Position numbers and translations under genes: made by a program
NCBI GenBank assembly: GCA_900539915.1
Contig: UQDU01000007.1
Span: 5,264-69,263 of the forward strand
Reading direction: 5' to 3'
From: an uncultured Bacteroidales bacterium
GTDB taxonomy: Bacteria; Bacteroidota; Bacteroidia; Bacteroidales; Muribaculaceae
Length of the DNA stretch: 64,000 nucleotides
Notes under the pieces: generated by a model
What the model saw: only the letters and a program-made list of their open reading frames with translations
What the model was told of the DNA's origin: nothing
The model's database searches: none
In this document: piece after piece, positions 1-64,000 of the stretch
How the letters are laid out: every line of letters begins with the position of its first letter
Position numbering within the stretch: position 1 is the stretch's first letter

Positions 1-1
1 G

Positions 2-895
2 TGTCTCAAAGGCATGGCCGAGGCTTTTGACCGCCTCAAGCCTGACCGCGTGGTCATACTCGGCGACCGCTTCGAGATGCTATCGGCTGCTACGGCGGCC
101 CTGATGATGCGCATCCCCATAATACACATAGCCGGAGGGGAGACAACACTCGGGGCGATAGACGACAGCATCCGCCATGCCATCACCGAGATGTCGTGGC
201 TCCATCTGACTGCCACCGAGCCATACCGCCGGCGTGTCATAGCCATGGGGGCTGCACCCGAGAGGGTCATAAACACCGGGGCGATAGGGGTGTACAACGC
301 TCTCAACGAGCCTCTTATGTCCCGTGACGAGCTTGCGGCAAGCGTCGGGCTTGATTTTGAACGACCCACTTTGCTCGTGACATATCATGCTGCCACAGCC
401 GATGACCGCAGCCCTGTAGAGCAGTTTCAGGCTCTGCTTGATGCCCTTGACCGTCACGGAGATGTGGATGTGCTTATCACTTATCCCAACAATGACCCTC
501 GCGGAGGCGGACTGGTGACGCTTATAGAGCAGTGGGTCAAGGCCAACAGCCACAGGGCTGTAGGCATACCTTCATTGGGGAAAACGAGATACCTGTCGGT
601 TCTGAGATATGTGGATGCCGTGGTGGGCAACAGTTCCAGCGGCATCGTGGAGGTGCCTTCGATGCACATACCCACCGTCAACATAGGCACACGTCAGGAA
701 GGGCGCATCTCCGGCGAATCGGTGGTGCACTGCGGCGTGACCGCCGACGAGATAGACCGCGCCATAGCCTATGCACTCAGTGATGAGGGCAGGGAGAAAG
801 CCCGCAGGGCGGCCAACCCATATTACCGGCCGGACACCCTCGGCGTGATGGTCAAAGCGATAACCGACACCCCTTATACGGGGTCGACATCGTAG
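2..895 (+). CDS. UDP-N-acetylglucosamine 2-epimerase (hydrolyzing), NeuC-like; C-terminal part, with the N-terminus before the window start
   Basis: The reading frame is open back to position 2. Motifs GDRFEMLSAA, HIAGGETTLGAIDDSIRH and TEPYRRRVIAMG match the NeuC/WecB epimerase fold, and the GGE motif points to the hydrolyzing NeuC type. Confidence 0.7.
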   Translation, partial: CLKGMAEAFDRLKPDRVVILGDRFEMLSAATAALMMRIPIIHIAGGETTLGAIDDSIRHAITEMSWLHLTATEPYRRRVIAMGAAPERVINTGAIGVYNALNEPLMSRDELAASVGLDFERPTLLVTYHAATADDRSPVEQFQALLDALDRHGDVDVLITYPNNDPRGGGLVTLIEQWVKANSHRAVGIPSLGKTRYLSVLRYVDAVVGNSSSGIVEVPSMHIPTVNIGTRQEGRISGESVVHCGVTADEIDRAIAYALSDEGREKARRAANPYYRPDTLGVMVKAITDTPYTGSTS

Positions 896-3357
896 TAGAT
901 GACGGCCGATTTCATGTCGGGATAGAGCGAGTGCATCAGATTGCGCAGGTCAAGCAGCAGTTTGCGCACTTTGGCCATGGATGCGCCTGTCTCCACTTTG
1001 AGCATTATGCAACGTATGTAGAGCTGCTGGATGCGTCCGACAGGCGGCTCCTCGGGGCCTTGCACCCTGTCGCCGAACAGGTGCCGCAGCTGCACACCAT
1101 AGGCATCGGCCAGCAGTTTGACCGCCTCGAGATTGCGGTGCTTGATGTATATGCGTATCAGTCTGGTGAAGGGAGGGTAGTGGTAGAGCTGCCTCTCGGC
1201 TATGGCATAGTCGTAGAATCCCTTGTAATCGTGGCTGACGAGATAGCTGAATATCTCGTGGCCGGGGTTGAGTGTCTGTACGGTGACAGTGCCCGGCGTG
1301 TCGGCCGAGCGGCGTCCGGCGCGTCCGGCTACCTGCGAAATCATGTTGAACGCGCGTTCGTCGCTCCTATAGTCTGGGAAGTTGATGATGCTGTCGGCGT
1401 TGACCACTGTCACGGTGTCCACGCCGCCGAAATCCAGACCCTTGGTGACCATCTGGGTGCCTATGAGTATATCCCCCTTGCCCGACGAGAAGTCCTGGAT
1501 GATATTGTCGTAGCCGGCCTTGTTGCGCGTGGTGTCGAGGTCCATGCGCAGTATCCGGGCCTGAGGGAAGGCATCAGTCACCTCCTCCTCTACACGCTCC
1601 GATCCGTAGCCCACCACCTCGATGGCAGGTTCGTTGCATGCCGGGCATACCGATGGGAGCTGGCGTGTGGAGCCGCAGTAGTGGCATACGAGAAGTCCGC
1701 GGGAGCGGTGGTAGGTCATGGCAACGTCGCAGTTGTGGCACCGCGGTATGTTGGCGCACATGCGGCACCTCGCCACAGGCGCGAATCCGCGGCGGTTGAT
1801 GAACACTATCGCCTGGTGCCCCCGGCCTATGGCTTCGGAAATCAGGGCGTGGCTCCGGGCCGAGAGTGCTCCCTGCGCCAACCCCTTCTTGCGCGCCTCG
1901 CCCATGTCGACTATTTCTATCCGTGGCAGCGAAGCCCCCTTGTAACGCTCGGTGAGGGTGACGAGGCCGTATTTGCCTCCTGTGGTGGCTTTGTAGTAGG
2001 TCTCCACCGACGGGGTCGCGCTCCCAAGGAGCACCTTGGCTCCGTGCATGACGGCGAGGACTATCGCCGCGTCGCGTGCATTGTAGCGCGGTGCAGGGTC
2101 CTGCTGCTTGTAGCTGGTCTCGTGTTCCTCGTCGACTATCACTAAGCCGAGATTGGAATAGGGCAGAAACACCGATGTGCGCGCACCGAGTATCACACGA
2201 GGCGCACCGTCGCGTAGGAGCGTGTTCCAGTGCTCCACACGCACATTGTCCGAAAATTTGCTGTGGTAGACCATCACCTTGTCGCCGAACACCTTCTGGA
2301 GCCTGTGGCTCAGCTGGGTGGTAAGGGCTATCTCAGGCACGAGCATCAGCACCTGCCGCCCCTGGCGCAGCGCATAGTCGATGAGATGGACGTATATTTC
2401 GGTCTTGCCGCTTGATGTCACTCCGTGGAGCAGGGTGGTGTTGTGTGACATCCATGAGCGGTGTATCGAGGTGAGGGCTTCTGACTGGGCTTCGCTCAGC
2501 GTGGGGAGCTCGCCCGATACGAGGCCCTGATAACGGAAACGGTCGGTGGTCTTCTTGTATATCTCCGCTATGCCTTTGTCGGCCAGAGCCTTGATGATGG
2601 TCGTAGAAACGCCCGAGTGCTCGATTAGGGCGGCGCGTGACACCTCTTTGGGCATCTCTGACTGGCGGTTGAACCCTGAGAGCTGTATCAGCGTCTGCAG
2701 GGCTGTCTCCTGCTTGTTGGCACCCTTGACTTTGCCGAAAGCTTCCGACAGGGCGTTCATGTCGCCGTGGGGGAAGCTGAGACGCACATATACCTCCTGC
2801 AGCGGTCTGTATCGTTCCACAAGCCGCTCCGAGATGATTATGGCACCTTTCTGGAGCAGTCGGGCGGTGGAGCGAGCAAGCTGTTTGAGTCCGGCGGCTT
2901 TCTCTATGTCGGCCATCGTCATGCGCTTGTCAAAGTGGCTGAGTACCTGGATGATTATGGCCTCGCGCTCGTTGAGCGGATTGTCGGGGTCTTCCTCGTA
3001 GTCGGGGTTAAGCTCTATGAATGTCTCGCTCTCCAATTTCAGTCCCGAAGGCATCGCGGCACGGTACACATCCCCTACCGAACAGAGGTAGTAGTCGGCG
3101 AGCCACTGCCAGTGCTTGAGCTGCGGATAGCGCACTATCGGCTCGCCGTTGTCAAGCACCATGGCTACGGGCTTGGTGTCGAACCCCTCGGGACGGATAT
3201 GGGTGACCGACACGACTATGCCGGTGTAGAACCGCCGCAGGCCGAACGGCACGATGACGCGGCACCCGGGCTTGACCGCGTCGGCAAGCTCGTCGGGTAT
3301 CTCATATGTGAATGTGCCGGCAATCGGCACCGGCATCAGCACTTCGGCATACTTCAT
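874..3357 (-). CDS. priA: primosomal protein N' (replication restart helicase PriA)
   Basis: 827 aa. Walker A motif GVTSSGKTE, a DEEH box, a CxxC...CxxC zinc-binding insertion (CHNCDVAMTYH...CHYCG...CPAC) and a C-terminal helicase domain. Its 3' end overlaps the convergent NeuC-like gene by 22 nt. Confidence 0.9.
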   Translation of the reverse strand: MKYAEVLMPVPIAGTFTYEIPDELADAVKPGCRVIVPFGLRRFYTGIVVSVTHIRPEGFDTKPVAMVLDNGEPIVRYPQLKHWQWLADYYLCSVGDVYRAAMPSGLKLESETFIELNPDYEEDPDNPLNEREAIIIQVLSHFDKRMTMADIEKAAGLKQLARSTARLLQKGAIIISERLVERYRPLQEVYVRLSFPHGDMNALSEAFGKVKGANKQETALQTLIQLSGFNRQSEMPKEVSRAALIEHSGVSTTIIKALADKGIAEIYKKTTDRFRYQGLVSGELPTLSEAQSEALTSIHRSWMSHNTTLLHGVTSSGKTEIYVHLIDYALRQGRQVLMLVPEIALTTQLSHRLQKVFGDKVMVYHSKFSDNVRVEHWNTLLRDGAPRVILGARTSVFLPYSNLGLVIVDEEHETSYKQQDPAPRYNARDAAIVLAVMHGAKVLLGSATPSVETYYKATTGGKYGLVTLTERYKGASLPRIEIVDMGEARKKGLAQGALSARSHALISEAIGRGHQAIVFINRRGFAPVARCRMCANIPRCHNCDVAMTYHRSRGLLVCHYCGSTRQLPSVCPACNEPAIEVVGYGSERVEEEVTDAFPQARILRMDLDTTRNKAGYDNIIQDFSSGKGDILIGTQMVTKGLDFGGVDTVTVVNADSIINFPDYRSDERAFNMISQVAGRAGRRSADTPGTVTVQTLNPGHEIFSYLVSHDYKGFYDYAIAERQLYHYPPFTRLIRIYIKHRNLEAVKLLADAYGVQLRHLFGDRVQGPEEPPVGRIQQLYIRCIMLKVETGASMAKVRKLLLDLRNLMHSLYPDMKSAVIYYDVDPV

Positions 3358-3434
3358 GGGGCGGTGTTGTGGTTAGATAAATACAAAGATAGCGAAAATT
3401 TGTAGTAACTTTGTGCTTGATATCAATTGCAGCA

Positions 3435-4376
3435 ATGACAACGTCTGTTAAAACCAAAGGATATATCTTTGCGGCCGTGGCGGCTGCTACCTACGGCATG
3501 AATCCGCTGTTTGCTCTGCCGCTTTATGCTGACGGGATGGATGCTGACTCGGTGCTGCTGTTCAGGTATCTGATGGCGATGCCCGTGCTGGCCGTGATGC
3601 TTCGTGTGCGCGGACACCGTTTCTCGGGTCTGACCGGGCGTCAGCTCGGCGCAGTGGCCGTGCTCGGCATAGTGATGGCCCTGTCATCGCTGCTGCTTTT
3701 CCTGAGCTACGAATACATGGAGGCCGGGATTGCTTCGACCATCCTGTTTGTCTATCCGATCATGGTGGCGGCCATAGGGGTGGTGTTTTTCCACGAGAAG
3801 CTGACGGCCATGACTGTGCTGTGTATCGCTCTGGCCGTGGGCGGCATAGCGTTGCTCTATACCGGAGGAGCCGGGGGAGCGACTTTGTCGGCTGTCGGGA
3901 CGGTGATAGTCATAGCTTCCGCACTGTCATATTCGGTCTATATCGTCGGGGTCAACCGTCCGATACTCCACGGCGTGGCCACATTGCGGCTCACATTCTA
4001 TCTGCTCGGCTTCGGGTCGCTGCTGTTCATAGCGAGAGTGGTGACGGCTGACAGTCTCACGGTGCCGACGCATTGGGCCATGTGGGGCAATCTGCTATGT
4101 CTGGCCCTGTTTCCTACGGTGGTCTCGTTTATCTGCACCACCAAGGCCGTCCAGTATATCGGGGCTACGCCCACCGCCATACTCGGAGCTTTGGAGCCGG
4201 TCACAGCCGTGGTCATAGGCATAAGCGTGTTCGGCGAGACACTGACCCCGGGCGAAACCCTCGGTCTCGTCCTGATAATCGCCGCCGTCACCTTCGTGGT
4301 GGCCGGCGGAAGCATCACGGCGCCCCTCGTCCGTTTCCGCAAGCTATTTCCCCGTATCCTTCACCGCCAGCGGTAG
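3435..4376 (+). CDS. EamA/DMT-family transporter
   Basis: About 10 transmembrane helices and two EamA-like halves. ATG 3435 (MTTSVKTKGYIF) is the likely start; the ORF track begins at 3411. Confidence 0.7.
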   Translation: MTTSVKTKGYIFAAVAAATYGMNPLFALPLYADGMDADSVLLFRYLMAMPVLAVMLRVRGHRFSGLTGRQLGAVAVLGIVMALSSLLLFLSYEYMEAGIASTILFVYPIMVAAIGVVFFHEKLTAMTVLCIALAVGGIALLYTGGAGGATLSAVGTVIVIASALSYSVYIVGVNRPILHGVATLRLTFYLLGFGSLLFIARVVTADSLTVPTHWAMWGNLLCLALFPTVVSFICTTKAVQYIGATPTAILGALEPVTAVVIGISVFGETLTPGETLGLVLIIAAVTFVVAGGSITAPLVRFRKLFPRILHRQR

Positions 4377-4525
4377 CCGGCAGCCGGTCATTGCGGATAT
4401 ATTTTGGTGAAAAGGTTGGGGACAACGCATTGATATTTTGAAAATTATTGCGATATTTGCAATGTCAAAAATCAGGCACATATATATTTAATCTAATAGG
4501 ACAACTTTAGAGTCTAAAAAAGAAA

Positions 4526-6169
4526 ATGAAACAAAGCGTCTTGCAAAAAGCCCGCATGGCTTATCAGCCCAAGCTTCCCATCGTGATGACACACCCGGTG
4601 AAGGTGGTCGAGGGACAGCCCACACAGTCAGTAGCTGACCAGGAAGAAATCAAGAAGCTCTTCCCCAACACCTACGGACTGCCTGAACTGCGATTTGAGC
4701 GCAACCCCAATCCCACTACCGGTCGCCCCATCAATGTCGGCGTGATACTCTCGGGCGGTCAGGCCCCCGGCGGTCACAATGTGATTTGCGGACTTTTTGA
4801 CGGCATCAAGAAGATACACCGCGACAGCCGCCTCTACGGATTCCTCATGGGTCCCGGCGGTCTTGTGGACCACAAATACAAGGAACTCACAGCTGATCTG
4901 GTCAACGAATACCGCAACACCGGCGGCTTCGACATGATCGGCTCAGGCCGTACAAAGCTGGAGACCAAGGAGCAGTTTGACAAGGGTCTTGAAATCCTCC
5001 GCGAGCTCAATATATCGGCTCTCGTCATCATCGGTGGCGACGACTCTAACACCAATGCTGCCATCCTGGCCGAATACTACAAGGAAATCAATGCCGGAGT
5101 GCAGGTGATCGGCTGCCCCAAGACTATCGACGGCGACCTCAAGAACGAGGTTATCGAGGCTTCTTTCGGCTTTGACACCGCTACCAAGACCTATTCGGAA
5201 GTCATCGGCAACATACAGCGTGACTGCCTCTCGGCCAAGAAATACTGGCACTTCATGAAGCTGATGGGACGTTCTGCTTCGCATATCGCACTTGAGTGCG
5301 CCCTCCAGACCCAGCCCAATGTGGCCATCATCTCAGAGGAGGTAGAGGAGAAGAACCAGACACTCCAGGACATCGTGAACCATATCGCCGACATCGTAGT
5401 GGCCCGTCAGGAGAAGGGTTGCGGCTACGGCACAGTGCTCGTCCCCGAAGGTCTCATCGAGTTTATCCCTGCTGTCAAAAAGCTCATCGCCGAGCTCAAC
5501 GAGATGCTCGCCCACAATGCCGAGGAGTTTGCCGCCGCTGCTGACCAGCGTCAGTATGTAGTGGACCACCTCGATGCCGAGAACGCCAAAATCTACGCTT
5601 CGCTTCCTGCAGGCGTGGCCCGTCAGCTGACTCTCGACCGTGACCCCCACGGCAATGTGCAGGTGTCACTGATTGAGACCGAGAAGCTCCTCAGCGAGAT
5701 GGTATCGCACCGTCTGGAGGAACTCCGCGCACAGGGCAAGTATGCCGGCAAGTTCTCTACCATGCACCACTTCTTCGGCTACGAAGGACGCTGCGCTTTC
5801 CCCTCTAACTTCGATGCCGACTACTGCTACGGTCTCGGTTTCACTGCATCATGCCTCATCAATGCCGGCGTGACCGGTTACATGTCAAGCATGCGCAACC
5901 TGACCAAGGCTTCCGTGCAGTGGCTCCCCGGCGGCATACCCATCACCATGATGATGAACATGGAGCGTCGCCACGGTGCCATGAAGCCCGTAATCCAGAA
6001 GGCTCTCGTGGATCTCAAAGGCAATGCGTTCCGCTATTTCGCATCCAAGCGTGATTCATGGGCTGTCAATGACAGCTATGTATATCCCGGTCCCGTGCAG
6101 TATTACGGTCCGGCCGAGGTATGCGACCAGCCCACACTCACACTCCAGTACGAGCACATCGGCAAGTAA
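4526..6169 (+). CDS. pfp: diphosphate--fructose-6-phosphate 1-phosphotransferase (PPi-dependent phosphofructokinase, long form)
   Basis: 547 aa. [31 protein letters not shown] and [14 protein letters not shown] motifs match PPi-PFK of Bacteroidetes and protist type. Confidence 0.9.
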
Positions 6170-6190
6170 TCGCCGCATGTTCAATGATAA

Positions 6191-6237
6191 CGAGCGAGGA
6201 GGCCTCAAGGTCTTCTCGCTCGCTTTTTATGTCTTTT
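6191..6237 (+). terminator. imperfect GC-rich hairpin plus T-tract downstream of pfp
   Basis: GAGCGAGGAGGCC-tcaa-GGTCTTCTCGCTC followed by CGCTTTTTATGTCTTTTT. Confidence 0.5.
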
Positions 6238-6329
6238 TGATTGTGAAATGGAAAATAATGTGTAATTTTGTCAGGAAAATCAGCGTTTATGCCGTATTCG
6301 GTAACGTATTTATCTTATAATTTGATAGC

Positions 6330-6791
6330 ATGGAGAAAATAGACAGTCTCGACAGGCAGATACTTGAAATAGTTATGAACAATGCCCGCATCCCTTCGAA
6401 AGATGTGGCCATAGCATGCGGTGTGTCGCGTGCCGCTGTGCATCAGCGCATCCAGCGCATGATAGATCTCAATGTAATCACCGGGTCGGGCTATTACGTC
6501 AATCCGCATGTGCTCGGACTGAACAACTGTACGTTTATCGGCATCACGCTTGAGAGGGGAGCACTCTACCGCAAGGTTGCGGCAGAACTGGAGAAAATAC
6601 CCGAGGTGACAGAGTGCCACTTTGTCACCGGGCCTTACACGATGCTTATAAAGCTGTTTGCCCGTGACAACGAGCACCTCATGGAACTGCTCAATGACCG
6701 CATACAGATGATTCCCGGTGTCACACACACCGAGACGCTCATATCGCTTGACCACTCGATACACCGCAAAGTCCCCATCTATCCCGAATGA
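6330..6791 (+). CDS. Lrp/AsnC-family transcriptional regulator
   Basis: 153 aa. N-terminal HTH (DRQILEIVMNNARIPSKDVAIACGVSRAAVHQRIQRM) plus a C-terminal RAM/AsnC domain. Confidence 0.85.
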   Translation: MEKIDSLDRQILEIVMNNARIPSKDVAIACGVSRAAVHQRIQRMIDLNVITGSGYYVNPHVLGLNNCTFIGITLERGALYRKVAAELEKIPEVTECHFVTGPYTMLIKLFARDNEHLMELLNDRIQMIPGVTHTETLISLDHSIHRKVPIYPE

Positions 6792-8335
6792 AATCAGGGA
6801 TACAGGAGATTTATCGTAAGATAAGAACCTGTCCGGCAGCAGATGCCTGGGCATGGATTGTCGTGGCCATTATAGGAGTGCATACGATAGTGTTCGGCTC
6901 CTTGCAGCTCCTTACAGGAGACGATACCACCTATGCCGCGGCAATGAAAGCGACGGGAAGTACGCTCTGGGGCTATATCAAGATTGTCGGGCACCACTGG
7001 CTGCATATCAATGGACGTATGGCCAATCTGCTGGCTCCATGGTGGGTCGGAGGGGTGGACCGTTGGGTGCTTGTCGCTGTCAACGGTGTGATGTGCTCCG
7101 CGTTCTATGCCATGACTCTGATTGTCGCAGGGCTCGGCTCACGGCACACTGCGGCTGCCAAACTGTCGGTCACGGCGTTGGTGCTGTTTACGTTCCCGTG
7201 GTGGGATTCGTTCATGGTGTTTGACGTGATGTTTAACTACGTGTGGTCGTCAGCATTGATGCTGGCTGCATTGTGGCTGCTATTCCGCGGCGTCGGTCAT
7301 GGATGGAGATGGGCTGCGTGGCTGTTTGCTGCATTTGCAGCCTCCATGCACGAAGGGTTCGGACTGCCTGTGTCAATCGGCGTGTGTGCGTGGTTATGGC
7401 TTTCCGGGTCATGGCGGAAGCTCTCGGAGGCGCAGAGGGGCATGGTCAAGGCATTTTTCATCGGGACAATGTTTGCATTGCTGTCGCCGGGCATATGGGG
7501 ACGTTTCTTATCCGAAGGCATAGGTGTCGGTGACCGCATCCCTAATGATGTGTGGTGGCTGCTGATGCTCAAGAGCGACTTCTACACTCTGGCTCTGGTG
7601 GTGTTTGTTGTCGTCATGGCGCTGTGCCGGCGCAAGCGTCTGGTAGAGATGTCACGTACACCCTGGATTATATTCGTAGTAGCCTCCCTGGTCTCGGCAT
7701 GTATGTCGGGTTCAAGCGGCATAGTGGGCCGCAGCGGATGGTTTGCGCAATTGACGGCGGTGATAGCATTGGTGCAGTGGGGCCGCAGATACGGCTGGCA
7801 CATCGGACGCATTGCGGCCGGCGTGGTCTCCACGGTGTTGAGCCTGCTGATTATCGGCCACCTCATAGCCGTAGATGTGATGCCGTCACGCATGCACGGG
7901 GAGCTTGTAAGTGCCCTGGATGCCTATCGTCGCAATCCCCATGAGCCGGTATATCTGGACTACACTCCCTGGTATGCGCACCGTAATCTGACTCTCGCCA
8001 AGGTGAGAGGTGTGCCCGAGCCCTATGAGGAATATTATTTCTCATACTATGTGTCGCAATTCATGCCTGAGGACGCCCCCGATATGGTCGTATTGCCTGC
8101 TGCGGTCAAGGATGTGGATATAGATGAGGGCTGTATGGTAAGAGTGGGCGACGGTTATCTGACACGTACACTGCCCGAACTTCCGTATGAAGGTGCGCCG
8201 GCTTGCAGGATTGACGGACGGTATTATACACCTGTCAGATATACCGATACGAAGAAGCGCCGGATGTATTATCTGGCGCCTCTGAATCTGCGGTATGGTG
8301 ACCGCATATATTATCTGTCGGCTGTAGAGCCTTGA
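6788..8335 (+). CDS. hypothetical polytopic membrane protein (about 11 TM helices plus a C-terminal about 150-aa soluble domain)
   Basis: 515 aa. Its start overlaps the Lrp stop (ATGA). The architecture resembles GT-C/YfhO-like membrane glycosyltransferases, but no diagnostic motif was recognised. Confidence 0.5.
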   Translation: MKSGIQEIYRKIRTCPAADAWAWIVVAIIGVHTIVFGSLQLLTGDDTTYAAAMKATGSTLWGYIKIVGHHWLHINGRMANLLAPWWVGGVDRWVLVAVNGVMCSAFYAMTLIVAGLGSRHTAAAKLSVTALVLFTFPWWDSFMVFDVMFNYVWSSALMLAALWLLFRGVGHGWRWAAWLFAAFAASMHEGFGLPVSIGVCAWLWLSGSWRKLSEAQRGMVKAFFIGTMFALLSPGIWGRFLSEGIGVGDRIPNDVWWLLMLKSDFYTLALVVFVVVMALCRRKRLVEMSRTPWIIFVVASLVSACMSGSSGIVGRSGWFAQLTAVIALVQWGRRYGWHIGRIAAGVVSTVLSLLIIGHLIAVDVMPSRMHGELVSALDAYRRNPHEPVYLDYTPWYAHRNLTLAKVRGVPEPYEEYYFSYYVSQFMPEDAPDMVVLPAAVKDVDIDEGCMVRVGDGYLTRTLPELPYEGAPACRIDGRYYTPVRYTDTKKRRMYYLAPLNLRYGDRIYYLSAVEP

Positions 8336-8339
8336 CCGG

Positions 8340-8897
8340 TCATCGTGTAGGGCCATCCATAGGCTGGCGCGGATGGTTGGTCTGTGTCAGGTGTTTGAGG
8401 GTGTATTCGGCGAGGCCTTCAAGCCACATGCGGTTGATGTTGTGGAAACTTCCGAGAAGCTCGTCGGTGGCGAGGCTGCCTTTGACCGACATTTCGGTCA
8501 GTATGCGTGTGCCGTGGTCGGGAGCCATGGCCAGAAGCCATGCCTGGCAGAAACTGAATTCTGCGCCATCCTTACCTTTGATATTCCCCTCCCATGATAT
8601 GCGGCCGGGGCGGTCGGCTTTAGGTTTGACACATTCAAGCACGTGTGCAGCGAGGTTCAGGCCGGCTTCGGAGTATTCAAACTCGGCTTTGGCAAACAGA
8701 TGGGGGTCTTCGACAGACGGGTCTATGAACTGTGCGTCTGTGACGTCCTTGGAGAAACGGTCCCAGTCGGATATGTTGATGAGGTAGGACCACAACTCTT
8801 CAGGAGTCATATGCTTGACTATTAATTCGTTGGATACAATTCCGTCGGCGAGTGAAGGATCATAGGCCGGCGGCCAGATGATTTTGTCGGTAATCAT
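8340..8897 (-). CDS. hypothetical cytoplasmic protein, possibly SRPBCC-like
   Basis: 185-aa ORF with a clean start, no transmembrane helix and coding-like composition. The family assignment is weak. Confidence 0.4.
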   Translation of the reverse strand: MITDKIIWPPAYDPSLADGIVSNELIVKHMTPEELWSYLINISDWDRFSKDVTDAQFIDPSVEDPHLFAKAEFEYSEAGLNLAAHVLECVKPKADRPGRISWEGNIKGKDGAEFSFCQAWLLAMAPDHGTRILTEMSVKGSLATDELLGSFHNINRMWLEGLAEYTLKHLTQTNHPRQPMDGPTR

Positions 8898-8969
8898 AGT
8901 GTTTGATATATTTTGAATTTGGTTATTCGGATACTGTTATTAAAATAAGGATTTACGGGGTCTTTTGGT

Positions 8970-10010
8970 TCAAAAGACTATAGATAATGCGAATCCGGGA
9001 GCCCCTTTGACGAGAGTGGGCATTATGGACGAATAGATGGGGAATCCTCCATGATGGTCCCTGAGGTGCTCGCCGTCAAGGTCAAGCCGGTATCCTCTCA
9101 ACGGATTGCCCCTGAATAGGTCAAGGAACTCGTTGACAGGGTCGATGAGGAAAGCCACTATGCCTCCGATGATGGGTGACCCGAAGAGGCGGTAGTCGTT
9201 GGCCACGATTTCGCGCTTGAGCTTGTAGAAAAGTTCGCCGATGACCGACCCTATCACAGGGGTTATCACTATGTCCTGATACGACGGACGCTCCATGAAA
9301 GCCTCTATGCCGAATTCCCATAGCACGGTCGATACAAACGCCGATGACAGCATAGACCTCCAGAAATTGAATCCGCAGCTTCGTGCGGCCATGAAGTATG
9401 CGGCCCCGGCATAGGGATGCAGCAGATAGTTGAATATCCAGCTGTCGTGGTCAAGCTCGGGATTCCTGACAAATATGTTGCGGTACCAGCGTTTGAAGGG
9501 TGGCACGTCCTGAATTTCCTTGCGGTTCCAGGACGTGGCATCTTCCGGCAGGCACTCCAACACTGCGAGAGCACCTCCCATCGCTCCCGCTATCAGTCCC
9601 ATGTTTGCCCAGTAGCGACCCCAGTCAGGGTCGTTGAGAGTCATGGAGTATGGTCTGAAATAAAGCGGCAATCCCTGAGGTCCAGGGGTGGGCACAATGG
9701 TAGGAGCCATAGCGAGAAAATCTTCGTCAATCTGCTGTTTCCGGTAAATGATGCTCTTTGTCAGATACTCGTCATCAAGCTGCAACATGGTGACAGCGAT
9801 GGAATCAAACAAGGCTCCGCGAGTGACACTCATCCGGCTCCGCGACAAGGTGTCGGCCGGTATGCTGTCACCTATGGCTGCGGTGACAGAGTCGCACTCT
9901 GACTCTGCGGCAGATGCAACTGTCGGGGATACCAGCCATGACAAGAGCAATGCTATCGTGACAGCTGCGCCTGTAGTTAATGTGGTGAAAAATGAAGTAC
10001 CGGATTTCAT
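8970..10010 (-). CDS. DUF3943-family secreted/membrane protein
   Basis: The start is taken at MKSGTSFFTTL (signal peptide); the track ORF runs upstream into AT-rich sequence. The conserved core WNRK...DxDxW.NYLLHPYAGAAYF is typical of Bacteroidetes DUF3943. Confidence 0.6.
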   Translation of the reverse strand: MKSGTSFFTTLTTGAAVTIALLLSWLVSPTVASAAESECDSVTAAIGDSIPADTLSRSRMSVTRGALFDSIAVTMLQLDDEYLTKSIIYRKQQIDEDFLAMAPTIVPTPGPQGLPLYFRPYSMTLNDPDWGRYWANMGLIAGAMGGALAVLECLPEDATSWNRKEIQDVPPFKRWYRNIFVRNPELDHDSWIFNYLLHPYAGAAYFMAARSCGFNFWRSMLSSAFVSTVLWEFGIEAFMERPSYQDIVITPVIGSVIGELFYKLKREIVANDYRLFGSPIIGGIVAFLIDPVNEFLDLFRGNPLRGYRLDLDGEHLRDHHGGFPIYSSIMPTLVKGAPGFALSIVF

Positions 10011-10123
10011 GATGAGATGGATCGGTAAGTAATTAAGATATAATTCTAACACACGAGAGTCTACGAAAGTGCGTAAAAAAGTAGAGTTATGCAAAAAATG
10101 AAGAAATACGGGAGTCTTAATGG

Positions 10124-12178
10124 GTGAAAAATGCTAATTTTGTAATGAAAAACATTCCTGCTATGAAAACACGAATCCGATTGTTGACTATATTGTCAGT
10201 CATTATATTCATGGGCGTTTCATCTGCCAATGCCCAGATGGAGAATCCTGTGCGATGGACGGTCAAGTCCGTGGAAAATGCTTCGGCACGTACTGTGACA
10301 CTGGAGATGTCGGCATCCATTGATGCCGGATGGCACATGTACAGCAACCTCATAGACCCCAATGTCGGCCCTACGCCTCTGAGCGTGGATGTCAAGGAGA
10401 TAAAGGGTGCTAAACCCGTCGGCACGCTACAGGCTTCCAAAGCTCCGGTGCATAAGTTTGACGATGTGTTCCAGGCCGAACTGAGCTGGTGGTCAGGACG
10501 GGTGACATTGAAGCGCACTTTTGAAATCACAGCCGATACATATGCCATCAGCGGCACGATAAGGTTTCAGGCATGTAACGACGGAAGCTGTCTGCCCCCG
10601 ACCAAGGAGCCGTTTGAGGTCAAGGGGACCATGGCCCCGGTTGCAGCGGTGCAGCCGGAAGGGTCAATGCAGCAGATGGCCGACTCCCTGCAAGCTGCTG
10701 CTGACGTGGCTGCCGCGGATACGGTAGCTTCTGCTGCCGTAAAGGATGAGGTCAGCGACCTGTGGGCACCGGTGACGTTTGTCGGCTCAAATGTGGCTGA
10801 TGACTACAAGTCGTCATCGCTGTGGTGGATATTCTTCACCTGCTTTCTCGGCGGATTCGTGGCATTGCTGACCCCGTGCGTGTGGCCTATGATACCGCTG
10901 ACGGTCAGCTTTTTCCTTAAGAAAGGCAAGAGCCGCAGCCGTGCGGTCGGTGATGCGCTGACCTACGGCTTGTCCATCATCGTGATATATGTGTTGCTCG
11001 GCATGGTGGTCACTCTGATATTCGGGGCTGATTCGCTCAATGCGTTGTCGACAAGTGCGGTGTGCAACATCATCTTTTTCCTATTGCTGGTGGTGTTTGC
11101 CGTGTCGTTTTTCGGTGCGTTTGACATAACGCTGCCTTCGAAGATGGTCAACCGTATTGATGCCCGTGCTGAAAAATCTACCGGTCTGCTCGGCATGTTT
11201 TTCATGGCGTTTACGCTGACGCTTGTGTCATTCTCGTGCACAGGCCCCATTATCGGCACCCTGCTGGTGGAAGCGGCTACGTCGGGCGACAAATTCGGAC
11301 CGATGGTAGGCATGTTTGGCTTCTCGCTCGCCTTGGCGATACCGTTTGCCCTTTTCGCCCTATTCCCCTCATGGTTGCAGAGCGCACCCAAGAGCGGAGG
11401 CTGGATGGGTACGGTCAAGGTGGTGCTCGGATTCATAGAGCTTGCCTTATCGCTCAAATTCCTCTCTGTGGCCGATCTGGCCTACGGCTGGCATATCCTT
11501 GACCGTGAGGTGTTCCTGTGTCTGTGGATTGCGGTGTTCGGTCTGCTTGGCGCTTACCTGATGGGATGGTTCAACTTCAAGCATTACGGACCTGCCGACT
11601 CGTCGATAGGTCTTGTACGATTTTTCCTTGCCATGGTGTCGTTTGCATTCACGATATATCTTGTGCCGGGTCTGTGGGGTGCTCCGCTCAAAGGTGTCAG
11701 CGCATTTGTTCCGCCGCTTTACACTCAGGATTTCAACCTCTACGGCGATGGCTTCAAGGAGTACCATGACTATGACGAGGGCATGGCCGTTGCCGCCCGG
11801 GAGAATAAGCCTGTATTCGTGGACTTCTCGGGCTACGGATGTGTCAACTGCCGCAAGATGGAAGGGGCAGTCCTGGACCAGCCCGATATAAAGGCCATGA
11901 TTGACGATAACTTCGTGGTCATCAAGCTCATGGTCGACGAGAAGAAAGAGCTGCCACAGCCGCGTAAGGTGGTGGAAAACGGACGTGAAATCACGCTCGA
12001 CACCTATGGGGAGCTGTGGAGCTATCTCCAGCGCAGCAAGTTCGGAGCCAATGCGCAGCCATATTACGTGGTGCTTGACACGCACGGGCGTCTGCTCTCC
12101 GGGCCTTACAGCTATGATGAGAATGTGGCCAAGTTCGCGCGGTTTCTTGAGCAGGGCATCAGCGGCTTCAAAAAGTAG
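10124..12178 (+). CDS. dsbD: thiol:disulfide interchange protein DsbD (N-terminal alpha domain, CcdA-like membrane core, C-terminal thioredoxin domain)
   Basis: 684 aa. Membrane CxxC (TPCVWPMIP) and C-terminal thioredoxin CxxC (GYGCVNCRKME). The start could be any of several Met residues between 10124 and 10166. Confidence 0.85.
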   Translation: MKNANFVMKNIPAMKTRIRLLTILSVIIFMGVSSANAQMENPVRWTVKSVENASARTVTLEMSASIDAGWHMYSNLIDPNVGPTPLSVDVKEIKGAKPVGTLQASKAPVHKFDDVFQAELSWWSGRVTLKRTFEITADTYAISGTIRFQACNDGSCLPPTKEPFEVKGTMAPVAAVQPEGSMQQMADSLQAAADVAAADTVASAAVKDEVSDLWAPVTFVGSNVADDYKSSSLWWIFFTCFLGGFVALLTPCVWPMIPLTVSFFLKKGKSRSRAVGDALTYGLSIIVIYVLLGMVVTLIFGADSLNALSTSAVCNIIFFLLLVVFAVSFFGAFDITLPSKMVNRIDARAEKSTGLLGMFFMAFTLTLVSFSCTGPIIGTLLVEAATSGDKFGPMVGMFGFSLALAIPFALFALFPSWLQSAPKSGGWMGTVKVVLGFIELALSLKFLSVADLAYGWHILDREVFLCLWIAVFGLLGAYLMGWFNFKHYGPADSSIGLVRFFLAMVSFAFTIYLVPGLWGAPLKGVSAFVPPLYTQDFNLYGDGFKEYHDYDEGMAVAARENKPVFVDFSGYGCVNCRKMEGAVLDQPDIKAMIDDNFVVIKLMVDEKKELPQPRKVVENGREITLDTYGELWSYLQRSKFGANAQPYYVVLDTHGRLLSGPYSYDENVAKFARFLEQGISGFKK

Positions 12179-12635
12179 CGGAGCGGCGGTTTTTGCGGTA
12201 GAAATTCCATAGCTTTTTGCCTATACTTCTCAGTCGGGGGCCTTGCTCGAGGTTCTCAAGGACGCTTATTGCTTCTATCAGGATATGGCCGGCGGCTCCC
12301 AATGATGTCAGCCATAGAAACGGTGGCGGCGTAGACACGCCGTTATGGCTGAGAAACAGGCAGCTGAGCACTATGGCGGTGTCTATGCCGGTCAGCATGG
12401 CCATCAGCACCAGATATGACAGGAGTTTGCCCACGGTGCGTCGCAGACCGTGGGATGTGCGTCGGATGCCGGTGCGCTTGGCTTTGCGGATGCCGCTCCA
12501 CAGGTCTATGAGCACGGACATCACCACGGCGGTGTATTCCGAAGCCCCTATGATGCAGAGCTGTACTATGCAGGGCAGCGATGTGTCGGGGTCGGGCAGA
12601 AAGAGGGCTGAAACGAGAAAAGAGATGGTTTTCAT
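12168..12635 (-). CDS. phage-holin-family (Phage_holin_4_1-like) small membrane protein
   Basis: 155 aa, three TM helices and a basic KAKRTGIRRTSHGLRRTVGKLLSY segment. Its 3' end overlaps the dsbD stop by 11 nt (convergent). Confidence 0.5.
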   Translation of the reverse strand: MKTISFLVSALFLPDPDTSLPCIVQLCIIGASEYTAVVMSVLIDLWSGIRKAKRTGIRRTSHGLRRTVGKLLSYLVLMAMLTGIDTAIVLSCLFLSHNGVSTPPPFLWLTSLGAAGHILIEAISVLENLEQGPRLRSIGKKLWNFYRKNRRSATF

Positions 12636-12713
12636 GTCGTGAGCATTGATGGATGGATGGGTGGGCTCACGACAAAATTACGCCCGTAATCAGCACGCGG
12701 ACGTGCGAGAATA

Positions 12714-13142
12714 TCAGTATATGAGCATCCAGTAGGCTCCGCAGTCGCGCAGGTAGCGTATCCGTTCCCACGGTATCAGTTCGTCAGCCGGGACACGCCT
12801 GTCGGGGTCGTGACGGTACTCTATCCTGACGCTGCGGCCGCGGCATATGACGAGGCGGTGGGGCAGCACTGCGCGTGCTGTCTCGGGCTTGAGGGCGTAG
12901 CTGTAGAAGATTATCAGTATGACCGACGGGATGAGCACCATTATCAGCATAAGGGCCACAAGAGCCCATCGGATGTCATGCAGAGCCAGCGCGACTGCCG
13001 CGAGGACTATCGGGGGTGCTGCCAGTATGATGCCCCATATCCGCAGCCAGCGACCGAGCATATGGCGTACCATGGCGCCTACGGGCACTTTGAAGTAATC
13101 GGTAGTGATGCAGCCTTCGGTCACCATATCTCCTTTTTCCAT
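12714..13142 (-). CDS. hypothetical small membrane protein (2 TM)
   Basis: 142-aa ORF with two hydrophobic helices. Its 3' end overlaps the upstream membrane-protein gene by 22 nt. Confidence 0.45.
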   Translation of the reverse strand: MEKGDMVTEGCITTDYFKVPVGAMVRHMLGRWLRIWGIILAAPPIVLAAVALALHDIRWALVALMLIMVLIPSVILIIFYSYALKPETARAVLPHRLVICRGRSVRIEYRHDPDRRVPADELIPWERIRYLRDCGAYWMLIY

Positions 13143-15289
13143 TTCTGAGGCAACAATGATATGATTTTATCCACAAGCCGAGGCATCCACCGCCGCTTGT
13201 AGTGGAATACAATCGCGGCCACCAGCCATAAGGCCAAGAATGAGACGGCGATGGAGCCCCATAGCTCCGCAGAAAATCCCTGTGCTTTAAATAACCGTGC
13301 CTCAAAACCGTACATCAGGAAGCCCACTTTGCTGTCCTGGAGCAGGTAGCATCCCAAGGAGGCCACTCCGAGAAGATTGACAATTTTGTTGTGAAACGAG
13401 AAACGGATGAAAAAACACACGAAGAAAAATGCGCTCAGATTCACCAGCAGACCCTGTCGCTGATAGGGGGAGAATAGAGATTTCTGCATGTCAGGCTCGT
13501 CTACAGCTGGGAGGTGAAGCACTCCCTGCAAGGTCGCAAACAACAGGAATCCGGCAATGAGGCTCCACAGCGGCATGGCGCGGAGCGCATGCTCTCTTGC
13601 CATCCACCATCCCACCACGTAGAGCCATAGGAAATAGAACATGACATCGGCAGGGTACAGGTAGTCTTGGTAGTCGAATCCCCAGTAGTTATACATGTCA
13701 TGCAGAGGGTTCTGGCCTAACCATCCGCAATAGATTCCGGCACACGTGAGCATGAGCGTCAGGAGTCTCAGCGACTTAAGGTCAAAGCGGCTCAGGCCTT
13801 TGTTGACCAGAGGGGTGAGGGTAATCAGCAGCAGATATGCCTTGATAAACCAGTAGTGGCTGCTGCCTATGGGGAATATGATGGATTTGACAAGGTCGGT
13901 CAGGGTGTGGTATTCGGCGTGGGTCTTGCCGAGCAGTGCGATAATCGCGAGTGAAAGCAGATTGAACAGCAGGACTGTCAGCCATATGTTGATGACCGAT
14001 TTCCACGTGAGACGCAATCCCATGACACCTAACAGCATCACGTAAACCGACACGCAACACGAGTTGATGCCGAAGATGATTATGCCCCAGGGGTCATACA
14101 GGGAGAAGTCGGGCGCGGTCTTGGAAAATGTAAGATGCTCCATCAATATCATCGACATGGCCAGGATGCGTGCAAGCTCGATAGAGGAGTTGCGGCGCGA
14201 TGAACGTGCCACGGTAGGGGTTGGGACGAGCGGAACAGCCGGGGCGGTGGCGCGTAATGCCGGAAGGCGTCGGGCTATGAAGACTGTAATCAGTAACAGA
14301 GGCTCGTAGATTAGCCATGAGATTACAGCGGCAAATGCTGTAGTCGACAGGCAGATGGTTACCACTGTGACAAGGTTGGCTTTAATCGACAGCTCTATGT
14401 CGTTCATCAGATGTGGGGCGGCAGGTCCCGTTATCAGCATGAACGTGCCGAGGATGGCGGTGGCGAGCCACGGTGGCCCCTGATACGCCCGTCGGTGCCG
14501 TGCGGCATATGCAAAAAGCAGGATGGAAGCCGTCAGGCTGAGGGCATTGTTGGCATGCCCGGAAGTGAACCAATATGTCCACGGTCCGCTCCGCCAGTCG
14601 TGGAGGTAGATTACTGCCCCAAGAACCGTGATGCACGCCACGCTGCCCATGACAAGCCATCGTGAAGGAAACCGTTTGAACCCTTGTGACGAATTAATGT
14701 AATATCCGGTTACATACAGGTATATGAAGTAGTATAGATTCCACTGCCACCATGCCAGATAATTCTCTGCCAGCCATCCGCATAGGATGACTGAAGCGGT
14801 CAGGATTATGACGAACGACCTTAGCTGGAATCTGTCAAGCGCGGCAAGCCCCCTGTTGATGAGCGGAGAGAGTATCAGCAGGAAGAGGTATCCGTGTATC
14901 AGCCGATACGGCATGGATGATACAGGGAAGAATATCATGGTAGCAGCCGTGGTCAGCAGATTTCGGTGGCTGGACGTGGCTGTGTCCCATGCCTCTATGT
15001 GCGAGCCGGCCACAGATACCAGCGCGAGATTGACCGCGTCATATGACAGCACCACTAATATCAGCATTATCAATGATTTCCATGACAGCCGCAGTCCGCA
15101 GCATCCGATGGTAAGGCAGAGGAGGTTGATGCCGATACCGAGGATGTTCTCCGCAAAGAGCAGCGTCGACGATGAGGCGTCCCAGCTGCTTCCGACGTTG
15201 AGGACTGCATACATGGCCACCGTCATCGTCACGGCGATGGCGGCTGTCACGGCAATGGATTCCTGTCTGAACGGCTGTGGGAGGGTCAT
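13121..15289 (-). CDS. polytopic membrane protein with internal tandem duplication (two homologous halves of about 360 aa; acyltransferase-3/EpsG-like)
   Basis: 722 aa. FFPVSSMPYRLIHGYLFLLILSPLINRGLAALDRFQLRSF...CGWL in the first half aligns with IFPIGSSHYWFIKAYLLLITLTPLVNKGLSRFDLKSLRLL...CGWL in the second. Confidence 0.6.
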   Translation of the reverse strand: MTLPQPFRQESIAVTAAIAVTMTVAMYAVLNVGSSWDASSSTLLFAENILGIGINLLCLTIGCCGLRLSWKSLIMLILVVLSYDAVNLALVSVAGSHIEAWDTATSSHRNLLTTAATMIFFPVSSMPYRLIHGYLFLLILSPLINRGLAALDRFQLRSFVIILTASVILCGWLAENYLAWWQWNLYYFIYLYVTGYYINSSQGFKRFPSRWLVMGSVACITVLGAVIYLHDWRSGPWTYWFTSGHANNALSLTASILLFAYAARHRRAYQGPPWLATAILGTFMLITGPAAPHLMNDIELSIKANLVTVVTICLSTTAFAAVISWLIYEPLLLITVFIARRLPALRATAPAVPLVPTPTVARSSRRNSSIELARILAMSMILMEHLTFSKTAPDFSLYDPWGIIIFGINSCCVSVYVMLLGVMGLRLTWKSVINIWLTVLLFNLLSLAIIALLGKTHAEYHTLTDLVKSIIFPIGSSHYWFIKAYLLLITLTPLVNKGLSRFDLKSLRLLTLMLTCAGIYCGWLGQNPLHDMYNYWGFDYQDYLYPADVMFYFLWLYVVGWWMAREHALRAMPLWSLIAGFLLFATLQGVLHLPAVDEPDMQKSLFSPYQRQGLLVNLSAFFFVCFFIRFSFHNKIVNLLGVASLGCYLLQDSKVGFLMYGFEARLFKAQGFSAELWGSIAVSFLALWLVAAIVFHYKRRWMPRLVDKIISLLPQKWKKEIW

Positions 15290-15305
15290 CGGTGTAGAAA
15301 AGTCG

Positions 15306-16670
15306 TCAGGTGAACAGAGCTTTGAAGGCCTCTTCGACTTTTGACACTTCGATGCAGCGTATCTTCATCTTGGTGGTGTCGATGCCCTTGAGGTTGCCGC
15401 GAGGGATGAGGATGGTGGACATGCCGAGTTTCTCGGCCTCAAGGATGCGCTGCTCTATGCGTGTGACGGGGCGTATCTCCCCGGAGAGGCCGATTTCGCC
15501 GGCCATGCACATGTCCCTTGGCACCGCGAGGTCCACATTGCTTGACATTATGGCGGCTGTCACGGCCAGGTCAAGGGCCGGGTCGTTGACTTTTATGCCT
15601 CCGGCTATGTTGAGAAACACGTCCTTGGATACGAGGTGGAATCCGGCACGTTTCTCCAGCACAGCCAGGAGCATATTCATGCGTTTGGAGTCGAAGCCTG
15701 TGACGGCTCGCTGTGGAGTGCCGTAGGCGGCGGTGGATACAAGTGCCTGTACCTCTATCATAAATGGGCGGATGCCGTCGAGGGTGACACCCACGGCTAT
15801 GCCTGACAGTTCCTCCTCCGAACGGCTCAGCAGCATCTCCGACGGATTCGCGACTTCGCGCAGACCGCGCTGGCACATCTCGTAGATGCCCAGCTCCGAG
15901 GTGCTTCCGAAGCGGTTTTTGATGCTTCGGAGTATGCGGTACATATAGTGCTTGTCGCCCTCGAAGTGCAGCACCACGTCCACTATGTGCTCAAGCACTT
16001 TCGGGCCGGCTATGCTGCCCTCCTTGGTGATATGGCCTATGAGGAGCACCGGCACTCCTGATGTCTTGGAGTAGCGCAGCAGCCGGGCGGCACATTCGCG
16101 TACCTGGCTGACGCTTCCGGCCGATGACTCTATGGCATCGGATGCTATGGTCTGTATGGAGTCGACTACGAGGAGCTGCGGCTTGACATTGTCTATGTGG
16201 TCCATGATGGTCTCCAGCGATGTCTCGCACACGATATAGCAGTTTTCGCTAAGCCGTCCGAGGCGTTCGGCCCGCATCTTGAGCTGGGCTGCGCTTTCCT
16301 CGCCTGACACGTAGAGTATGCGGCGGCTCTTGATTGACAGCACGTTCTGCAACACGAGCGTGGATTTACCTATGCCCGGCTCGCCGCCTATCAGCACCAT
16401 CGAGCCGGTCACAAGGCCTCCGCCAAGCACACGGTTAAGCTCGTCGGAGGGCATGTGTATGCGTTCTTCGTCGCTGTGGGGTATCTCAGAAACTTTGACA
16501 GGACGGCTCTTCAGCTCCCGGGAGGCCAGCGGAGCCTTTGACGACGAGGGTATGACACGTTCCTCGACCATGGTGTTCCATTGGCCGCACTGGGGGCATC
16601 TTCCCTCCCATTTCGGTGACTCCGCGCCACATTCGGTGCAGAACCATGCTGTCTTGATTTTCTTTGCCAT
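15306..16670 (-). CDS. radA: DNA repair protein RadA/Sms
   Basis: 454 aa. N-terminal C4 zinc finger (CTECGAESPKWEGRCPQCGQW), Walker A GEPGIGKST, KNRFG motif and a C-terminal Lon-like domain. Confidence 0.9.
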   Translation of the reverse strand: MAKKIKTAWFCTECGAESPKWEGRCPQCGQWNTMVEERVIPSSSKAPLASRELKSRPVKVSEIPHSDEERIHMPSDELNRVLGGGLVTGSMVLIGGEPGIGKSTLVLQNVLSIKSRRILYVSGEESAAQLKMRAERLGRLSENCYIVCETSLETIMDHIDNVKPQLLVVDSIQTIASDAIESSAGSVSQVRECAARLLRYSKTSGVPVLLIGHITKEGSIAGPKVLEHIVDVVLHFEGDKHYMYRILRSIKNRFGSTSELGIYEMCQRGLREVANPSEMLLSRSEEELSGIAVGVTLDGIRPFMIEVQALVSTAAYGTPQRAVTGFDSKRMNMLLAVLEKRAGFHLVSKDVFLNIAGGIKVNDPALDLAVTAAIMSSNVDLAVPRDMCMAGEIGLSGEIRPVTRIEQRILEAEKLGMSTILIPRGNLKGIDTTKMKIRCIEVSKVEEAFKALFT

Positions 16671-16736
16671 AGCATCACAAAGATAGCGAATATGTGGGAA
16701 AAGATGTAACTTTGCCTCTAAAATAGACTGGTCATT

Positions 16737-17501
16737 ATGAAATCACAGCAGCAGATTGTAGGCGAACTTGTAGGTGTGGGCGTGGCTAAGACGGCTTATC
16801 CGCCGATGCAGAAATTTGTGCGGACGTTGATGGCCGGAGCTTTTATAGCTCTGGGAGGCATCCTGTCGGTGGTCGCGTCGGCCGGCTTTGCCGACAATCC
16901 GTCGGCTCAGAAAATCGTTTCGGGGCTGGCGTTCCCTATAGGGTTGCTGCTGACGGTGGTTTTCGGGGCCGAACTGTTCACTGGCAATTGTGCCGTGCTG
17001 ATGCCTGGAGCCATCAGGGGGAGCCTGTCTGTAGGTCAAGTGATTGGGAATCTTGCGGCGGTGTGGGCAGGTAATTTTGTCGGGGCGTTGGCCGTTGTCG
17101 CTCTGATGGTCATGGGCAGCGGACTGCTTGACGCGGCTCCGTTTTCATCGGTGATAGTGAAGATGGCCGACATGAAGGTGTCATTGGACCCCATGACGGC
17201 TTTCTGGCGCGGTATAGGGTGCAACTGGCTCGTCTGTCTGGCCATATGGCTTGCACTGACCTCTGACAGTCTTGTCGGTAAGGCGGTCGGTTGCTGGATT
17301 CCTGTGGCGGCATTCGTGATTCTCGGTCTTGAGCACTCCGTGGCCAACATGTTTTTCATCCCTGCCGGCATGTATGTGTCAGGCTGCTGGGATTTTGCCG
17401 CACTCATCGGCAATCTCCTTCCTGTCACCCTCGGCAACATCGTCGGCGGCTCTCTCTTTGTAGGCTGCCTCGCCGCATGGCTCTACCGCCCGAAGGAGTG
17501 A
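16737..17501 (+). CDS. formate/nitrite transporter (FNT) family channel
   Basis: 254 aa with six TM helices and the FNT signature regions. Confidence 0.8.
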   Translation: MKSQQQIVGELVGVGVAKTAYPPMQKFVRTLMAGAFIALGGILSVVASAGFADNPSAQKIVSGLAFPIGLLLTVVFGAELFTGNCAVLMPGAIRGSLSVGQVIGNLAAVWAGNFVGALAVVALMVMGSGLLDAAPFSSVIVKMADMKVSLDPMTAFWRGIGCNWLVCLAIWLALTSDSLVGKAVGCWIPVAAFVILGLEHSVANMFFIPAGMYVSGCWDFAALIGNLLPVTLGNIVGGSLFVGCLAAWLYRPKE

Positions 17502-17530
17502 GGTGCGGCGGATGATGCGTAGGCTTAATG

Positions 17531-17580
17531 AATAAAAAAAAAGATGATGAAGCGGAAAGCTTCATCATCTTTGGGCTTTT
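17531..17580. terminator. bidirectional rho-independent terminator between the FNT gene (+) and tRNA-Pro (-)
   Basis: Hairpin AAGATGATGAAGC-ggaaa-GCTTCATCATCTT. A run of 10 A precedes it on the plus strand, which is a T-run after the hairpin on the minus strand; TGGGCTTTT follows on the plus strand. Confidence 0.7.
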
Positions 17581-17585
17581 GTAGT

Positions 17586-17662
17586 TGGTCGGGGTGACTA
17601 GACTCGAACTAGCGACCTCACGCCCCCCAGACGCGTACTCTAACCAACTGAGCTACACCCCG
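17586..17662 (-). tRNA. tRNA-Pro (anticodon GGG)
   Basis: The reverse complement folds as a cloverleaf: acceptor CGGGGTG/CACCCCG, D-arm GCTCAGTTGGTTAGAGT, anticodon loop CTGGGGG, T-arm GCTAG-TTCGAGT-CTAGT, discriminator A, and an encoded CCA. Confidence 0.8.
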
Positions 17663-17830
17663 ATTTTGTTTTCAAAAGCGATGCAAAGGTAAGGAGTTTT
17701 GCGGAATGATGCAATACCTCGCGCCAAAAATTATCACATTTTAACAGAACCGCGGATTCAATAGGGTGCACCGAGGTCTGCGCTCCTGCAGGTGAGTGTT
17801 TTGCAACATGGCTCTGACTGTCGAGGCGCC

Positions 17831-20800
17831 CTATGATTTGGGGGCGAGAAAACGGCGCATGCTGTCGGTGGGCAGTCCGCGGCGTCGGGCGTAGTCTTCA
17901 AACTGCTCCCGGGTTATCTCTCCTACGCTGAAATACCGGGCTTCGTCGCGGATGATGAAGAAGCCGGTTGTGGTGGCCTGGGGGTAGAGTGCTCCGTTTT
18001 CGGTATATGAGATTCCCAGCGATTTGTAGTCAAGCAGTTTGTCGGCCTCAAATATGAGCGATTGGTCGGGCATGGACTGGTAGCCGATGGCCGGACGTAT
18101 GCCGCGACCCTGGGAGATGCGCTGGTGGAGCATCTCTGTGGCCGCCTCGGCGAGCCTGTCGGCTATGGACTGGTGGAGCATCGCCGAAAATTCGTCGCCT
18201 GATGCGCGTCGTGATTCTATGCGGTCCTGGATGTCGGTACCGGCAGTGCATGTGAAGAATGTCAGGCGGTCAGGAGGGCACTGCGCACCGTCGGGAGCCT
18301 CGGCGATGAAATCGGCCAACGCTAATCTCGGCTGATTGCCGGCATCGGTCTGCTGGCGCAGGGTGGGGAACACCACTTCCTCGTTGTCCTTATAGATGAT
18401 TATGTCGTTGCCTCTGGAGGCGGCGGCATAGGTGGCTGTGCGCACTCTTATGCCTTGCGGAATGCTCTCCGTCAGGCTGTCGAGCAGACGGTTTGCCTCC
18501 TTGATGAGCTGCATGGCCTCCGCTCCCTTCATGCGCTTGTCCTCGGGCAGTGAGGCGAGCCACTGTGCGCGGCAGTGGTCGCAGCCTTTGATGTCGGTCA
18601 TGGATGCCAGCGATGCGTCCAATCCCCATGCTATGAGGAAAGCGCGCCAGTTGATATATCCGCGAACCTCTGAAATCGGGAAATGATGGTCGGCCACCCC
18701 TACAGGGAGGGGAGATGAGAGGGTGCCGTCGGTAGGAGCCTTGTGGCGCAGTGAGTTTGCTTTGTCAAGAGTCAGAAGTGTTGCTGAAGGTGTGGCATGT
18801 GAGGCTCTCAGTCGGGCCTGTTGCTCCTGAAGGGCTCGGATGGCTTCCTGTCGGGTGGCCGGATTGAGCCATTGACGCGCTACGACAGGGAGTTGGGCGG
18901 CATCGACTGTGTGGAATACCTGTCCGCTGTAGCCCGGGGCTATGCGGACGGCTGTGTGTATGGCCGATGTGGCCGCTCCACCTACGAAAAGAGGTATCTG
19001 CAAGCCCTCGCGCTCCATCAGTGCGGCAAATGCCTGCATCTCGTGGAGCGAAGGGGTAATCAGACCGCTCAGGCCTATCATGTCCGCTTTGAAATCGCGT
19101 GCATGGGCGAGGATTGTCTCTGCCGGAACCATCACCCCGAGGTCATCGACACGGAAACCGTTGCAGCGGAGTATGATGGCCACGATGTTCTTGCCTATGT
19201 CATGCACATCGCCCTTGACGGTAGCGAGCACTACACGCGGAGCATCTGATGACTGGTCGGAGATGCCGGAAGCCGATGCCTGTTCGATGTAGGGTGTCAG
19301 CCATTTGACGGCCTCCTTCATGGCTCCGGCGCTCTTGACCACCTGGGGGAGGAAGATGCGGCCGTCGGCAAACAGGCGTCCCACCTCGTTCATCCCGGCC
19401 ATCAGGCTGCCGTCGACAATCTCCATGGCCGATTTCCCGGCTGTGATTTCGCTCTGTAGCAGCGTCTCTATGCCGTCGTGGCGGCCACGCACTATCATGT
19501 CGGCTATCTGCTCGGAGGCTGTTTTGGGCGCGTCGGAGGCTTTTGGTGCAGCTGCCGGACTTTTGGCTGCTGCCGTGGAAGCCAGGATGTCGGCGGCTAT
19601 CTCAACGAGGGTGTCTACTGCGTGGGGGGAGTCGTTGAGCAGCACATGGTCAACCGTCTCGATGAGGCGGCTGTCGAAGTCATCGGCTGTCTTCATGGCC
19701 GACGGATTGACGATACCCATGTCAAGTCCCTCGGCGAGGGTGATGAAGCGCGTGTGCATGGCTTCGCGGACCGTGTTGTTGCCGCGGAATGAGAACGACA
19801 GATTGCTTATGCCGCCGCTGACATGCACCCCGGGCATTTCGGCCTTGATGGATTTGCTGGCCTCGATGAATGCGCGTCCGAAATCGTTGTGGGCTTCTAT
19901 GCCGGTCGCAACGGCGAGCACGTTGGGGTCGAATATTATGTCACACGGCTGCAGTCCGGCTTTGTTGATGAGCAGGTCATACTGCCGGCGCACCACCTCC
20001 ATCTTGCGCCCGTAGGTGTCGGCCTGGCCTGTCTCGTCCATCGCCATCACCACCACGGCGCATCCCATGTCACGTATCTCGCGGGCGTGGCGCAGAAATG
20101 CGTCCTCACCCTCCTTCAAGGATATGGAGTTGACTATGCCGCGTCCGCGCAGGTGCTTCATACCCTCGGCGATAGCATCCCAGTTGCTGGAGTCAATCAT
20201 CACCGGGACGGTGGAGGTCACGCTGTCGGCGGCGAGAAGTTCAAGGAAACGGCCCATCTCGCGAGGGGCGTCCAGCATGGCATCGTCAACGTTGACATCT
20301 ATGACCGCCGCACCAGCGATGACCTGCGAACGGGCTATGTCTATGGCCTCGTCGAGTTTGTCCTCCTTGATGAGGCGCAGGAACTTGCGGCTACCGGCCA
20401 CGTTGCACCGTTCGCCTATCTTGACGAAATCGCCGCCATTGGCAGGTATGTCGGTCAGTTGCAGCCCGGCCAGGCGCATATGGTCGTCGGCATCAGGGAT
20501 AGGGCGTGGAGAAGCGGAGGCAGCTAAAGAGGCGAGGGCGCGTATGTGCTCCGGGGTGGTGCCGCAGCAGCCGCCTATGATGTTGAGCAGCCGAGCGTCA
20601 AGCAGCGGACTGATGGCCTCGGCCATCTTTTCGGGAGTCTCGTCATAACCGCCTGATTCATTGGGAAGTCCGGCGTTGGGGTAGAAGCTCACCGCACAGG
20701 GCACCGTGTCAAGCATCTTGATATACGGTATGAGCTGGTCGGCTCCGAATCCGCAGTTGAGTCCGATTGAGAGCGGTTCGGCATGGGCCACCGAGGCCAC

Positions 20801-21526
20801 GAACGCCATCAGCGTCTGTCCGGCGAGTGTGCGCCCGTTTTCGGTAAGTGTGGCCGAAATCATTATCGGTATTCTGCGCCCTGCGGCTTTCATGGCCTGT
20901 ATGGCGGCATATATGGCCGATTTGGTGTTGAGGGTGTCAAAGCAGGTCTCAAACAGCAGAGCGTCCACGCCGGCATCTATCAGTACGGCTATCTGGCGGC
21001 GGTAAGCGTCGGTCAGCCTGTCCCATGTCAGAGGGTCGTCATCGCCGAGGCTCGATGCCATCGACAGGGATTTGTTTGTGGGTCCGATGCTCGCGGCAAT
21101 CCATTTCGGTGACTCGGGATGGTCAGCGCGATACTCCTCGATGGCTTCACGCGCCACTTTGACGGCAGCGCGGTTGATTTCCTCGACATGCGCGTCCAGG
21201 CCGTACTCGGCCAGCGAGAGGCTGTTGGAGCTGAACGTGTTGGCGCATATGATGTCGGCCCCGGCCTCTAAATACGCCCGGTGTATGTCGCGTATGACAT
21301 GGGGGGCGGTCAGTGACAGCACGTCGTTGCACCCGGTCAGGTTACATGGATGCTCGGCAAATGCCTTGCCGCGGAAATCGGCCTCCGAGAGGGCACGGGT
21401 CTGTATCATGGTGCCCATGGCTCCGTCAAGCACGAGCACGCGCCGTCTGACCGTTTCGGCCAGCAGAGCGGCGTGACCTTCGTAGGCCATCTGTCTTATA
21501 TCCTGTAGATTATCGGTTGGTGCCAT
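17831..21526 (-). CDS. metH: cobalamin-dependent methionine synthase
   Basis: 1231 aa with homocysteine-binding, pterin-binding, B12-binding and AdoMet-activation domains. Confidence 0.9.
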   Translation of the reverse strand: MAPTDNLQDIRQMAYEGHAALLAETVRRRVLVLDGAMGTMIQTRALSEADFRGKAFAEHPCNLTGCNDVLSLTAPHVIRDIHRAYLEAGADIICANTFSSNSLSLAEYGLDAHVEEINRAAVKVAREAIEEYRADHPESPKWIAASIGPTNKSLSMASSLGDDDPLTWDRLTDAYRRQIAVLIDAGVDALLFETCFDTLNTKSAIYAAIQAMKAAGRRIPIMISATLTENGRTLAGQTLMAFVASVAHAEPLSIGLNCGFGADQLIPYIKMLDTVPCAVSFYPNAGLPNESGGYDETPEKMAEAISPLLDARLLNIIGGCCGTTPEHIRALASLAASASPRPIPDADDHMRLAGLQLTDIPANGGDFVKIGERCNVAGSRKFLRLIKEDKLDEAIDIARSQVIAGAAVIDVNVDDAMLDAPREMGRFLELLAADSVTSTVPVMIDSSNWDAIAEGMKHLRGRGIVNSISLKEGEDAFLRHAREIRDMGCAVVVMAMDETGQADTYGRKMEVVRRQYDLLINKAGLQPCDIIFDPNVLAVATGIEAHNDFGRAFIEASKSIKAEMPGVHVSGGISNLSFSFRGNNTVREAMHTRFITLAEGLDMGIVNPSAMKTADDFDSRLIETVDHVLLNDSPHAVDTLVEIAADILASTAAAKSPAAAPKASDAPKTASEQIADMIVRGRHDGIETLLQSEITAGKSAMEIVDGSLMAGMNEVGRLFADGRIFLPQVVKSAGAMKEAVKWLTPYIEQASASGISDQSSDAPRVVLATVKGDVHDIGKNIVAIILRCNGFRVDDLGVMVPAETILAHARDFKADMIGLSGLITPSLHEMQAFAALMEREGLQIPLFVGGAATSAIHTAVRIAPGYSGQVFHTVDAAQLPVVARQWLNPATRQEAIRALQEQQARLRASHATPSATLLTLDKANSLRHKAPTDGTLSSPLPVGVADHHFPISEVRGYINWRAFLIAWGLDASLASMTDIKGCDHCRAQWLASLPEDKRMKGAEAMQLIKEANRLLDSLTESIPQGIRVRTATYAAASRGNDIIIYKDNEEVVFPTLRQQTDAGNQPRLALADFIAEAPDGAQCPPDRLTFFTCTAGTDIQDRIESRRASGDEFSAMLHQSIADRLAEAATEMLHQRISQGRGIRPAIGYQSMPDQSLIFEADKLLDYKSLGISYTENGALYPQATTTGFFIIRDEARYFSVGEITREQFEDYARRRGLPTDSMRRFLAPKS

Positions 21527-21658
21527 ATGCGTAACTGTTAGGTCGGTTATATGAGTTGCAAAGTTACATAAAAAATGTCCCTACACATCGGCGTGCGGGG
21601 ACATTTATCCTCATTTATATAACATTTTATACACACATCAGTGACATTCCGTTAATTT

Positions 21659-23110
21659 TCATTCACATCCCTTGAACCATTGTTCGTCAGTCACTGAATC
21701 TTCGGCGAGTTCTGTCGATGCCTCGTTGCCGTATTCCTCATCGTGCTGTGAGCGGTCGAGTCCTATTTCCTCGCTGTGGCGTGAGACACGCATCGGTATC
21801 ATCTTGTTGGTCAGCCAGTAGAGCGCATAGCTCACCACGAAGGTATAGGCGCACACCACAACCAGCGCGAGTATGTGCATCCAGAAAAATTCATTGTGGC
21901 TGATCATGTCAGGGTCCTGCTTGGCGAAATAACTGTAGGCAAAGATGCCGGTGAATACGGTGCCGAGGATGCCGCCGAGGCCGTGGGTGGGGAACACGTC
22001 GAGGGCGTCGTCAAACGAGTGTGTGCGGCTCTTCCATGTCACTGCGAGGTTGCAGCAGAGCGTGATGACAAATGAGATGAAGATGCTCTGGCCTACTGTC
22101 ACCCAGCCGGCACACGGTGTGATGGCCACAAGGCCTACCACGGCTCCGATGGCTGCGCCCATGGCCGACGGTTTGTGCCCGCGCAGGGCGTCGAATACCA
22201 CCCATGTCACCATGGCGGTGGCGGCTGCGGTGTTGGTGTTGAGGAATGCCGATACTGCCACTCCGTCAGCTGCGAGCGAGCTGCCGCCGTTGAATCCGAA
22301 CCAGCCGAGCCACAGCAGGGCGGCTCCGAGAAGCACAAACGGCACATTGGCCGGCTTGGAGTCCTTGGTGTTGGTGCGTTTGCCTAAGAAGAGTGCACCG
22401 GCCAGGGCGGCTACGCCTGATGCCGCGTGGACCACGATGCCACCGGCGAAGTCATGCACGTGCCACTTGGCCAGCAGTCCGTCGGGGTGCCATGTCACAT
22501 GGGCCAGAGGGCAGTAGACGAATATGACCCACAGGATCATGAATATCAGGTACCCCGAGAAGCGCACACGCTCGGCAAAGGAGCCGGTGATAAGCGACGG
22601 GGTGATGATGGCGAATTTCATCTGAAACAGGGCAAACAGTGCCAGAGGTATGGTGGTGGTTGCCAGGCCTATCGAGCCTCCGACTTCGGTGGCTATGCGT
22701 TCGCTCTCGGCGGCGGTGACGTTCTGCACGCCTACGTTGTTGAACATGAAGAAGTCCACCGGGTTGCCTATGATATGCAGCCAGTCGTCGCCGAAAGCGA
22801 GGCCGAAGCCGAAAACAACCCATATGACGCTCACGACGCCCATGACTATGAAACTCTGGAGCATCGTGGAGATGACGTTTTTGGCCCTTACCATGCCGCC
22901 GTAGAAAAACGACAGACCCGGGGTCATCATCAGCACGAATATCGTGGCTGTTATCATCCATGCCACATTGGCGTAGATGTTGTCGTTGGGAAGGTCGAAG
23001 TTGCCTTCACGGGGGGATACAAACAAACCTAATACAGAGATGAATGCTGTCAGCGCAAACAGGATAATCCAGCGCTTCTTAATCCTTTTTCTTGTAGAAA
23101 TTGATTCCAT
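21659..23110 (-). CDS. amt: ammonium transporter (Amt family)
   Basis: The start is taken at MESISTRKR; the track ORF extends into an AT-rich promoter region. About 11 TM helices and typical Amt motifs, with an acidic C-terminal tail. Confidence 0.85.
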   Translation of the reverse strand: MESISTRKRIKKRWIILFALTAFISVLGLFVSPREGNFDLPNDNIYANVAWMITATIFVLMMTPGLSFFYGGMVRAKNVISTMLQSFIVMGVVSVIWVVFGFGLAFGDDWLHIIGNPVDFFMFNNVGVQNVTAAESERIATEVGGSIGLATTTIPLALFALFQMKFAIITPSLITGSFAERVRFSGYLIFMILWVIFVYCPLAHVTWHPDGLLAKWHVHDFAGGIVVHAASGVAALAGALFLGKRTNTKDSKPANVPFVLLGAALLWLGWFGFNGGSSLAADGVAVSAFLNTNTAAATAMVTWVVFDALRGHKPSAMGAAIGAVVGLVAITPCAGWVTVGQSIFISFVITLCCNLAVTWKSRTHSFDDALDVFPTHGLGGILGTVFTGIFAYSYFAKQDPDMISHNEFFWMHILALVVVCAYTFVVSYALYWLTNKMIPMRVSRHSEEIGLDRSQHDEEYGNEASTELAEDSVTDEQWFKGCE

Positions 23111-23282
23111 AGAGCAAAATGTTATGTTGTGACACTGCAAAGTAAGCAATATGAAATCAAAAATACAAATATAATAGCAAAAATCTTTCAAAAAATATAT
23201 TACAAAAGAAATTTGCTATTGCACATCTTTCAATCAGGACAATATCTGTCAGTTTTTATGAAAATTTATTAAATTTGCCACC

Positions 23283-24044
23283 ATGATTCTTAACAATTCG
23301 ATAATCAAGACCGTCGCATCCCTTGACAAGGCGTCGCACCGCCGTCGCGAGGGACTGTTTGTGGTGGAAGGCGCCAAGGCTGTCGGCGATACGCTGGGGC
23401 ATTTTGAGCTGTATATGCTCGCATGCACCGCTGCCTGGGAGGAGGAAAACAAGGATTGGCTGAAAGGCGTTGAGGTCACTCGCGCCACGGCACGCGACCT
23501 GTCACGCATGAGCCATCTCTCCACTCCGTCCGAGGTGATGGCTGTGTACCGTCTGCCGCAATACTCTGAGGAGGGGATGCCACGGCGTGGCGGATTGATA
23601 TTGGCTCTTGACACCATACAGGATCCCGGAAATCTCGGCACGATAATACGCACTGCCGACTGGATGGGGGTCCGCGACATCATCGCGAGCCGCGAGACCG
23701 CCGACTGCTTCGCGCCCAAGGTCGTGCAGGCCACGATGGGCAGCATTGTGCGCGTCAGGGTGCATTACTGCGACCTGCCTGACGCTCTCGCCCGGCTCAG
23801 GGAGGAAGGGATGCCTGTCTACGGCACGGTGCTCGGAGGTGATGACCTCTATGCGTCGGCGCTGCCTGATGAGGCTGTGATTGTGGTGGGAAATGAGGGG
23901 AAGGGCATATCTGCCGGGGTGCTCGCGCAGGTCAACAGGCGTGTGACCATCCCGTCGTATCCACGGGGCGGAGCCGACCATGGCGAGTCGCTGAACGCAG
24001 CCATAGCCACGGCCATCACTTTGGCCGCGTTCCGCTTCCATTGA
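23283..24044 (+). CDS. TrmH/SpoU-family RNA 2'-O-methyltransferase (RlmB-like)
   Basis: 253 aa. SPOUT domain motifs LALDTIQDPGNLGTIIRTADWMG and VVGNEGKGIS. Confidence 0.8.
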   Translation: MILNNSIIKTVASLDKASHRRREGLFVVEGAKAVGDTLGHFELYMLACTAAWEEENKDWLKGVEVTRATARDLSRMSHLSTPSEVMAVYRLPQYSEEGMPRRGGLILALDTIQDPGNLGTIIRTADWMGVRDIIASRETADCFAPKVVQATMGSIVRVRVHYCDLPDALARLREEGMPVYGTVLGGDDLYASALPDEAVIVVGNEGKGISAGVLAQVNRRVTIPSYPRGGADHGESLNAAIATAITLAAFRFH

Positions 24045-24077
24045 TATATCATATATATGTGTGATAGGGGAGATGCC

Positions 24078-24992
24078 TCAACGCGACTTGTGGCGCATGT
24101 TGAGCTTGTCGGCGAGGTAGACGCCGAGGAGGATGAGGATGCACCCTGCCACCCCTATGACCGTGATGGGCTGTGACAGCACTATGGCCGAGAATACGAG
24201 GGTGATGACAGGCTGGAAATAGAGGTAGTTGTTGGTCTTGATGACTCCGAGCTTCCCTACCGCCCATGACCATGCCACGAAGGCGGCGGCGGTGCAGCAG
24301 AGTGTAAGAAACAGGAAGTTGCCCCATACGGCGGGCACGGTCCACGCATGCCATTCAAATTTCTCGGATGAGAAGACGGCAAACGGAAGCGAGGTCACCA
24401 GACCGTAGAAAAACATCTTGCGTGTGACGAATGCTGCATCGTAGAATGCCTGTACTTTTCTGAGTATCAGCGTGTAGATGGCGAAACTCAATGCTGCGGC
24501 CAGGGCGAGGAAGTCGCCCAGCGGATTGACTTTCATCACGAAGCTGCTGTTGAATATGACCAGGGCAACGCCTATGAGCGCCACCATGGACCCGGCGTAG
24601 GCGCCGCGTGACGGACGGTCGTCGCGGTATATGAGTCCGGCAAGCAGCATGGTCAGCATCGGGGGCAGCGAGGTGATGAGCGACACGTTGGTGGCGAGGG
24701 TGTACTCCAGGGCGAAGTTTTCGGCCAGATAGTACACCGTGCAGCCGCAGATGCCACACACGGCAAACAGCAGCTCGTCCCTGATGCTCAGCGACATAAA
24801 CCGCTTGTGGCTGATGATGAGCATCAGCAGATATGCTGCCAGGAAACGCGCATAATAGATCTCTACCGGGCCGATGCCGTTGTCCATGATGACTCGCGTC
24901 GACACGAAGCTGACACCCCACACCACCACGACAAGCGCGGCGCACAGGTGCACCAATAGCGATGAGTTAGCTGATTTGCGTGTTTCGGCCAT
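24078..24992 (-). CDS. EamA/DMT-family transporter
   Basis: 304 aa, 10 TM helices, duplicated EamA halves. Confidence 0.75.
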   Translation of the reverse strand: MAETRKSANSSLLVHLCAALVVVVWGVSFVSTRVIMDNGIGPVEIYYARFLAAYLLMLIISHKRFMSLSIRDELLFAVCGICGCTVYYLAENFALEYTLATNVSLITSLPPMLTMLLAGLIYRDDRPSRGAYAGSMVALIGVALVIFNSSFVMKVNPLGDFLALAAALSFAIYTLILRKVQAFYDAAFVTRKMFFYGLVTSLPFAVFSSEKFEWHAWTVPAVWGNFLFLTLCCTAAAFVAWSWAVGKLGVIKTNNYLYFQPVITLVFSAIVLSQPITVIGVAGCILILLGVYLADKLNMRHKSR

Positions 24993-25195
24993 AGTATGTG
25001 TGATGCCGCCGCCAGGTTATGTTGGCGCAGCCGGTAAGGTTGTTAAGGCTTTACAAATTTAGTTATATTCCGTAAAATGCCAAAGCTGTCTGTCTCAGTT
25101 GTTGAAAAAAATTCTCAACTTTATGCCCTCAATCCACGTTGTAAGGATATATATAAAGTCCCGACTATTTATTTAACCCTTAATTCATATCTACG

Positions 25196-25903
25196 ATGAA
25201 TAAGTTAGCAAAGAATCTCGGAATCTCCTCTCTCGCGGCCGCTATGGTCATCAGCCTCGGCGGTTGCTCGTCAATGACCAACACCGGCAAGGGTGCCCTC
25301 ATAGGCGGTGGCGGCGGCGGTGCTGTCGGAGCCGGTATAGGTGCGCTCATAGGCGGCGGCAAGGGTGCAGGTATCGGTGCTGCCATCGGTGCTGCCGTAG
25401 GTGCCGGCGCAGGTGCCCTGATAGGCCGCAAGATGGATAAGCAGAAAGCCGAGCTCGAGAAGCAGCTCGCCGACGCGGCCAAGGTCGAGAGCGTGACCGA
25501 CTCCAACGGTCTCCAGGCTATCCGTGTCACTTTTGACAGCGGCATCCTCTTCCCGACCAACGGCACTACTCTCAATGCCTCTTCCAAGGCCGACCTGTCG
25601 AAGTTTGCTACTTCGCTGATCCAGAACCCCATGACCGATGTGCGCATCTACGGTTTCACTGATGACACCGGCACTCTCGCAGTCAACCAGCGTGTATCTA
25701 CCGGACGTGCCGATGCCGTGCGTAACTACCTGCTCAACAGCGGCGTGGCTTCAAGCCGTCTCTATGCCGAAGGTCTCCCCATGACCGACTATGTGGCATC
25801 AAACGCCACTCCCGAGGGCCGTGCACAGAACCGCCGTGTCGAAATCTACATCCTCGCCAACAAGCAGATGGTGCAGGAGGCTGAGAACGGCACACTCAAA
25901 TAA
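25196..25903 (+). CDS. OmpA-family lipoprotein with Gly-zipper region
   Basis: 235 aa. Signal peptide with lipobox (LGGCSS), a Gly/Ala-rich segment, and a C-terminal OmpA domain (TDDTGTLAVNQRVSTGRADAV...NRRVEI). Confidence 0.85.
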   Translation: MNKLAKNLGISSLAAAMVISLGGCSSMTNTGKGALIGGGGGGAVGAGIGALIGGGKGAGIGAAIGAAVGAGAGALIGRKMDKQKAELEKQLADAAKVESVTDSNGLQAIRVTFDSGILFPTNGTTLNASSKADLSKFATSLIQNPMTDVRIYGFTDDTGTLAVNQRVSTGRADAVRNYLLNSGVASSRLYAEGLPMTDYVASNATPEGRAQNRRVEIYILANKQMVQEAENGTLK

Positions 25904-25975
25904 CACTCACTCTCTCTCTGACCCACGACCTCATATGTGATTCACTTTATTTATCAATATCCCCAGGGCCGGACT

Positions 25976-26027
25976 CTCCGATTCACGGAGTCCGGCCCAT
26001 TTTTGTTTCCTTTTTGTCTTTTTATTT
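25976..26027 (+). terminator. rho-independent terminator downstream of the OmpA-family gene
   Basis: Hairpin GGGCCGGACTC-loop-GAGTCCGGCCC followed by ATTTTTGTTTCCTTTTTG. Confidence 0.75.
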
Positions 26028-26167
26028 AACGATTTTGCCAATCCGTTAACCTTTTTGTTGTCCAAGGGGTTATATTTGTGACGCATGTCTGATGAGATGT
26101 GCCATTTGTCACATACATTCCATGAATCCTGTCACCACTTTCTACACAGATATCTAATATTTGCGAT

Positions 26168-27622
26168 ATGCCACGTTTGATTACCTTGATTTTGCTCTGT
26201 GTGTCGTTGTTGCCGCCATGTGTGTCGGCGCAGACGCCCATGACTCTGCAGCAGTGCCGTGACCTGGCCATTGCCAACAGCAAGCAGTCACGCATCCACG
26301 ATGCGGAGTTGCAGGCTGCCGAATATACCAGGCGACAGGCCCGGGCTGCCTATCTGCCGGCCATAGATTTCTCCGGAGCATACGTGTATAACCAGAAAAA
26401 CCTCTCTGTCATCTCTGAGGACGCCTATCTGCCGGTCAAGTCGTTTGACCTCGCCTCCCAGGGCTACCAGTTTGATGTGGTCAAGAACCCCTACACCGGG
26501 CAGCCTGTCATAGTCGACGGCAAACCGATACCCTCGCAGGTGGCTCTGCTCCCCAAGGAGGCTCTGACTTTTGACATCCACAATGTGTTTGCCGGGGCTC
26601 TGACCCTTACGCAGCCTATATTCATGGGCGGCAAGATTGTGGCTCTCAACAAGTTGGCCGATGCTGGCAAGGAGGCCGCCGCTGCCATGCGTGACCGCGC
26701 CGATGACAATATCGTCTACGATGTGGATGCCGCCTATTGGCTCGTGGTGTCGCTCAAGGCCAAGGAGAGGCTGGCGGTCAGCTATGTGGAGCTGCTCGAC
26801 ACTCTCCGCTACAATGTAACCCGGCTGCTTGACGAGGGCATGGCCACAAAGGCCGATCTGCTCAGCGTCGATGTCAAGCTCAATCAGGGTCAGGTGGACC
26901 TGACCAAGGTGACCAACGGCCTCTCGCTGGCGCGTATGGCTCTGGCCCAGAAATGCGGTCTGCCCATCGACTCTCCTATGGTGCTTGCCGACGAAAACGG
27001 CGAAGTGGCTGTCGGCATGGCCGACGAGGTGGTGCCTCCGCTCGACATGTCGGCGGTCTACGAGCGGCGCAATGACCTGCGTGCGCTCCGTGCGGCTGTC
27101 AAGGCGAGCGATGCCGAGAGCTCGGTGGCGTTGTCGTCCATGCTCCCCAACATAGCCCTGGTGGGGGCGTACTCGTTCTCCACCCCCAACATGTTCGACG
27201 GCTTCAAAAACAAGGTCGGCGGCATGTTCTCTATCGGCGTCATGGCCACCGTGCCGCTCTGGCATTGGGGCGGCAACTACTACAAGTACAAGGCAGCCAA
27301 GACGCGCTCCCGCATAGCCTCCCTGGAGGTAGAGGATGCCAAGGAGCTGATAGACCTCCAGGTGCATCAGGCTCATTACAAGATGCAGGAGGCCATCAAG
27401 ACCTATCACACAGCGGTTGAGAATATGTCCAAGGCCGATGAAAACCTCCGCTGCGCCACTCTCGCCTACCGCGAGGGGGTCTCTACCACCGACTTGGTCA
27501 TGGAAGCCCAGACAGCGTGGCTCAAAGCCGCCTCTGAGGAGATAGACTCGCGCATCGACGTCCGCCTCTGCCACGTCTATCTCGACAAGGTTCTCGGCAT
27601 TCTCTCCACCCCGGCCGAATAA
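26168..27622 (+). CDS. TolC-family outer-membrane efflux protein
   Basis: 484 aa with a signal peptide and two OEP repeats. First gene of the efflux operon. Confidence 0.85.
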   Translation: MPRLITLILLCVSLLPPCVSAQTPMTLQQCRDLAIANSKQSRIHDAELQAAEYTRRQARAAYLPAIDFSGAYVYNQKNLSVISEDAYLPVKSFDLASQGYQFDVVKNPYTGQPVIVDGKPIPSQVALLPKEALTFDIHNVFAGALTLTQPIFMGGKIVALNKLADAGKEAAAAMRDRADDNIVYDVDAAYWLVVSLKAKERLAVSYVELLDTLRYNVTRLLDEGMATKADLLSVDVKLNQGQVDLTKVTNGLSLARMALAQKCGLPIDSPMVLADENGEVAVGMADEVVPPLDMSAVYERRNDLRALRAAVKASDAESSVALSSMLPNIALVGAYSFSTPNMFDGFKNKVGGMFSIGVMATVPLWHWGGNYYKYKAAKTRSRIASLEVEDAKELIDLQVHQAHYKMQEAIKTYHTAVENMSKADENLRCATLAYREGVSTTDLVMEAQTAWLKAASEEIDSRIDVRLCHVYLDKVLGILSTPAE

Positions 27623-27623
27623 T

Positions 27624-27652
27624 ATCTTATAAGTCTTATAAGAAATTACCCC
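27624..27652. repeat. CTTATAAG tandem 9-mer repeat array (family C), 2 units ending AAATTACCCC
   Basis: ATCTTATAAGTCTTATAAGAAATTACCCC directly after the TolC stop. Confidence 0.7.
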
Positions 27653-27698
27653 ATCCATAAAGAAATAAATAACCACACCTTATATATAATATACAGCC

Positions 27699-28709
27699 AT
27701 GTCATCCAATCCCCAAGACCCCGTGCGCCGCGAGGAGCGCATACTGACTTTTGCCATCATAGGCGTGCTCGTTGCCGCCGTCATCATAGCCGTGGTGGGC
27801 TTCCTGTTCCTGCGCCATCCGGCCGACATCATCGAGGGACAGGCCGATGCCACCAGCATCCGCATCTCGGGCAAGCTCCCCGGACGTGTGGCCACGCTCT
27901 ACGTCCATGAGGGCGACATGGTGCATGCCGGCGATACCCTCGTCCACATCCACTCGTCGGTGGTCGACGCCAAGCTCGCCCAGGCCGAAGCGATGAAGAA
28001 GGCTGCCGCGGCCTCTAACCGTGCCGTGGATGCCGGCGCCCGTAAGCAGACCATCCAGTCGGCCCGTGACCTCGTGGCTCAGGCCGAAGCCGCCGAGGGC
28101 ATAGCTCGCAAGACCTATGAGCGTCTGGAAGCTCTCTGCCGCGACGGTGTGGTGTCGAAGCAGAAGCGTGATGAGGCCAAGGCTGCCTATGATGCCGCCG
28201 TGGCTGGCACTTCGGCTGCACGCTCGCAGCTCAGCCTCGCACAGGCCGGCGCACGTGAGGAGGACAAGGAGGCTTCGGCTGCCATGGTGGGCGTGGCCTC
28301 GGCCGGAGTAGGGGAGGTGCAGGGCATCCTCGAGGACCAGTATCTCCTGGCCCCCTGCGACGGACAGATTGACCAGATATATCCCGAAGTGGGCGAACTC
28401 GTCAGCATGGGCGCCCCCATCATGTCGCTGCTGCGCATATCCGACAAGTGGGTGACATTCAACGCCCGTGAGAAATACCTCAACGACCTCCCCCTCGGCA
28501 AGGAGATAACCGTCAAAATCCCGGCCCTCGACATGAAGGAGGTCAAGGCGCGTGTCTACTACGTCCGTGACCTCGGCAGCTACGCCACATGGCACGCCAC
28601 CAAAGCCACCGGCGACTGGGACTCCAAGACCTTCGAAATCAAGGCACGCCCCCTCGACTCCATCCCGGCCCTCCGCCCCGGCATGACCGTCCTCTACTAC
28701 CCCGACTAA
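27699..28709 (+). CDS. HlyD-family periplasmic adaptor (membrane fusion protein)
   Basis: 336 aa. N-terminal TM anchor, coiled-coil region, and barrel-sandwich and beta-barrel domains. Confidence 0.85.
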   Translation: MSSNPQDPVRREERILTFAIIGVLVAAVIIAVVGFLFLRHPADIIEGQADATSIRISGKLPGRVATLYVHEGDMVHAGDTLVHIHSSVVDAKLAQAEAMKKAAAASNRAVDAGARKQTIQSARDLVAQAEAAEGIARKTYERLEALCRDGVVSKQKRDEAKAAYDAAVAGTSAARSQLSLAQAGAREEDKEASAAMVGVASAGVGEVQGILEDQYLLAPCDGQIDQIYPEVGELVSMGAPIMSLLRISDKWVTFNAREKYLNDLPLGKEITVKIPALDMKEVKARVYYVRDLGSYATWHATKATGDWDSKTFEIKARPLDSIPALRPGMTVLYYPD

Positions 28710-28725
28710 CCCCCCCTCAAAAAGC

Positions 28726-28771
28726 CCTATAAGACTTATAAGATTTATAAGACTTATAAGACCTTATCCCC
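28726..28771. repeat. CTTATAAG tandem repeat array (family C), 4 units ending ACCTTATCCCC
   Basis: CCTATAAGACTTATAAGATTTATAAGACTTATAAGACCTTATCCCC, between the HlyD and ABC-2 genes. Confidence 0.75.
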
Positions 28772-28786
28772 ACTCATAATAGTCCT

Positions 28787-29959
28787 ATGTCATTCCTGAC
28801 TGCATTGAAGCAATCGCTCGTCCTCGGATGCCGACGGCTCGTCAGCCGCAAGGTCTACTTCGGCCTGATGGTGTTCGTGCCTGTCGGATTCACGTTCTTT
28901 TTCGTCGACCTCCTCCACGAAGGGCTCCCCCTGCGTGCCCCGGTGGCCGTTGTCGACCTCGACGATTCGTCGCTTTCGCGCCGTGTCATCCGCAACCTCG
29001 GGGCCTCGGAGCTGGTCGACATATCCTATCGGGCGTCATCCTATGCCGAGGGGCTCGAATTGGTCAAGAGCGGCAAGGTCTACGGCTTCTTCGTCGTGCC
29101 GCGTGACTTCATGCAGAAGGCCGTGGGCGGTCGGGAGACGTCGCTGTCGTTCTACTCCGACCTGGCTTTCTTCGTCCCGGGAACCCTTACCTACAAGGGC
29201 TTCATGTCTACCGCCGTCACTGCCTCGGGCGGCCTGGTCAAGACCACCCTGACCGGCTCAGGGCTCCTTGACGACCGTGCCGCCGGAGTGATGCTCCAGC
29301 CCATGGTGGTCGACACTCATCTCATCCACAACCCCTGGACCAACTATTCCTACTACCTCTCCAACTCCTTCATCCCCGGCATGTTTGCCCTGGTGATATT
29401 TCTCATCACCTGCTTCTCCGTCACCACCGAAATCAAGCAGGGCACCTCTCCGCGCTGGCTCGCGGCCTCGGGAGGCAACATCTACATCGCCACCTTCGGC
29501 ACCCTCGCCCCCCAGACACTCATCTTCACCATACTCGGGTGGGCCATGCAGGCGGTGTTCTACCGCATCTGCGACTTCCCCCTCCACTGCCACCCCCTCC
29601 ACATGCTCTCGGCGTGGTTTCTGATGGTCGTGGCCTGTCAGGCATTCGCCCTGTTTGTGACGGCGATATTCTGCAACATGCGCCTCGCCCTCTCCACCCT
29701 CAGCCTCCTCGGCATCCTGGCCTTCTCGGTTACCGGCTTCTCGTTCCCCGTGCCCCAGATGTATCCGGCCGTGGGTGTGTTCTCCTATCTCTACCCGGTG
29801 CGCTGGTACTTCCTCATCTACATCGACCAGGCCCTCAACGGCATCCCCATCTACTACTCGCGCTTCTACTATATCATCCTCCTCCTCTTCACCCTGCTGC
29901 CCCTCGCGTCGCTCTGGAAGCTGCGCCGCCACTGCCTACGCCCCGTATATCTCCCCTGA
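28787..29959 (+). CDS. ABC-2-type transporter permease
   Basis: 390 aa. N-terminal TM segment, a periplasmic domain, then a six-TM ABC-2 core. Confidence 0.75.
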   Translation: MSFLTALKQSLVLGCRRLVSRKVYFGLMVFVPVGFTFFFVDLLHEGLPLRAPVAVVDLDDSSLSRRVIRNLGASELVDISYRASSYAEGLELVKSGKVYGFFVVPRDFMQKAVGGRETSLSFYSDLAFFVPGTLTYKGFMSTAVTASGGLVKTTLTGSGLLDDRAAGVMLQPMVVDTHLIHNPWTNYSYYLSNSFIPGMFALVIFLITCFSVTTEIKQGTSPRWLAASGGNIYIATFGTLAPQTLIFTILGWAMQAVFYRICDFPLHCHPLHMLSAWFLMVVACQAFALFVTAIFCNMRLALSTLSLLGILAFSVTGFSFPVPQMYPAVGVFSYLYPVRWYFLIYIDQALNGIPIYYSRFYYIILLLFTLLPLASLWKLRRHCLRPVYLP

Positions 29960-29974
29960 AAATCCCCCACCATC

Positions 29975-31156
29975 ATGTTCTCCTGGTTCCGCTCAGTCTA
30001 TCTCGTATGCCGCCGTGAATTCCGCCTGGTGTTCACCGATCCCGGTGTGATGCTTTTCTTCCTCTTCCTGCCCACGGTCTATCCCGTCATATACACGCTT
30101 ATATATAACCCCGAGGTGGTCCGCGAGACCCCGGTGGCAGTCGTCGACAACTCGCGCACCGCCGCCTCGCGCCGGCTTGCGCGTTCCGTCGACGCGCTCC
30201 CCTCGGCACGTGTAGCCGGCTATGCCTCCTCGCTCAGCGAGGCCCGGGAGTGGTGCGCGTCCCATGACTGCTACGCCGTCATAGAGATACCGCGTGACTA
30301 TGACCGCCGCATAGGCCGCTCCGAACAGGCCGTGGTCAGCTTCTACTGCGATGCCTCCCTGCTGCTGCGCTACCGCGCCCTGCTGCTCGACCTCACCCAG
30401 CTCCAGATAGCCTTCGACGCCGACATCCGTCAGCAAGCCATCGACATCATAGGCGAGCCGGCCTATGCCGCCATGGGCACATCCTCCACCGTAGGCACCA
30501 ACCCCGTCTTTATCGGCGACACCTCGCAGGGCTTCGCCTCCTTCGTCATCCCCGGCATCCTGATGCTCATCATCCAGCAGAGCCTCATCCTCGGCATCAC
30601 CATGCTCGCCGGCGGCAGGGCAGAGCGCCGCCGTGCCCACGGCGGCGTGGACCCCCTCGGAGTCGCCGCCGGACCCATGGCCACCATCACAGGCCGACTG
30701 ATCTGCTACCTGCTCATCTACCTCCCCATGGTCATCTACGACGTGCTCTGGATACCCAACATGTTCGCCCTCCCCGACTCGGGCAGCTTCATCGACTACA
30801 TGCTCTTCCTCCTGCCCCTGCTCGTCAGCTCGTGCATGCTCGGCATGACCCTCGAAGTGTTCGTCACCGAGCGCGAGACCTCCCTCCTCGTCATCGTCTT
30901 CACCAGCGTAGTGTTCCTCTTCCTGACAGGCCTCACATGGCCCCTCTACGCCATCAGCGGCTTCTGGCGCGCCCTCGCCTCACTCGTCCCGGCCACCTGG
31001 GGCATCCAGGGCTTCGTCCGCCTCCTCTCCGACGGCTCCTCCCTCGCCGCCGTAGCCACCCCCTACATCTACATGTGGCTCCTCGCCGCCCTCTACGCCC
31101 TCACCGCCTGGCTCCTCCACCGCGCCTACAAGCCCGGCCGCCTAATCCGCGCATAA
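29975..31156 (+). CDS. ABC-2-type transporter permease (paralogue of the upstream gene)
   Basis: 393 aa with the same architecture. There is no ATPase gene in the operon. Confidence 0.75.
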   Translation: MFSWFRSVYLVCRREFRLVFTDPGVMLFFLFLPTVYPVIYTLIYNPEVVRETPVAVVDNSRTAASRRLARSVDALPSARVAGYASSLSEAREWCASHDCYAVIEIPRDYDRRIGRSEQAVVSFYCDASLLLRYRALLLDLTQLQIAFDADIRQQAIDIIGEPAYAAMGTSSTVGTNPVFIGDTSQGFASFVIPGILMLIIQQSLILGITMLAGGRAERRRAHGGVDPLGVAAGPMATITGRLICYLLIYLPMVIYDVLWIPNMFALPDSGSFIDYMLFLLPLLVSSCMLGMTLEVFVTERETSLLVIVFTSVVFLFLTGLTWPLYAISGFWRALASLVPATWGIQGFVRLLSDGSSLAAVATPYIYMWLLAALYALTAWLLHRAYKPGRLIRA

Positions 31157-31168
31157 CCGCGCCTAACT

Positions 31169-31254
31169 TCGTATAATTCTTATAATTCGTATAATTCTTA
31201 TAAGACTTATAAGATTTATAAGAATTTATAAGATTTATCCCCCCGGATTACCCC
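31169..31254. repeat. CTTATAAG-type tandem repeat array (family C), about 8 units ending GATTTATCCCCCC
   Basis: CGTATAATTCTTATAATTCGTATAATTCTTATAAGACTTATAAGATTTATAAGAATTTATAAGATTTATCCCCCC. Confidence 0.75.
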
Positions 31255-31360
31255 TCAGATTTATTTTTTACATCAGAGGCATCAGATTTTCCATCCTTGA
31301 TGCCATCTGATTCGGATATTATCATTATCTTGGCCCCATCACCTCCCAAACCACATCATT

Positions 31361-31927
31361 ATGGAGCCGATGAAGCAGTTTCTGAAGATTTCGGGCGACT
31401 ACACCAACTGGAATGTCTATCGCAAGTCGCTTATCGTCTGCGATGTCACCGAGATGTTCATCCGCCGCTATTCGCTGCGGCTGACGCGCACCGCTGACCA
31501 GATGCGCCAGGCAGCCCGCTCCTGCAAGCAGAACCTTGTGGAAGGCATCACCGATGCCACCGTATCGCTGGAGATGGGCATACGCCTTGTGGGCATCGCG
31601 CGAGGGTCGGCACGTGAGCTGCTTGAGGACTATGGCGACTACCTGCGCCAAAACAGGCTCGTGACATGGGGCAGCTCCGACATCCGTACCCTGCAAGCCC
31701 GATACTACTGCCGCCTCTATGACGACCCGGCGCAATTCGTCGGCAAATGCACCCTGCGCACCGATGAAACCGTAGCCAACATCATGCTTACCCAGCTGCA
31801 TCAGCTCGACCACATGCTTGGAGCCGTCCTCCGCAAGATGGAGGAAGCCTTCATCAGCCAGGGCGGCATCAAAGAACAGATGTCGCAGGTGCGACGCGAC
31901 TGGCGCCGCCGCAACGGCGGCCAGTGA
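31361..31927 (+). CDS. four-helix-bundle protein (23S rRNA intervening-sequence-protein-like) with C-terminal extension
   Basis: 188 aa. The IARGSARELLEDYGDYL segment resembles the conserved ARGS-AEL core of four-helix-bundle proteins. It is an isolated gene flanked by repeats. Confidence 0.45.
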   Translation: MEPMKQFLKISGDYTNWNVYRKSLIVCDVTEMFIRRYSLRLTRTADQMRQAARSCKQNLVEGITDATVSLEMGIRLVGIARGSARELLEDYGDYLRQNRLVTWGSSDIRTLQARYYCRLYDDPAQFVGKCTLRTDETVANIMLTQLHQLDHMLGAVLRKMEEAFISQGGIKEQMSQVRRDWRRRNGGQ

Positions 31928-32450
31928 CCTCCGCGATAGAATCTCCCCACCCCCTCCGCGCCCCAATTCGGTTAATTTCTGTTAAATATCTTTAACCGCT
32001 GGCTGGATATTATAACACTTATAGCCACTTTTTGTATATTTGTAGGTGCAATCCTGTGCTAAATTTTGGGATAATCGGGGATATTTATAACTTGATAATG
32101 ACGGCAATCCGTGGCTGTGGGTCTGGGGCCGTCGCCGCTGATTCCATTTTTGCCGCACCGGAGAGCGCACCGCTTATCGGTGCTTCTTTTTATGTAAAAG
32201 CCTATAGCTCAATCACTTATATATTTTAACCATTAAATTATATTTGCACGTTAATCATCTAAATCACTTCTTAATCATCCTCTGCTAAATAATTCATGGC
32301 CGCCACCGTCGCTGCATGCAGCGGCACCGGCCGGCCGACCGTCCCCCTTCCGTGGGGCGGATCTCTCCATCCGAATCATGTCCCTGCCGCACTGCGGCCC
32401 CGGGAGTCCACACCTGAGGACGCGCCATCACCTCTCCCCGGCACCCCCGA

Positions 32451-32474
32451 GATAAGTATAAGCCTTATCCCCCC
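32451..32474. repeat. partial family-C unit (GATAAGTATAAGCCTTATCCCCCC)
   Basis: Carries the same TTATCCCC terminus. It lies about 90 bp upstream of the start of the very large gene. Confidence 0.5.
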
Positions 32475-32563
32475 GAAGCGAGGACCCCTGAAATCTCATA
32501 AAAATCAATCAAAAAAACAATCAATCAAACAAACCAATTAACTAACAATAAAACCAACTCATT

Positions 32564-35500
32564 ATGAAGAAATTTCTTACATTCTTCGCTATGATGTTTG
32601 CGTTGCTTGGTTTCTCCCCGGCTATCCATGCCGACTGGACTTTCTATGTGGATACCAGTAATAATGGGTGGTCAGATGCCTACATCCAAGTTGGTAATGA
32701 CACCGCATGGTACAGTGATTACCATGGAAATGTTGTGCCAAATACTAATGGCAAGGTGTATAAATTTTACGTACAGGGATGGAGTGATCTGACTAGGATT
32801 CATTTTGCTCCAACGCCAGGGCATTTAACGCAAAAAACAGATGGTACAAATGGTAACGGGTCATATACAATAGGCAATCCCGAAAATTTATGGAAAGCTG
32901 TCAATAACCGTTGCTATGTGCTTAATTCCGGCAATGGCTCATCTAGTTGTAGAGATAACTATACACCCCCGACTCTTCCGTACATCTTCATCGACGGTGC
33001 TTCGCATCCGTTTGAGGCGGAAGGCTCTAATTGGGTCTATAAAATAGATGCCTCTACAGCGGCTAAAGAGTTCCGTCTCCAGAAGGATGACAATACGACT
33101 GCGCTTGGTACTAATGTCTCTAGTGTGGCTCTTGTCCCAAATGGATGTGGATACACTGCAACGACCAATATCAGCTCTTATACTTCGACGTCACTCAGCC
33201 TTTATGGTAATTTCTCGGGGCGACTTACAGTAGATGCAGGTTACGTATATACGTTGACCATCAATAGCGGTCTGTCGCAGTTGACCATGTCAAAGACTGA
33301 GACTAAGCCGGCTACTCCCGTGCTTCCTCCAACCGCCACTGACAACAAGATTGTCATTCCGGCAGTTTCAGGTGCTCAGATTTACTATACCGAGACCACT
33401 GAGGGAGACCCCTCTACTTCCACATGGACTCCGTATCCTGAAGGTGGTATCCCCGTCGAGAACCACCATATGACCATCCGTGCGGCTGCTTACAAAGCAG
33501 AACTCGGAGATAAGGCTTGGTCAGATGTGACTGTCCAAAAAACCTATGCCTACGTCGTTAATGTGGTACCCAACATTGAGATCGATGTCCACACAGGTAT
33601 AGCAACCATCACGGCTGACCTCAGCAAGATTCCTGCCAGCGCCAACGCTAAGATACTCTACTCTTGCGGTCCTGCCGCTCCCGGCAAGGTATATAGCGCC
33701 CCTGTTGACATGGCTACCGAGTGCACTGTCGAAGGCGCTACCCGCTATCCCATCAAGGCCCTCGTGCGTGCATGGGGTGGAGGCGATGACTATACCACTA
33801 AAGTAGAAAACCAGACCATCGACTCCGACGTCCGCAACGCCCAGTGGGTTGGCCCGGCTGCCGTACGCCGTATATGCCTCTGGAGCTATAGCGAGGACGG
33901 CAATCCCGTGAAGCTCGACGAGTTCTCCAAGCAGGCCGACGGCTCTTACACCCTGTCATATTCGCCCGTAAGCGGCACCGACAGCAGCAAGGCAAACCAG
34001 CGCTATTTCATCCGCGTGGTGATGAACCATGACGAGCCTAATGATGTCGTATCTGACACCGGTGGCACATTCTACTCTCTCTCCACTGAGACCAATGGCG
34101 TAACGACTGTTGCATCAGGCGTGGAGAGCATAGGTTACCACAACTTTACTCCCTCGGCCTCTGACGCGCGCGGCATGTTCTTCGCCGGCACAGACCGTGA
34201 CCTCGTCAACCTGACCCTCAAAGGTGAGCTGACAGAATACACCCTCCCCAGCAGCACCACCAAGTGCAAGCGTTTCGTTCCCGAAAGCATACTCCCCACG
34301 TGGGTAGCCGATGCCAGCATCAAGTCGGTAGAGCTCCGCGATGCCAACAACAATCTGCTCTGTACACTTACCCAGAATACCGGCACAGGAGAAACCAACT
34401 ACTGGACCGGCATCACTACCGTGGCTCTGCCTAAGGCTGCTGACAATAGTAAGGATGAGAAATTCCATTTTGTAGCTGAGACCAAGGACGGTACGAAGTA
34501 TTATTCTCTTGGCACAGACAGCAACTATTGGCTCTCTTACGGCCGATATGATGAGACTACAAGTCCTAAGCCTTCTACATCATCATCATCTGGCTATTAC
34601 TTCTGCGTGAAAGAGACCTCTGCTATCGCCCAGGTGGCTATCGCTTTTGACGGCACCACTGCTTCCAAGATTTCCATCTCTCCCTATACCGATACCAAGA
34701 AGATGGATATCTCAGGCGATCCCCAAGCTCCTGCCATATACGGCTACGGCTCTGAGGTAGGTTCGTGGGACAATGCCCGCGAGTTCAACCAGTCGCCTAC
34801 TCTCGACGGATGGGTGTACACTTTCATCGCCACACAGTCTACCGGCGAATTCCTTATCCGTGGTTCCAAGAACCATCTCTATGCTCCGATAGGTCTTGGA
34901 TTTGATTCGCCCACCAACGTATGGCGTCAGGTGCCCGACTCCTATACCGATGCCGCCAGCAAGAAGCGTGCCGCAGCCAAGATTTCAGGCCTGCAGGTAG
35001 GCGCTCGTTACCGCTTCATCCTCCAGGATGTAGGCGGACAGGTGCAGATCTCCATCGAGGCTCTTCCCGAGTCTGTGCGTTCTATCAAGAAGGCCGAACT
35101 CTATTCCTATGTTAGTGGCACATCGACCAAACTCCTTGACATGGCTTATGACAAGGAAATGGATGTATGGAACACCGTAGGCACCTATCATTGGGACGGC
35201 AACCTTGGCGGTGAGGATGATACCACCAGCCCGCGCCTCTATGTCAAGTACTACGTCGGCTATGAGAATGACCAGCCTGAGGAGTATTCGGTCCGCTATG
35301 TAGGATGGACCGAAACATCGTCAGACTATACCCTCCAGTCTACCTCACAGTATTCTAACAAGCCCGTCACTTTCACCAGTCTTGAAGAAGATGCTCTCAA
35401 GACTTTCAAGGTGCGTCCTTCAGGTAAATACTATGTGCAGGTGGCTTTTGACAAGTCTAACCTGAAAGCAGGCTGGATCGGCATGTCTACAAGCATGCTC

Positions 35501-38500
35501 GCACCCTCGATATATCCCGAAGTGGAGACCAAGTCGTGGTCGCTCTCTGACGAAAATGTCATGAAGACCAACGAGCACAAGTACTTCTACATGTCGGCTC
35601 TTCAGAACGATAACCGCCTCTCACCCGAGTGGGAGCTTATCAAGCAAGCCGACGGCAAGTATGTGCTTGACAACTTCGTAGTCATCCCCGGTGCTGAGTT
35701 CCGCATCCGTGAGGTCTACAAGAAATCCAATGGCAAATTTGAGGTGCATGACTGGGGCTATGACAACGTCAACGATGTCAAAGCTGCGGCTTTCGGCCTC
35801 ACATCAGATACACAGGCTGCTGCCGACTCCAAACCCTCGGCTGACTTTGCCATCTCGACTGACAAGAGTCGCGGTATCTTCTGGAACATTGGAGCTACCA
35901 TGGTGCGTCTGGAATTTGATCCTTCCGCATCGGCTCCTCTTAAAGCCATCATCGACTTCTCTTATCCCTCCACCCTCAAGCAGGCTCCCAAGCCCGGCTT
36001 CCCCTGGGTGGGTCTGACCTCGTCTAACATCACGGCTGCGTCAGGCACCAACCAGACCTACAGCTACGCCGGAGACCTTGGTATCGCTCTGGGCACTGAC
36101 GGCCTGACACAGGAAACGCTTGATAAGATGGGCATGACTGTAGCTGAACTCAACGGAGCGTTTACCAATGCCTTTATCCAGTGGACTACGGACGGTAAGC
36201 CCTATGTCTATGACGGCCACGTGAACGAGATAGCTGAAAACACCAATACGGAGGTTTACTATATCCCTGGAAAGCCAGAAGAAGTGCTTTTCGCTACCAC
36301 CAAGAAGCCTCAGGCCGGCCAGGTGATGAGCTCTACCATCTTGCCTCCCCGTGTATCTCCGCAGTTACATATGACCACCGTCCGCGGTGTCGCTACGCCG
36401 TCGGCCGAGTCGCTGACTTTCACCTACCACGGTGTCACTACACCCAAGGATGACCCCAGCATCGTGCTGTCGCAAAATGGTACTTCCGTTGATGAAAATA
36501 CCCGTTTCGCAGTCTACGAAATCCAGAATGTCGAGCTTCAGGGTATGTTCAAGGTGTTTACCGGTTATGGTGCCCGTCAGTATGGCAAGACGACCAACGG
36601 ACTCTCTTGGTATGCCAACTGGGGTGTAGGCTCAGCTACTGACGGTCAGGGTTATGCTTTCCAGGAAATTACTAAGACATCACAGCTTCCGCTCAACGGC
36701 GGCGGTGCCCTTACCAAATCTGACGGCACTGCCGAACGTGGATATGACGACAAGACCTACGAGGATAAAGGTCCTTGGAACTATTACGAGCGACAGGATA
36801 ATGCCGCCGGCAACTACTTCCTGCTCGCTGACCGCAAGTATGTGCCCTCGCTTAAGTTCTATCTCGCTCTGGATTGTGACTATCCGACGAACCGTAACAA
36901 GTTCCATAACCGCTATACCAAAAGCGGACGTGGCGACTTTAACGACTACTACAATGTGGGCCGCAACTACTCATGGCTTAGCGTTAACCTGACAGCCGAG
37001 CGACCCATCATCACTCTTGACAAAGTCGGAGCCAACACAGGCCATGTGCGTTACTGGCTTAACGAGGACAAGGACGAAACCAAACCCGTGGTAAAATCGT
37101 TCCGTACACTGTTTGTGCGTATCCCCGACGAACATTTGGCTGACTGGGACTTCGAACCCACCACATGTCCTGTCAAGTGGGACACCGCTAATAACAAAGC
37201 CGTGCTTGTCAAGGACGGCACAGAGATTGACATCACAAGCTCTACATATGGCGGTGAGTTCCACCAGAATGTCAACCAGCGTTGGATCGAACCGACTACC
37301 TATGACCGTGCCAACCTCCCTGCAGGTACCTACGTGGCCTACATCTATGATGTGGACTATGACACATCCGACGGTGAGTATGACATCAAGGATACCGACC
37401 TCTGGAACACTTCGCGCCGTATCCGCGTGTTTGCAGTGCCTCAGGGCACAGTGCGCGGCTGGCAGCGTGTAGGTGCTCGTGATGATAAGAAGGTCTACCA
37501 TCCCATCATCCGTGTAGCTCCCGATGTGTCTGCGGTTATTGCCAACCTCGATGGTGAAGCAACCATTGATAAGGTCAGCGCAACTGTGACTGTGACCAAC
37601 ATCGGCCCCAATACCCATTTCTGGGATGTCAACGGCAACCCCCTCCCCGGTGGAGAACATTGGGGTGCTGAGGCAGCCGATAAGAGTGGCATATATGTAA
37701 CTTGGGGTAACCAGTACCATGCTGCTACAGAAACCGAGCCTGAACAGGAGGGTGTAGCCACAGTGCACTATCCCGCAGGCTACTTCTCGGCTGACCGTCA
37801 GAATGCTGCTAACTTCGACGTATGTGACACCCGCATCAACTTCATGACCAATCTGGCTATCCAGACTCAGATTGAAGGCGGTGTACCCTCTACCCCCTAT
37901 GATGTGGATGTGTTTACATACATGCCGGCCGGCAAGCTCTATGGTAAGCTCGTGCCTCGCAAGCAAGGCGATTCGTTCAACTATCTTGCAGTCACCGCTG
38001 AGGATGGACTCCCGGCTGACGAAGATCAGGATGATTATGCACGTATCCGCTATGTCGACAAAAACGACGATAATGCTATCTGCTACATTGCCAATGTACA
38101 GCACTCCGACGTGACCGCTAAGGTATGGTATGTGTCTCCGACAGGTGAAAATATAGAACTCTTCACCACTCCGCTTGACATGAAGTCTAATCCCAAGGAC
38201 CTCTCATCGGAGAACCATGGAGTCTACACTGCCAAGCGTCTCAAGATTGGCGGTATCCCCTATGTGGCCGATACCGATACCGATATCGACGAAACTCCGC
38301 TGAGCGTACGTAAGAAGCAGACAGCCGACTTTATAGTTGAGCTGACATACACTACCGGCGGATTTGAACCGTGGCAGTCTCGTCAGATTCCGACGTCGCT
38401 TAGTCTTGATGCCGAACTCCTGACCTCTCCGCGTCAGGGTCTCCGTGACGTGCTCACACAGGAAGATGCTGATAATCGTAAGGTAGATGGCTCAGGTGTA

Positions 38501-40195
38501 GCCAAGGACGTTACCGCTGTCAGCGAATCGTTCATCGAGAACTACGGCGGTCTATTCACCAACATCGAGGATGCCCATGTGGCTCTCCACGCTGTGCCTA
38601 AGAACGATGCTCTCGTCGGTCACAACAGCCTCCGCCAGTGGTACATGGATCATGGCGACAAGTTTGCCGACGGCACTGTCAATCCTTTCAACCCCAACAG
38701 CCATCTTGCCGTAGGTAATGCAAAGGCTGACGGCACCACTTACAGCACTCCTGAAGAGGTGCACCCGATGCTCCGCAGTGCGAACCCCGTTGCATCTACT
38801 GATGGCTTCCGTAACGACTCCGAGCTTAACAACGCATGGTGGAACCACAATGCCCTTGTTGCTCCCGAGTTCCACACGGCTGACCAGATCAAGGGTACTC
38901 TTACTATCGAGGGCGGTAAAGTCACAGACTTTACTCCCGGTGCCAACAAGCCTAAGAACCATCGCTCATTCTGGGCCGGTGTCAAGGTTGACAACAATGA
39001 TGCCTACAAGAAGTGGGAAGGCGGTTATATCCTCAAAGCTCCTGAAGGTTTTGACGTGGATATCCGCGATCCGAAGCACGGCTACTATGGCCAGAGCAAC
39101 CACTTCTCCAAGAAGCGTAGTGGATTCTACCACGGCGAGATGCCTCTTAATCTCAACGATATTGTCGCCGTGTTAGGTAAAGGTCAGGGTGCCGGATCGG
39201 ATGCTTTCGTCGCTGATGACCGTACAGGTCTCTATGTCGATGCTCAGGCTGTGTATGACAAAGCGAAAGAATTCCATCCTTACGACGTGGCTATCACTGA
39301 AGCTGTCAATGAAGGACAGAGCTCTGTAACTGTGGCTGGTGTGACATATCCGATCAACTGGAACACGGATTACATCTGGGACTACGATCCTATATATGCC
39401 ATCCGCGAGCAGGTCGCTTTTGAAGCAGCCGATGGAGCTGAGGCTCCTGCCGATGCCCTGTTTGAAGCAGCCGGACATATGTTCTTCAAGGTGCGCCACG
39501 TCAACCATGAATCATGGTTTGTACCCGGTGCCAATGTGGCCGAAGGCGATCTCAAGACCCAGCCTCTCTGGCCTGCCTTCAAGGATATAGCTGGTTTCCC
39601 GGCTTCCGGCTCAGCCAAGGAGAAGGACGAATTCGTAATGAATCAGCTGCGTATGAACTTCAGTGACTACTGTCCGCTGGTCTACGACGTACGCTACACC
39701 TATCCGTTCCTGACCTCTGATCAGTATGTGACAGCCGAGAACTACAAGGCTCCCGAGACCAATGCCCGTGCACGCAAGGCTCGTTCTGCCGAGTATTCAT
39801 CTATCTCTGATGCGATGAATGCAGCGCAGACCGCTAAGGAGACTGCTCCCGGTGTGGTTACCGATATCGTAGCCCGTGACAAGGGCCGTGTATCGTTCTT
39901 CGGTGCCTCTGAGCCCAGTAAGGTAGTCCCCACCGCCATCAGCGATGTCAACGACGATATCCGTGGCAAGGGATTCAGCATCGTCTACAACCGTGCAGCA
40001 GGCACTGTCACAGTCAAGGCCGAAGGCAAGAAGCTGGAGAATGCCGCTGTATATGACGCTACGGGTGCTTCGCTCGTTGCCGGCGCTTACGCTGACCGCA
40101 TCGACGAGAACACCATCGTGCTTGATGTACGTAACATCGCTCGCGGTGCCTACGTGGTAGGTACCAACCTCGGCGGTGCCAAGTTCATGAAATAA
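32564..40195 (+). CDS. very large (2543 aa) secreted protein with signal peptide and T9SS (Por) C-terminal sorting domain; T9SS cargo of unknown function
   Basis: N-terminal signal peptide (MKKFLTFFAMMFALLGFSPAIHA). The last about 80 aa match the Por_Secre_tail pattern (ENAAVYDATGASLV...IVLDVRNIARGAYVVGTNLGGAKFMK*). The single ORF is uninterrupted and very rich in Thr, Ser, Asp, Gly, Tyr and Trp. Confidence 0.75.
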   Translation: MKKFLTFFAMMFALLGFSPAIHADWTFYVDTSNNGWSDAYIQVGNDTAWYSDYHGNVVPNTNGKVYKFYVQGWSDLTRIHFAPTPGHLTQKTDGTNGNGSYTIGNPENLWKAVNNRCYVLNSGNGSSSCRDNYTPPTLPYIFIDGASHPFEAEGSNWVYKIDASTAAKEFRLQKDDNTTALGTNVSSVALVPNGCGYTATTNISSYTSTSLSLYGNFSGRLTVDAGYVYTLTINSGLSQLTMSKTETKPATPVLPPTATDNKIVIPAVSGAQIYYTETTEGDPSTSTWTPYPEGGIPVENHHMTIRAAAYKAELGDKAWSDVTVQKTYAYVVNVVPNIEIDVHTGIATITADLSKIPASANAKILYSCGPAAPGKVYSAPVDMATECTVEGATRYPIKALVRAWGGGDDYTTKVENQTIDSDVRNAQWVGPAAVRRICLWSYSEDGNPVKLDEFSKQADGSYTLSYSPVSGTDSSKANQRYFIRVVMNHDEPNDVVSDTGGTFYSLSTETNGVTTVASGVESIGYHNFTPSASDARGMFFAGTDRDLVNLTLKGELTEYTLPSSTTKCKRFVPESILPTWVADASIKSVELRDANNNLLCTLTQNTGTGETNYWTGITTVALPKAADNSKDEKFHFVAETKDGTKYYSLGTDSNYWLSYGRYDETTSPKPSTSSSSGYYFCVKETSAIAQVAIAFDGTTASKISISPYTDTKKMDISGDPQAPAIYGYGSEVGSWDNAREFNQSPTLDGWVYTFIATQSTGEFLIRGSKNHLYAPIGLGFDSPTNVWRQVPDSYTDAASKKRAAAKISGLQVGARYRFILQDVGGQVQISIEALPESVRSIKKAELYSYVSGTSTKLLDMAYDKEMDVWNTVGTYHWDGNLGGEDDTTSPRLYVKYYVGYENDQPEEYSVRYVGWTETSSDYTLQSTSQYSNKPVTFTSLEEDALKTFKVRPSGKYYVQVAFDKSNLKAGWIGMSTSMLAPSIYPEVETKSWSLSDENVMKTNEHKYFYMSALQNDNRLSPEWELIKQADGKYVLDNFVVIPGAEFRIREVYKKSNGKFEVHDWGYDNVNDVKAAAFGLTSDTQAAADSKPSADFAISTDKSRGIFWNIGATMVRLEFDPSASAPLKAIIDFSYPSTLKQAPKPGFPWVGLTSSNITAASGTNQTYSYAGDLGIALGTDGLTQETLDKMGMTVAELNGAFTNAFIQWTTDGKPYVYDGHVNEIAENTNTEVYYIPGKPEEVLFATTKKPQAGQVMSSTILPPRVSPQLHMTTVRGVATPSAESLTFTYHGVTTPKDDPSIVLSQNGTSVDENTRFAVYEIQNVELQGMFKVFTGYGARQYGKTTNGLSWYANWGVGSATDGQGYAFQEITKTSQLPLNGGGALTKSDGTAERGYDDKTYEDKGPWNYYERQDNAAGNYFLLADRKYVPSLKFYLALDCDYPTNRNKFHNRYTKSGRGDFNDYYNVGRNYSWLSVNLTAERPIITLDKVGANTGHVRYWLNEDKDETKPVVKSFRTLFVRIPDEHLADWDFEPTTCPVKWDTANNKAVLVKDGTEIDITSSTYGGEFHQNVNQRWIEPTTYDRANLPAGTYVAYIYDVDYDTSDGEYDIKDTDLWNTSRRIRVFAVPQGTVRGWQRVGARDDKKVYHPIIRVAPDVSAVIANLDGEATIDKVSATVTVTNIGPNTHFWDVNGNPLPGGEHWGAEAADKSGIYVTWGNQYHAATETEPEQEGVATVHYPAGYFSADRQNAANFDVCDTRINFMTNLAIQTQIEGGVPSTPYDVDVFTYMPAGKLYGKLVPRKQGDSFNYLAVTAEDGLPADEDQDDYARIRYVDKNDDNAICYIANVQHSDVTAKVWYVSPTGENIELFTTPLDMKSNPKDLSSENHGVYTAKRLKIGGIPYVADTDTDIDETPLSVRKKQTADFIVELTYTTGGFEPWQSRQIPTSLSLDAELLTSPRQGLRDVLTQEDADNRKVDGSGVAKDVTAVSESFIENYGGLFTNIEDAHVALHAVPKNDALVGHNSLRQWYMDHGDKFADGTVNPFNPNSHLAVGNAKADGTTYSTPEEVHPMLRSANPVASTDGFRNDSELNNAWWNHNALVAPEFHTADQIKGTLTIEGGKVTDFTPGANKPKNHRSFWAGVKVDNNDAYKKWEGGYILKAPEGFDVDIRDPKHGYYGQSNHFSKKRSGFYHGEMPLNLNDIVAVLGKGQGAGSDAFVADDRTGLYVDAQAVYDKAKEFHPYDVAITEAVNEGQSSVTVAGVTYPINWNTDYIWDYDPIYAIREQVAFEAADGAEAPADALFEAAGHMFFKVRHVNHESWFVPGANVAEGDLKTQPLWPAFKDIAGFPASGSAKEKDEFVMNQLRMNFSDYCPLVYDVRYTYPFLTSDQYVTAENYKAPETNARARKARSAEYSSISDAMNAAQTAKETAPGVVTDIVARDKGRVSFFGASEPSKVVPTAISDVNDDIRGKGFSIVYNRAAGTVTVKAEGKKLENAAVYDATGASLVAGAYADRIDENTIVLDVRNIARGAYVVGTNLGGAKFMK

Positions 40196-40200
40196 TCCTC

Positions 40201-40250
40201 AGGCCCGGCATGCCGGTGACATGTAGCTGACATGCCGGGCCTTAGATTAT
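40201..40250 (+). terminator. GC-rich hairpin downstream of the very large gene
   Basis: AGGCCCGGCATGCCGG-loop-CATGCCGGGCCT. The T-tract is weak, as is usual in Bacteroidetes. Confidence 0.45.
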
Positions 40251-40261
40251 ATGATATGTAT

Positions 40262-40453
40262 GTAGGGCCGCGGTCCGCAGCAATGTCACTAACATAAGGA
40301 ATACGCTCATTGTGCAGTAGGGACATGCCATGGCATGTCTGCTAACGCAATACTCTTCAATAGCATGGCTTTAGGCGACATGCCATGGCATGTCCCTACT
40401 ACCTGACAACGCTATTCAGGCTTTAACGACTGCTTAAGTTAGTCACATTACTG
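40262..40453. repeat. composite palindromic MITE/REP-like element (family A core GTAGGGACATGCCATGGCATGTC in inverted pair, plus family B module)
   Basis: GTAGGGACATGCCATGGCATGTC (40317-40339) and its inverse GACATGCCATGGCATGTCCCTAC (40377-40399) flank a 37-bp spacer. Flanking CAATGTCACTAACATAAGGAAT and GACTGCTTAAGTTAGTCACATT modules recur elsewhere. Confidence 0.8.
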
Positions 40454-40694
40454 TCCGCAGCGGCCATCGCTCCCGAAAAATATTTAACACGATAAGAAAA
40501 AATACAGTTGATAAGTTTAGTAATATAGTTTGTTCATTAGCACAGAAAGTTAAATATTTCCAACCCCGTCGGCGGAGGATTCCCAACTCCGCCGGCACTA
40601 ACTCCCGGCGCGGGGGCTGTCGTGATGACAGCCCCCGCGTTGCGTTGGTGGGGAGTCTTTATAAGATTTCCGCGATTTCCGCGTTATAATTATA

Positions 40695-43600
40695 ATGCGT
40701 ACTCCGTGTAGACATCCCGTTATCGCCGCCATGGCTGTCATCGCCGTGACGGGCATCGTCGCGCTCCTGTCGGGATGCTCCCTTAAGAAAAACACGGCGG
40801 CCACGCGCCACTACATGGCGTTTATCACGCGCTACAATGTCTATTACAACGGTGACGAGCACTATAAATACACCCTCCACGAGCAGGAGACGTCATATAA
40901 GGATGACCTCTCGCGCACGCTCTACCTCTCGCCCATAGAGGCCAAGGCCGACCCCAAGGCTCCGCAGCCCTCGGGCAGCTTCCAGCGGAGCATCGACAAG
41001 GCTGCCAAGGCCATACAGATACGCTCCATCAAGCGCAAGCCCAAGAAGCAGCCCGGCAAGTCATATGACGAGGCTTACAAGGAGTGGATGCGCCGCTCGG
41101 AGTACAACCCCTTCCTCCACAATGCGTGGATGCTGATGGGGCGTTCGCAGTATCACAACGGCGATTTCACCGGCGCGGCTGCGACTTTCTACTACATATC
41201 CAAAAACTTCCGCTGGCTCCCCGATGTGGTCACCGAGGCGAAGCTGTGGCAGGCACGTGCCTACCTCGCCGACGACTGGACCTACGAGGCCGACATGATT
41301 ATCTCGCGCATCAAGCCGGAGCAGCTTGTCACCAAGACGCTCCGCCGCCTCTATGCCTTCGACTATGCCGACCTCTATATCCGCACAGGCCGCTACGCTG
41401 AGGCGGTGCCCCACCTGCAGACGCTCATCTCCCTGAGCGATGCCCACCAGCGCATGCGCCTCAACTATCTCTTGGGGCAGCTACTGACGCGCCTCGACCG
41501 CCGCGAGGAGGCCTACAAGGCTTTCGGGCGTGCCGGCCGCTCGGCTTCGGCTGACTATGCCATGCAGTTCAACTCTCGCATACGCCAGAGCGAGGTGTAT
41601 CAGGGCGACAACATAGCCCCCGAGGTCAAGGCCCTGCGGCGCATGGTGCGCTACGACCGCAATGCCGAGTATCTCGACCAGGTGTATTACGCCATAGGCA
41701 ACCTCTACCTGAGCCGCCGCGACACCACGGAGGCGATAGCCAACTACCGCCTCGCCGTCAGCAAGAGCACGCGCTCGGGCTATGACAAGGCTCTGGCAAA
41801 TCTGGCTCTGGGCAACCTCTACTTCGACCTACACCGCTATGACCTGGCGCAGCCCTGCATAGCCGAGGCAGTGCCGCAGCTCCCCGAGGATTTCCCGGGA
41901 CTTGACTCCATACGCATGCGCAGCGATGTGCTCGACGAGCTGTCGACCTACGCCCAGAACGTCCACCTCCAGGACTCCCTGCTGGCTCTCGCCGCCCTCA
42001 GCCCCGAGGAGCAGAGGGCGGTGTGTGAGCGCATGGCCCGCGAGTATGCGGACCGCCAGAAGGAGGAGGAGCAGCGCATACAGCGCGAGGCGCAGCGTGC
42101 CGAGCAGGAGGCCAACCAGCCCGTGGTGGCCCCCGACGACAATGTGGCCAACATACAGCGCATCAACACCGACGATTCGTGGTACTTCTACAATCCCACC
42201 TCGGTGGCGCAGGGCAAGAAGCAGTTCCAGCGTCTGTGGGGTGCGCGCCGCAACGAGGACAACTGGCGACGCCGCAACAAGAGCGACTTCTCCATGTCGG
42301 ACTTCGACCGCCCCGACGGCGAAGATGATGATAACGCAGAAGATGGGATGAACCCCGGTGAATCCGCTCCCGATGGCGAGGGCAATGACGAAACCGGCTC
42401 TGACGCTCTCCCCCTCACCGACGACCCCACCAACGCCGAATACTACCTCAAGGACATACCGCAGACCGACCTCGAGAAGGCTCAGGCTGCCGACATAGTC
42501 CAGGAAGGACTCTATAACATGGGTCTCATACTCAAGGACAAACTCGGCGACTCACACGCGGCCATGGAGGAGTTTGACGACCTGATGAAGCGTTTCCCCG
42601 ACAATATATACCGCCTTGACGTCTACTACAACATCTACCTGATGATGGTACATGACGGCGACATGGCCGCTGCCGAGCGTTACCGCCAGCGCATCCTCGC
42701 GGAGTTTCCCGAGAGCCAGCTCGGCCAGGCGATGCGTAACCCCGACTATCTGGAGAATCTAAAGGCTATGGATGCGCGTCAGGAGCAGCTCTATGAGCAG
42801 ACATGGCAAGCCTATCTTGACAACCGCAACGGCGAGGTGCAGGAGGCCTGCCGCACCATGCAGCGCGACTTCCCGTTGAGCAAGATCATGCCCAAGTTCA
42901 TGTTTCTGGACGCTCTGACCTATGTCACGGAAAACAAGCCGGAGGAATTTACGGCGCGTCTGCGCGAACTGCTTGAAAAGTACCCCGACACCGACCTGAC
43001 CCCCATGGCGAGTGCCTATCTCAAGGGTATGGCATCGGGGCGCAAGCTCCATCAGGCGGCTACCAACGTGCGCGGCATGCTCTGGAACACGCGCCTGATT
43101 TCTACCGGCGACACCACCACCGTCGACCTTGACGCGCCTCTCAAGGTGACCCTTGACCCCTCCGCGCCGCAGCTGATGGTGTATCTTTATCCGCTTGACC
43201 GCGTGAATCCGGCGGCTCTGCTCTACGAGGTGGCGCGATTCAACTTCTCCACCTTCGCGGTGCGTGACTACGACCTGGAGCAGATGACATTCGGGCCGCT
43301 CGGGGTGACCATAGTCAAGGGTTTCGCCAATGCGCGTGACCTCGAGCGTTACCGCGCCGCCATGGAGCGGTCACGGTTCCGTCTGCCGCAGTCAGTGCGT
43401 CCCGTGGTCATCAGCGAGGCCAACTTTGACACCCTCCTCAAGGAGGGACGCTCCTTTGAGGAGTATTTCGCTGCCGTAGGCGAGCAAGCCATCGACTTCA
43501 CCCATGAAGCCGTCCTCCCCTCCGCCTCAGATTACCCCTCCGCCCCCGAGATGTACGATGCCTACACCCCCAAGGAGCCGATAGCGACCACCCCCGGGAC

Positions 43601-44072
43601 CGCTCCCGAACCCGTTCCCGGGACAGCCACCCAACCTGTAGGGACGCACCCCGGTGCGTCCGCCCCCGAGCAGCAAGGAGCGACCCCCACGGAACCACAA
43701 ACCCCCGAAACCGCCCAGGAAGCATTCGAACGCATCTTTGACGCCATCCCCCTGACACCGCCCTCCCCAAAAGCAGAGCCGACCCCTGTAGGGACGCACC
43801 CCGGTGCGTCCGCTCCCGTCCAGGAGATGCCCGAGCCGACCCCCGAAGCAGAGCCACCGCTGGCTCCCAAAACAAAGGAGCCGACCCCCGAGGAGCTCCC
43901 GACCCCTGACACGCATACTCCGCAATCACTCCCGACCATCTTCGACGAGGACCCGGATTATTCCGAGCCCGTAGCCCCGGGCTTCCTCCCCACGCGCCCA
44001 GGAGTCAAGGTCCCGATAGCCGTCCCTGACATCCCCGAAGGCACCGAAGGTGACGACGAAGAGGAATACTGA
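40695..44072 (+). CDS. TPR-repeat lipoprotein, SprE/PorW-like (candidate T9SS component), with Pro/Thr/Glu-rich acidic C-terminal tail
   Basis: 1125 aa with a lipoprotein signal (LLSGCS). The N-terminus HYMAFITRYNVYYNG resembles the start of the SprE/PorW family. There are multiple TPR-like repeats, and the tail of about 190 aa is low-complexity. Confidence 0.5.
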   Translation: MRTPCRHPVIAAMAVIAVTGIVALLSGCSLKKNTAATRHYMAFITRYNVYYNGDEHYKYTLHEQETSYKDDLSRTLYLSPIEAKADPKAPQPSGSFQRSIDKAAKAIQIRSIKRKPKKQPGKSYDEAYKEWMRRSEYNPFLHNAWMLMGRSQYHNGDFTGAAATFYYISKNFRWLPDVVTEAKLWQARAYLADDWTYEADMIISRIKPEQLVTKTLRRLYAFDYADLYIRTGRYAEAVPHLQTLISLSDAHQRMRLNYLLGQLLTRLDRREEAYKAFGRAGRSASADYAMQFNSRIRQSEVYQGDNIAPEVKALRRMVRYDRNAEYLDQVYYAIGNLYLSRRDTTEAIANYRLAVSKSTRSGYDKALANLALGNLYFDLHRYDLAQPCIAEAVPQLPEDFPGLDSIRMRSDVLDELSTYAQNVHLQDSLLALAALSPEEQRAVCERMAREYADRQKEEEQRIQREAQRAEQEANQPVVAPDDNVANIQRINTDDSWYFYNPTSVAQGKKQFQRLWGARRNEDNWRRRNKSDFSMSDFDRPDGEDDDNAEDGMNPGESAPDGEGNDETGSDALPLTDDPTNAEYYLKDIPQTDLEKAQAADIVQEGLYNMGLILKDKLGDSHAAMEEFDDLMKRFPDNIYRLDVYYNIYLMMVHDGDMAAAERYRQRILAEFPESQLGQAMRNPDYLENLKAMDARQEQLYEQTWQAYLDNRNGEVQEACRTMQRDFPLSKIMPKFMFLDALTYVTENKPEEFTARLRELLEKYPDTDLTPMASAYLKGMASGRKLHQAATNVRGMLWNTRLISTGDTTTVDLDAPLKVTLDPSAPQLMVYLYPLDRVNPAALLYEVARFNFSTFAVRDYDLEQMTFGPLGVTIVKGFANARDLERYRAAMERSRFRLPQSVRPVVISEANFDTLLKEGRSFEEYFAAVGEQAIDFTHEAVLPSASDYPSAPEMYDAYTPKEPIATTPGTAPEPVPGTATQPVGTHPGASAPEQQGATPTEPQTPETAQEAFERIFDAIPLTPPSPKAEPTPVGTHPGASAPVQEMPEPTPEAEPPLAPKTKEPTPEELPTPDTHTPQSLPTIFDEDPDYSEPVAPGFLPTRPGVKVPIAVPDIPEGTEGDDEEEY

Positions 44073-44079
44073 GATACAA

Positions 44080-44166
44080 TTTCGTATAAATCGTATAAGT
44101 CGGATAAGTCTTATAAATCTTATAAGAAATTATACGACTTATAAGAATTATAAGACTTATCCGACC
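44080..44166. repeat. CTTATAAG-type tandem repeat array (family C), about 8 units
   Basis: TTTCGTATAAATCGTATAAGTCGGATAAGTCTTATAAATCTTATAAGAAATTATACGACTTATAAGAATTATAAGACTTATCCGACC, directly after the stop of the TPR lipoprotein gene. Confidence 0.75.
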
Positions 44167-44171
44167 TGTCC

Positions 44172-44395
44172 CAATGTCACTAACTTAATCAGTCGTTAAT
44201 GCTTGACTGGGGTTCTTATGTAGTAGGGACATGCCATGGCATGTCGCCTAAAGTCATGCTAATGAGAGTGTTGCGTCAGCAGACATGCCATGGCATGTCC
44301 CTACTACGATGTATGCATTCCTTAAGTGAACAGCATTGTGGCATGTCCCTACTACGATGTGTACATTCCTTATGTTAGTGACATTGCGACCTGTC
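44172..44395. repeat. composite palindromic MITE/REP-like element cluster (family A inverted pair plus a third half-copy, and family B modules)
   Basis: GTAGTAGGGACATGCCATGGCATGTC...GACATGCCATGGCATGTCCCTACTAC...GGCATGTCCCTACTAC, with CAATGTCACTAACTTAATCAGTCGTTAA and CATTCCTTATGTTAGTGACATTG modules. The cluster lies between convergent genes. Confidence 0.8.
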
Positions 44396-44411
44396 GCTGC
44401 CCTCAAGCCAG

Positions 44412-46322
44412 TCAGCCGAGCTTGTCAAGCTCGGCAAGCCACAGGCGCGAGCTGGCATCGGAGGGCATGCGCCAGTCGCCGCGTGGCGAGAGGCACACGC
44501 TGCCCACCTTGGGGCCGTCGGGCAGGCATGACCGCTTGAACTGTTGCGCAAAGAAGCGGCGGTAGAATGTGCGGAGCCACTTCAGTATCGTAGCCGGGTC
44601 ATGTTTGCCGTCAAATGCCAGGCAAGCCATGGCGTATATGCGGCGCGGACTGTGGCCGTAGCGCAGCATGTTGTAGAGATAGAAATCGTGGAGCTCGTAG
44701 GGACCTACGAGGTCTTCGGTCTTCTGGGCGATGTCGCCGTGTTCGTCGGCAGGGATTAGTTCGGGACTGATCGGGGTGTCGATGATGTCGAGCAGAGCGT
44801 CGCGCACCGCCTTGCAGTCGGTCGTGTCGGCCACCTGCCGCACCAGCCGGCTCACGAGCGTCTTGGGCACACCGGCGTTGACACCGTACATCGACATGTG
44901 GTCGCCGTTGTAGGTGGCCCAGCCGAGAGCCAGTTCCGAGAGGTCGCCCGTGCCGAGCACTATCGCCCCCTCGCGGTTGGCTATGTCCATCAGCAGCTGC
45001 GTGCGTTCGCGGGCCTGGGAATTTTCGTAAGTGACATCGTGGACCTGCGGGTCGTGGCCTATGTCGGCGAAGTGCTGCATCACCGCCGGGACTATCGACA
45101 CCTCACGGGAGGTCACACCAAGCTGCTCCATCAGCGTCAGGGCGTTGGTATGGGTGCGCCCCGTGGTGCCGAATCCGGGCATAGTGACCCCGATGATGCC
45201 TTTGCGGTCAAGGCCGAGGCGGTCAAAAGTCCTGACAGCCACCAACAGCGCCAGAGTGCTGTCAAGTCCGCCGCTGATGCCCACCACGAGCCTGGTGCCG
45301 TGGATGAAGCTCAGGCGGCGCGCCAGGCCGGCGGTCTGTATGTTGAGTATCTCCTCGCACCGCTCCGCGCCATGCTCGTCATCGGCCGGCAGGAAGGGGT
45401 AGGGGTTGACCGGGCGGAAGCGCGGAGTGAAGCCGCAGTCGTCATCTACGGCGTCACACGGCGACAGGGAACCTGTCTCTGTGACCTTTATGCCTTCAAG
45501 CTCGCGCTCGGCGCAGTCGCCGAAGGTGGTGTAGTGCAGACGGTCGTGGCGCAGCGCGGCGATGTCGATGTCGGCTATCACCAGCTGCTCGTCGGTGGTC
45601 CACCGCTGTTTCTCGGCGATGACATGGCCGTTTTCGGCCACTATGCCCTTGCCGTCAAACACCAGGTCGGTCGATGATTCGCCGAATCCGGCACTGGTGT
45701 AGACGTAGCCGCACAGGCAGCGCGATGACTGCTGGGTGACGAGTGAGCGCAGGTAGCCGTATTTGCCTATCACATCGTCGCTTGCCGAGAGATTGAATAT
45801 CACCTCGGCCCCGGCCATGGCGAGGCGTGTCGACGGGGGCACGGGAGCCCACAGGTCTTCGCATATCTCTATGCCGATTTTTACGCCGTTGACGCTGAAG
45901 AGGGTTATCGTGTCGCACGGTTTGGCCGGACGCCACCAGCGGCGTTCGTAGAACTCGTTGTAGTTGGGCACGTAGGTCTTGCGCACCTCCGTCATGCCGA
46001 GGCGCGTGATGAGCGCGGCGCAGTTATACATCTCGCCGCCGTCGATACGCGGATAGCCCACGATTATGGACGTGTCGCCCCATGTGGCAGCCTCCGCCAT
46101 CAGGCGGTGCAGACCGTCCATGGCGGCCTGTATGAGAGTCGAGTCGTGGAAAAGGTCGGCACATGTATATCCCGTGATGCACATCTCGGGGAATACCGCC
46201 ACCTCCACCCCTTCGGCAGCGAGGCGCGGTATGAAACTGAGTATCGCATTGACGTTGGCATCGACATCGCCCACCTCCACCGGGGGCACCACCGCAGCCA
46301 CGCGGAAATATCCGTTTTTCAT
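44412..46322 (-). CDS. nadE: glutamine-dependent NAD+ synthetase
   Basis: 636 aa. N-terminal nitrilase-like glutaminase domain (EMCITGY) plus a C-terminal NAD synthetase domain (GISGGLDSTL). Confidence 0.9.
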   Translation of the reverse strand: MKNGYFRVAAVVPPVEVGDVDANVNAILSFIPRLAAEGVEVAVFPEMCITGYTCADLFHDSTLIQAAMDGLHRLMAEAATWGDTSIIVGYPRIDGGEMYNCAALITRLGMTEVRKTYVPNYNEFYERRWWRPAKPCDTITLFSVNGVKIGIEICEDLWAPVPPSTRLAMAGAEVIFNLSASDDVIGKYGYLRSLVTQQSSRCLCGYVYTSAGFGESSTDLVFDGKGIVAENGHVIAEKQRWTTDEQLVIADIDIAALRHDRLHYTTFGDCAERELEGIKVTETGSLSPCDAVDDDCGFTPRFRPVNPYPFLPADDEHGAERCEEILNIQTAGLARRLSFIHGTRLVVGISGGLDSTLALLVAVRTFDRLGLDRKGIIGVTMPGFGTTGRTHTNALTLMEQLGVTSREVSIVPAVMQHFADIGHDPQVHDVTYENSQARERTQLLMDIANREGAIVLGTGDLSELALGWATYNGDHMSMYGVNAGVPKTLVSRLVRQVADTTDCKAVRDALLDIIDTPISPELIPADEHGDIAQKTEDLVGPYELHDFYLYNMLRYGHSPRRIYAMACLAFDGKHDPATILKWLRTFYRRFFAQQFKRSCLPDGPKVGSVCLSPRGDWRMPSDASSRLWLAELDKLG

Positions 46323-46350
46323 AATCGTAAGAGGGTTTTATAGGGTGTGG

Positions 46351-46372
46351 GGGGACATGCCTCGGCATGTCC
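46351..46372. repeat. short variant family-A palindrome GGGACATGCCTCGGCATGTCC
   Basis: Near-perfect palindrome in the 58-bp spacer between the GT2 stop and the nadE start. Confidence 0.6.
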
Positions 46373-46380
46373 GCGAGGGG

Positions 46381-47394
46381 TCAGTCGAGTTTGCTGAACT
46401 CCCTGACTCCGTGTAGATAATAGTCGGTGAGTATGTTGCGCCGTCCCCACGGCAGCGAGGACAGCAGATTAGTCTCGGGGGACTTCACATCGCGGTAATG
46501 CTCACGTGCCATGCGGCGGAAATCGCGGTGCGCCCCGATGATGGCCGAGGCATTGCGGAAATCGAGTGTGAGCATGAATTTTGCCCAGGCGAGTGTGTCA
46601 AGCAGACGGCGGCGCAGCAGGAAACCGCGTCGCTCGCGTCGCGGCAGATTCTTGTAGAGCATCAGCAGCGAATTGCGGAAATTGAGGTAGGTCTTGCGTG
46701 GCGATGATGCCGGCAGACTCCCTCCGCCGAGATGGTAGACGGTGGCCTGCGGCACGGCGGCAATGGCGTAGCCCATAGATTTCAACCGCCAGCAGAGGTC
46801 TATCTCCTCCATGTGGGCGAAGAAACGGCCATCCAGGCCTCCGGCATCGAGAAATGCCTGGGTCCTGACCATCAGGGCCGCCCCCGTGGCCCAGAAAATC
46901 TCCATGACGGAGTCATACTGGCCGTGGTCGGTCTCCACGGTGTCAAAGATGCGTCCGCGGCAGTAGGGGTAGCCGTTGCGGTCAAGGAAGCCACCGGCTG
47001 CGCCGGCATACTCGAATTTCGTCGGGTCGGCCACGCTCAGTATCTTGGGCTGCACCGCCGCTAAGTGGGGATGCGTCTCCATGTAGCGGTAGAGAGGGGT
47101 CAGCCAGTCGTCCTTGACCTCGACATCGCTGTTGAGGAGCACCGTGTATCGGCTTCCGGCGCGGCGTATGGCCTCGTTGTAGCCCTCGGCATATCCGAGA
47201 TTGCGGTCAAAGCGGAGCACCCTGACCGACGGGAACTCCTCGGCGAGCACTTCGAGCGAGTCGTCGGTGCTGCCGTTGTCGGCCACGATGATGTCGGCTG
47301 TCTCCGCCGGAGTGTGGCGCACCACGCTCGGCAGATAGCGGCGCAGCAGCTCGGAGCCGTTCCAGTTGAGTATTATGACTGCTACAGGTTTCAT
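46381..47394 (-). CDS. family 2 glycosyltransferase
   Basis: The start is taken at MKPVAVIILNWNG, which gives ATGA coupling with the upstream gene. GT-A fold with a DxD motif (ADNGSTDDS) and VLLNSD. Confidence 0.8.
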   Translation of the reverse strand: MKPVAVIILNWNGSELLRRYLPSVVRHTPAETADIIVADNGSTDDSLEVLAEEFPSVRVLRFDRNLGYAEGYNEAIRRAGSRYTVLLNSDVEVKDDWLTPLYRYMETHPHLAAVQPKILSVADPTKFEYAGAAGGFLDRNGYPYCRGRIFDTVETDHGQYDSVMEIFWATGAALMVRTQAFLDAGGLDGRFFAHMEEIDLCWRLKSMGYAIAAVPQATVYHLGGGSLPASSPRKTYLNFRNSLLMLYKNLPRRERRGFLLRRRLLDTLAWAKFMLTLDFRNASAIIGAHRDFRRMAREHYRDVKSPETNLLSSLPWGRRNILTDYYLHGVREFSKLD

Positions 47395-48269
47395 TTCGTG
47401 TCGGTAGAGGTGGTAGAGGGTAGTGTGACCGGGAATTTCCAGCGGTTGTGGCTCCAGAGCCATCCGGCAGGGTCGCTCTCGATGGTGTGCTGGAGCAGGG
47501 CGGTGTATCGTTCGGTCAGTTCGCCGGGAGCGGTCAGCGAGGCATCGGCGGCCATGTCGACGATGCGGACGCGGTAGTGGCCGCGGCGTAGGCGCACCAT
47601 ATCCATGTAGACCACGGCAGCCCCGAGACGGCGTGCGAGCTGTTCGGTGCCTGAAATCATGGCCGTGGGGTGGTTGAGCAGGGTGGTTATATGCCCCGGG
47701 TCGCCGTGGCTCGGCTTCTGGTCGCTCATAAATCCGGTGATTGAGGGCATCCCTTTGCTCCGCAGTCTGATGATGTCACGCATGACGGTGGCTTTCTTGA
47801 AGCTGTGGCTGCCGAAGCGGCTGCGCAGCCGCAGAAACAGGCGGTCGAAACGCTTGTTGCGCAGCGGACGGTAGACCTGCGCGAACACTACATCCGTGTC
47901 AAGCCGCTTGTCGGTCCATAGCGTGATTGACGGAGCCCACTCCCAGTTGGCGGTGTGGGCGAAGTAGGCTATTATGGTTTTTCCCTGATTGAAATATTCG
48001 TTGACGCGGTCCAACCCTTCGAATATGACGCGTCGGCGCATCTCGCGGTCGCTGATGCCGAGGAGCTTCAGGGCCTCGACGAAATTGTCGGTGAAGTTGC
48101 GGTAAAACTGCCGCTCTATCCGCTTTATTTCCTTGGACGACTTGTCGGGGAAGGACTCTGTGAGGTTTTTGCGCACGAGCTTGCGGCGGTATCTGACTAT
48201 ATGGTACACTATCGGGGCGAGCAGGTCGCTGACGCGGTAGAGGATACCGAGCGGAGGCATGAGAGTCAT
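47391..48269 (-). CDS. lysophospholipid/lipid A acyltransferase (HtrB/LpxL-like lauroyl/myristoyl acyltransferase family)
   Basis: The start is taken at MTLMPPLGILY. Typical LpxL-family N-terminal region (RKNLTESFPDKS..EIKRIERQFYRNF..AYFAHTANWE). Confidence 0.7.
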   Translation of the reverse strand: MTLMPPLGILYRVSDLLAPIVYHIVRYRRKLVRKNLTESFPDKSSKEIKRIERQFYRNFTDNFVEALKLLGISDREMRRRVIFEGLDRVNEYFNQGKTIIAYFAHTANWEWAPSITLWTDKRLDTDVVFAQVYRPLRNKRFDRLFLRLRSRFGSHSFKKATVMRDIIRLRSKGMPSITGFMSDQKPSHGDPGHITTLLNHPTAMISGTEQLARRLGAAVVYMDMVRLRRGHYRVRIVDMAADASLTAPGELTERYTALLQHTIESDPAGWLWSHNRWKFPVTLPSTTSTDTK

Positions 48270-49558
48270 CGCGACACCTCCCCTCTGATGATGCACTCGC
48301 CGTCGTCCATACCCTCGATGGATACAAGGCGCACCGGGACCACCGTGTTGGCCAGAGAGTCGTCACGGTCTATTTCCACACGCAGATAGTTGTCGGTCAG
48401 TCCGAGCATCTTGCCGTCGGGACGCGCATGCTCCACAAGCACCTGACGCACCGAGCCTATGAAGCGCGAAGCAAATCCGCGGAGCTTCTCCTCGCTCATG
48501 CGGAGCATCACGGCAGCCCTGCGCTGCTTGTCGGCCTGGCTGACGGCTCCGCCCAGAGAGAGGGCGCGGGTGCCCGGACGCTCGCTGTAGGGGAAGACGT
48601 GGAGCCGGGATATGTCAAGCCCCTCGATGAAGCTCCGCGACACCTCAAACTCAGCGTCGGTCTCGCCGCGTGCGCCCACGATAAGGTCCACGCCTATGAA
48701 GGCGTCGGGCATCGCCTGACGTATGGCCCGCACCTTGTCGGCAAACAGGCTGCTGTCATAGTGGCGGCGCATCAGCTTGAGCACTGCGTCGGAACCGCAC
48801 TGGAGCGGTGTGTGGAAGTGGGGCATGAACCGCTGCGAGTCCGCCACAAAACCTATGATTTCGTCGGTGAGCAGGTCCGGCTCGATGGATGATATGCGGT
48901 AACGCTCTATTCCGTCGACCTTGTCAAGCTCGCGGATGAGGTCTATCAGGCGGTCTGTGCGCCCTTTGCCGAAGTCGCCTATGTTGATGCCTGTCAGCAC
49001 TATCTCCTTGCCCCCTTCGGCGGCCACTTTCGCCGCCTGGGCCACAAGGGAGTCGATAGAGCCCGAACGGCTGCGTCCCCTGGCCATGGGGATGGTGCAG
49101 TAGCTGCAATAGTAGTCGCAGCCGTCCTGTACCTTGAGGAAGTGGCGTGTGCGGTCGTCGGCGGAGCATGCCGGGACAAACTCGCGCAGCTCCTTTGACG
49201 GCACGACCTCGTTGATGGCGGTATGCCCGGCATCCCACCGCTCTATGTATTCGGCGAGACGGGCCTTGGCATTGGTGCCGATTACTATGTCGACTCCGGG
49301 GATGGCTGCTACCTCTCCGGGCTTGAGCTGGGCGTAGCATCCGGTCACGAGGACTGTGGCATCGGGGTAGCGGCGCACCAGGCTGCGTATGGCCTGGCGG
49401 CACTTGCGGTCAGCCAGCTCGGTGACGCTGCATGTGTTGACTACGATGATGTCGGGGCGGTCGCCGTCGATGGCGCGTATGAAGCCCTTGTCCGCGAGCA
49501 GACGGCCCACGGAGCTTGTCTCGGCGAAATTGAGTTTGCACCCGAAGGTCTTGTACAT
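48266..49558 (-). CDS. radical-SAM tRNA methylthiotransferase (MtaB/MiaB/RimO family; MtaB-like)
   Basis: The start is taken at MYKTFGCKLN. It has the UPF0004 N-terminal domain, the radical SAM CSYCTIP motif, and a C-terminal TRAM-like domain. Confidence 0.8.
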   Translation of the reverse strand: MYKTFGCKLNFAETSSVGRLLADKGFIRAIDGDRPDIIVVNTCSVTELADRKCRQAIRSLVRRYPDATVLVTGCYAQLKPGEVAAIPGVDIVIGTNAKARLAEYIERWDAGHTAINEVVPSKELREFVPACSADDRTRHFLKVQDGCDYYCSYCTIPMARGRSRSGSIDSLVAQAAKVAAEGGKEIVLTGINIGDFGKGRTDRLIDLIRELDKVDGIERYRISSIEPDLLTDEIIGFVADSQRFMPHFHTPLQCGSDAVLKLMRRHYDSSLFADKVRAIRQAMPDAFIGVDLIVGARGETDAEFEVSRSFIEGLDISRLHVFPYSERPGTRALSLGGAVSQADKQRRAAVMLRMSEEKLRGFASRFIGSVRQVLVEHARPDGKMLGLTDNYLRVEIDRDDSLANTVVPVRLVSIEGMDDGECIIRGEVSR

Positions 49559-49610
49559 GACCCTGCGTGTGCCGAATGTATTCTGGTCTATCACTGATGC
49601 AAATATACGC

Positions 49611-49643
49611 AATAAGTCTTATAAGTTTATAAGTCTTATAATG
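49611..49643. repeat. CTTATAAG tandem repeat array (family C), 3 units
   Basis: AATAAGTCTTATAAGTTTATAAGTCTTATAATG, in the mtaB-like upstream region next to the rpsA terminator. Confidence 0.7.
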
Positions 49644-49688
49644 CAAAAAGAGAGTCAGGGGCGACGCATGACGCGCCGCCCCTGACAG
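49644..49688 (-). terminator. rho-independent terminator downstream of rpsA
   Basis: On the minus strand: GTCAGGGGCGgcgcgtcatgcgtCGCCCCTGAC followed by TCTCTTTTTGC. Confidence 0.8.
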
Positions 49689-49711
49689 GGTATGAAATCT
49701 CTTGCGTAAGA

Positions 49712-51505
49712 TTACTTGTTTTCGAGCTTCTCCTTGAGAGCTGCGAGAGCTTCGAGGTCGCCGAGGGTAGTCTTTTCAAGGGGAGCGTTGAGAGCGGGAG
49801 CCTCTTCCTCACGCTTGGCGCGGGGAGCTGCTGCACGCTTCTGACGACGCTGTTCGCCACGCTCAGTACGCTGCTCGTCTTCGAAGATGCGGCTGTGGCT
49901 GAGGATGATGCGCTTGCTGTCCTTGTTGAATTCGATTACCTTGAAGTCGAGCTTCTCGTCGAGCTTGGCCTGTGAGCCGTCCTCCTTCTGGAGGTGCTTG
50001 GGAGTAGCGAAGCCTTCAACGCCGTAGGGGAGGGCGATTACGGCACCCTTCTCTACCATCTCTACGATGGTACCCTCGTGTACAGAGCCAACGGTGAAGA
50101 TGGTCTCAAATACATCCCAGGGATTCTCCTCGAGCTGCTTGTGGCCGAGTGAGAGACGACGGTTCTCCTTGTCGATTTCGAGAACCTGCACATCGATGTC
50201 GGCACCGATCTGGGTGAACTCGCTGGGGTGCTTGATTTTCTTGGTCCAGCTGAGGTCGCTGATGTGGATGAGGCCGTCAACGCCCTCTTCGATTTCAACG
50301 AACACGCCGAAGTTGGTGAAGTTACGCACGCGGGCAGTGTGCTTGCTGCCTACGGGGTAACGCACTTCGATGTCTTCCCAGGGATCTTTCTTGAGCTGCT
50401 TGATGCCGAGGCTCATCTTGCGGTCCTCGCGGTCAAGTGTCAGGATGACAGCCTCAACCTCGTCGCCGACCTTCATGAAGTCGTTGGCAGAGCGGAGGTG
50501 CTGGCTCCATGACATTTCGCTCACGTGGATGAGGCCTTCGACGCCGGGTGCGATTTCAACGAATGCACCGTAGTCAGCCATAACCACTACGCGGCCCTTA
50601 ACCTTGTCGCCGACCTTGAGGTTTTCGTCAAGGGCGTTCCAGGGATGGGGCTGGAGCTGCTTGAGACCGAGGGCGATGCGCTTCTTCTCGTCGTCGAAGT
50701 CGAGGATAACGACATTGAGCTTCTGGTCGAGCTGCACAACCTCTTCGGGATGGCTTACGCGGCCCCAGCTGAGGTCTGTGATATGGATGAGACCGTCAAC
50801 ACCGCCGAGGTCGATGAATACGCCGTAGGTGGTGATGTTCTTGACGGTACCCTCGAGTACCTGGCCCTTCTCGAGCTTGGAGATGATCTCGCGCTTCTGC
50901 TGCTCGAGCTCTGCCTCGATGAGAGCCTTGTGGCTTACGACCACGTTGCGGAACTCAGAGTTGATCTTGACAACCTTGAACTCCATGGTCTTGCCTACAA
51001 ACATGTCATAGTCACGGATGGGCTTGACGTCGATCTGGCTGCCGGGGAGGAATGCCTCGATGCCGAGCACGTCAACAATCATACCGCCCTTGGTGCGGCA
51101 CTTGATGAAGCCCTTGATGATTTCGTCCTTCTCGAGGGCCTCGTTGATGCGCTCCCATGCACGGGCGGCGCGGGCCTTGCGGTGAGAAAGGATGAGTTGA
51201 CCCTTCTTGTCTTCCTGGTTCTCGATGAACACTTCTACAGTGTCGCCGACCTTGAGGTCAGGATTGTAGCGGAATTCGCTGATGGGGATGATGCCGTCGC
51301 TCTTGTAGCCGATGTTAACCACAGCCTCACGCTTGTTGAGGGCGATGATGGTACCTTCGATTACATCCTTGTCCTTGACGGTGTTAAGGCTCTCGTCATA
51401 GGTGCGGGTGAGCTCTTCGCGTGATTTTTCTCCCTGGGTTTCGCCCTTTTCAAAGGCATCCCAGTCGAAGTCTTCGATTGGAGAATTTTTTACTTCTTCA
51501 GTCAT
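49712..51505 (-). CDS. rpsA: 30S ribosomal protein S1
   Basis: 597 aa with six S1 domains and an acidic N-terminus. Confidence 0.9.
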   Translation of the reverse strand: MTEEVKNSPIEDFDWDAFEKGETQGEKSREELTRTYDESLNTVKDKDVIEGTIIALNKREAVVNIGYKSDGIIPISEFRYNPDLKVGDTVEVFIENQEDKKGQLILSHRKARAARAWERINEALEKDEIIKGFIKCRTKGGMIVDVLGIEAFLPGSQIDVKPIRDYDMFVGKTMEFKVVKINSEFRNVVVSHKALIEAELEQQKREIISKLEKGQVLEGTVKNITTYGVFIDLGGVDGLIHITDLSWGRVSHPEEVVQLDQKLNVVILDFDDEKKRIALGLKQLQPHPWNALDENLKVGDKVKGRVVVMADYGAFVEIAPGVEGLIHVSEMSWSQHLRSANDFMKVGDEVEAVILTLDREDRKMSLGIKQLKKDPWEDIEVRYPVGSKHTARVRNFTNFGVFVEIEEGVDGLIHISDLSWTKKIKHPSEFTQIGADIDVQVLEIDKENRRLSLGHKQLEENPWDVFETIFTVGSVHEGTIVEMVEKGAVIALPYGVEGFATPKHLQKEDGSQAKLDEKLDFKVIEFNKDSKRIILSHSRIFEDEQRTERGEQRRQKRAAAPRAKREEEAPALNAPLEKTTLGDLEALAALKEKLENK

Positions 51506-51677
51506 TTAAAAGTTAATAAAACAGGGTTAATTAAATTGGAGTGCATCGGCGGCAGTGGACACACTGCTGCATGATGCGGTGCAAAGGTAGTGATTTTTTG
51601 TCAATTACACTTAGAGAAAACATCACTAAATCACAAAAAAATCACTAAATTAGCATCCTGAATAATCTGACCGATAT

Positions 51678-52115
51678 ATGAACGATATGCCCGGCGAATG
51701 GTGGACTGCCCCCACCGAAAGCGAGTCAGGCCGCCTGATCATGGTGACCGGACGCGATGATGTAGACAAGTTCCGTGACAATCCGCGCTTCAGCATCCGC
51801 GTGGAGGTGAGCTGGAAATATGAAGGCGATGCCTCAGGCATGCCTATGGCCGGGGATTCGGCCATGATGGAGGAGGTGACCGACCGCCTCGCCGAGGCTT
51901 TCCGCAAGGACCCGGTAGCTGTGATGACCGGCATCTATACCGGCGACGACCGCCGCGACTGGATATTCTACACACTCAGCGTCCATATCTTCGGACGCAA
52001 GCTCAATGAGGCCTTGGCAGACCTGCCGCTGCTGCCTCTGACCGTCTACACCGAAAACGACCCCGGCTGGGACGAATACGCCGAGATGTCACAGGCGCGT
52101 GTCGACATCTCGTGA
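51678..52115 (+). CDS. DUF695-family hypothetical protein
   Basis: 145-aa soluble protein with coding-like composition and a clean terminator downstream. Confidence 0.5.
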   Translation: MNDMPGEWWTAPTESESGRLIMVTGRDDVDKFRDNPRFSIRVEVSWKYEGDASGMPMAGDSAMMEEVTDRLAEAFRKDPVAVMTGIYTGDDRRDWIFYTLSVHIFGRKLNEALADLPLLPLTVYTENDPGWDEYAEMSQARVDIS

Positions 52116-52213
52116 CATTGCGTGGCTGTATGGGAGCCTGCCCGCGGCAACGCCTCCTGTCAGACCCAGTCCATGAAATCAGTGGTGTCGGTGTCGGGGG
52201 CTTCTTTTTTTCC

Positions 52214-52262
52214 AACATCATCGACAGATGATGTTTTTCTTTTTTTTTATTTTTATTTTCTT
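52214..52262 (+). terminator. rho-independent terminator downstream of the DUF695 gene
   Basis: AACATCATC-gaca-GATGATGTT followed by a long T-rich run. Confidence 0.75.
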
Positions 52263-52272
52263 TCCTTTGTGG

Positions 52273-52375
52273 CATTTCTTCCGACTTAATGGGGGTTTCT
52301 TCCGACTTAACCCCGGTTTCTTCCGACTTAATGGGGGTTTCCTCCGACTAAACCCCGGTTTCTTCCGACTTAATT
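52273..52375. repeat. five direct tandem repeats of about 20-22 bp (TTTCTTCCGACTTAA alternating with GGGGG and CCCCGG), iteron-like
   Basis: GGGGGTTTCTTCCGACTTAA alternating with CCCCGGTTTCTTCCGACTTAAT across 52273-52375. Confidence 0.85.
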
Positions 52376-52765
52376 CTTGCGATGCGGATTGAGGCGGTCG
52401 GCTCTCTTTAGGCTCGAGTGTCGGATGACTGTATTATATAGCGAGAGGGCACCGGAGCTGGTTGCCAGTCCGATGCCCTCTGTGTAGCTACCACACCAAA
52501 GGATGCGATGAAACTCCGAATGACAGGATTTGAGTGCTCGCCGTCCTTTGTAATCCTCCGTGGCCCTGAGGCCAACCCTTGTGGGTGAGGCCCGCCATTG
52601 GGCGGTTACGCTTTGTCTCGGTATTTCAGAAAAATTTGATGAGTTTCCCAATCTACTTTGATGTGGCGTTTATCTTGATAACACAAAGATATGCGTTTTG
52701 GTTGAATTATCCAATTTTTGGATGAAAAAACATCTGAAAAGCTGCGGTTTCGGCTGTCAGAGGTG

Positions 52766-53185
52766 TCATTCTTTGGTCGGGTCAATCACAAAGTCCTCCT
52801 TTATGAGTGTTGTCAGATTGATAGGTGGCACTATAAACTGGCTGAACGGTGTGCCTTCAGTCTTGCAGAACATGATGCCGCGTGTGACGCCTACTGTCTG
52901 ATTGGCGAAGAAGCCAAGCTCGTCTTTGGTGATGGTCAGCGGCCCTTTTTCGGCGCGGCTGTCCCAGTCGCCCGGCTCTATGTCAAACTCGCATGACACT
53001 CCGAGCTTGAGGAATGGCTTGTCTTCGTTGACAAACTCTATGGCGAAGTCGCATGCGATGCGTTTCGCATCGGTTGCGGCTTTGAATCCAAGCCCTATGG
53101 AGTAGGATATGCCATCGGAAGGAGCCGTGTCGGCCAATATGGCAAATTGGCTGACATTTATTTTGGCCATTCTAAATTTAATCAT
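52766..53185 (-). CDS. hypothetical protein, third gene of the toxin-antitoxin-like operon
   Basis: 139 aa from MIKFRMAKINV, with an ATGA overlap with the stop of the XRE gene. The track ORF extends further upstream. No recognisable motif. Confidence 0.5.
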   Translation of the reverse strand: MIKFRMAKINVSQFAILADTAPSDGISYSIGLGFKAATDAKRIACDFAIEFVNEDKPFLKLGVSCEFDIEPGDWDSRAEKGPLTITKDELGFFANQTVGVTRGIMFCKTEGTPFSQFIVPPINLTTLIKEDFVIDPTKE

Positions 53186-53589
53186 GCTGCTTCGTAATCT
53201 GATTTCGTAGAGACAGGCTGATATTGCTCTTCGCTGGTGAATCGCGCTGTCTCGGTGCTGAGGAATGTGTTGTAATTGACGGTGCGCCATTTCGGGCTGA
53301 TGTATTGGCGGCGATGGTCTTCGTTTATGACCTCATTGAGTGGCTGGAAGTCGATTTTGGGGACGACGCCAAATGCCAAAGCCAGTTCGACCAGCTTGGA
53401 GAGCTTATGGTCGTAATCACCGTTGAGAAGTTGAGATACATAACCTTTGCTTACACCGAGATGCTTGGCCAGGTCTGTGCGGTTCATGCCGTTGGCCTGC
53501 ATGAAATCTTCGGCACAGTTAAACAGGTCAATCTGTGTCTTGGCTATCCAATATTCGGGCGAACTTAAGATTTCCTTACGGTTATTCAT
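53182..53589 (-). CDS. XRE-family helix-turn-helix transcriptional regulator (HigA-like antitoxin candidate)
   Basis: 135 aa with a classic Cro/C1 HTH (MNRTDLAKHLGVSKGYVSQLLNG). ATGA overlap with the upstream toxin ORF. Confidence 0.8.
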   Translation of the reverse strand: MNNRKEILSSPEYWIAKTQIDLFNCAEDFMQANGMNRTDLAKHLGVSKGYVSQLLNGDYDHKLSKLVELALAFGVVPKIDFQPLNEVINEDHRRQYISPKWRTVNYNTFLSTETARFTSEEQYQPVSTKSDYEAA

Positions 53590-53974
53590 ATCGCATTATC
53601 TTTAGGGAAGTCCTTAATCAGGGACTTCAACAGTTTAATGTCTTTCTTTTGTGAGCCTTTAAAGCCTCCGACTACTATATAGATGTCAGGCTTTTGTTTG
53701 ATGACGTAGACTCTTAATCGGTCTTTCTTAAATTCAAACAGATCGTTTCTCCGGGAGTCTTCGATATGATTGAATTTTGTCGACGGAAAGCGTTTGCCGT
53801 CGGTCAGATTGTCCATGTAAGCAATGATGTAGCTGTACAGCTTGCTGTCAGCTACGTTTTTGCTTATTCATCGAGAAACTGGTCAAATTGGCAAACTCCA
53901 TCGACGTAGAGCTTATAGAATTTGTATTGAGGATTGTTTACGTCCTCGTATGGTTTTGTCTCATAATCGCTCAT
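53586..53974 (-). pseudogene. Gp49/HigB-like (RelE/ParE superfamily) toxin gene disrupted by a frameshift and premature stop
   Basis: 5' ORF 53974-53864 encodes MSDYETKPYEDVNNPQYKFYKLYVDGVCQFDQFLDE and stops. A different frame continues ISKNVADSKLYSYIIAYMDNLTDGKRF...RLRVYVIKQKPDIYIVVGGFKGSQKKDIKLLKSLI. Restoring one A in GAT GAA (A)TA AGC gives a single protein of about 125 aa. Confidence 0.6.
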
Positions 53975-54177
53975 TTTGTTAAACCGGCGAGAAATTATCT
54001 CGAATGGTCTGCAAATGTAGCGTTAGTTTACGAGTAAAACAAGGAAAAACGCCCAAAAGTTTAGTTAGAACTAAACTTTGTGCATATATGATAATATGGG
54101 GCGTATGTGAATGCCCCGATACACTGAGTGGATGGAGGGTGAAATATGGCTGCCGGTTGCAGGGTCTCCGGGAGAGG

Positions 54178-55140
54178 TCAGTTGAGGCGGTAGAAGGCGT
54201 GGCCGAGGAGGCGGAGCACTGTGGGGCCGAGGTAGCTGACTGCGGCTGCGGCGCGGTTGCGCCAGCGCACTGAGCCGTTGGCTATGGTGGCGCGGCGCAG
54301 TCGGCGGATTTCGGTCCAGCATAGGTTGGCCATGGTGTGGCGCTGGTGGTTGCAGCAGAGTGCATACATGTTGAAGCATGCGCTGAGGCGGCGGTCACGG
54401 GCTGCGGCGAGCAGCGAGGGATTGTTGCGCGAGGCTGCATCGGCCTCGATCCATTCGGTCACGCGGAGCACATCCAGACGCTTTTCGTCCCACAGGCTCA
54501 TCGCGCTGTCGGGGTTGCGGCGGTAGAGATAGAGGGTGCGGTGGGTGAGAGCTACCTGGTTGACGCGGTGAAACAGGCGGTAGTTGAAATCCAGGTCCTC
54601 GTAGTAGAGGTTTTCCTTGAATCGGATGTCGCCTATGGCCGAGCGGCGGTAGAGCCGTCCCCACGGCGAGGAGATGAAGCCGGTGCGGTAGAGCATTATT
54701 TTGTTGGCCAGTTCGGCTCCTATGACGGTGTGCCTCTCCGAAGGGTCGGCGGCATAGTGGGGCGACATGGACGCATCGCGGAAGTAGCGGCCTATGGTAA
54801 TGTCGACCGACGGCCCCATGAGGGTCAGCAGATGGGGGAGCGCGCCGGGCATCAGCATGTCGTCGGCATCCACGAAAGCTATGTATTCGCCCGTGCTTGC
54901 GTCTATGCCTGTGTTACGCGCACCGCCGCAGCAGCGGTTTTGCTGGCAGATGACCCTTATGCGCGGGTCGGTTTCGGCATAAGCGCGGGCTATGACGGGG
55001 GTGTCGTCCGTGCTGCCGTCGTCGACCACGATTATCTCCTTTATTACATCCTCCTGCCCGGTGAGCACACTGTCAAGGCATTGCGACAGATACCGCTGGT
55101 TGTTATAGACAGGGATTATGACCGAAATGCTTGCTTCCAT
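54178..55140 (-). CDS. family 2 glycosyltransferase
   Basis: 320 aa with the GT-A N-terminal domain (SVIIPVYNNQRYLSQCLDSVL...VVDDGSTDDT...DADD). Confidence 0.85.
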   Translation of the reverse strand: MEASISVIIPVYNNQRYLSQCLDSVLTGQEDVIKEIIVVDDGSTDDTPVIARAYAETDPRIRVICQQNRCCGGARNTGIDASTGEYIAFVDADDMLMPGALPHLLTLMGPSVDITIGRYFRDASMSPHYAADPSERHTVIGAELANKIMLYRTGFISSPWGRLYRRSAIGDIRFKENLYYEDLDFNYRLFHRVNQVALTHRTLYLYRRNPDSAMSLWDEKRLDVLRVTEWIEADAASRNNPSLLAAARDRRLSACFNMYALCCNHQRHTMANLCWTEIRRLRRATIANGSVRWRNRAAAAVSYLGPTVLRLLGHAFYRLN

Positions 55141-55450
55141 GACCCTGCAAAATTAATCTATTTATCTTTACGATGCAATAAGCTGCTTGCAACACCTCCT
55201 GACAATCAACCCCCATAAGCAGGGATGCACAGTATAAATGGGCACATCGGCGATGTGCTGGCTGTGCGTAACCCCATGCACGGCTGGCACGTCTCCGACG
55301 TGCCCTCCCTCGCTTGCATCTCTTAAGTTAGTTACACACCTGCTTGTAATCAGGCCATATATGTGATGGGCACCCTGTCTCTCGTGGCGGAGAGGCGGGG
55401 TGCCCATGCTTCTTGGTTAGTGATATCTTAGATTAGAGAAGCGTCGAGGT

Positions 55451-56788
55451 TTAGATTATGCCTTGTCCCATCATGGCGTTGGCTACCTTCATGAAGCCAG
55501 CGATATTTGCCCCTTTCATATAGTTGATGTAGCCGTCAGGCTCGGTGCCGTATTTGACGCACTGTTCGTGGATGGACTTCATAATGAAATGGAGTTTCTG
55601 GTCTACCTCCTCCGCTGACCACTGGAGGTGCATGGCGTTCTGGCTCATCTCGAGGCCTGAAGTGGCCACACCGCCGGCGTTTACAGCCTTGCCGGGAGCA
55701 TAGGTGGTGTGGCTGGCGATAAACGTGTCGATGGCTTCGGGCGTACAACCCATGTTGGATACTTCGGCCACCATGAGCACGCCGTTGTCCACGAGCTGGC
55801 GTGCGTCGTTGCCGTCAAGCTCGTTCTGGGTGGCGCAGGGGAGGGCTATGTCGACCTTCTGCTCCCAAGGCTTCTTGCCGGGGAAGAATTTTGCGCCCGG
55901 GAATTTCTCGGCATAAGGCTCTACGATGTCATCGCCTGTGGCGCGGAGATAGAGCATATAGTCTATTTTCTCAGCGTTGAGGCCGTCGGGGTCATAGATG
56001 TAGCCGTCGGGACCGGAGATGGTCACCACTTTCGCGCCCAGCTCGGTGGCTTTCTTGGCTGCGCCCCAGGCCACGTTGCCGAAGCCCGATATGGCCACTA
56101 CCTTGCCCTTGATGTCGTCGCCTTTCTTGGCGAGCATGCTCTGCACGAAGTAGAGAGCACCGTAGCCGGTGGCCTCGGGACGTATCAGCGAGCCGCCGAA
56201 GTCAAGACCCTTGCCGGTGAATGCGCCGTCGTGGCGGTCGACGAGCTGCTTGTACATGCCGAACATGTAGCCCACTTCGCGTCCGCCTACGCCGATGTCG
56301 CCGGCAGGCACATCGCGGTCAGGGCCGAGGTTTTTCCAAAGCTGGAGTATGAAAGCCTGGCAGAAGCGCATGATTTCAGCTTCGCTCTTACCGCGAGGCG
56401 AGAAGTCACTGCCGCCTTTGCCGCCGCCCATGGGGAGGGTGGTAAGGGCGTTTTTGAAAGTCTGCTCGAAACCGAGGAATTTGAGAATCGAAAGGTTGAC
56501 CGATGCGTGGAATCGGATGCCGCCCTTGTACGGACCTATGGCCTTGTTGAACTGTACGCGGTAGCCGAGGTTGGTCTGCACCTCGCCTTTGTCGTCGACC
56601 CATGTCACGCGGAATGTGATGATGCGGTCGGGTTCCACCATGCGTTCGATAATGCGTGCCTTCTCAAATTCGGGATGTTCGTTGTAGACATCCTGCACGC
56701 ACATCAATACTTCTTTGACTGCCTGGAGATATTCTTTTTCGCCAGGGTGTTTTGCCTCAAGGGCACTCATGATATTGTTTATATCCAT
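55451..56788 (-). CDS. gdhA: NADP-specific glutamate dehydrogenase
   Basis: The start is taken at MDINNIMSALEAK. It has the GGGKGG catalytic-lysine motif region and an NAD(P)-binding Rossmann domain. Confidence 0.9.
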   Translation of the reverse strand: MDINNIMSALEAKHPGEKEYLQAVKEVLMCVQDVYNEHPEFEKARIIERMVEPDRIITFRVTWVDDKGEVQTNLGYRVQFNKAIGPYKGGIRFHASVNLSILKFLGFEQTFKNALTTLPMGGGKGGSDFSPRGKSEAEIMRFCQAFILQLWKNLGPDRDVPAGDIGVGGREVGYMFGMYKQLVDRHDGAFTGKGLDFGGSLIRPEATGYGALYFVQSMLAKKGDDIKGKVVAISGFGNVAWGAAKKATELGAKVVTISGPDGYIYDPDGLNAEKIDYMLYLRATGDDIVEPYAEKFPGAKFFPGKKPWEQKVDIALPCATQNELDGNDARQLVDNGVLMVAEVSNMGCTPEAIDTFIASHTTYAPGKAVNAGGVATSGLEMSQNAMHLQWSAEEVDQKLHFIMKSIHEQCVKYGTEPDGYINYMKGANIAGFMKVANAMMGQGII

Positions 56789-57018
56789 ATTCGTTAAGGT
56801 GTTAAATATGAATGTGTTGTGTGTAAAGTTTTTCAGGTATGGCAAACGTCGGTTTGCTGACATCAAATGTAAGGGAAAAAATTATGAAAATCGGTTTTTG
56901 AGACTTAAAATTTGTTAATGTAAAATGCGGCTCTCTTTTTGCATGCTGATGTTTTCGCATGAAGTCGTGGCCGTGGGGCGGTTACTTTGCGGATGTAACT
57001 CAAAAACAACGTGATAAA

Positions 57019-57450
57019 ATGATGAGAAATATTTCGCTTATCGTGGTGCACTGCACCGCCGGGCGCCAGACCCAGAGCGCTGCCGACATAGTCCGTTACC
57101 ACACATTGCCACGCCGACAGGGCGGATTGGGATGGAGCACACCCGGCTACCATTACATAGTGGAGCCGTCGGGGTTTGTTGCGCAGATTGTGCCCGATCG
57201 GGAGATAGCCAACGGCGTCAAGGGACATAACGGAAACTCGATACATGTGGCTTATATCGGTGGCGTGGATGCCTCGCGCCCCGGGCTGCCTCCGCTTGAC
57301 AACCGCACCGAGGCCCAGAAACGCAGTCTGCGCGAACTCCTGCAGCGGCTCAGGAAGCTGTATCCGTCGGCGCGTATTGTAGGCCACCGCAATCTGGCGC
57401 GTAAAGCGTGTCCGAGTTTCGACGCCAAGAAGGAGTATGCTGACATATGA
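57019..57450 (+). CDS. N-acetylmuramoyl-L-alanine amidase (Amidase_2/AmpD-like)
   Basis: LIVVHCTAG...GYHYIV...HVAYIGG...ARIVGHRNLARKACPSF. The start could instead be at 56959. Confidence 0.75.
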   Translation: MMRNISLIVVHCTAGRQTQSAADIVRYHTLPRRQGGLGWSTPGYHYIVEPSGFVAQIVPDREIANGVKGHNGNSIHVAYIGGVDASRPGLPPLDNRTEAQKRSLRELLQRLRKLYPSARIVGHRNLARKACPSFDAKKEYADI

Positions 57451-57490
57451 CTGACCGTAAAAGATTAAACACCCTATAAAAGATTAGAAG

Positions 57491-58000
57491 ATGAGAAAGA
57501 AAATACTGTATTTCGGACTCGGGTTGCTGACCGGCGGCATCGTCGCGGTCATGTCGATGCAGCGCAGACCCTTGCGGCCAATGCAGCCGCAGCTCCGCGC
57601 CGTGCTGTCCGTTGTGCGCGATACCGTAGTAGTGACTGAGCCACGGATGACGCAGCAGCGCAAACTGGCGGCGAAGAAGCCCGAAGCGGCGGCGGATACG
57701 GCGATATGCAGCCCTGCACAGGCTGATACGTCAGCTGCCTATGTGCAGCGCATATATGAAGGGGAGGATTATAAGGCGTGGGTCAGCGGCATCGACCCTG
57801 AGCTTGACTCCATAGCCGTCTACCGCCTGTCGGCTGTGTCGGCCGCGACGGAAGCGCATGGAGCTGCGCCCAATATGCAGCCTGGAAACCGTGGCGACAA
57901 GCGTTGGCATCTCGGCGTGTTTGCCGGATGCGCCGTTACTCCGCGAGGGGTGGAGCCGGCCATAGGAGCGGGCATTTCTTACTCCTTTTGCTCCTGGTGA
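57491..58000 (+). CDS. hypothetical protein with N-terminal TM/signal anchor
   Basis: 169 aa, Ala-rich with coding-like composition. It lies between the amidase gene and dxr. Confidence 0.45.
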   Translation: MRKKILYFGLGLLTGGIVAVMSMQRRPLRPMQPQLRAVLSVVRDTVVVTEPRMTQQRKLAAKKPEAAADTAICSPAQADTSAAYVQRIYEGEDYKAWVSGIDPELDSIAVYRLSAVSAATEAHGAAPNMQPGNRGDKRWHLGVFAGCAVTPRGVEPAIGAGISYSFCSW

Positions 58001-58062
58001 GTCTGACGATGGTTGATATTTCCCTCAAAACTATTAATTTTGTGTCATAATCTTGCTCCATC

Positions 58063-59229
58063 ATGAAAAATATAGCTGTACTGGGCAGTACCGGTTCTAT
58101 CGGCACCCAGACCCTTGACATTGTGCGCCGTCATCCTGACCGCTTTGCCGTCAAGCTGCTTTCGGCGGGGCGGCGTGTGGACGACCTCATAGCCCAGGCC
58201 CGCGAGCTGCGTCCGTCCATGGCGATAATAGCCGATGAAAGTCTGTATCCGCGGTTGCGCGACGCATTGCAGCCTCTCGGCATAGAGACGGCAGCCGGCG
58301 CACAGGCCCTCGCCGATGCCATGGACCGCGACGATTTCTCCACTGTGGTGACTGCCACTGTGGGTTATAGCGGTCTTGCTCCCACCATCCGCGCCATACG
58401 CTCAGGCAAGGACATCGCTCTGGCCAACAAGGAGACCCTTGTGGTGGCCGGGGAACTTGTCACAGGTCTGCTCAGACAGTCGGAGTCAAAGGTCTACCCC
58501 GTAGACAGCGAGCACTCTGCCATATACCAGTGTCTGCGCGGAGAGGACACCGCCGCTGTGGAGAGGCTGATTATCACGGCGTCAGGCGGCCCGTTCCGCA
58601 CTTTTGCGGCCGACAAGCTCGCCTCCGTCACCGTCGAGGATGCCCTGCGTCATCCTAACTGGAACATGGGTGCCAAGATTACCATCGACTCCGCTACCAT
58701 GCTCAACAAGGCCTTTGAGATAATCGAGGCGCACTGGCTGTTTGGCATCGCCCCGGAACGCATAGTGGCCCTGGTGCATCCGCAGAGCATCGTGCACTCT
58801 ATGGTGGAATTTGTCGACGGCGGTGTCAAGGCGCAGCTCGGCGTGCCCGACATGCGGCTCCCTATCAGTTATGCCCTCGGCGAGACCGAGCGCATGTATC
58901 TGCCGGGGCGTCTCACGCTTGAGCAGTATGCCTCTATGACGTTCGAGAAGCCTGACACGGGGCGTTTCCCGTGTCTGACGCTCGCCCATCGCTGTCTGGA
59001 GCGTGGCGGCAACATGGCTTGTGTGGTCAATGCCGCCAATGAGGTGGCCGTGGCCGCGTTCTTGTCAGGGAGGCTGAGGTTTGTCGACATATATCCGCTG
59101 CTGGAGGAGACCATAGGCCGGGTGGAGGCCATAGCCGCCCCCGACTACAGCCAGCTGGTGGCCACCAATGCCGAGGCGAGAGCCGTGGCGGCGGACCTCG
59201 TGGAGCGGTATGCACGGGGCGCAAAATGA
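58063..59229 (+). CDS. dxr: 1-deoxy-D-xylulose-5-phosphate reductoisomerase
   Basis: 388 aa. N-terminal NADPH-binding motif LGSTGSIG plus conserved Dxr central and C-terminal domains. Confidence 0.9.
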   Translation: MKNIAVLGSTGSIGTQTLDIVRRHPDRFAVKLLSAGRRVDDLIAQARELRPSMAIIADESLYPRLRDALQPLGIETAAGAQALADAMDRDDFSTVVTATVGYSGLAPTIRAIRSGKDIALANKETLVVAGELVTGLLRQSESKVYPVDSEHSAIYQCLRGEDTAAVERLIITASGGPFRTFAADKLASVTVEDALRHPNWNMGAKITIDSATMLNKAFEIIEAHWLFGIAPERIVALVHPQSIVHSMVEFVDGGVKAQLGVPDMRLPISYALGETERMYLPGRLTLEQYASMTFEKPDTGRFPCLTLAHRCLERGGNMACVVNAANEVAVAAFLSGRLRFVDIYPLLEETIGRVEAIAAPDYSQLVATNAEARAVAADLVERYARGAK

Positions 59230-59345
59230 ACAATAATAGCATTTTATGAATTTTTTTTGCTCGCCGTTGTCGGGAGATTGAAAAAAAAGTGCGATATTTG
59301 CACCTGCATTCAATTCAACATAAATAATCAGTTACATCACACACA

Positions 59346-59618
59346 ATGACTAAAGCAGAAATCGTCAACGAAATCGCAAGGTCTACAGGCATTGATCGTG
59401 CCAGCGTCCTCGACACAGTCGAAAAGTTTATGGACGTGGTAAAGGATTCGCTTGCAAACGGCGAAAACGTTTACCTTCGCGGATTCGGCAGCTTCATCGT
59501 CAAGACGCGCTCTGAAAAGACCGCGCGCAACATATCCAAAAACACCACCATCATCATCCCTGAGCACAAGATTCCGGCATTCAAGCCCGCGAAGGTGTTT
59601 ATGGAGGAGGTGAAATAA
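59346..59618 (+). CDS. hup: HU-family DNA-binding protein
   Basis: 90 aa. MTKAEIVNEIA...RGFGSF...R.ARN..T matches the HU/IHF fold. Confidence 0.85.
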   Translation: MTKAEIVNEIARSTGIDRASVLDTVEKFMDVVKDSLANGENVYLRGFGSFIVKTRSEKTARNISKNTTIIIPEHKIPAFKPAKVFMEEVK

Positions 59619-59676
59619 GCATATAAGAGACAAGAAACACTTTTTTTATAACCCTTTTTATAAATCACTGCTAATC

Positions 59677-59766
59677 ATGCCAAGCGGAAAGAAAAGAAAA
59701 GGCCACAAGATGGCCACACACAAGCGTAAAAAACGCCTGCGTAAGAATCGTCACAAGAAAAAGTAA
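59677..59766 (+). CDS. 29-aa highly basic peptide (bTHX-like/ribosome-associated small protein candidate); not in the ORF track because it is under 60 aa
   Basis: ATG at 59677 to TAA at 59764-59766 encodes MPSGKKRKGHKMATHKRKKRLRKNRHKKK (about 60% Lys/Arg/His). It sits in the hup to rne/rng spacer. Confidence 0.35.
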   Translation: MPSGKKRKGHKMATHKRKKRLRKNRHKKK

Positions 59767-60015
59767 GGTTTAGGCAATACCCTCTCTTGTGACTATATCA
59801 TATGAAACAGCATAGAGAGCCTAAACATCAGCAACAGCATTAATTTCTCGGATTCACCCGGCCTCACGATGCCGGCTGCATGAGAGAAACAGAGAACAGA
59901 CAGGAGGGTATCCACCGACAGCGAGGTCAATGGTGGTGACTGACGGTTTGTTCTCCGTTGCATTTATCCCCCCCCTTGTAACCACTACATTTTAACCCAA
60001 CCCATAATCAAGCCG

Positions 60016-61638
60016 ATGCGAAGCGAACTCATAGTCGACGTGCAGCCCAAGGAGGTCTCCATAGCGCAGACCGAAGAGGGGCGGCTGGTCTCCTTGCAGA
60101 AGGAGGCCCGCGGACTGGCTTATGCGGTAGGCGACATCTATCTGGCCAAAGTCAAGAAGATCATGCCCGGACTCAATGCCGCCTTCGTCAATGTGGGTTA
60201 CGAGAAGGACGCATTTCTCCATTATCTCGATCTTGGTCCGCGTTACTCCACCTACGCGGAATTTGTAAAGAACATGCTTGAGGACACCAAGAAGGTGCCC
60301 CAGGTATCGAAAATGAAGCTGCTCCCTGACATTGACAAGCACGGCACCATAGCCGACCAGGTGCAGCCCGGACAGCAGCTGCTGGTCCAGATCGTCAAGG
60401 AACCCATATCGTCAAAGGGTCCGCGACTGACCACAGAGATAACATTTACAGGACGTTACCTCGTCCTCATACCTTTCGGCGACAAGATTTCCGTGTCGCA
60501 GAAAATCAAGACCACAGGCGAAAAGCTGCGTCTGCGCCAGCTCGTAGAGAGCATAAAGCCCAAGAATTTCGGTGTAATCATACGCACATCGGCCGAGGGC
60601 AAGCGCGTGGCCGAACTCAACCACGAACTCAAGACGCTGCTCGGATACTGGGAGGAGACAGTGGCCCGCGCACAGAAGGTCACAGCTCCGGCCATGGTGT
60701 TCGAGGAGGAAGGACGCATAGTCAGCGTGCTCCGCGACATATTCAGCCCCGAGTTTGAGGCCATACGTGTCAACGACCCTGACGTGTTTGCCCAGATTGC
60801 CAAGTACGTCAATCTGATAGCTCCCGACCGCCGCGAGATTGTCAGCCTGTATGAAGGCCAGGAGCCGATATTTGACAAATACAGCATCACGCGCCAGATA
60901 AAGTCATCGTTTGGCAAGACGGTATCGTTTAAGAGCGGTGCATATCTCATCATCGAGCACACCGAGGCGCTGCATGTCATCGACGTAAACTCCGGCAACC
61001 GCTCCAAGGCGGCCAACGACCAGGAGACCAATGCACTCGAAGTCAACATGCGCGCCGCCGACGAAATAGCCCGTCAGCTGCGTCTGCGCGATATGGGAGG
61101 CATCATTGTCATAGACTTTATCGACATGGCCAAGGCCGAACACCGCCAGAAACTCTATGACCACATGCGTGAGGTCATGCAGAATGACCGCGCACGCCAC
61201 AACATCCTGCCTCTGAGTAAATTCGGCCTGATGCAGATCACGCGCCAGCGTGTGCGTCCGGCTCTTGACATCGTGACCACCGAGGCCTGCCCGTCGTGCT
61301 ACGGCAAGGGCGAGGTACAGCCGTCGCTGCTCTTTACCGACACTCTCCACGAGCGTCTGCAATATCTCGTAGAGACGCTGAAAGTAAAAGATTTCGTCAT
61401 GTACGTCCATCCCTATGTGGACGCATATATCAAAAAAGGCCTCATATCCATGTACCGCCGATGGCGCATGGAGCTCGGAGCCAAATTCAAAATCCTCCCT
61501 GACCAGAGCCTCGCCTATCTGCAGTTCCGTGTGCTTGATGCCAAACGCAACGAGATAGATCTCCAGGAAGAACGAGACATGGGCTCATCGGCCTCAAAGA
61601 CCAAAGCCAAGACCAAGAATCGAATCGAACAGGAATAA
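60016..61638 (+). CDS. rng: ribonuclease E/G family endoribonuclease
   Basis: 540 aa with an S1 domain, DNase-I-like and RNase E/G catalytic regions, and a Zn-link CPSCYGKG. Confidence 0.85.
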   Translation: MRSELIVDVQPKEVSIAQTEEGRLVSLQKEARGLAYAVGDIYLAKVKKIMPGLNAAFVNVGYEKDAFLHYLDLGPRYSTYAEFVKNMLEDTKKVPQVSKMKLLPDIDKHGTIADQVQPGQQLLVQIVKEPISSKGPRLTTEITFTGRYLVLIPFGDKISVSQKIKTTGEKLRLRQLVESIKPKNFGVIIRTSAEGKRVAELNHELKTLLGYWEETVARAQKVTAPAMVFEEEGRIVSVLRDIFSPEFEAIRVNDPDVFAQIAKYVNLIAPDRREIVSLYEGQEPIFDKYSITRQIKSSFGKTVSFKSGAYLIIEHTEALHVIDVNSGNRSKAANDQETNALEVNMRAADEIARQLRLRDMGGIIVIDFIDMAKAEHRQKLYDHMREVMQNDRARHNILPLSKFGLMQITRQRVRPALDIVTTEACPSCYGKGEVQPSLLFTDTLHERLQYLVETLKVKDFVMYVHPYVDAYIKKGLISMYRRWRMELGAKFKILPDQSLAYLQFRVLDAKRNEIDLQEERDMGSSASKTKAKTKNRIEQE

Positions 61639-61748
61639 CCCCCATCAACGGAGGTGGTGCCGAAGCCACCGCACGGCATCCGTCCGTCTCGGATACCCCG
61701 AGCCAATCCATCTACCGACACCCCTGGCTGTGAATCACGCCGGGGGTG

Positions 61749-62636
61749 TCATGCGTAAAGCAGCACGCCGAAATTGACCAGCCACCCTATGACGCATGTC
61801 ATCAGGAAGGGGTCACGCAGCAGGTCACGCTCGGGATGTCCGCCATGGTTGCCGGCTATTACGGTCTGCATGTATCGCAGCATTCCGGCAAGCACCCATA
61901 TCGCTGTAGTGTAGACATACGTGCTGCCTATGCGTGTCTCCACCTCGGGCGACAGCGTGTAGAGTATGTAGCCGATCAAGGTCACTGAGGCAAGCATGCC
62001 GAGCACCTGGTTGAGAAACGGCAGGGTGTATGAGAGTGTGCTGCGGCGAGTGACCACCCCGGTGTCGAGGCGTATGACCACATCATCCCTGCGCTTGGCA
62101 AATGCCAGAAACAGCGTCAGCAGAAACGTCATAACCACAATCCATGGCGACAACGCTATGCCACAGGCTATGCCGCCGGCCACTATGCGCAGCACGAAAC
62201 CTATGGCTATGATCATCACATCGATGATGGGTATCCGTTTCAGCCCGAGCGAATAGGCTATGTTGAGCACGAAATATCCTATCAGCACAGCTCCGACCAG
62301 CATCCAGTGGCGCGGCAGCAGTTGCGTGGCTATGGCAAGCGACATCAGTCCGAGTATGACCATCAGGGCCAACGCCTGCATAGGGGAAATGTTGCCGGCG
62401 GCTACCTGTCGCATGCGCTTGAGCGGATGGGTGCGGTCAGCTTCGGCATCACGGACATCGTTGAAGCAGTAGATGGCACTCGCCATCAGCGAGAACGCCA
62501 GAAAGGTCCAGAATGCGCTCAGCCAGCAACAGCCGTCGAGCATCATGCCGCCGAAAAACATCGGCAGGAACACAAACAGGTTTTTGACCCACTGGAGTGG
62601 ACGTATAATGAGAATGAACGGAAGGATGTGTTTCAT
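61749..62636 (-). CDS. UbiA-family prenyltransferase (decaprenyl-phosphate phosphoribosyltransferase-like)
   Basis: The start is taken at MKHILPFILIIRPLQW. NDVRDAEADRTHPLKRMRQVAAG is the DPPR-synthase-like motif, and the protein has about 8 TM helices. Confidence 0.7.
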   Translation of the reverse strand: MKHILPFILIIRPLQWVKNLFVFLPMFFGGMMLDGCCWLSAFWTFLAFSLMASAIYCFNDVRDAEADRTHPLKRMRQVAAGNISPMQALALMVILGLMSLAIATQLLPRHWMLVGAVLIGYFVLNIAYSLGLKRIPIIDVMIIAIGFVLRIVAGGIACGIALSPWIVVMTFLLTLFLAFAKRRDDVVIRLDTGVVTRRSTLSYTLPFLNQVLGMLASVTLIGYILYTLSPEVETRIGSTYVYTTAIWVLAGMLRYMQTVIAGNHGGHPERDLLRDPFLMTCVIGWLVNFGVLLYA

Positions 62637-62762
62637 ATCCGGAGCATGTGGTAGATTATAGGCACTACAAAGATAACCAAAAAAAACCATGTGAGGAGAT
62701 GCGTTGTTATAGATTTATAACCTACAAGTCAAGTATATAGTTTAATCTTAAATTGCCTTATT

Positions 62763-62999
62763 ATGGACGACAGATTGTCATACGAAGAAAAGAAGGAGCT
62801 GCCCGACTCAGTATTCGGACTCCCCGAACGCCGCGAATACCCGATGCCTGACGCAGCACACGTGCGTGCCGCCGAAGCCTATTTCCGCTATTGCCCCGAG
62901 GACCTTAAGCCCAAGCTTGCCCGAGCCATCATGGCCCGCGCCCGTGAGTTCGGCGTCGATGTCGAAAGCCCCACCGTCCGTTCCTACGCCGAGCAATAA
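62763..62999 (+). CDS. hypothetical small protein (78 aa)
   Basis: Clean ORF with coding-like composition, immediately followed by a repeat element. Confidence 0.4.
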   Translation: MDDRLSYEEKKELPDSVFGLPERREYPMPDAAHVRAAEAYFRYCPEDLKPKLARAIMARAREFGVDVESPTVRSYAEQ

Positions 63000-63061
63000 A
63001 TCAGGCGGCCGCCGCCACGTTGTGTGACTCCGCATAAAAGTTAGTAACTTTGCACCACAGA

Positions 63062-63182
63062 TTGCAGGGACATGCCATGGCACAATGTCACTAACTTAAG
63101 CAGTCGTTGACACTTGAATGGCATGTCCCTACTGCGATGTGTACATTCCTTAAGTTAATGGCATTGTGCCATGGCATGTCGC
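63062..63182. repeat. composite palindromic MITE/REP-like element (families A and B)
   Basis: GGGACATGCCATGGCA-CAATGTCACTAACTTAAGCAGTCGTTGA...GGCATGTCCCTACTGCGATGTGTACATTCCTTAAGTTAATGGCATTGTGCCATGGCATGTC. Confidence 0.8.
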
Positions 63183-63268
63183 ACAAGGCCTGTGCGTCAT
63201 GATATATTCTGCGCATGGAAATTGTCTCTGCAATCATATACGCAATAACTGACATATGATTAACAACG

Positions 63269-63502
63269 ATGAGTGAGGACGAACTGACGGAGATTATCGA
63301 CGGGGCGCAGGTTTGCGGCCCGGAGCTGGCTGCGGCCTATGTGGAGCGCGGACGGCTCAGGTGGAAGCGCGGCGACATGCGCGGTGCGCTCGGTGATTAC
63401 AATTCGGCGGCTGAGCTTGACCCCGACGGCCCGGGGGCTGAGCTGGCGGCACATACTGTGGAGATTCTCAATTTCTACAACACAGACCTCTATAATCCCT
63501 GA
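63269..63502 (+). CDS. hypothetical small protein with a single TPR-like motif (77 aa)
   Basis: RGRLRWKRGDMRGALGDYNSAAELDP fits the TPR consensus. The gene is bracketed on both sides by repeat elements. Confidence 0.4.
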   Translation: MSEDELTEIIDGAQVCGPELAAAYVERGRLRWKRGDMRGALGDYNSAAELDPDGPGAELAAHTVEILNFYNTDLYNP

Positions 63503-63510
63503 TTCATAGA

Positions 63511-63650
63511 TACATGGCGATGCCATGACACAGTGCCGTTAACTTAAGCAGTCTTTAATGGCATCTCCCTACTACATAATAACGCAACTCCTTAAGTTAG
63601 TGACAGTCATGCCGCGGCATGTCCCTGTGTGGGATGTGCCGCGGCATGGG
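63511..63650. repeat. degenerate composite palindromic repeat element (families A and B)
   Basis: CGTTAACTTAAGCAGTCTTTAATGGCATCTCCCTACTAC...CTCCTTAAGTTAGTGACAGTCATGCCGCGGCATGTCCCTG...GTGCCGCGGCATGGG. Confidence 0.65.
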
Positions 63651-63676
63651 CTATTGCTATTTATTAGGGGGGTGGG

Positions 63677-64000
63677 TTATTTGGTGGTGATGTTGATGAT
63701 GGTCTTGCCGTCACGCTTGTCAATCGTCATCGATTCTATTGATGACGAGGGGATGTCCTTGAGGTTTGCTCTGGGGATTTCCTCTCCGTTGACTTTTATG
63801 ATGGCATCGGCAAGTGCTGAGGGATTGTTGTTGGCGGTGCCATTTTCGCTTTTTTGCAGCTTTATGACGTTCATGTCAGGGAGCGTGTTTTGCGAGTGCG
63901 TTGACTGTTCCTGCTTGGGTGCCGCAACTGCTTGGGTCTCTTTCGGCGCCATGAAATTGATGGGCAATGCATAGTAGACGGCGACAGGTTTGCCGTTAAG
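63677..64000 (-). CDS. hypothetical protein, C-terminal part (the gene continues beyond the window end)
   Basis: The minus-strand frame is open to the window edge (...LNGKPVAVYYALPINFMAPKE...TIINITTK*). Ser/Asn-rich. Confidence 0.4.
   Translation of the reverse strand, partial: LNGKPVAVYYALPINFMAPKETQAVAAPKQEQSTHSQNTLPDMNVIKLQKSENGTANNNPSALADAIIKVNGEEIPRANLKDIPSSSIESMTIDKRDGKTIINITTK

Follow-up and report, generated by a model that had tools for sequence, protein, structure and literature searches.

What kind of DNA are the inverted repeats that recur between genes in this 64-kb stretch (hereafter the window): host structures, REP-type repeats or mobile elements, and if mobile, what moves them? 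The window has a G+C content of 55.9%; homologues of its TPR gene are named as Duncaniella or Muribaculaceae T9SS proteins, and the gene callers place the start of the 1125-aa ORF later. A sequence-only reading had described the repeats as nested, MITE/REP-like, non-autonomous mobile elements, and this description is now supported by target duplications, by related copies and parents, and by polymorphism between strains. We conclude that they are, in all probability, non-autonomous transposons (MITEs) of an insertion sequence (IS) that dwells in Muribaculaceae and belongs to the IS4 family, IS4 subgroup.

Two modules recur. The 18-bp palindrome GACATGCCATGGCATGTC is found exactly at 40322, 40377, 44228 and 44282 and as variants at 46354 (two mismatches) and 63606 (three mismatches), a total of six matches compared with 0.05 expected from shuffled sequences. 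Its extended arms, GTAGTAGGGAC...GTCCCTACTAC, were confirmed, and the inverted palindrome pairs noticed earlier are real, with spacers of 37 nt at locus A and 36 nt at locus B. The other module, CAATGTCACTAACTTAAG, is present in seven copies at up to two mismatches (0.03 expected), and GGCATGTCCCTACTAC in eight. The recurrence of this second inverted-repeat module thus stands as originally reported, but its role had to be refined: CAATGTCAC...TTAAG is the transposon end, or terminal inverted repeat (TIR), and it is this module rather than the palindrome that bounds the mobile unit. The palindrome is cargo and, at the same time, insertion target.

Searched with an nhmmer profile of the whole element, the 64 kb yields four loci and no others (A, B, C and D), each with a TIR at both ends and no credible ORF within. 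The units measure 78–170 bp (215 bp for the composite at B), against a consensus of about 168 bp with 18-bp TIRs and without coding capacity. Read in the consensus orientation, the long form (167–170 bp; A and the first 167 bp of B) consists of TIR-L, CAGTCGTTAA plus about 20 nt, GTAGTAGGGACATGCCATGGCATGTC, a conserved spacer of 36–37 nt, GACATGCCATGGCATGTCCCTACTAC, about 13 nt and TIR-R CTTAAGTTAGTGACATTG. C and D are short forms. The long forms of the window align end to end with a copy from the conspecific MAG L096 and with copies on unrelated contigs (L133, L180 and L189). One and the same TIR bounds several size classes, of 103, 124, about 168, 191, 221 and about 282–293 bp.

MITE A is a 170-bp long form at 40281–40450 that lies on the minus strand with respect to the consensus (nhmmer E=3e-54) and has a predicted fold of -73.9 kcal/mol (z -9.05). 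Its TIRs occupy 40281–40298 (CAATGTCACTAACATAAG) and 40433–40450 (CTTAAGTTAGTCACATTA) and enclose the GTAG-tagged palindrome as an inverted doublet, GTAGGGACATGCCATGGCATGTC and GACATGCCATGGCATGTCCCTACTAC separated by 37 nt (40317–40402). The left half of the target hairpin, GTAGGGCCGC..., is found at 40262–40280 (plus strand) and includes the left duplication CGGTCCGCAG (40271–40280), which is repeated to the right of the element at 40451–40460 (plus strand) as CTGTCCGCAG, with nine of ten positions identical. Reconstruction of the target gives a GTAG-tagged stem-loop, TGTAGGGCCGC-GGTCCGCA-GCGGCC.

Locus B is a composite. A complete 167-bp long form (44172–44338, plus strand, nhmmer E=1e-57) has TIRs at 44172–44189 and 44321–44338 (variant CTTAAGTGAACAGCATTG) and a palindrome doublet at 44220–44307 whose 26-nt arms are 100% complementary. 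It is followed on the same strand by the right-end stub, about 47 bp long, of an older outer MITE (44339–44386, nhmmer positions 120–167), which runs from half a palindrome through 13 nt to the TIR CTTATGTTAGTGACATTG. The 10-bp duplication encloses not the complete unit but the entire 215-bp composite: CGACCTGTCC at 44162–44171 and CGACCTGTCG at 44387–44396, both on the plus strand, agree in nine of ten positions. The composite (44172–44386) has a predicted fold of -98.8 kcal/mol (z -9.95).

The region 63066–63182 had been listed as a variant copy of the palindrome; it is instead one palindrome cut in two by an insert (GACATGCCATGGCA / 84 bp / TGCCATGGCATGTC). All parts lie on the plus strand. 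The left half, AGGGACATGCCATGGCA (63066–63082), carries the duplication TGCCATGGCA at 63073–63082. It is followed by MITE C, an 84-bp short form (63083–63166, TIRs 63083–63100 and 63149–63166) from which the left palindrome, the spacer and one half of the right palindrome are missing. The right half, TGCCATGGCATGTC (63167–63180), repeats TGCCATGGCA at 63167–63176 in ten of ten positions. At the left flank of C, L096 reads GTAGGGACATGCCATGGCA. MITE D (63531–63608, plus strand) is a degenerate short form of 78 bp with the TIRs CAGTGCCGTTAACTTAAG (63531–63548) and CTTAAGTTAGTGACAGTC (63591–63608); its flanks match in only seven of ten positions with an offset of 1 nt, a degenerate duplication. 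The REP-like hairpins that abut D, GTCATGCCGCGGCATGTCCC ... GGGATGTGCCGCGGCATGGG (63604–63650), are conserved in L096 and in a second conspecific MAG, L097, and are probably the remains of D's target. A further copy had been proposed at 46351–46372. A hairpin variant, GGGACATGCCTCGGCATGTCCG, is indeed present at 46352–46373 between a glycosyltransferase gene and nadE, but only as a solo that has neither a TIR nor the GTAG tag and is missed by the nhmmer profile.

Target-site duplications, one of the checks proposed with the original reading, are therefore found at 10 bp beside A, B and C, and perfect duplications of 10–11 bp accompany dozens more MITE and IS copies. When the targets are reconstructed, the duplications prove to be the centres of palindromes of about 18 bp, e.g. 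GACATGCCATGGCATGTC, GACGCGGCATGCCGCGTC, GACGCTCCGTGGAGCGTC and GGCGAGCTTCCACTCGCC. Among 153 distinct target flanks, G at position -14 has a frequency of 0.56 and C at -12 one of 0.60, and the duplicated 10-mers have a self-complementarity of 4.46 of 10, compared with 2.49 for random 10-mers. C sits exactly at the centre of the family's own palindrome, and in a related MAG (L059) another MITE that shares these ends, 290 bp long, is likewise inserted at its centre. The palindrome type carried as cargo is thus also the preferred target, and copies nest within one another as a consequence. The full-length ISs make a similar choice: a GTAG/CTAC-tagged hairpin half is present on at least one flank of nine out of ten Muribaculaceae IS copies. 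Four of the ten (L234, L236, L237 and L242) have matching duplications of 10–11 bp at the hairpin centre; the other six have differing hairpin halves on the two sides, or a hairpin that is unclear on one side, and mismatched halves are as expected of recombination between IS copies or of chimeric assembly.

Comparison of strains supplied the pair of empty and filled sites that the sequence-only reading had asked for. Two relatives with 99% identity of the TPR protein (L220 and L221) are the same as the window at A and B. In L223 and L224, independent assemblies of one conspecific strain with 96% TPR-protein identity, the left palindrome of A harbours an extra 168-bp MITE (1865–2032 in L223) with a perfect duplication of GGACATGCCA; deleting this MITE together with one copy of the duplication restores the window sequence, so that the window represents the empty site. 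The same strain has a second complete copy, of 169 bp, nested in the right palindrome of B, with an ambiguous duplication of 11–14 bp. The most fitting reading of composite B is that an outer copy received a nested one and that recombination then removed the duplicated part, leaving the stub and one complete unit; in L223, nested intermediates are preserved intact. In a sister species (L226, 87% identity) GTAG-REP hairpins are present at the A and B sites, and neither site holds an element with TIRs.

C and D differ between strains in another way. Their orthologues in L096 and L097 are long forms (168 bp in the case of C), relative to which both lack 84 bp, and the deletion ends in the 5-bp repeat ATGGC. 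The two short forms compare with 37 occurrences of the long form, and no short form was found elsewhere. Simple chance slippage does not account for an identical 84-bp deletion at two loci of one strain. An assembly artefact is an unlikely source of the short forms, given that the shared repeat is just 5 bp and that the same assembly has both A and B in intact form. Breaks in metagenome contigs fall within A or B, or in the 9-bp tandem array that immediately precedes B.

Parents with the same ends exist. A search for copies elsewhere, again suggested by the sequence-only reading, returned hundreds of related copies in gut metagenomes together with full-length IS4-family elements; the scan with the TIR gave at least 120 stretches, of which many lie at the ends of contigs, and the taxonomic labels of the MAGs may include mis-binned contigs. 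Paired inverted TIRs lie 1.48–1.84 kb apart around a single ORF in L131, L140, L145, L115, L126, L198, L203, L206 and L217. The transposases of L131, L140 and L145 score above the cut-offs for Pfam DDE_Tnp_1 (PF01609) and NCBIfam transpos_IS4_1 (NF033592). A fourth, the 446-aa P0285, is named in its source "IS4 family transposase [uncultured Duncaniella sp.]" (UniRef taxon Muribaculaceae), has a precomputed PF01609 match and is encoded in a 1485-bp IS whose TIRs are perfect at each of the ten places inspected (L234–L243). Y(2)R(3)E(6)K is present in all four, which are relatives from other contigs and not from the window. The identical TIR is common to at least three transposase lineages that are only 25–63% identical to one another.

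The ends place these elements in the IS4 subgroup, whose published signature is -AATR--------WTW---- with direct repeats of 10–13 bp (PMC2266710, Table 1). In the TIR, CAATG corresponds to positions 1–5 and TTA to positions 14–16, and the observed duplications of 10–11 bp are within the published range. The 64-kb window contains no transposase gene of an IS4-type parent; an active parent IS would be expected within the source genome. Taken with the dispersed copies, the duplications and the presence/absence polymorphism, a short (< about 300 bp), non-coding, TIR-bounded unit with an autonomous element of the same ends has each of the MITE properties that were examined. The elements are a further, well-supported case of a known kind of selfish DNA, and presumably lack a function for the host.

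The palindrome invites a different explanation, in which the repeats are of the REP/REPIN/BIME type and are moved by a Y1 (RAYT) tyrosine transposase, the doublet being the mobile unit and the outer inverted repeat incidental. REPs are GC-rich palindromes of 20–40 bp that bear a GTAG tag and frequently come in inverted doublets (PMC3733652), and the GTAG/CTAC-tagged palindrome of the window, GTAGGGACATGCCATGGCATGTC(CCTAC), with its REPIN-like inverted doublets and spacers of 36–37 nt, has this structure. Solo palindromes without IS4 ends are present in many MAGs: the perfect 28-mer GTAGGGACATGCCATGGCATGTCCCTAC was seen in 22 of 91 loci among the matches listed, and a 16-mer of the palindrome on at least six contigs of one related MAG. 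Close relatives have palindrome doublets with unrelated spacers of 32–44 nt and other outer arms, likewise without IS4 ends. Solos and doublets of this kind also occupy the orthologous A and B sites of the sister species. REPs of other core types are also found in frame within a porW-like ORF, and they differ between two species. Moreover, a Y1_Tnp gene (L098) with 125-nt inverted repeats and GTAG hairpins (GTAGAGTCCCGGAGGGAC) is located 2.3 kb past the window end in a conspecific strain.

A Y1 transposase leaves unaccounted for, however, the 18-bp TIRs common to the MITEs and the IS4-family ISs, the 10-bp duplications and the empty and filled pair of sites. The Y1 gene, like three Muribaculaceae homologues, is bordered by other hairpins (GTCCCGGAGGGAC, GCCCCGGAGGGG and GTCGCGGAGCGAC), none of them with GACATGCC palindromes, and in the small sample of four loci (L098, L227, L230 and L231/232) no Y1 (RAYT) gene is flanked by the family's own palindrome (GGACATGCCATGGCATGTCC hairpins). 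The NCBIfam scores of the L098 protein fit IS200 (62.8 bits, cut-off 55) and not REP_Tyr_transpos (17.8 bits, cut-off 80). We consider movement by a Y1 transposase in place of an IS4-type one very unlikely, and as the sole explanation of the repeats it fails.

Some process beyond the MITEs is nevertheless at work on the palindrome. The difference between two species in their in-frame REPs, together with the doublets and solos that lack TIRs, means that a REP-moving process independent of the MITEs exists, and since such solos and doublets are common in relatives, the spread of the palindrome needs a second mechanism. A RAYT/Y1 transposase that adds a second layer by dispersing the palindrome itself is a possibility, although we hold it with some doubt. 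We also considered that REP doublets are the footprints of IS4-type insertion into a single REP, on the premise that TIR positions 4–7 (TGTC) complete the palindrome after a loss of 3 nt. This idea is unsupported: AC is predicted after TGTC, and GC, AG and TG are seen. Neither the palindrome nor the TIR has a match among viral contigs, so there is no link to phages.

Repetition might alternatively reflect function and not mobility, the repeats being RNA or DNA structures selected by the host as terminators, attenuators, 3'-end mRNA stabilisers or protein-binding sites. The single-strand predicted folds are very stable, at -63 to -99 kcal/mol with z of about -9 to -10. The sequence-only reading had placed the elements often between convergent genes, which is correct for B and D but not for A and C, whose neighbours are co-directional. 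Solo palindromes in other Bacteroidota MAGs often stand between an A-run and a T-run, in the manner of a bidirectional terminator, and at the B site of the sister species TTTTT follows a REP doublet. The hairpins of the window, on the other hand, are not followed by a T-tract, and none was called terminator-like in a scan of 40000–46600. The Rfam scan of the window assigned no family to the repeat loci; its only hits, elsewhere, were a Bacteroidales-1 RNA and a tRNA. Close strains differ by the gain, loss and truncation of copies, while the flanking genes remain unchanged. The roles proposed earlier (terminator, mRNA stabiliser or protein-binding site) find no direct support, and host selection as the origin of the repeats appears highly improbable. 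Any such function would be an exaptation atop a mobile element and not an alternative origin; a structural effect of the hairpins on transcripts is conceivable. Finally, an invertible, phase-variable segment of the Bacteroidales inverton type, as might be read from 18-nt inverted repeats around a 130-bp segment upstream of a surface/secretion gene, can be all but dismissed, because full-length ISs with a transposase gene have these very ends, direct target duplications accompany them, copies occupy many unrelated places, a scan of neighbouring genes revealed no recombinase, and the promoter-like site (40227–40255) lies outside the segment, with none called inside.

For MITEs of an IS4-subgroup element, the biochemistry of the IS4 family suggests how the arrangement would arise. 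A full-length IS that has the same ends would supply a DDE/YREK transposase in trans; this enzyme would bind the TIRs, and the unit would be moved by cut-and-paste chemistry and inserted via staggered cuts about 10 bp apart. Insertion strongly favours the middle of GC-rich hairpins with the pattern GNCR-N10-YGNC, and the central 10 bp (occasionally 11 or more) are duplicated in the process. Every copy comes with two new target hairpins, and copies insert into one another as a result. Recombination or slippage among the repeated modules would then trim the nests to mosaics, such as the 47-bp stub of B and the 84-bp deletions in C and D.

We tentatively suggest that the MITE is a "target-carrying" element, the cargo of which consists of two copies of the hairpin preferred by its own transposase, and that BIME-like mosaics grow autocatalytically by self-nesting; this seems to us quite possible, if short of probable. 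A parallel case with a different palindrome is L181, where GTCGCGGCATGCCGCGAC is present inside the element and also serves as the target, and it suggests that a target-carrying arrangement evolved more than once. If this reading is true, each insertion adds safe landing sites for more copies and for the parent IS, and the fate of a DDE transposon is tied to that of the GTAG-REP family in Muribaculaceae.

The elements have consequences for the study of this family, which is abundant in the mouse and human gut. They explain why short-read assemblies break at such intergenic sites; contigs with the porW-like gene are often just 3.5–4 kb long. Nested copies and deletions vary between strains whose flanking proteins are 96–100% identical and can serve as strain-level markers. 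The understanding of the neighbouring T9SS genes is unchanged. For transposition, the family is a clean case for the recognition of a hairpin or palindromic target by a DDE transposase, and for the outcome when the element carries that target itself. It also documents a REP-targeting IS4-subgroup IS and several MITE size classes in Bacteroidota, for which the literature searched offers little beyond the MITEs of Porphyromonas; a 2024 review of prokaryotic MITEs contains no IS4 and no Bacteroidales except Porphyromonas. In the literature searched, we found neither a description of a MITE that carries its own preferred target as cargo nor the exact palindrome string.

Among known systems, the ISs of the IS4 subgroup (De Palmenaer, Siguier & Mahillon 2008, PMC2266710) share the end signature and the direct repeats of 10–13 bp with the elements described here. 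Their length is 1.4–1.65 kb, their DDE transposase is encoded in a single ORF and has the YREK motif, and for both target arms, left and right, the specificity of some members is described as "spectacular" (PMC2266710). The copies in the window, at 78–215 bp and without a transposase, are unlike them. The ISs with the exact ends are 1480–1839 bp long and were matched to no named ISfinder entry in this analysis; the best plasmid matches (e.g. ISPa1635) are only about 29% identical. The MIC231 cassettes of the Bacillus cereus group (IS231 subgroup, IS4 family) are likewise non-autonomous, with IS4-family ends, a variable passenger and mobilization in trans; they are larger and often bear genes, whereas the elements here are <300 bp, non-coding and rich in hairpins, and belong to another subgroup.

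GTAG REPs, REPINs and BIMEs with their RAYTs (Nunvar 2010; Bertels & Rainey 2011; Di Nocera 2013, PMC3733652) have in common with our palindrome a GC-rich, GTAG/CTAC-tagged core of 20–30 bp, frequent inverted doublets, mosaic clusters and some copies in frame within genes. They differ in that no RAYT with this palindrome was found, that the doublets of the window are all inside IS4-type MITEs, and that the neighbouring Y1 transposase is bordered by a different hairpin family. Other close parallels are the ISs that target REPs, namely ISRm22 (IS4, S. meliloti), IS1397 and ISKpn1 (IS3), and IS621, ISPpu9 and ISPpu10 (IS110) (Tobes & Pareja 2006, PMC1525189). All ten copies of ISRm22 lie in REPs, and an IS4-family element is thus capable of REP targeting (PMC1525189). 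The insertion specificity for repetitive extragenic palindromes is the same here. What sets the present elements apart from these ISs is their Bacteroidota host, the duplication of the hairpin centre (10 bp) and a non-autonomous derivative that carries the target hairpin and so nests.

Relative to the conspecific MAG loci L096 and L097, MITEs C (63083-63166) and D (63531-63608) carry an identical 84-bp internal deletion bounded by ATGGC. This deletion in the two neighbouring elements is confined to the window strain: over all loci, the matches listed comprise two short and 37 long forms. At the right flank of MITE C, about 69 unrelated nucleotides take the place of the L096 sequence. The IS4-type TIR also occurs, in identical form, on other MITE families with different cargo (L181, 7456-7646; L103, 888-1054; L059, 2014-2307). 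The L181 MITE, whose cargo is a doublet of GTAGGGTCGCGGCATGCCGCGACC, is inserted in a GACGCGGCATGCCGCGAC palindrome, so far as its site shows the second example here of a unit that bears its own target type.

Palindromes are also found outside these MITEs. The perfect 28-bp palindrome GTAGGGACATGCCATGGCATGTCCCTAC is present in 22 of the 91 fetched loci (L001-L091, among the genome-scan matches listed), in MAGs that are assigned to several phyla; examples are labelled Nitrospiria (L031, L038, L039, L047), Sericytochromatia (L045) and Rikenellaceae (L032, L070). In some loci it has an A-run on one side and a T-run on the other. Its distribution across phyla may reflect horizontal spread, shared enzyme specificity or mis-binned contigs. 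Another repeat family is built on the same palindrome as the window MITEs and is hosted by a CAMQYL01 MAG and Bacteroidales bacterium M7 (L003, L004, L008, L023, L078, L090). On either side of a 32-44-nt central spacer, which is unrelated from copy to copy, stand the conserved arms GGGTGTTGCAGAACT...GTAGGGACATGCCATGGCATGTC and their complement; IS4 ends are absent from these six loci.

Other repeats occupy the window itself. A hairpin with a 12-bp stem (AGGCCCGGCATG...CATGCCGGGCCT, 40198-40250) and GACATG motifs in its loop directly follows the 2543-aa gene's stop codon; strain comparison showed that it is kept in all conspecific strains and missing in the sister species (L226). The 9-bp unit TTATAAGAC and its variants form intergenic tandem arrays on both strands (27625-27648, 28719-28780, 31172-31242, 44086-44165 and 49603-49648). 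Their copy number varies among conspecific strains, in strain L223 and in L226 the TPR gene is preceded by longer arrays, and such arrays are also end points of short-read contigs. A 21-bp unit, TTTCTTCCGACTTAAnnnnGG, in which ATGGGGG and ACCCCGG alternate, occurs five times in tandem (52254-52379) at a distance of about 100 bp from the gene for the Bacteroidales-1 (6S-like) RNA (52483-52668, minus strand).

About 2.3 kb past window position 64000, the conspecific MAG GCA_949054915.1 encodes a 147-aa Y1_Tnp (IS200-like) protein (L098, 12780-13223, minus strand). Inverted repeats of about 125 nt, each with two GTAGAGTCCCGGAGGGAC hairpins, flank the gene on both sides, an arrangement similar to a REPtron/TIRtron, and a GTAGGGATGTACCCTGGTGCATCC doublet lies directly upstream. 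The hairpins that flank the Muribaculaceae Y1_Tnp homologues L227, L230 and L231 are analogous to these but not the same.

GTAG-tagged REP palindromes also lie in frame within the porW/sprE-like TPR gene (ORF 40695-44072), in the disordered C-terminal linker of its product. The window copies (43638-43661 and 43788-43811) encode PVGTHPGASAP twice, from GTAGGGACGCACCCCGGTGCGTCC. The corresponding linker of the 87%-identical orthologue carries different REPs (L226, about 5429, 5600 and 5642), giving the peptides DMPRHVPT (from GACATGCCACGGCATGTCCCTAC) and I/VGTYRGTS. These in-frame REPs resemble the RPEs of Rickettsia as well as the REPs within genes reported in Di Nocera 2013.

Follow-up and report, generated by a model that had tools for sequence, protein, structure and literature searches.

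The nearest described relatives of the sequences analysed here are the GTAG-tagged REPs and the REPINs (Di Nocera et al. 2013, PMC3733652; Bertels & Rainey 2011, PMC3116915). Such repeats carry a 5′ GTAG head and then a short G+C-rich palindrome, reach a high copy number, lie mostly between genes, with an enrichment between convergent ones, and frequently form inverted doublets; a genome holds several families with a common head, and occasional copies are found in frame within genes. According to the first of these papers, these intragenic GTAG/CGTC REPs are often dimers, encode 20-30 aa, and sometimes occur twice in one ORF. The Rickettsia palindromic elements (RPE), cited in the same place, are selfish palindromes which are also intergenic, and which survive within ORFs, where they are translated, by in-frame insertion at structurally tolerant places. 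Since both the intragenic GTAG/CGTC REPs and the RPEs of Rickettsia are established phenomena, the kind of element reported below is already known. What is new is the existence of Bacteroidales GTAG-REP families, the gene porW as a host, and a series in which gain, decay, turnover and deletion are resolved; new also is that the units map to regions which are predicted to be disordered and are dispensable in the Flavobacterium homologue.

The stretch of DNA analysed, called the window throughout, is 64 kb long. Its relevant features are the following, family A being a set of intergenic palindromes discussed further below.

40317-40399, no strand: inverted doublet of family A located upstream of PorW (GTAGGGACATGCCATGGCATGTC opposite its reverse complement)
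40695..44072, plus strand: PorW/SprE, T9SS periplasmic lipoprotein of 1125 aa (NF052312, lipobox …LLSGC)
42342..42367, plus strand: decayed third unit, GATGGGATGAACCCCGGTGAATCCGC, in the internal acidic linker, read as DGMNPGESA at about aa 550-558, in the same frame
43635-43663, plus strand: extended identical stretch around tail unit 1
43638..43661, plus strand: tail unit 1, GTAG followed by GGACGCACC-CC-GGTGCGTCC, translated in frame to VGTHPGAS (aa 982-989)
43719..43763, plus strand: conserved tail island EAFERIFDAIPLTPP, between the tail units, kept in five of five clade species
43785-43813, plus strand: extended identical stretch around tail unit 2
43788..43811, plus strand: tail unit 2, 24-mer identical to unit 1, in frame, aa 1032-1039
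44220..44307 (units 44223-44304), no strand: inverted doublet of family A in the spacer between the convergent PorW and NadE

The host gene had been described in an earlier note, made from the window alone, as that of a TPR lipoprotein. This description was correct and can now be refined. The ORF scores 634.6 bits over aa 22-773 against the NCBIfam equivalog NF052312, T9SS_PorW_SprE, whose cut-off is 250 bits; it has TPR matches in Pfam, and a phmmer comparison with Flavobacterium johnsoniae SprE (chain 8gl8_I) gives an E value of 6e-32 over aa 24-810. By its equivalog match, its lipoprotein signal and its TPR architecture, the product belongs to the T9SS PorW/SprE proteins. The nearest named homologues, at 51-53% identity, are from Duncaniella and Muribaculaceae. 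Since a Bacteroidales-1 RNA is present in the window, the DNA is from Bacteroidales, and these two observations together indicate that the organism is probably a member of the Muribaculaceae.

The earlier note had also reported that a perfect palindrome centred on CC recurs exactly at 43638-43661 and 43788-43811, in identical contexts of roughly 34 nt, and that each copy encodes PVGTHPGASAP in frame. The repeat, its symmetry and its translation all held, with 24 of 24 positions alike in the two copies. The length of the contexts is slightly different: 29 nt are identical (CCTGTAGGGACGCACCCCGGTGCGTCCGC, that is CCT, the unit and GC), within a longer stretch where 36 of 39 nt (92%) are the same. 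The 64-kb window has two exact occurrences of the 24-mer GTAGGGACGCACCCCGGTGCGTCC, both on the plus strand, and no further match with up to 3 mismatches was found in it (0 expected from 100 shuffles). As the copies lie 150 nt apart, both fall in frame 0 of the ORF 40695..44072, whose translation gives PVGTHPGASAP at each of them; the peptides spanning the two units read …TQPVGTHPGASAPEQQ… and …PTPVGTHPGASAPVQE…. The arms GGACGCACC and GGTGCGTCC, of 9 nt each, are fully complementary around the 2-nt centre. RNA folding, which the note had proposed as a check, gives for each unit a hairpin of −15 kcal/mol with an 8-bp stem and a 4-nt loop, shuffles of the 36-nt context folding at a mean of −10 kcal/mol. 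When the whole tail of 341 nt was folded, the minimum free energy structure paired the two palindromes with each other and the ensemble was diffuse (frequency 0.0001, z −2), and therefore no inference was drawn from it. A scan of the PorW tail for terminators and promoters revealed no feature coinciding with the units, and the curated RNA families of Rfam 15 gave no match on them. The unit is free of stops in five of the six frames, the only stop being in the xxG TAG frame. In nearly all credible coding copies the frame is GTA GGG, and the residues which it yields are small, polar or proline.

Beyond the edges of the units, in-register identity between the two contexts is 22% upstream and 36% downstream, for a background of 32.5 +/− 6% in random in-frame pairs from the same PorW tail. 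Because the contexts outside the units are unrelated, we conclude that these are two discrete units, and not the ends of a duplicated segment. A 150-nt segmental or tandem duplication of low-complexity coding DNA was rejected, as the similarity stops at the unit edges.

A pattern scan for GTAGGGACGCACCNNGGTGCGTCC was carried out on one genome per prokaryotic species. It returned at least 120 stretches with at least 163 copies of the unit in other genomes. Among the matches listed, almost all come from Bacteroidales MAGs and isolates, labelled Muribaculaceae, Duncaniella, ‘Prevotella’, ‘Bacteroides’, Mediterranea and Caecibacteroides, and single MAGs, JAGAON (labelled Prevotella sp.) and JAAVDT (labelled Bacteroides sp.), contain dozens of stretches. 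The listed copies share the form T-GTAG-GGACGCACC-NN-GGTGCGTCC-G(C). In the consensus of the 163 copies listed, T stands at −1 in 82%, followed by GTAG and the 9-bp arms with their 2-nt centre, then by G in 81% and C in 52%; the centre is genome-specific among these matches (TT, CT, AT, CC, AC and others). Both PorW tail units match the extended consensus T-GTAG…GTCC-GC exactly. About 90% of the copies listed (146/163) lie outside ORFs of at least 200 aa, and among them 30 plus-then-minus pairs form head-out inverted doublets, with a spacing of 44-110 nt. A GTAG head placed directly 5′ of a short palindromic stem-loop, dispersed and mostly extragenic copies, and inverted doublets make up the classic GTAG-REP/REPIN anatomy. 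The coding unit is a full-length, exact member of this dispersed, mostly extragenic family of Bacteroidales palindromes, in which the PorW tail copies are the intragenic exception.

Several differences from the known systems should be mentioned. The PorW units are found in Bacteroidales (apparently Muribaculaceae), whereas the available part of PMC3733652 names Bacteroidetes only under the CGTC-type repeats; the intragenic hosts given there are mainly DNA repair and replication genes, in contrast to the secretion-system lipoprotein found here. The PorW copies are direct intragenic singletons, instead of the extragenic doublets of known REPs. Lastly, known REPs usually flank their cognate RAYT, whereas the ∼0.98 Mb searched here revealed no RAYT gene linked to the units. 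In that search two motif filters, [NDE]HxH … Yxxx[PQ]/YxxNP, were applied to all ORFs of the window and of 126 loci, and no credible RAYT/TnpA_REP-like ORF came out, only spurious shadow ORFs. RAYTs are typically present in a single copy per genome. Subclasses 2.4 and 2.6 of TnpA_REP have been reported in Bacteroidetes (PMC6006769). The literature searched contained no description of this repeat, and a search with the sequence string itself returned only unrelated primer and aptamer matches. Compared with the RPEs, the PorW unit is a matter of 24-29 nt; the insertions are all in long disordered linkers of a single protein, where several families turn over. RPE-1 elements measure about 100-150 bp, and are unrelated in sequence to the PorW unit.

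PorW was then compared between close relatives, S1 denoting 34 cluster representatives of the same species as the window (95-100% identity), and S2, S3, S4 and S5 one relative each, with 87%, 82%, 79% and 78% identity to the window PorW. The units are carried in 34 near-identical S1 representatives derived from ENA, Logan and NCBI assemblies, and are therefore real sequence. No GTAG-hairpin unit was found in the porW genes of S4 and S5, and that of S3 has one A-like unit, in another frame. The S2 gene contains 7 units, all in frame but not all in the same orientation, which belong to three REP families; 6 are perfect and the head of 1 is mutated. Family A is represented by two perfect units on the minus strand, family B by one perfect unit (…ACGTACC…; …ACGTACCgtGGTACGTCC) and a second one whose head is mutated to ATAG, and family C by three perfect units (GTAGGGTCGCGACctGTCGCGACC; GTAGGGTCGCGAC…), of which two are in the tail and the third is in the acidic linker. 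The order A(−), B(+), C(+) is found on either side of the ERIFD island, with unrelated spacers. This patchy distribution, with no unit in S4 and S5 and other families in S2 and S3, agrees, together with the dispersed copies elsewhere, with the earlier proposal that intergenic palindromes were captured or are expanding in a low-complexity coding tail. Peptides differ wholly from one family to the next (VGTHPGAS, VGSRPVAT, VGTYRGTS, DMPGHVPT). The conserved thing is the DNA palindrome and not a protein motif. A function at the peptide level, whether a common motif or an O-glycosylation site, was rejected because the families encode unrelated peptides.

The tails of the clade align only at the islands ERIFDAIPLTPP and in the last ∼45 residues, and the units are placed in the variable linkers flanking the first island. 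S1 units and S2 C-type units both have flanks of the form CCT-unit-GCC CCx GAG, and S2 B-type units are one compensated pair away from the S1 units, the B stem being GCACC in S1 and GTACC in S2; the S1 units may be orthologous to either type, the linkers being too divergent to choose. Within the species, no empty-site allele was found that would mark insertion boundaries or a target-site signature. The PorW sites of any one genome match by family, but at corresponding positions sister species have another family or a compensated stem variant, which means that a simple scheme of single insertion and neutral decay is insufficient. This within-gene matching points to repeated insertion from a changing pool, short-patch conversion or hairpin-templated correction as its possible source.

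The note had further tied the coding units to the intergenic family A of the window through their shared ends. The head and foot are indeed the same; descent from A is not supported. Family A has the stem ATGCC and the coding unit, hereafter family B, the stem GCACC, their only common parts being the GTAGGGAC head and the GTCC foot. Given a different stem under the same head and foot, the coding unit is a sister family of A and not an A derivative. The upstream A doublet is inside a composite element of ∼200 nt (40250-40475). The downstream one, which has perfect arms of 26 nt and a spacer of 36 nt and folds at −59.2 kcal/mol (z −10.6), is inside a second composite element (44155-44400), homologous to the first and in the opposite orientation. 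On these intergenic doublets, Rfam 15 gave only sub-threshold matches to generic long hairpins (miRNA precursors). REP-type units are present in all the convergent PorW-NadE spacers scanned, those of the window (S1), S2, S3 and S4, and the flanks of S2 porW are rich in A-type doublets, with ∼16 units in 23 kb. Neither family B nor family C was found between genes in the 64-kb window or in the 23 kb of S2, where only family A and a further GTAGGGACGCGGC… type occupy such positions; in the window, the B-type unit occurs only inside PorW. This local absence is a point against the explanation we favour below, under which family B would be active in this genome. Altogether these repeats form a GTAG-headed REP superfamily of gut Bacteroidales, apparently Muribaculaceae, with at least five abundant stem families.

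Besides the two tail units, a single site in the window, 42342-42367, differs from the 26-nt unit at no more than 7 positions. The window allele of this linker unit has 6 mismatches and no stable fold (z +0.57). Other alleles are better preserved: in L207/P0013 (GTAGGGATGCACCccGGTGCATCC) the palindrome is perfect and differs from the tail units by one compensated pair (C·G to T·A), and the allele of L126/P0020 (GCAGGGACGGACCCCGGTGCTTCC) has 3 mismatches. In S2, the perfect C-type unit of the linker is at this same spot. Two tail units are present in 33 of the 34 S1 proteins, and single stem-breaking substitutions affect 4 of the 67 S1 tail units (VGTNPGAS, VGTHRGAS, VGTHPDAS, VGTYPGAS). Their flanks show 8 upstream and 7 downstream indel variants across strains. 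The units of S1 look better conserved than these flanks, which could hint at some constraint.

A single tail unit was found in P0022/L122, where exactly 150 nt (50 codons) between the copies are missing and the 5′ flank of copy 1 is joined to the 3′ flank of copy 2. Read from its sequence, such a junction is a signature of direct-repeat recombination or slippage. The deletion takes out the conserved tail island, and the allele comes from one contig of 6x coverage; the variant may be defective, or an error of assembly. For these two reasons, we treat it as provisional.

A more distant gene was informative. L111 (‘Bacteroidales bacterium M3’) encodes a PorW of 1069 aa, 50% identical to that of the window (NF052312, 696.6 bits). 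Its tail cannot be aligned, and contains at aa 975 an identical unit, which the same frame reads as NVGTHPGASAT. The protein has a second unit of a further family, GTAGGGACGCGGCGTGACGCGTCT, which is an intergenic type in S2. L127, a close relative of L111, has the first unit only. The comparison shows an independent gain of the same unit by this other Muribaculaceae lineage. The earlier note had reasoned that the presence of the same sequence in distant orthologues, unrelated to any intergenic repeat of their genomes, would speak for ancient coding sequence. The situation found is another one: the distant L111 gene has the unit, but in a non-alignable tail, and one of the two close relatives lacks the second unit. 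Among 80 PorW relatives (45-56% identity) fetched from metagenomes, a perfect GTAG-hairpin unit is absent from the gene in 78, and the only clear unit is that of L127; the near-identical L161 and L162 have an 8-bp GTAG-headed palindrome in the tail which may be due to chance. The flanks of these 80 loci are REP-poor, with one perfect unit in 317 kb. As relatives poor in units are thus also poor in REPs around the gene, the presence of a unit in PorW follows REP-rich lineages.

An AlphaFold2 model of PorW, built with 18 orthologues, has a confident TPR core and pLDDT values below 50 at aa 527-571, 953-1005 and 1017-1125. All three units are within these segments, the linker unit in the first, tail unit 1 in the second and tail unit 2 in the third. 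The conserved tail island is predicted to form a short helix (aa 1007-1016). SprE (PDB 8GL8; Lauber et al. 2024, PMC10994853) is of the same protein family, and the non-conserved parts of both proteins are an internal acidic segment, unresolved in one and of low confidence in the other, and a long C-terminal tail; the units are placed in exactly those two parts. The acidic linker aligns to SprE ∼527-560, which borders on the centre of the ‘Finger Region’, a part unresolved in SprE. In F. johnsoniae, neither replacement of the Finger centre (E445-T550) by a (GS)10 stuffer nor deletion of the C-terminal tail (F759-P870) had a detectable effect on the T9SS (PMC10994853), a dispensability shown in Flavobacterium and not in the organism of the window. 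Unlike SprE, the PorW of the window has an extra folded domain at aa ∼810-930, before the tail, as well as conserved tail islands, ERIFDAIPLTPP and the last ∼45 aa. Survival of the units tracks protein disorder, since only the two predicted-disordered regions of PorW are occupied. From this model we infer a survival filter, by which an insertion would be lost unless its segment is disordered and dispensable and its frame benign.

We consider it likely that the tail and linker units are copies of a GTAG-headed, REP-type repeat, translated within the PorW coding sequence as near-neutral passengers. A family which normally resides between Bacteroidales genes, often as REPIN-like inverted doublets, here has copies inside a coding sequence. 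Three properties may have allowed it to persist: the restriction of the units to the ‘Finger’ centre and the C-terminal tail, both disordered; the absence of stops in five of six frames; and the bland V-G-T-x-P-G-A-S peptide of the GTA GGG frame, which would suit a linker rich in P, T, E and A. Once established, the units would gather point mutations, as in the linker copy and the rare strain variants, and as direct repeats they would be substrates for in-frame deletion of the intervening sequence. Their mobilisation might proceed by single-strand transposition of the RAYT/TnpA_REP type, or by copying through template switching or gene conversion; the peptides would be neutral, and the protein is presumably made with the units in it. 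It is unlikely, in our opinion, that only one unit ever entered the gene and that the others arose there, by duplication or by short-patch gene conversion between sites. Such an origin would fit with the finding that PorW units of one genome are of the same family or families (B at three sites in S1, repeated A(−), B(+), C(+) in S2), with the 29 identical nt of the two tail copies, flanks included (CCT…GC), and with the similar flanks of the two L111 units. However, flanks beyond the unit are unrelated, their identity being at background or lower, and so are the S2 spacers; recent segmental duplication is excluded, and conversion tracts would be confined to ∼30 nt. The T…GC flanks belong in any case to the consensus of the family, and copying within the gene bears only on how the copies multiplied, not on their identity. 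We regard as quite improbable another possibility, namely that the disordered regions of PorW are sites of active in situ REP turnover, where units are overwritten by the family current in the genome, through RAYT action or hairpin-templated conversion. It would account for sites matching within a genome while sister species differ by family or compensated pairs. If true, a REP-processing activity would routinely edit an essential gene, and would produce heritable variation in tail length and sequence in a cell-envelope machine.

A selected role of the hairpins in porW mRNA or DNA, in place of passenger status, seems to us very unlikely. Translation pausing, protection of the upstream mRNA against 3′-exonucleases, a DNA site of the gyrase or IHF type, and a programmed recombination hinge for tail length are possible roles, and REPs of other bacteria have been proposed as RNA elements (PMC3733652). 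The stability of each hairpin (about −15 kcal/mol) would be in keeping with this, as would the near invariance of the units in 34 strain variants whose flanking linkers vary by indels, and the compensated stem differences (C·G to T·A in L207, GCACC versus GTACC between S1 and S2). Yet S4 and S5, in which the gene is otherwise conserved, and 78 of 80 other PorW relatives do without the units, whose number, family, orientation and position vary freely among relatives; strain mutations break the stem without compensation, and the majority allele of the linker has no fold. Moreover, compensated changes in a palindrome can arise in one step, by intrastrand template switching (quasipalindrome mutagenesis). 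As to an ancient coding sequence with a coincidental palindrome, or an assembly artefact, we see almost no chance of either. A low-complexity tail rich in G+C and proline does have more chance self-complementarity, 36-nt shuffles folding at a mean of −10 kcal/mol, but the unit matches at 24 of 24 positions, twice, a sequence with at least 163 copies elsewhere and 0 in shuffles, is absent from the S4 and S5 orthologues, and is present in dozens of independent assemblies. These dispersed copies, shuffles, absences and independent assemblies refute that reading.

Taken as near-neutral REP passengers, the PorW units provide a natural series on the fate of REPs landing in genes, from strains to sister species and to a second lineage. 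The record which they leave comprises decay, compensated stem changes, family replacement and repeat-mediated deletion. Intragenic palindromes of 24 nt are a possible source of confusion in the annotation of repeats and genes, in strain typing and in assembly, and peptides of the PVGTHPGAS type are markers of REP insertions in protein databases. Other hosts of the family were also found: a B unit is in frame in GlmS (L087), and an inverted doublet of the B unit is inside an unnamed protein of ∼780 aa in Mediterranea massiliensis.

Homologous composite elements of about 200 nt were found in the window on both sides of porW, the gene for the T9SS lipoprotein PorW/SprE, in opposite orientation, together with partial copies elsewhere:

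40250-40475, composite element on one side of porW
44155-44400, composite element on the other, downstream side of porW
63040-63200 and 63480-63640, partial copies of the composite element

Each of the two elements bracketing porW includes an inverted doublet of family-A REP units as well as conserved outer segments, AATGTSACTAACTTAA…CAGTCGTTAA… and …ATTCCTTAAGTTAGTGACATTG, and the downstream one additionally carries 27-nt outer inverted arms (44162-44188 and 44370-44396). The whole looks like a MITE/REPIN-type composite, bigger than a REP doublet. Immediately 3′ of the porW stop codon, at 44077-44186, lies an AT-rich array with a 9-nt periodicity (7 copies of a ATAAGTCTT-like unit), which taken as a whole is a long imperfect palindrome with 49-nt arms, 78% complementary. 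This array may be a bidirectional terminator of the convergent porW/nadE pair, or another type of repeat. A hairpin resembling family A but headless, that is without GTAG (GGACATGCCTCGGCATGTCC, 46353-46372), was also seen within the 46323-46400 spacer, just past the start codon of nadE.

In the porW tail of the sister species (locus L121, 12889-13201), REP families A(−), B(+) and C(+) are found in identical order and orientation on either side of a conserved ERIFDAIPLTPP island. Corresponding units are identical or nearly so, with changes in the loop or head only, and the spacers are unrelated. This stereotyped arrangement is accounted for by no explanation so far.

Among the strain proteins of the window's own species (P0001-P0034), in-frame indels were observed in the tail 3′ of the second B-type unit (window ∼43812-43925). 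They fall between short direct repeats, GAGCCGACCCC, at 43776, 43833 and 43878; EAEPPLAPKTKEPTPEELPTP, for example, is lost from some alleles. The PorW tail in this species is hypervariable through slippage, independently of the REP units. The unit at 42342-42367, in the internal acidic linker of PorW, segregates among strains. In most of them, the window's included, it has decayed and does not fold; in the strain encoding P0013 (L207) its palindrome is perfect, one stem pair having undergone a compensated change from C·G to T·A.

B-type units were also seen in frame in other genes. One encodes VGTHHGAS, between …NGIFENYEAWKKKL and VKFKSETDTEV…, in a GlmS gene (L087, contig JAIPGU010000003, 7456-7479), where the surrounding sequence belongs to a conserved enzyme and not to a disordered tail. 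The label of the contig, Candidatus Gracilibacteria, looks odd given the Bacteroidales repeat. In Mediterranea massiliensis, an in-frame inverted doublet of the unit (VGTHHGAS … ADAPWCVPT, with a D/A/N-rich linker between) lies inside a ∼780-aa protein without any NCBIfam match, found at two loci of one genome (L063, 7114-7235; L066, 7099-7232). An uncultured Bacteroides MAG carries a single exact copy in a context homologous to these loci (L039, 3479-3502).

Two RNA genes were of use solely in assigning the window to Bacteroidales:

52483-52668, minus strand, Bacteroidales-1 (6S-like) RNA, 125 bits
17589-17662, minus strand, tRNA
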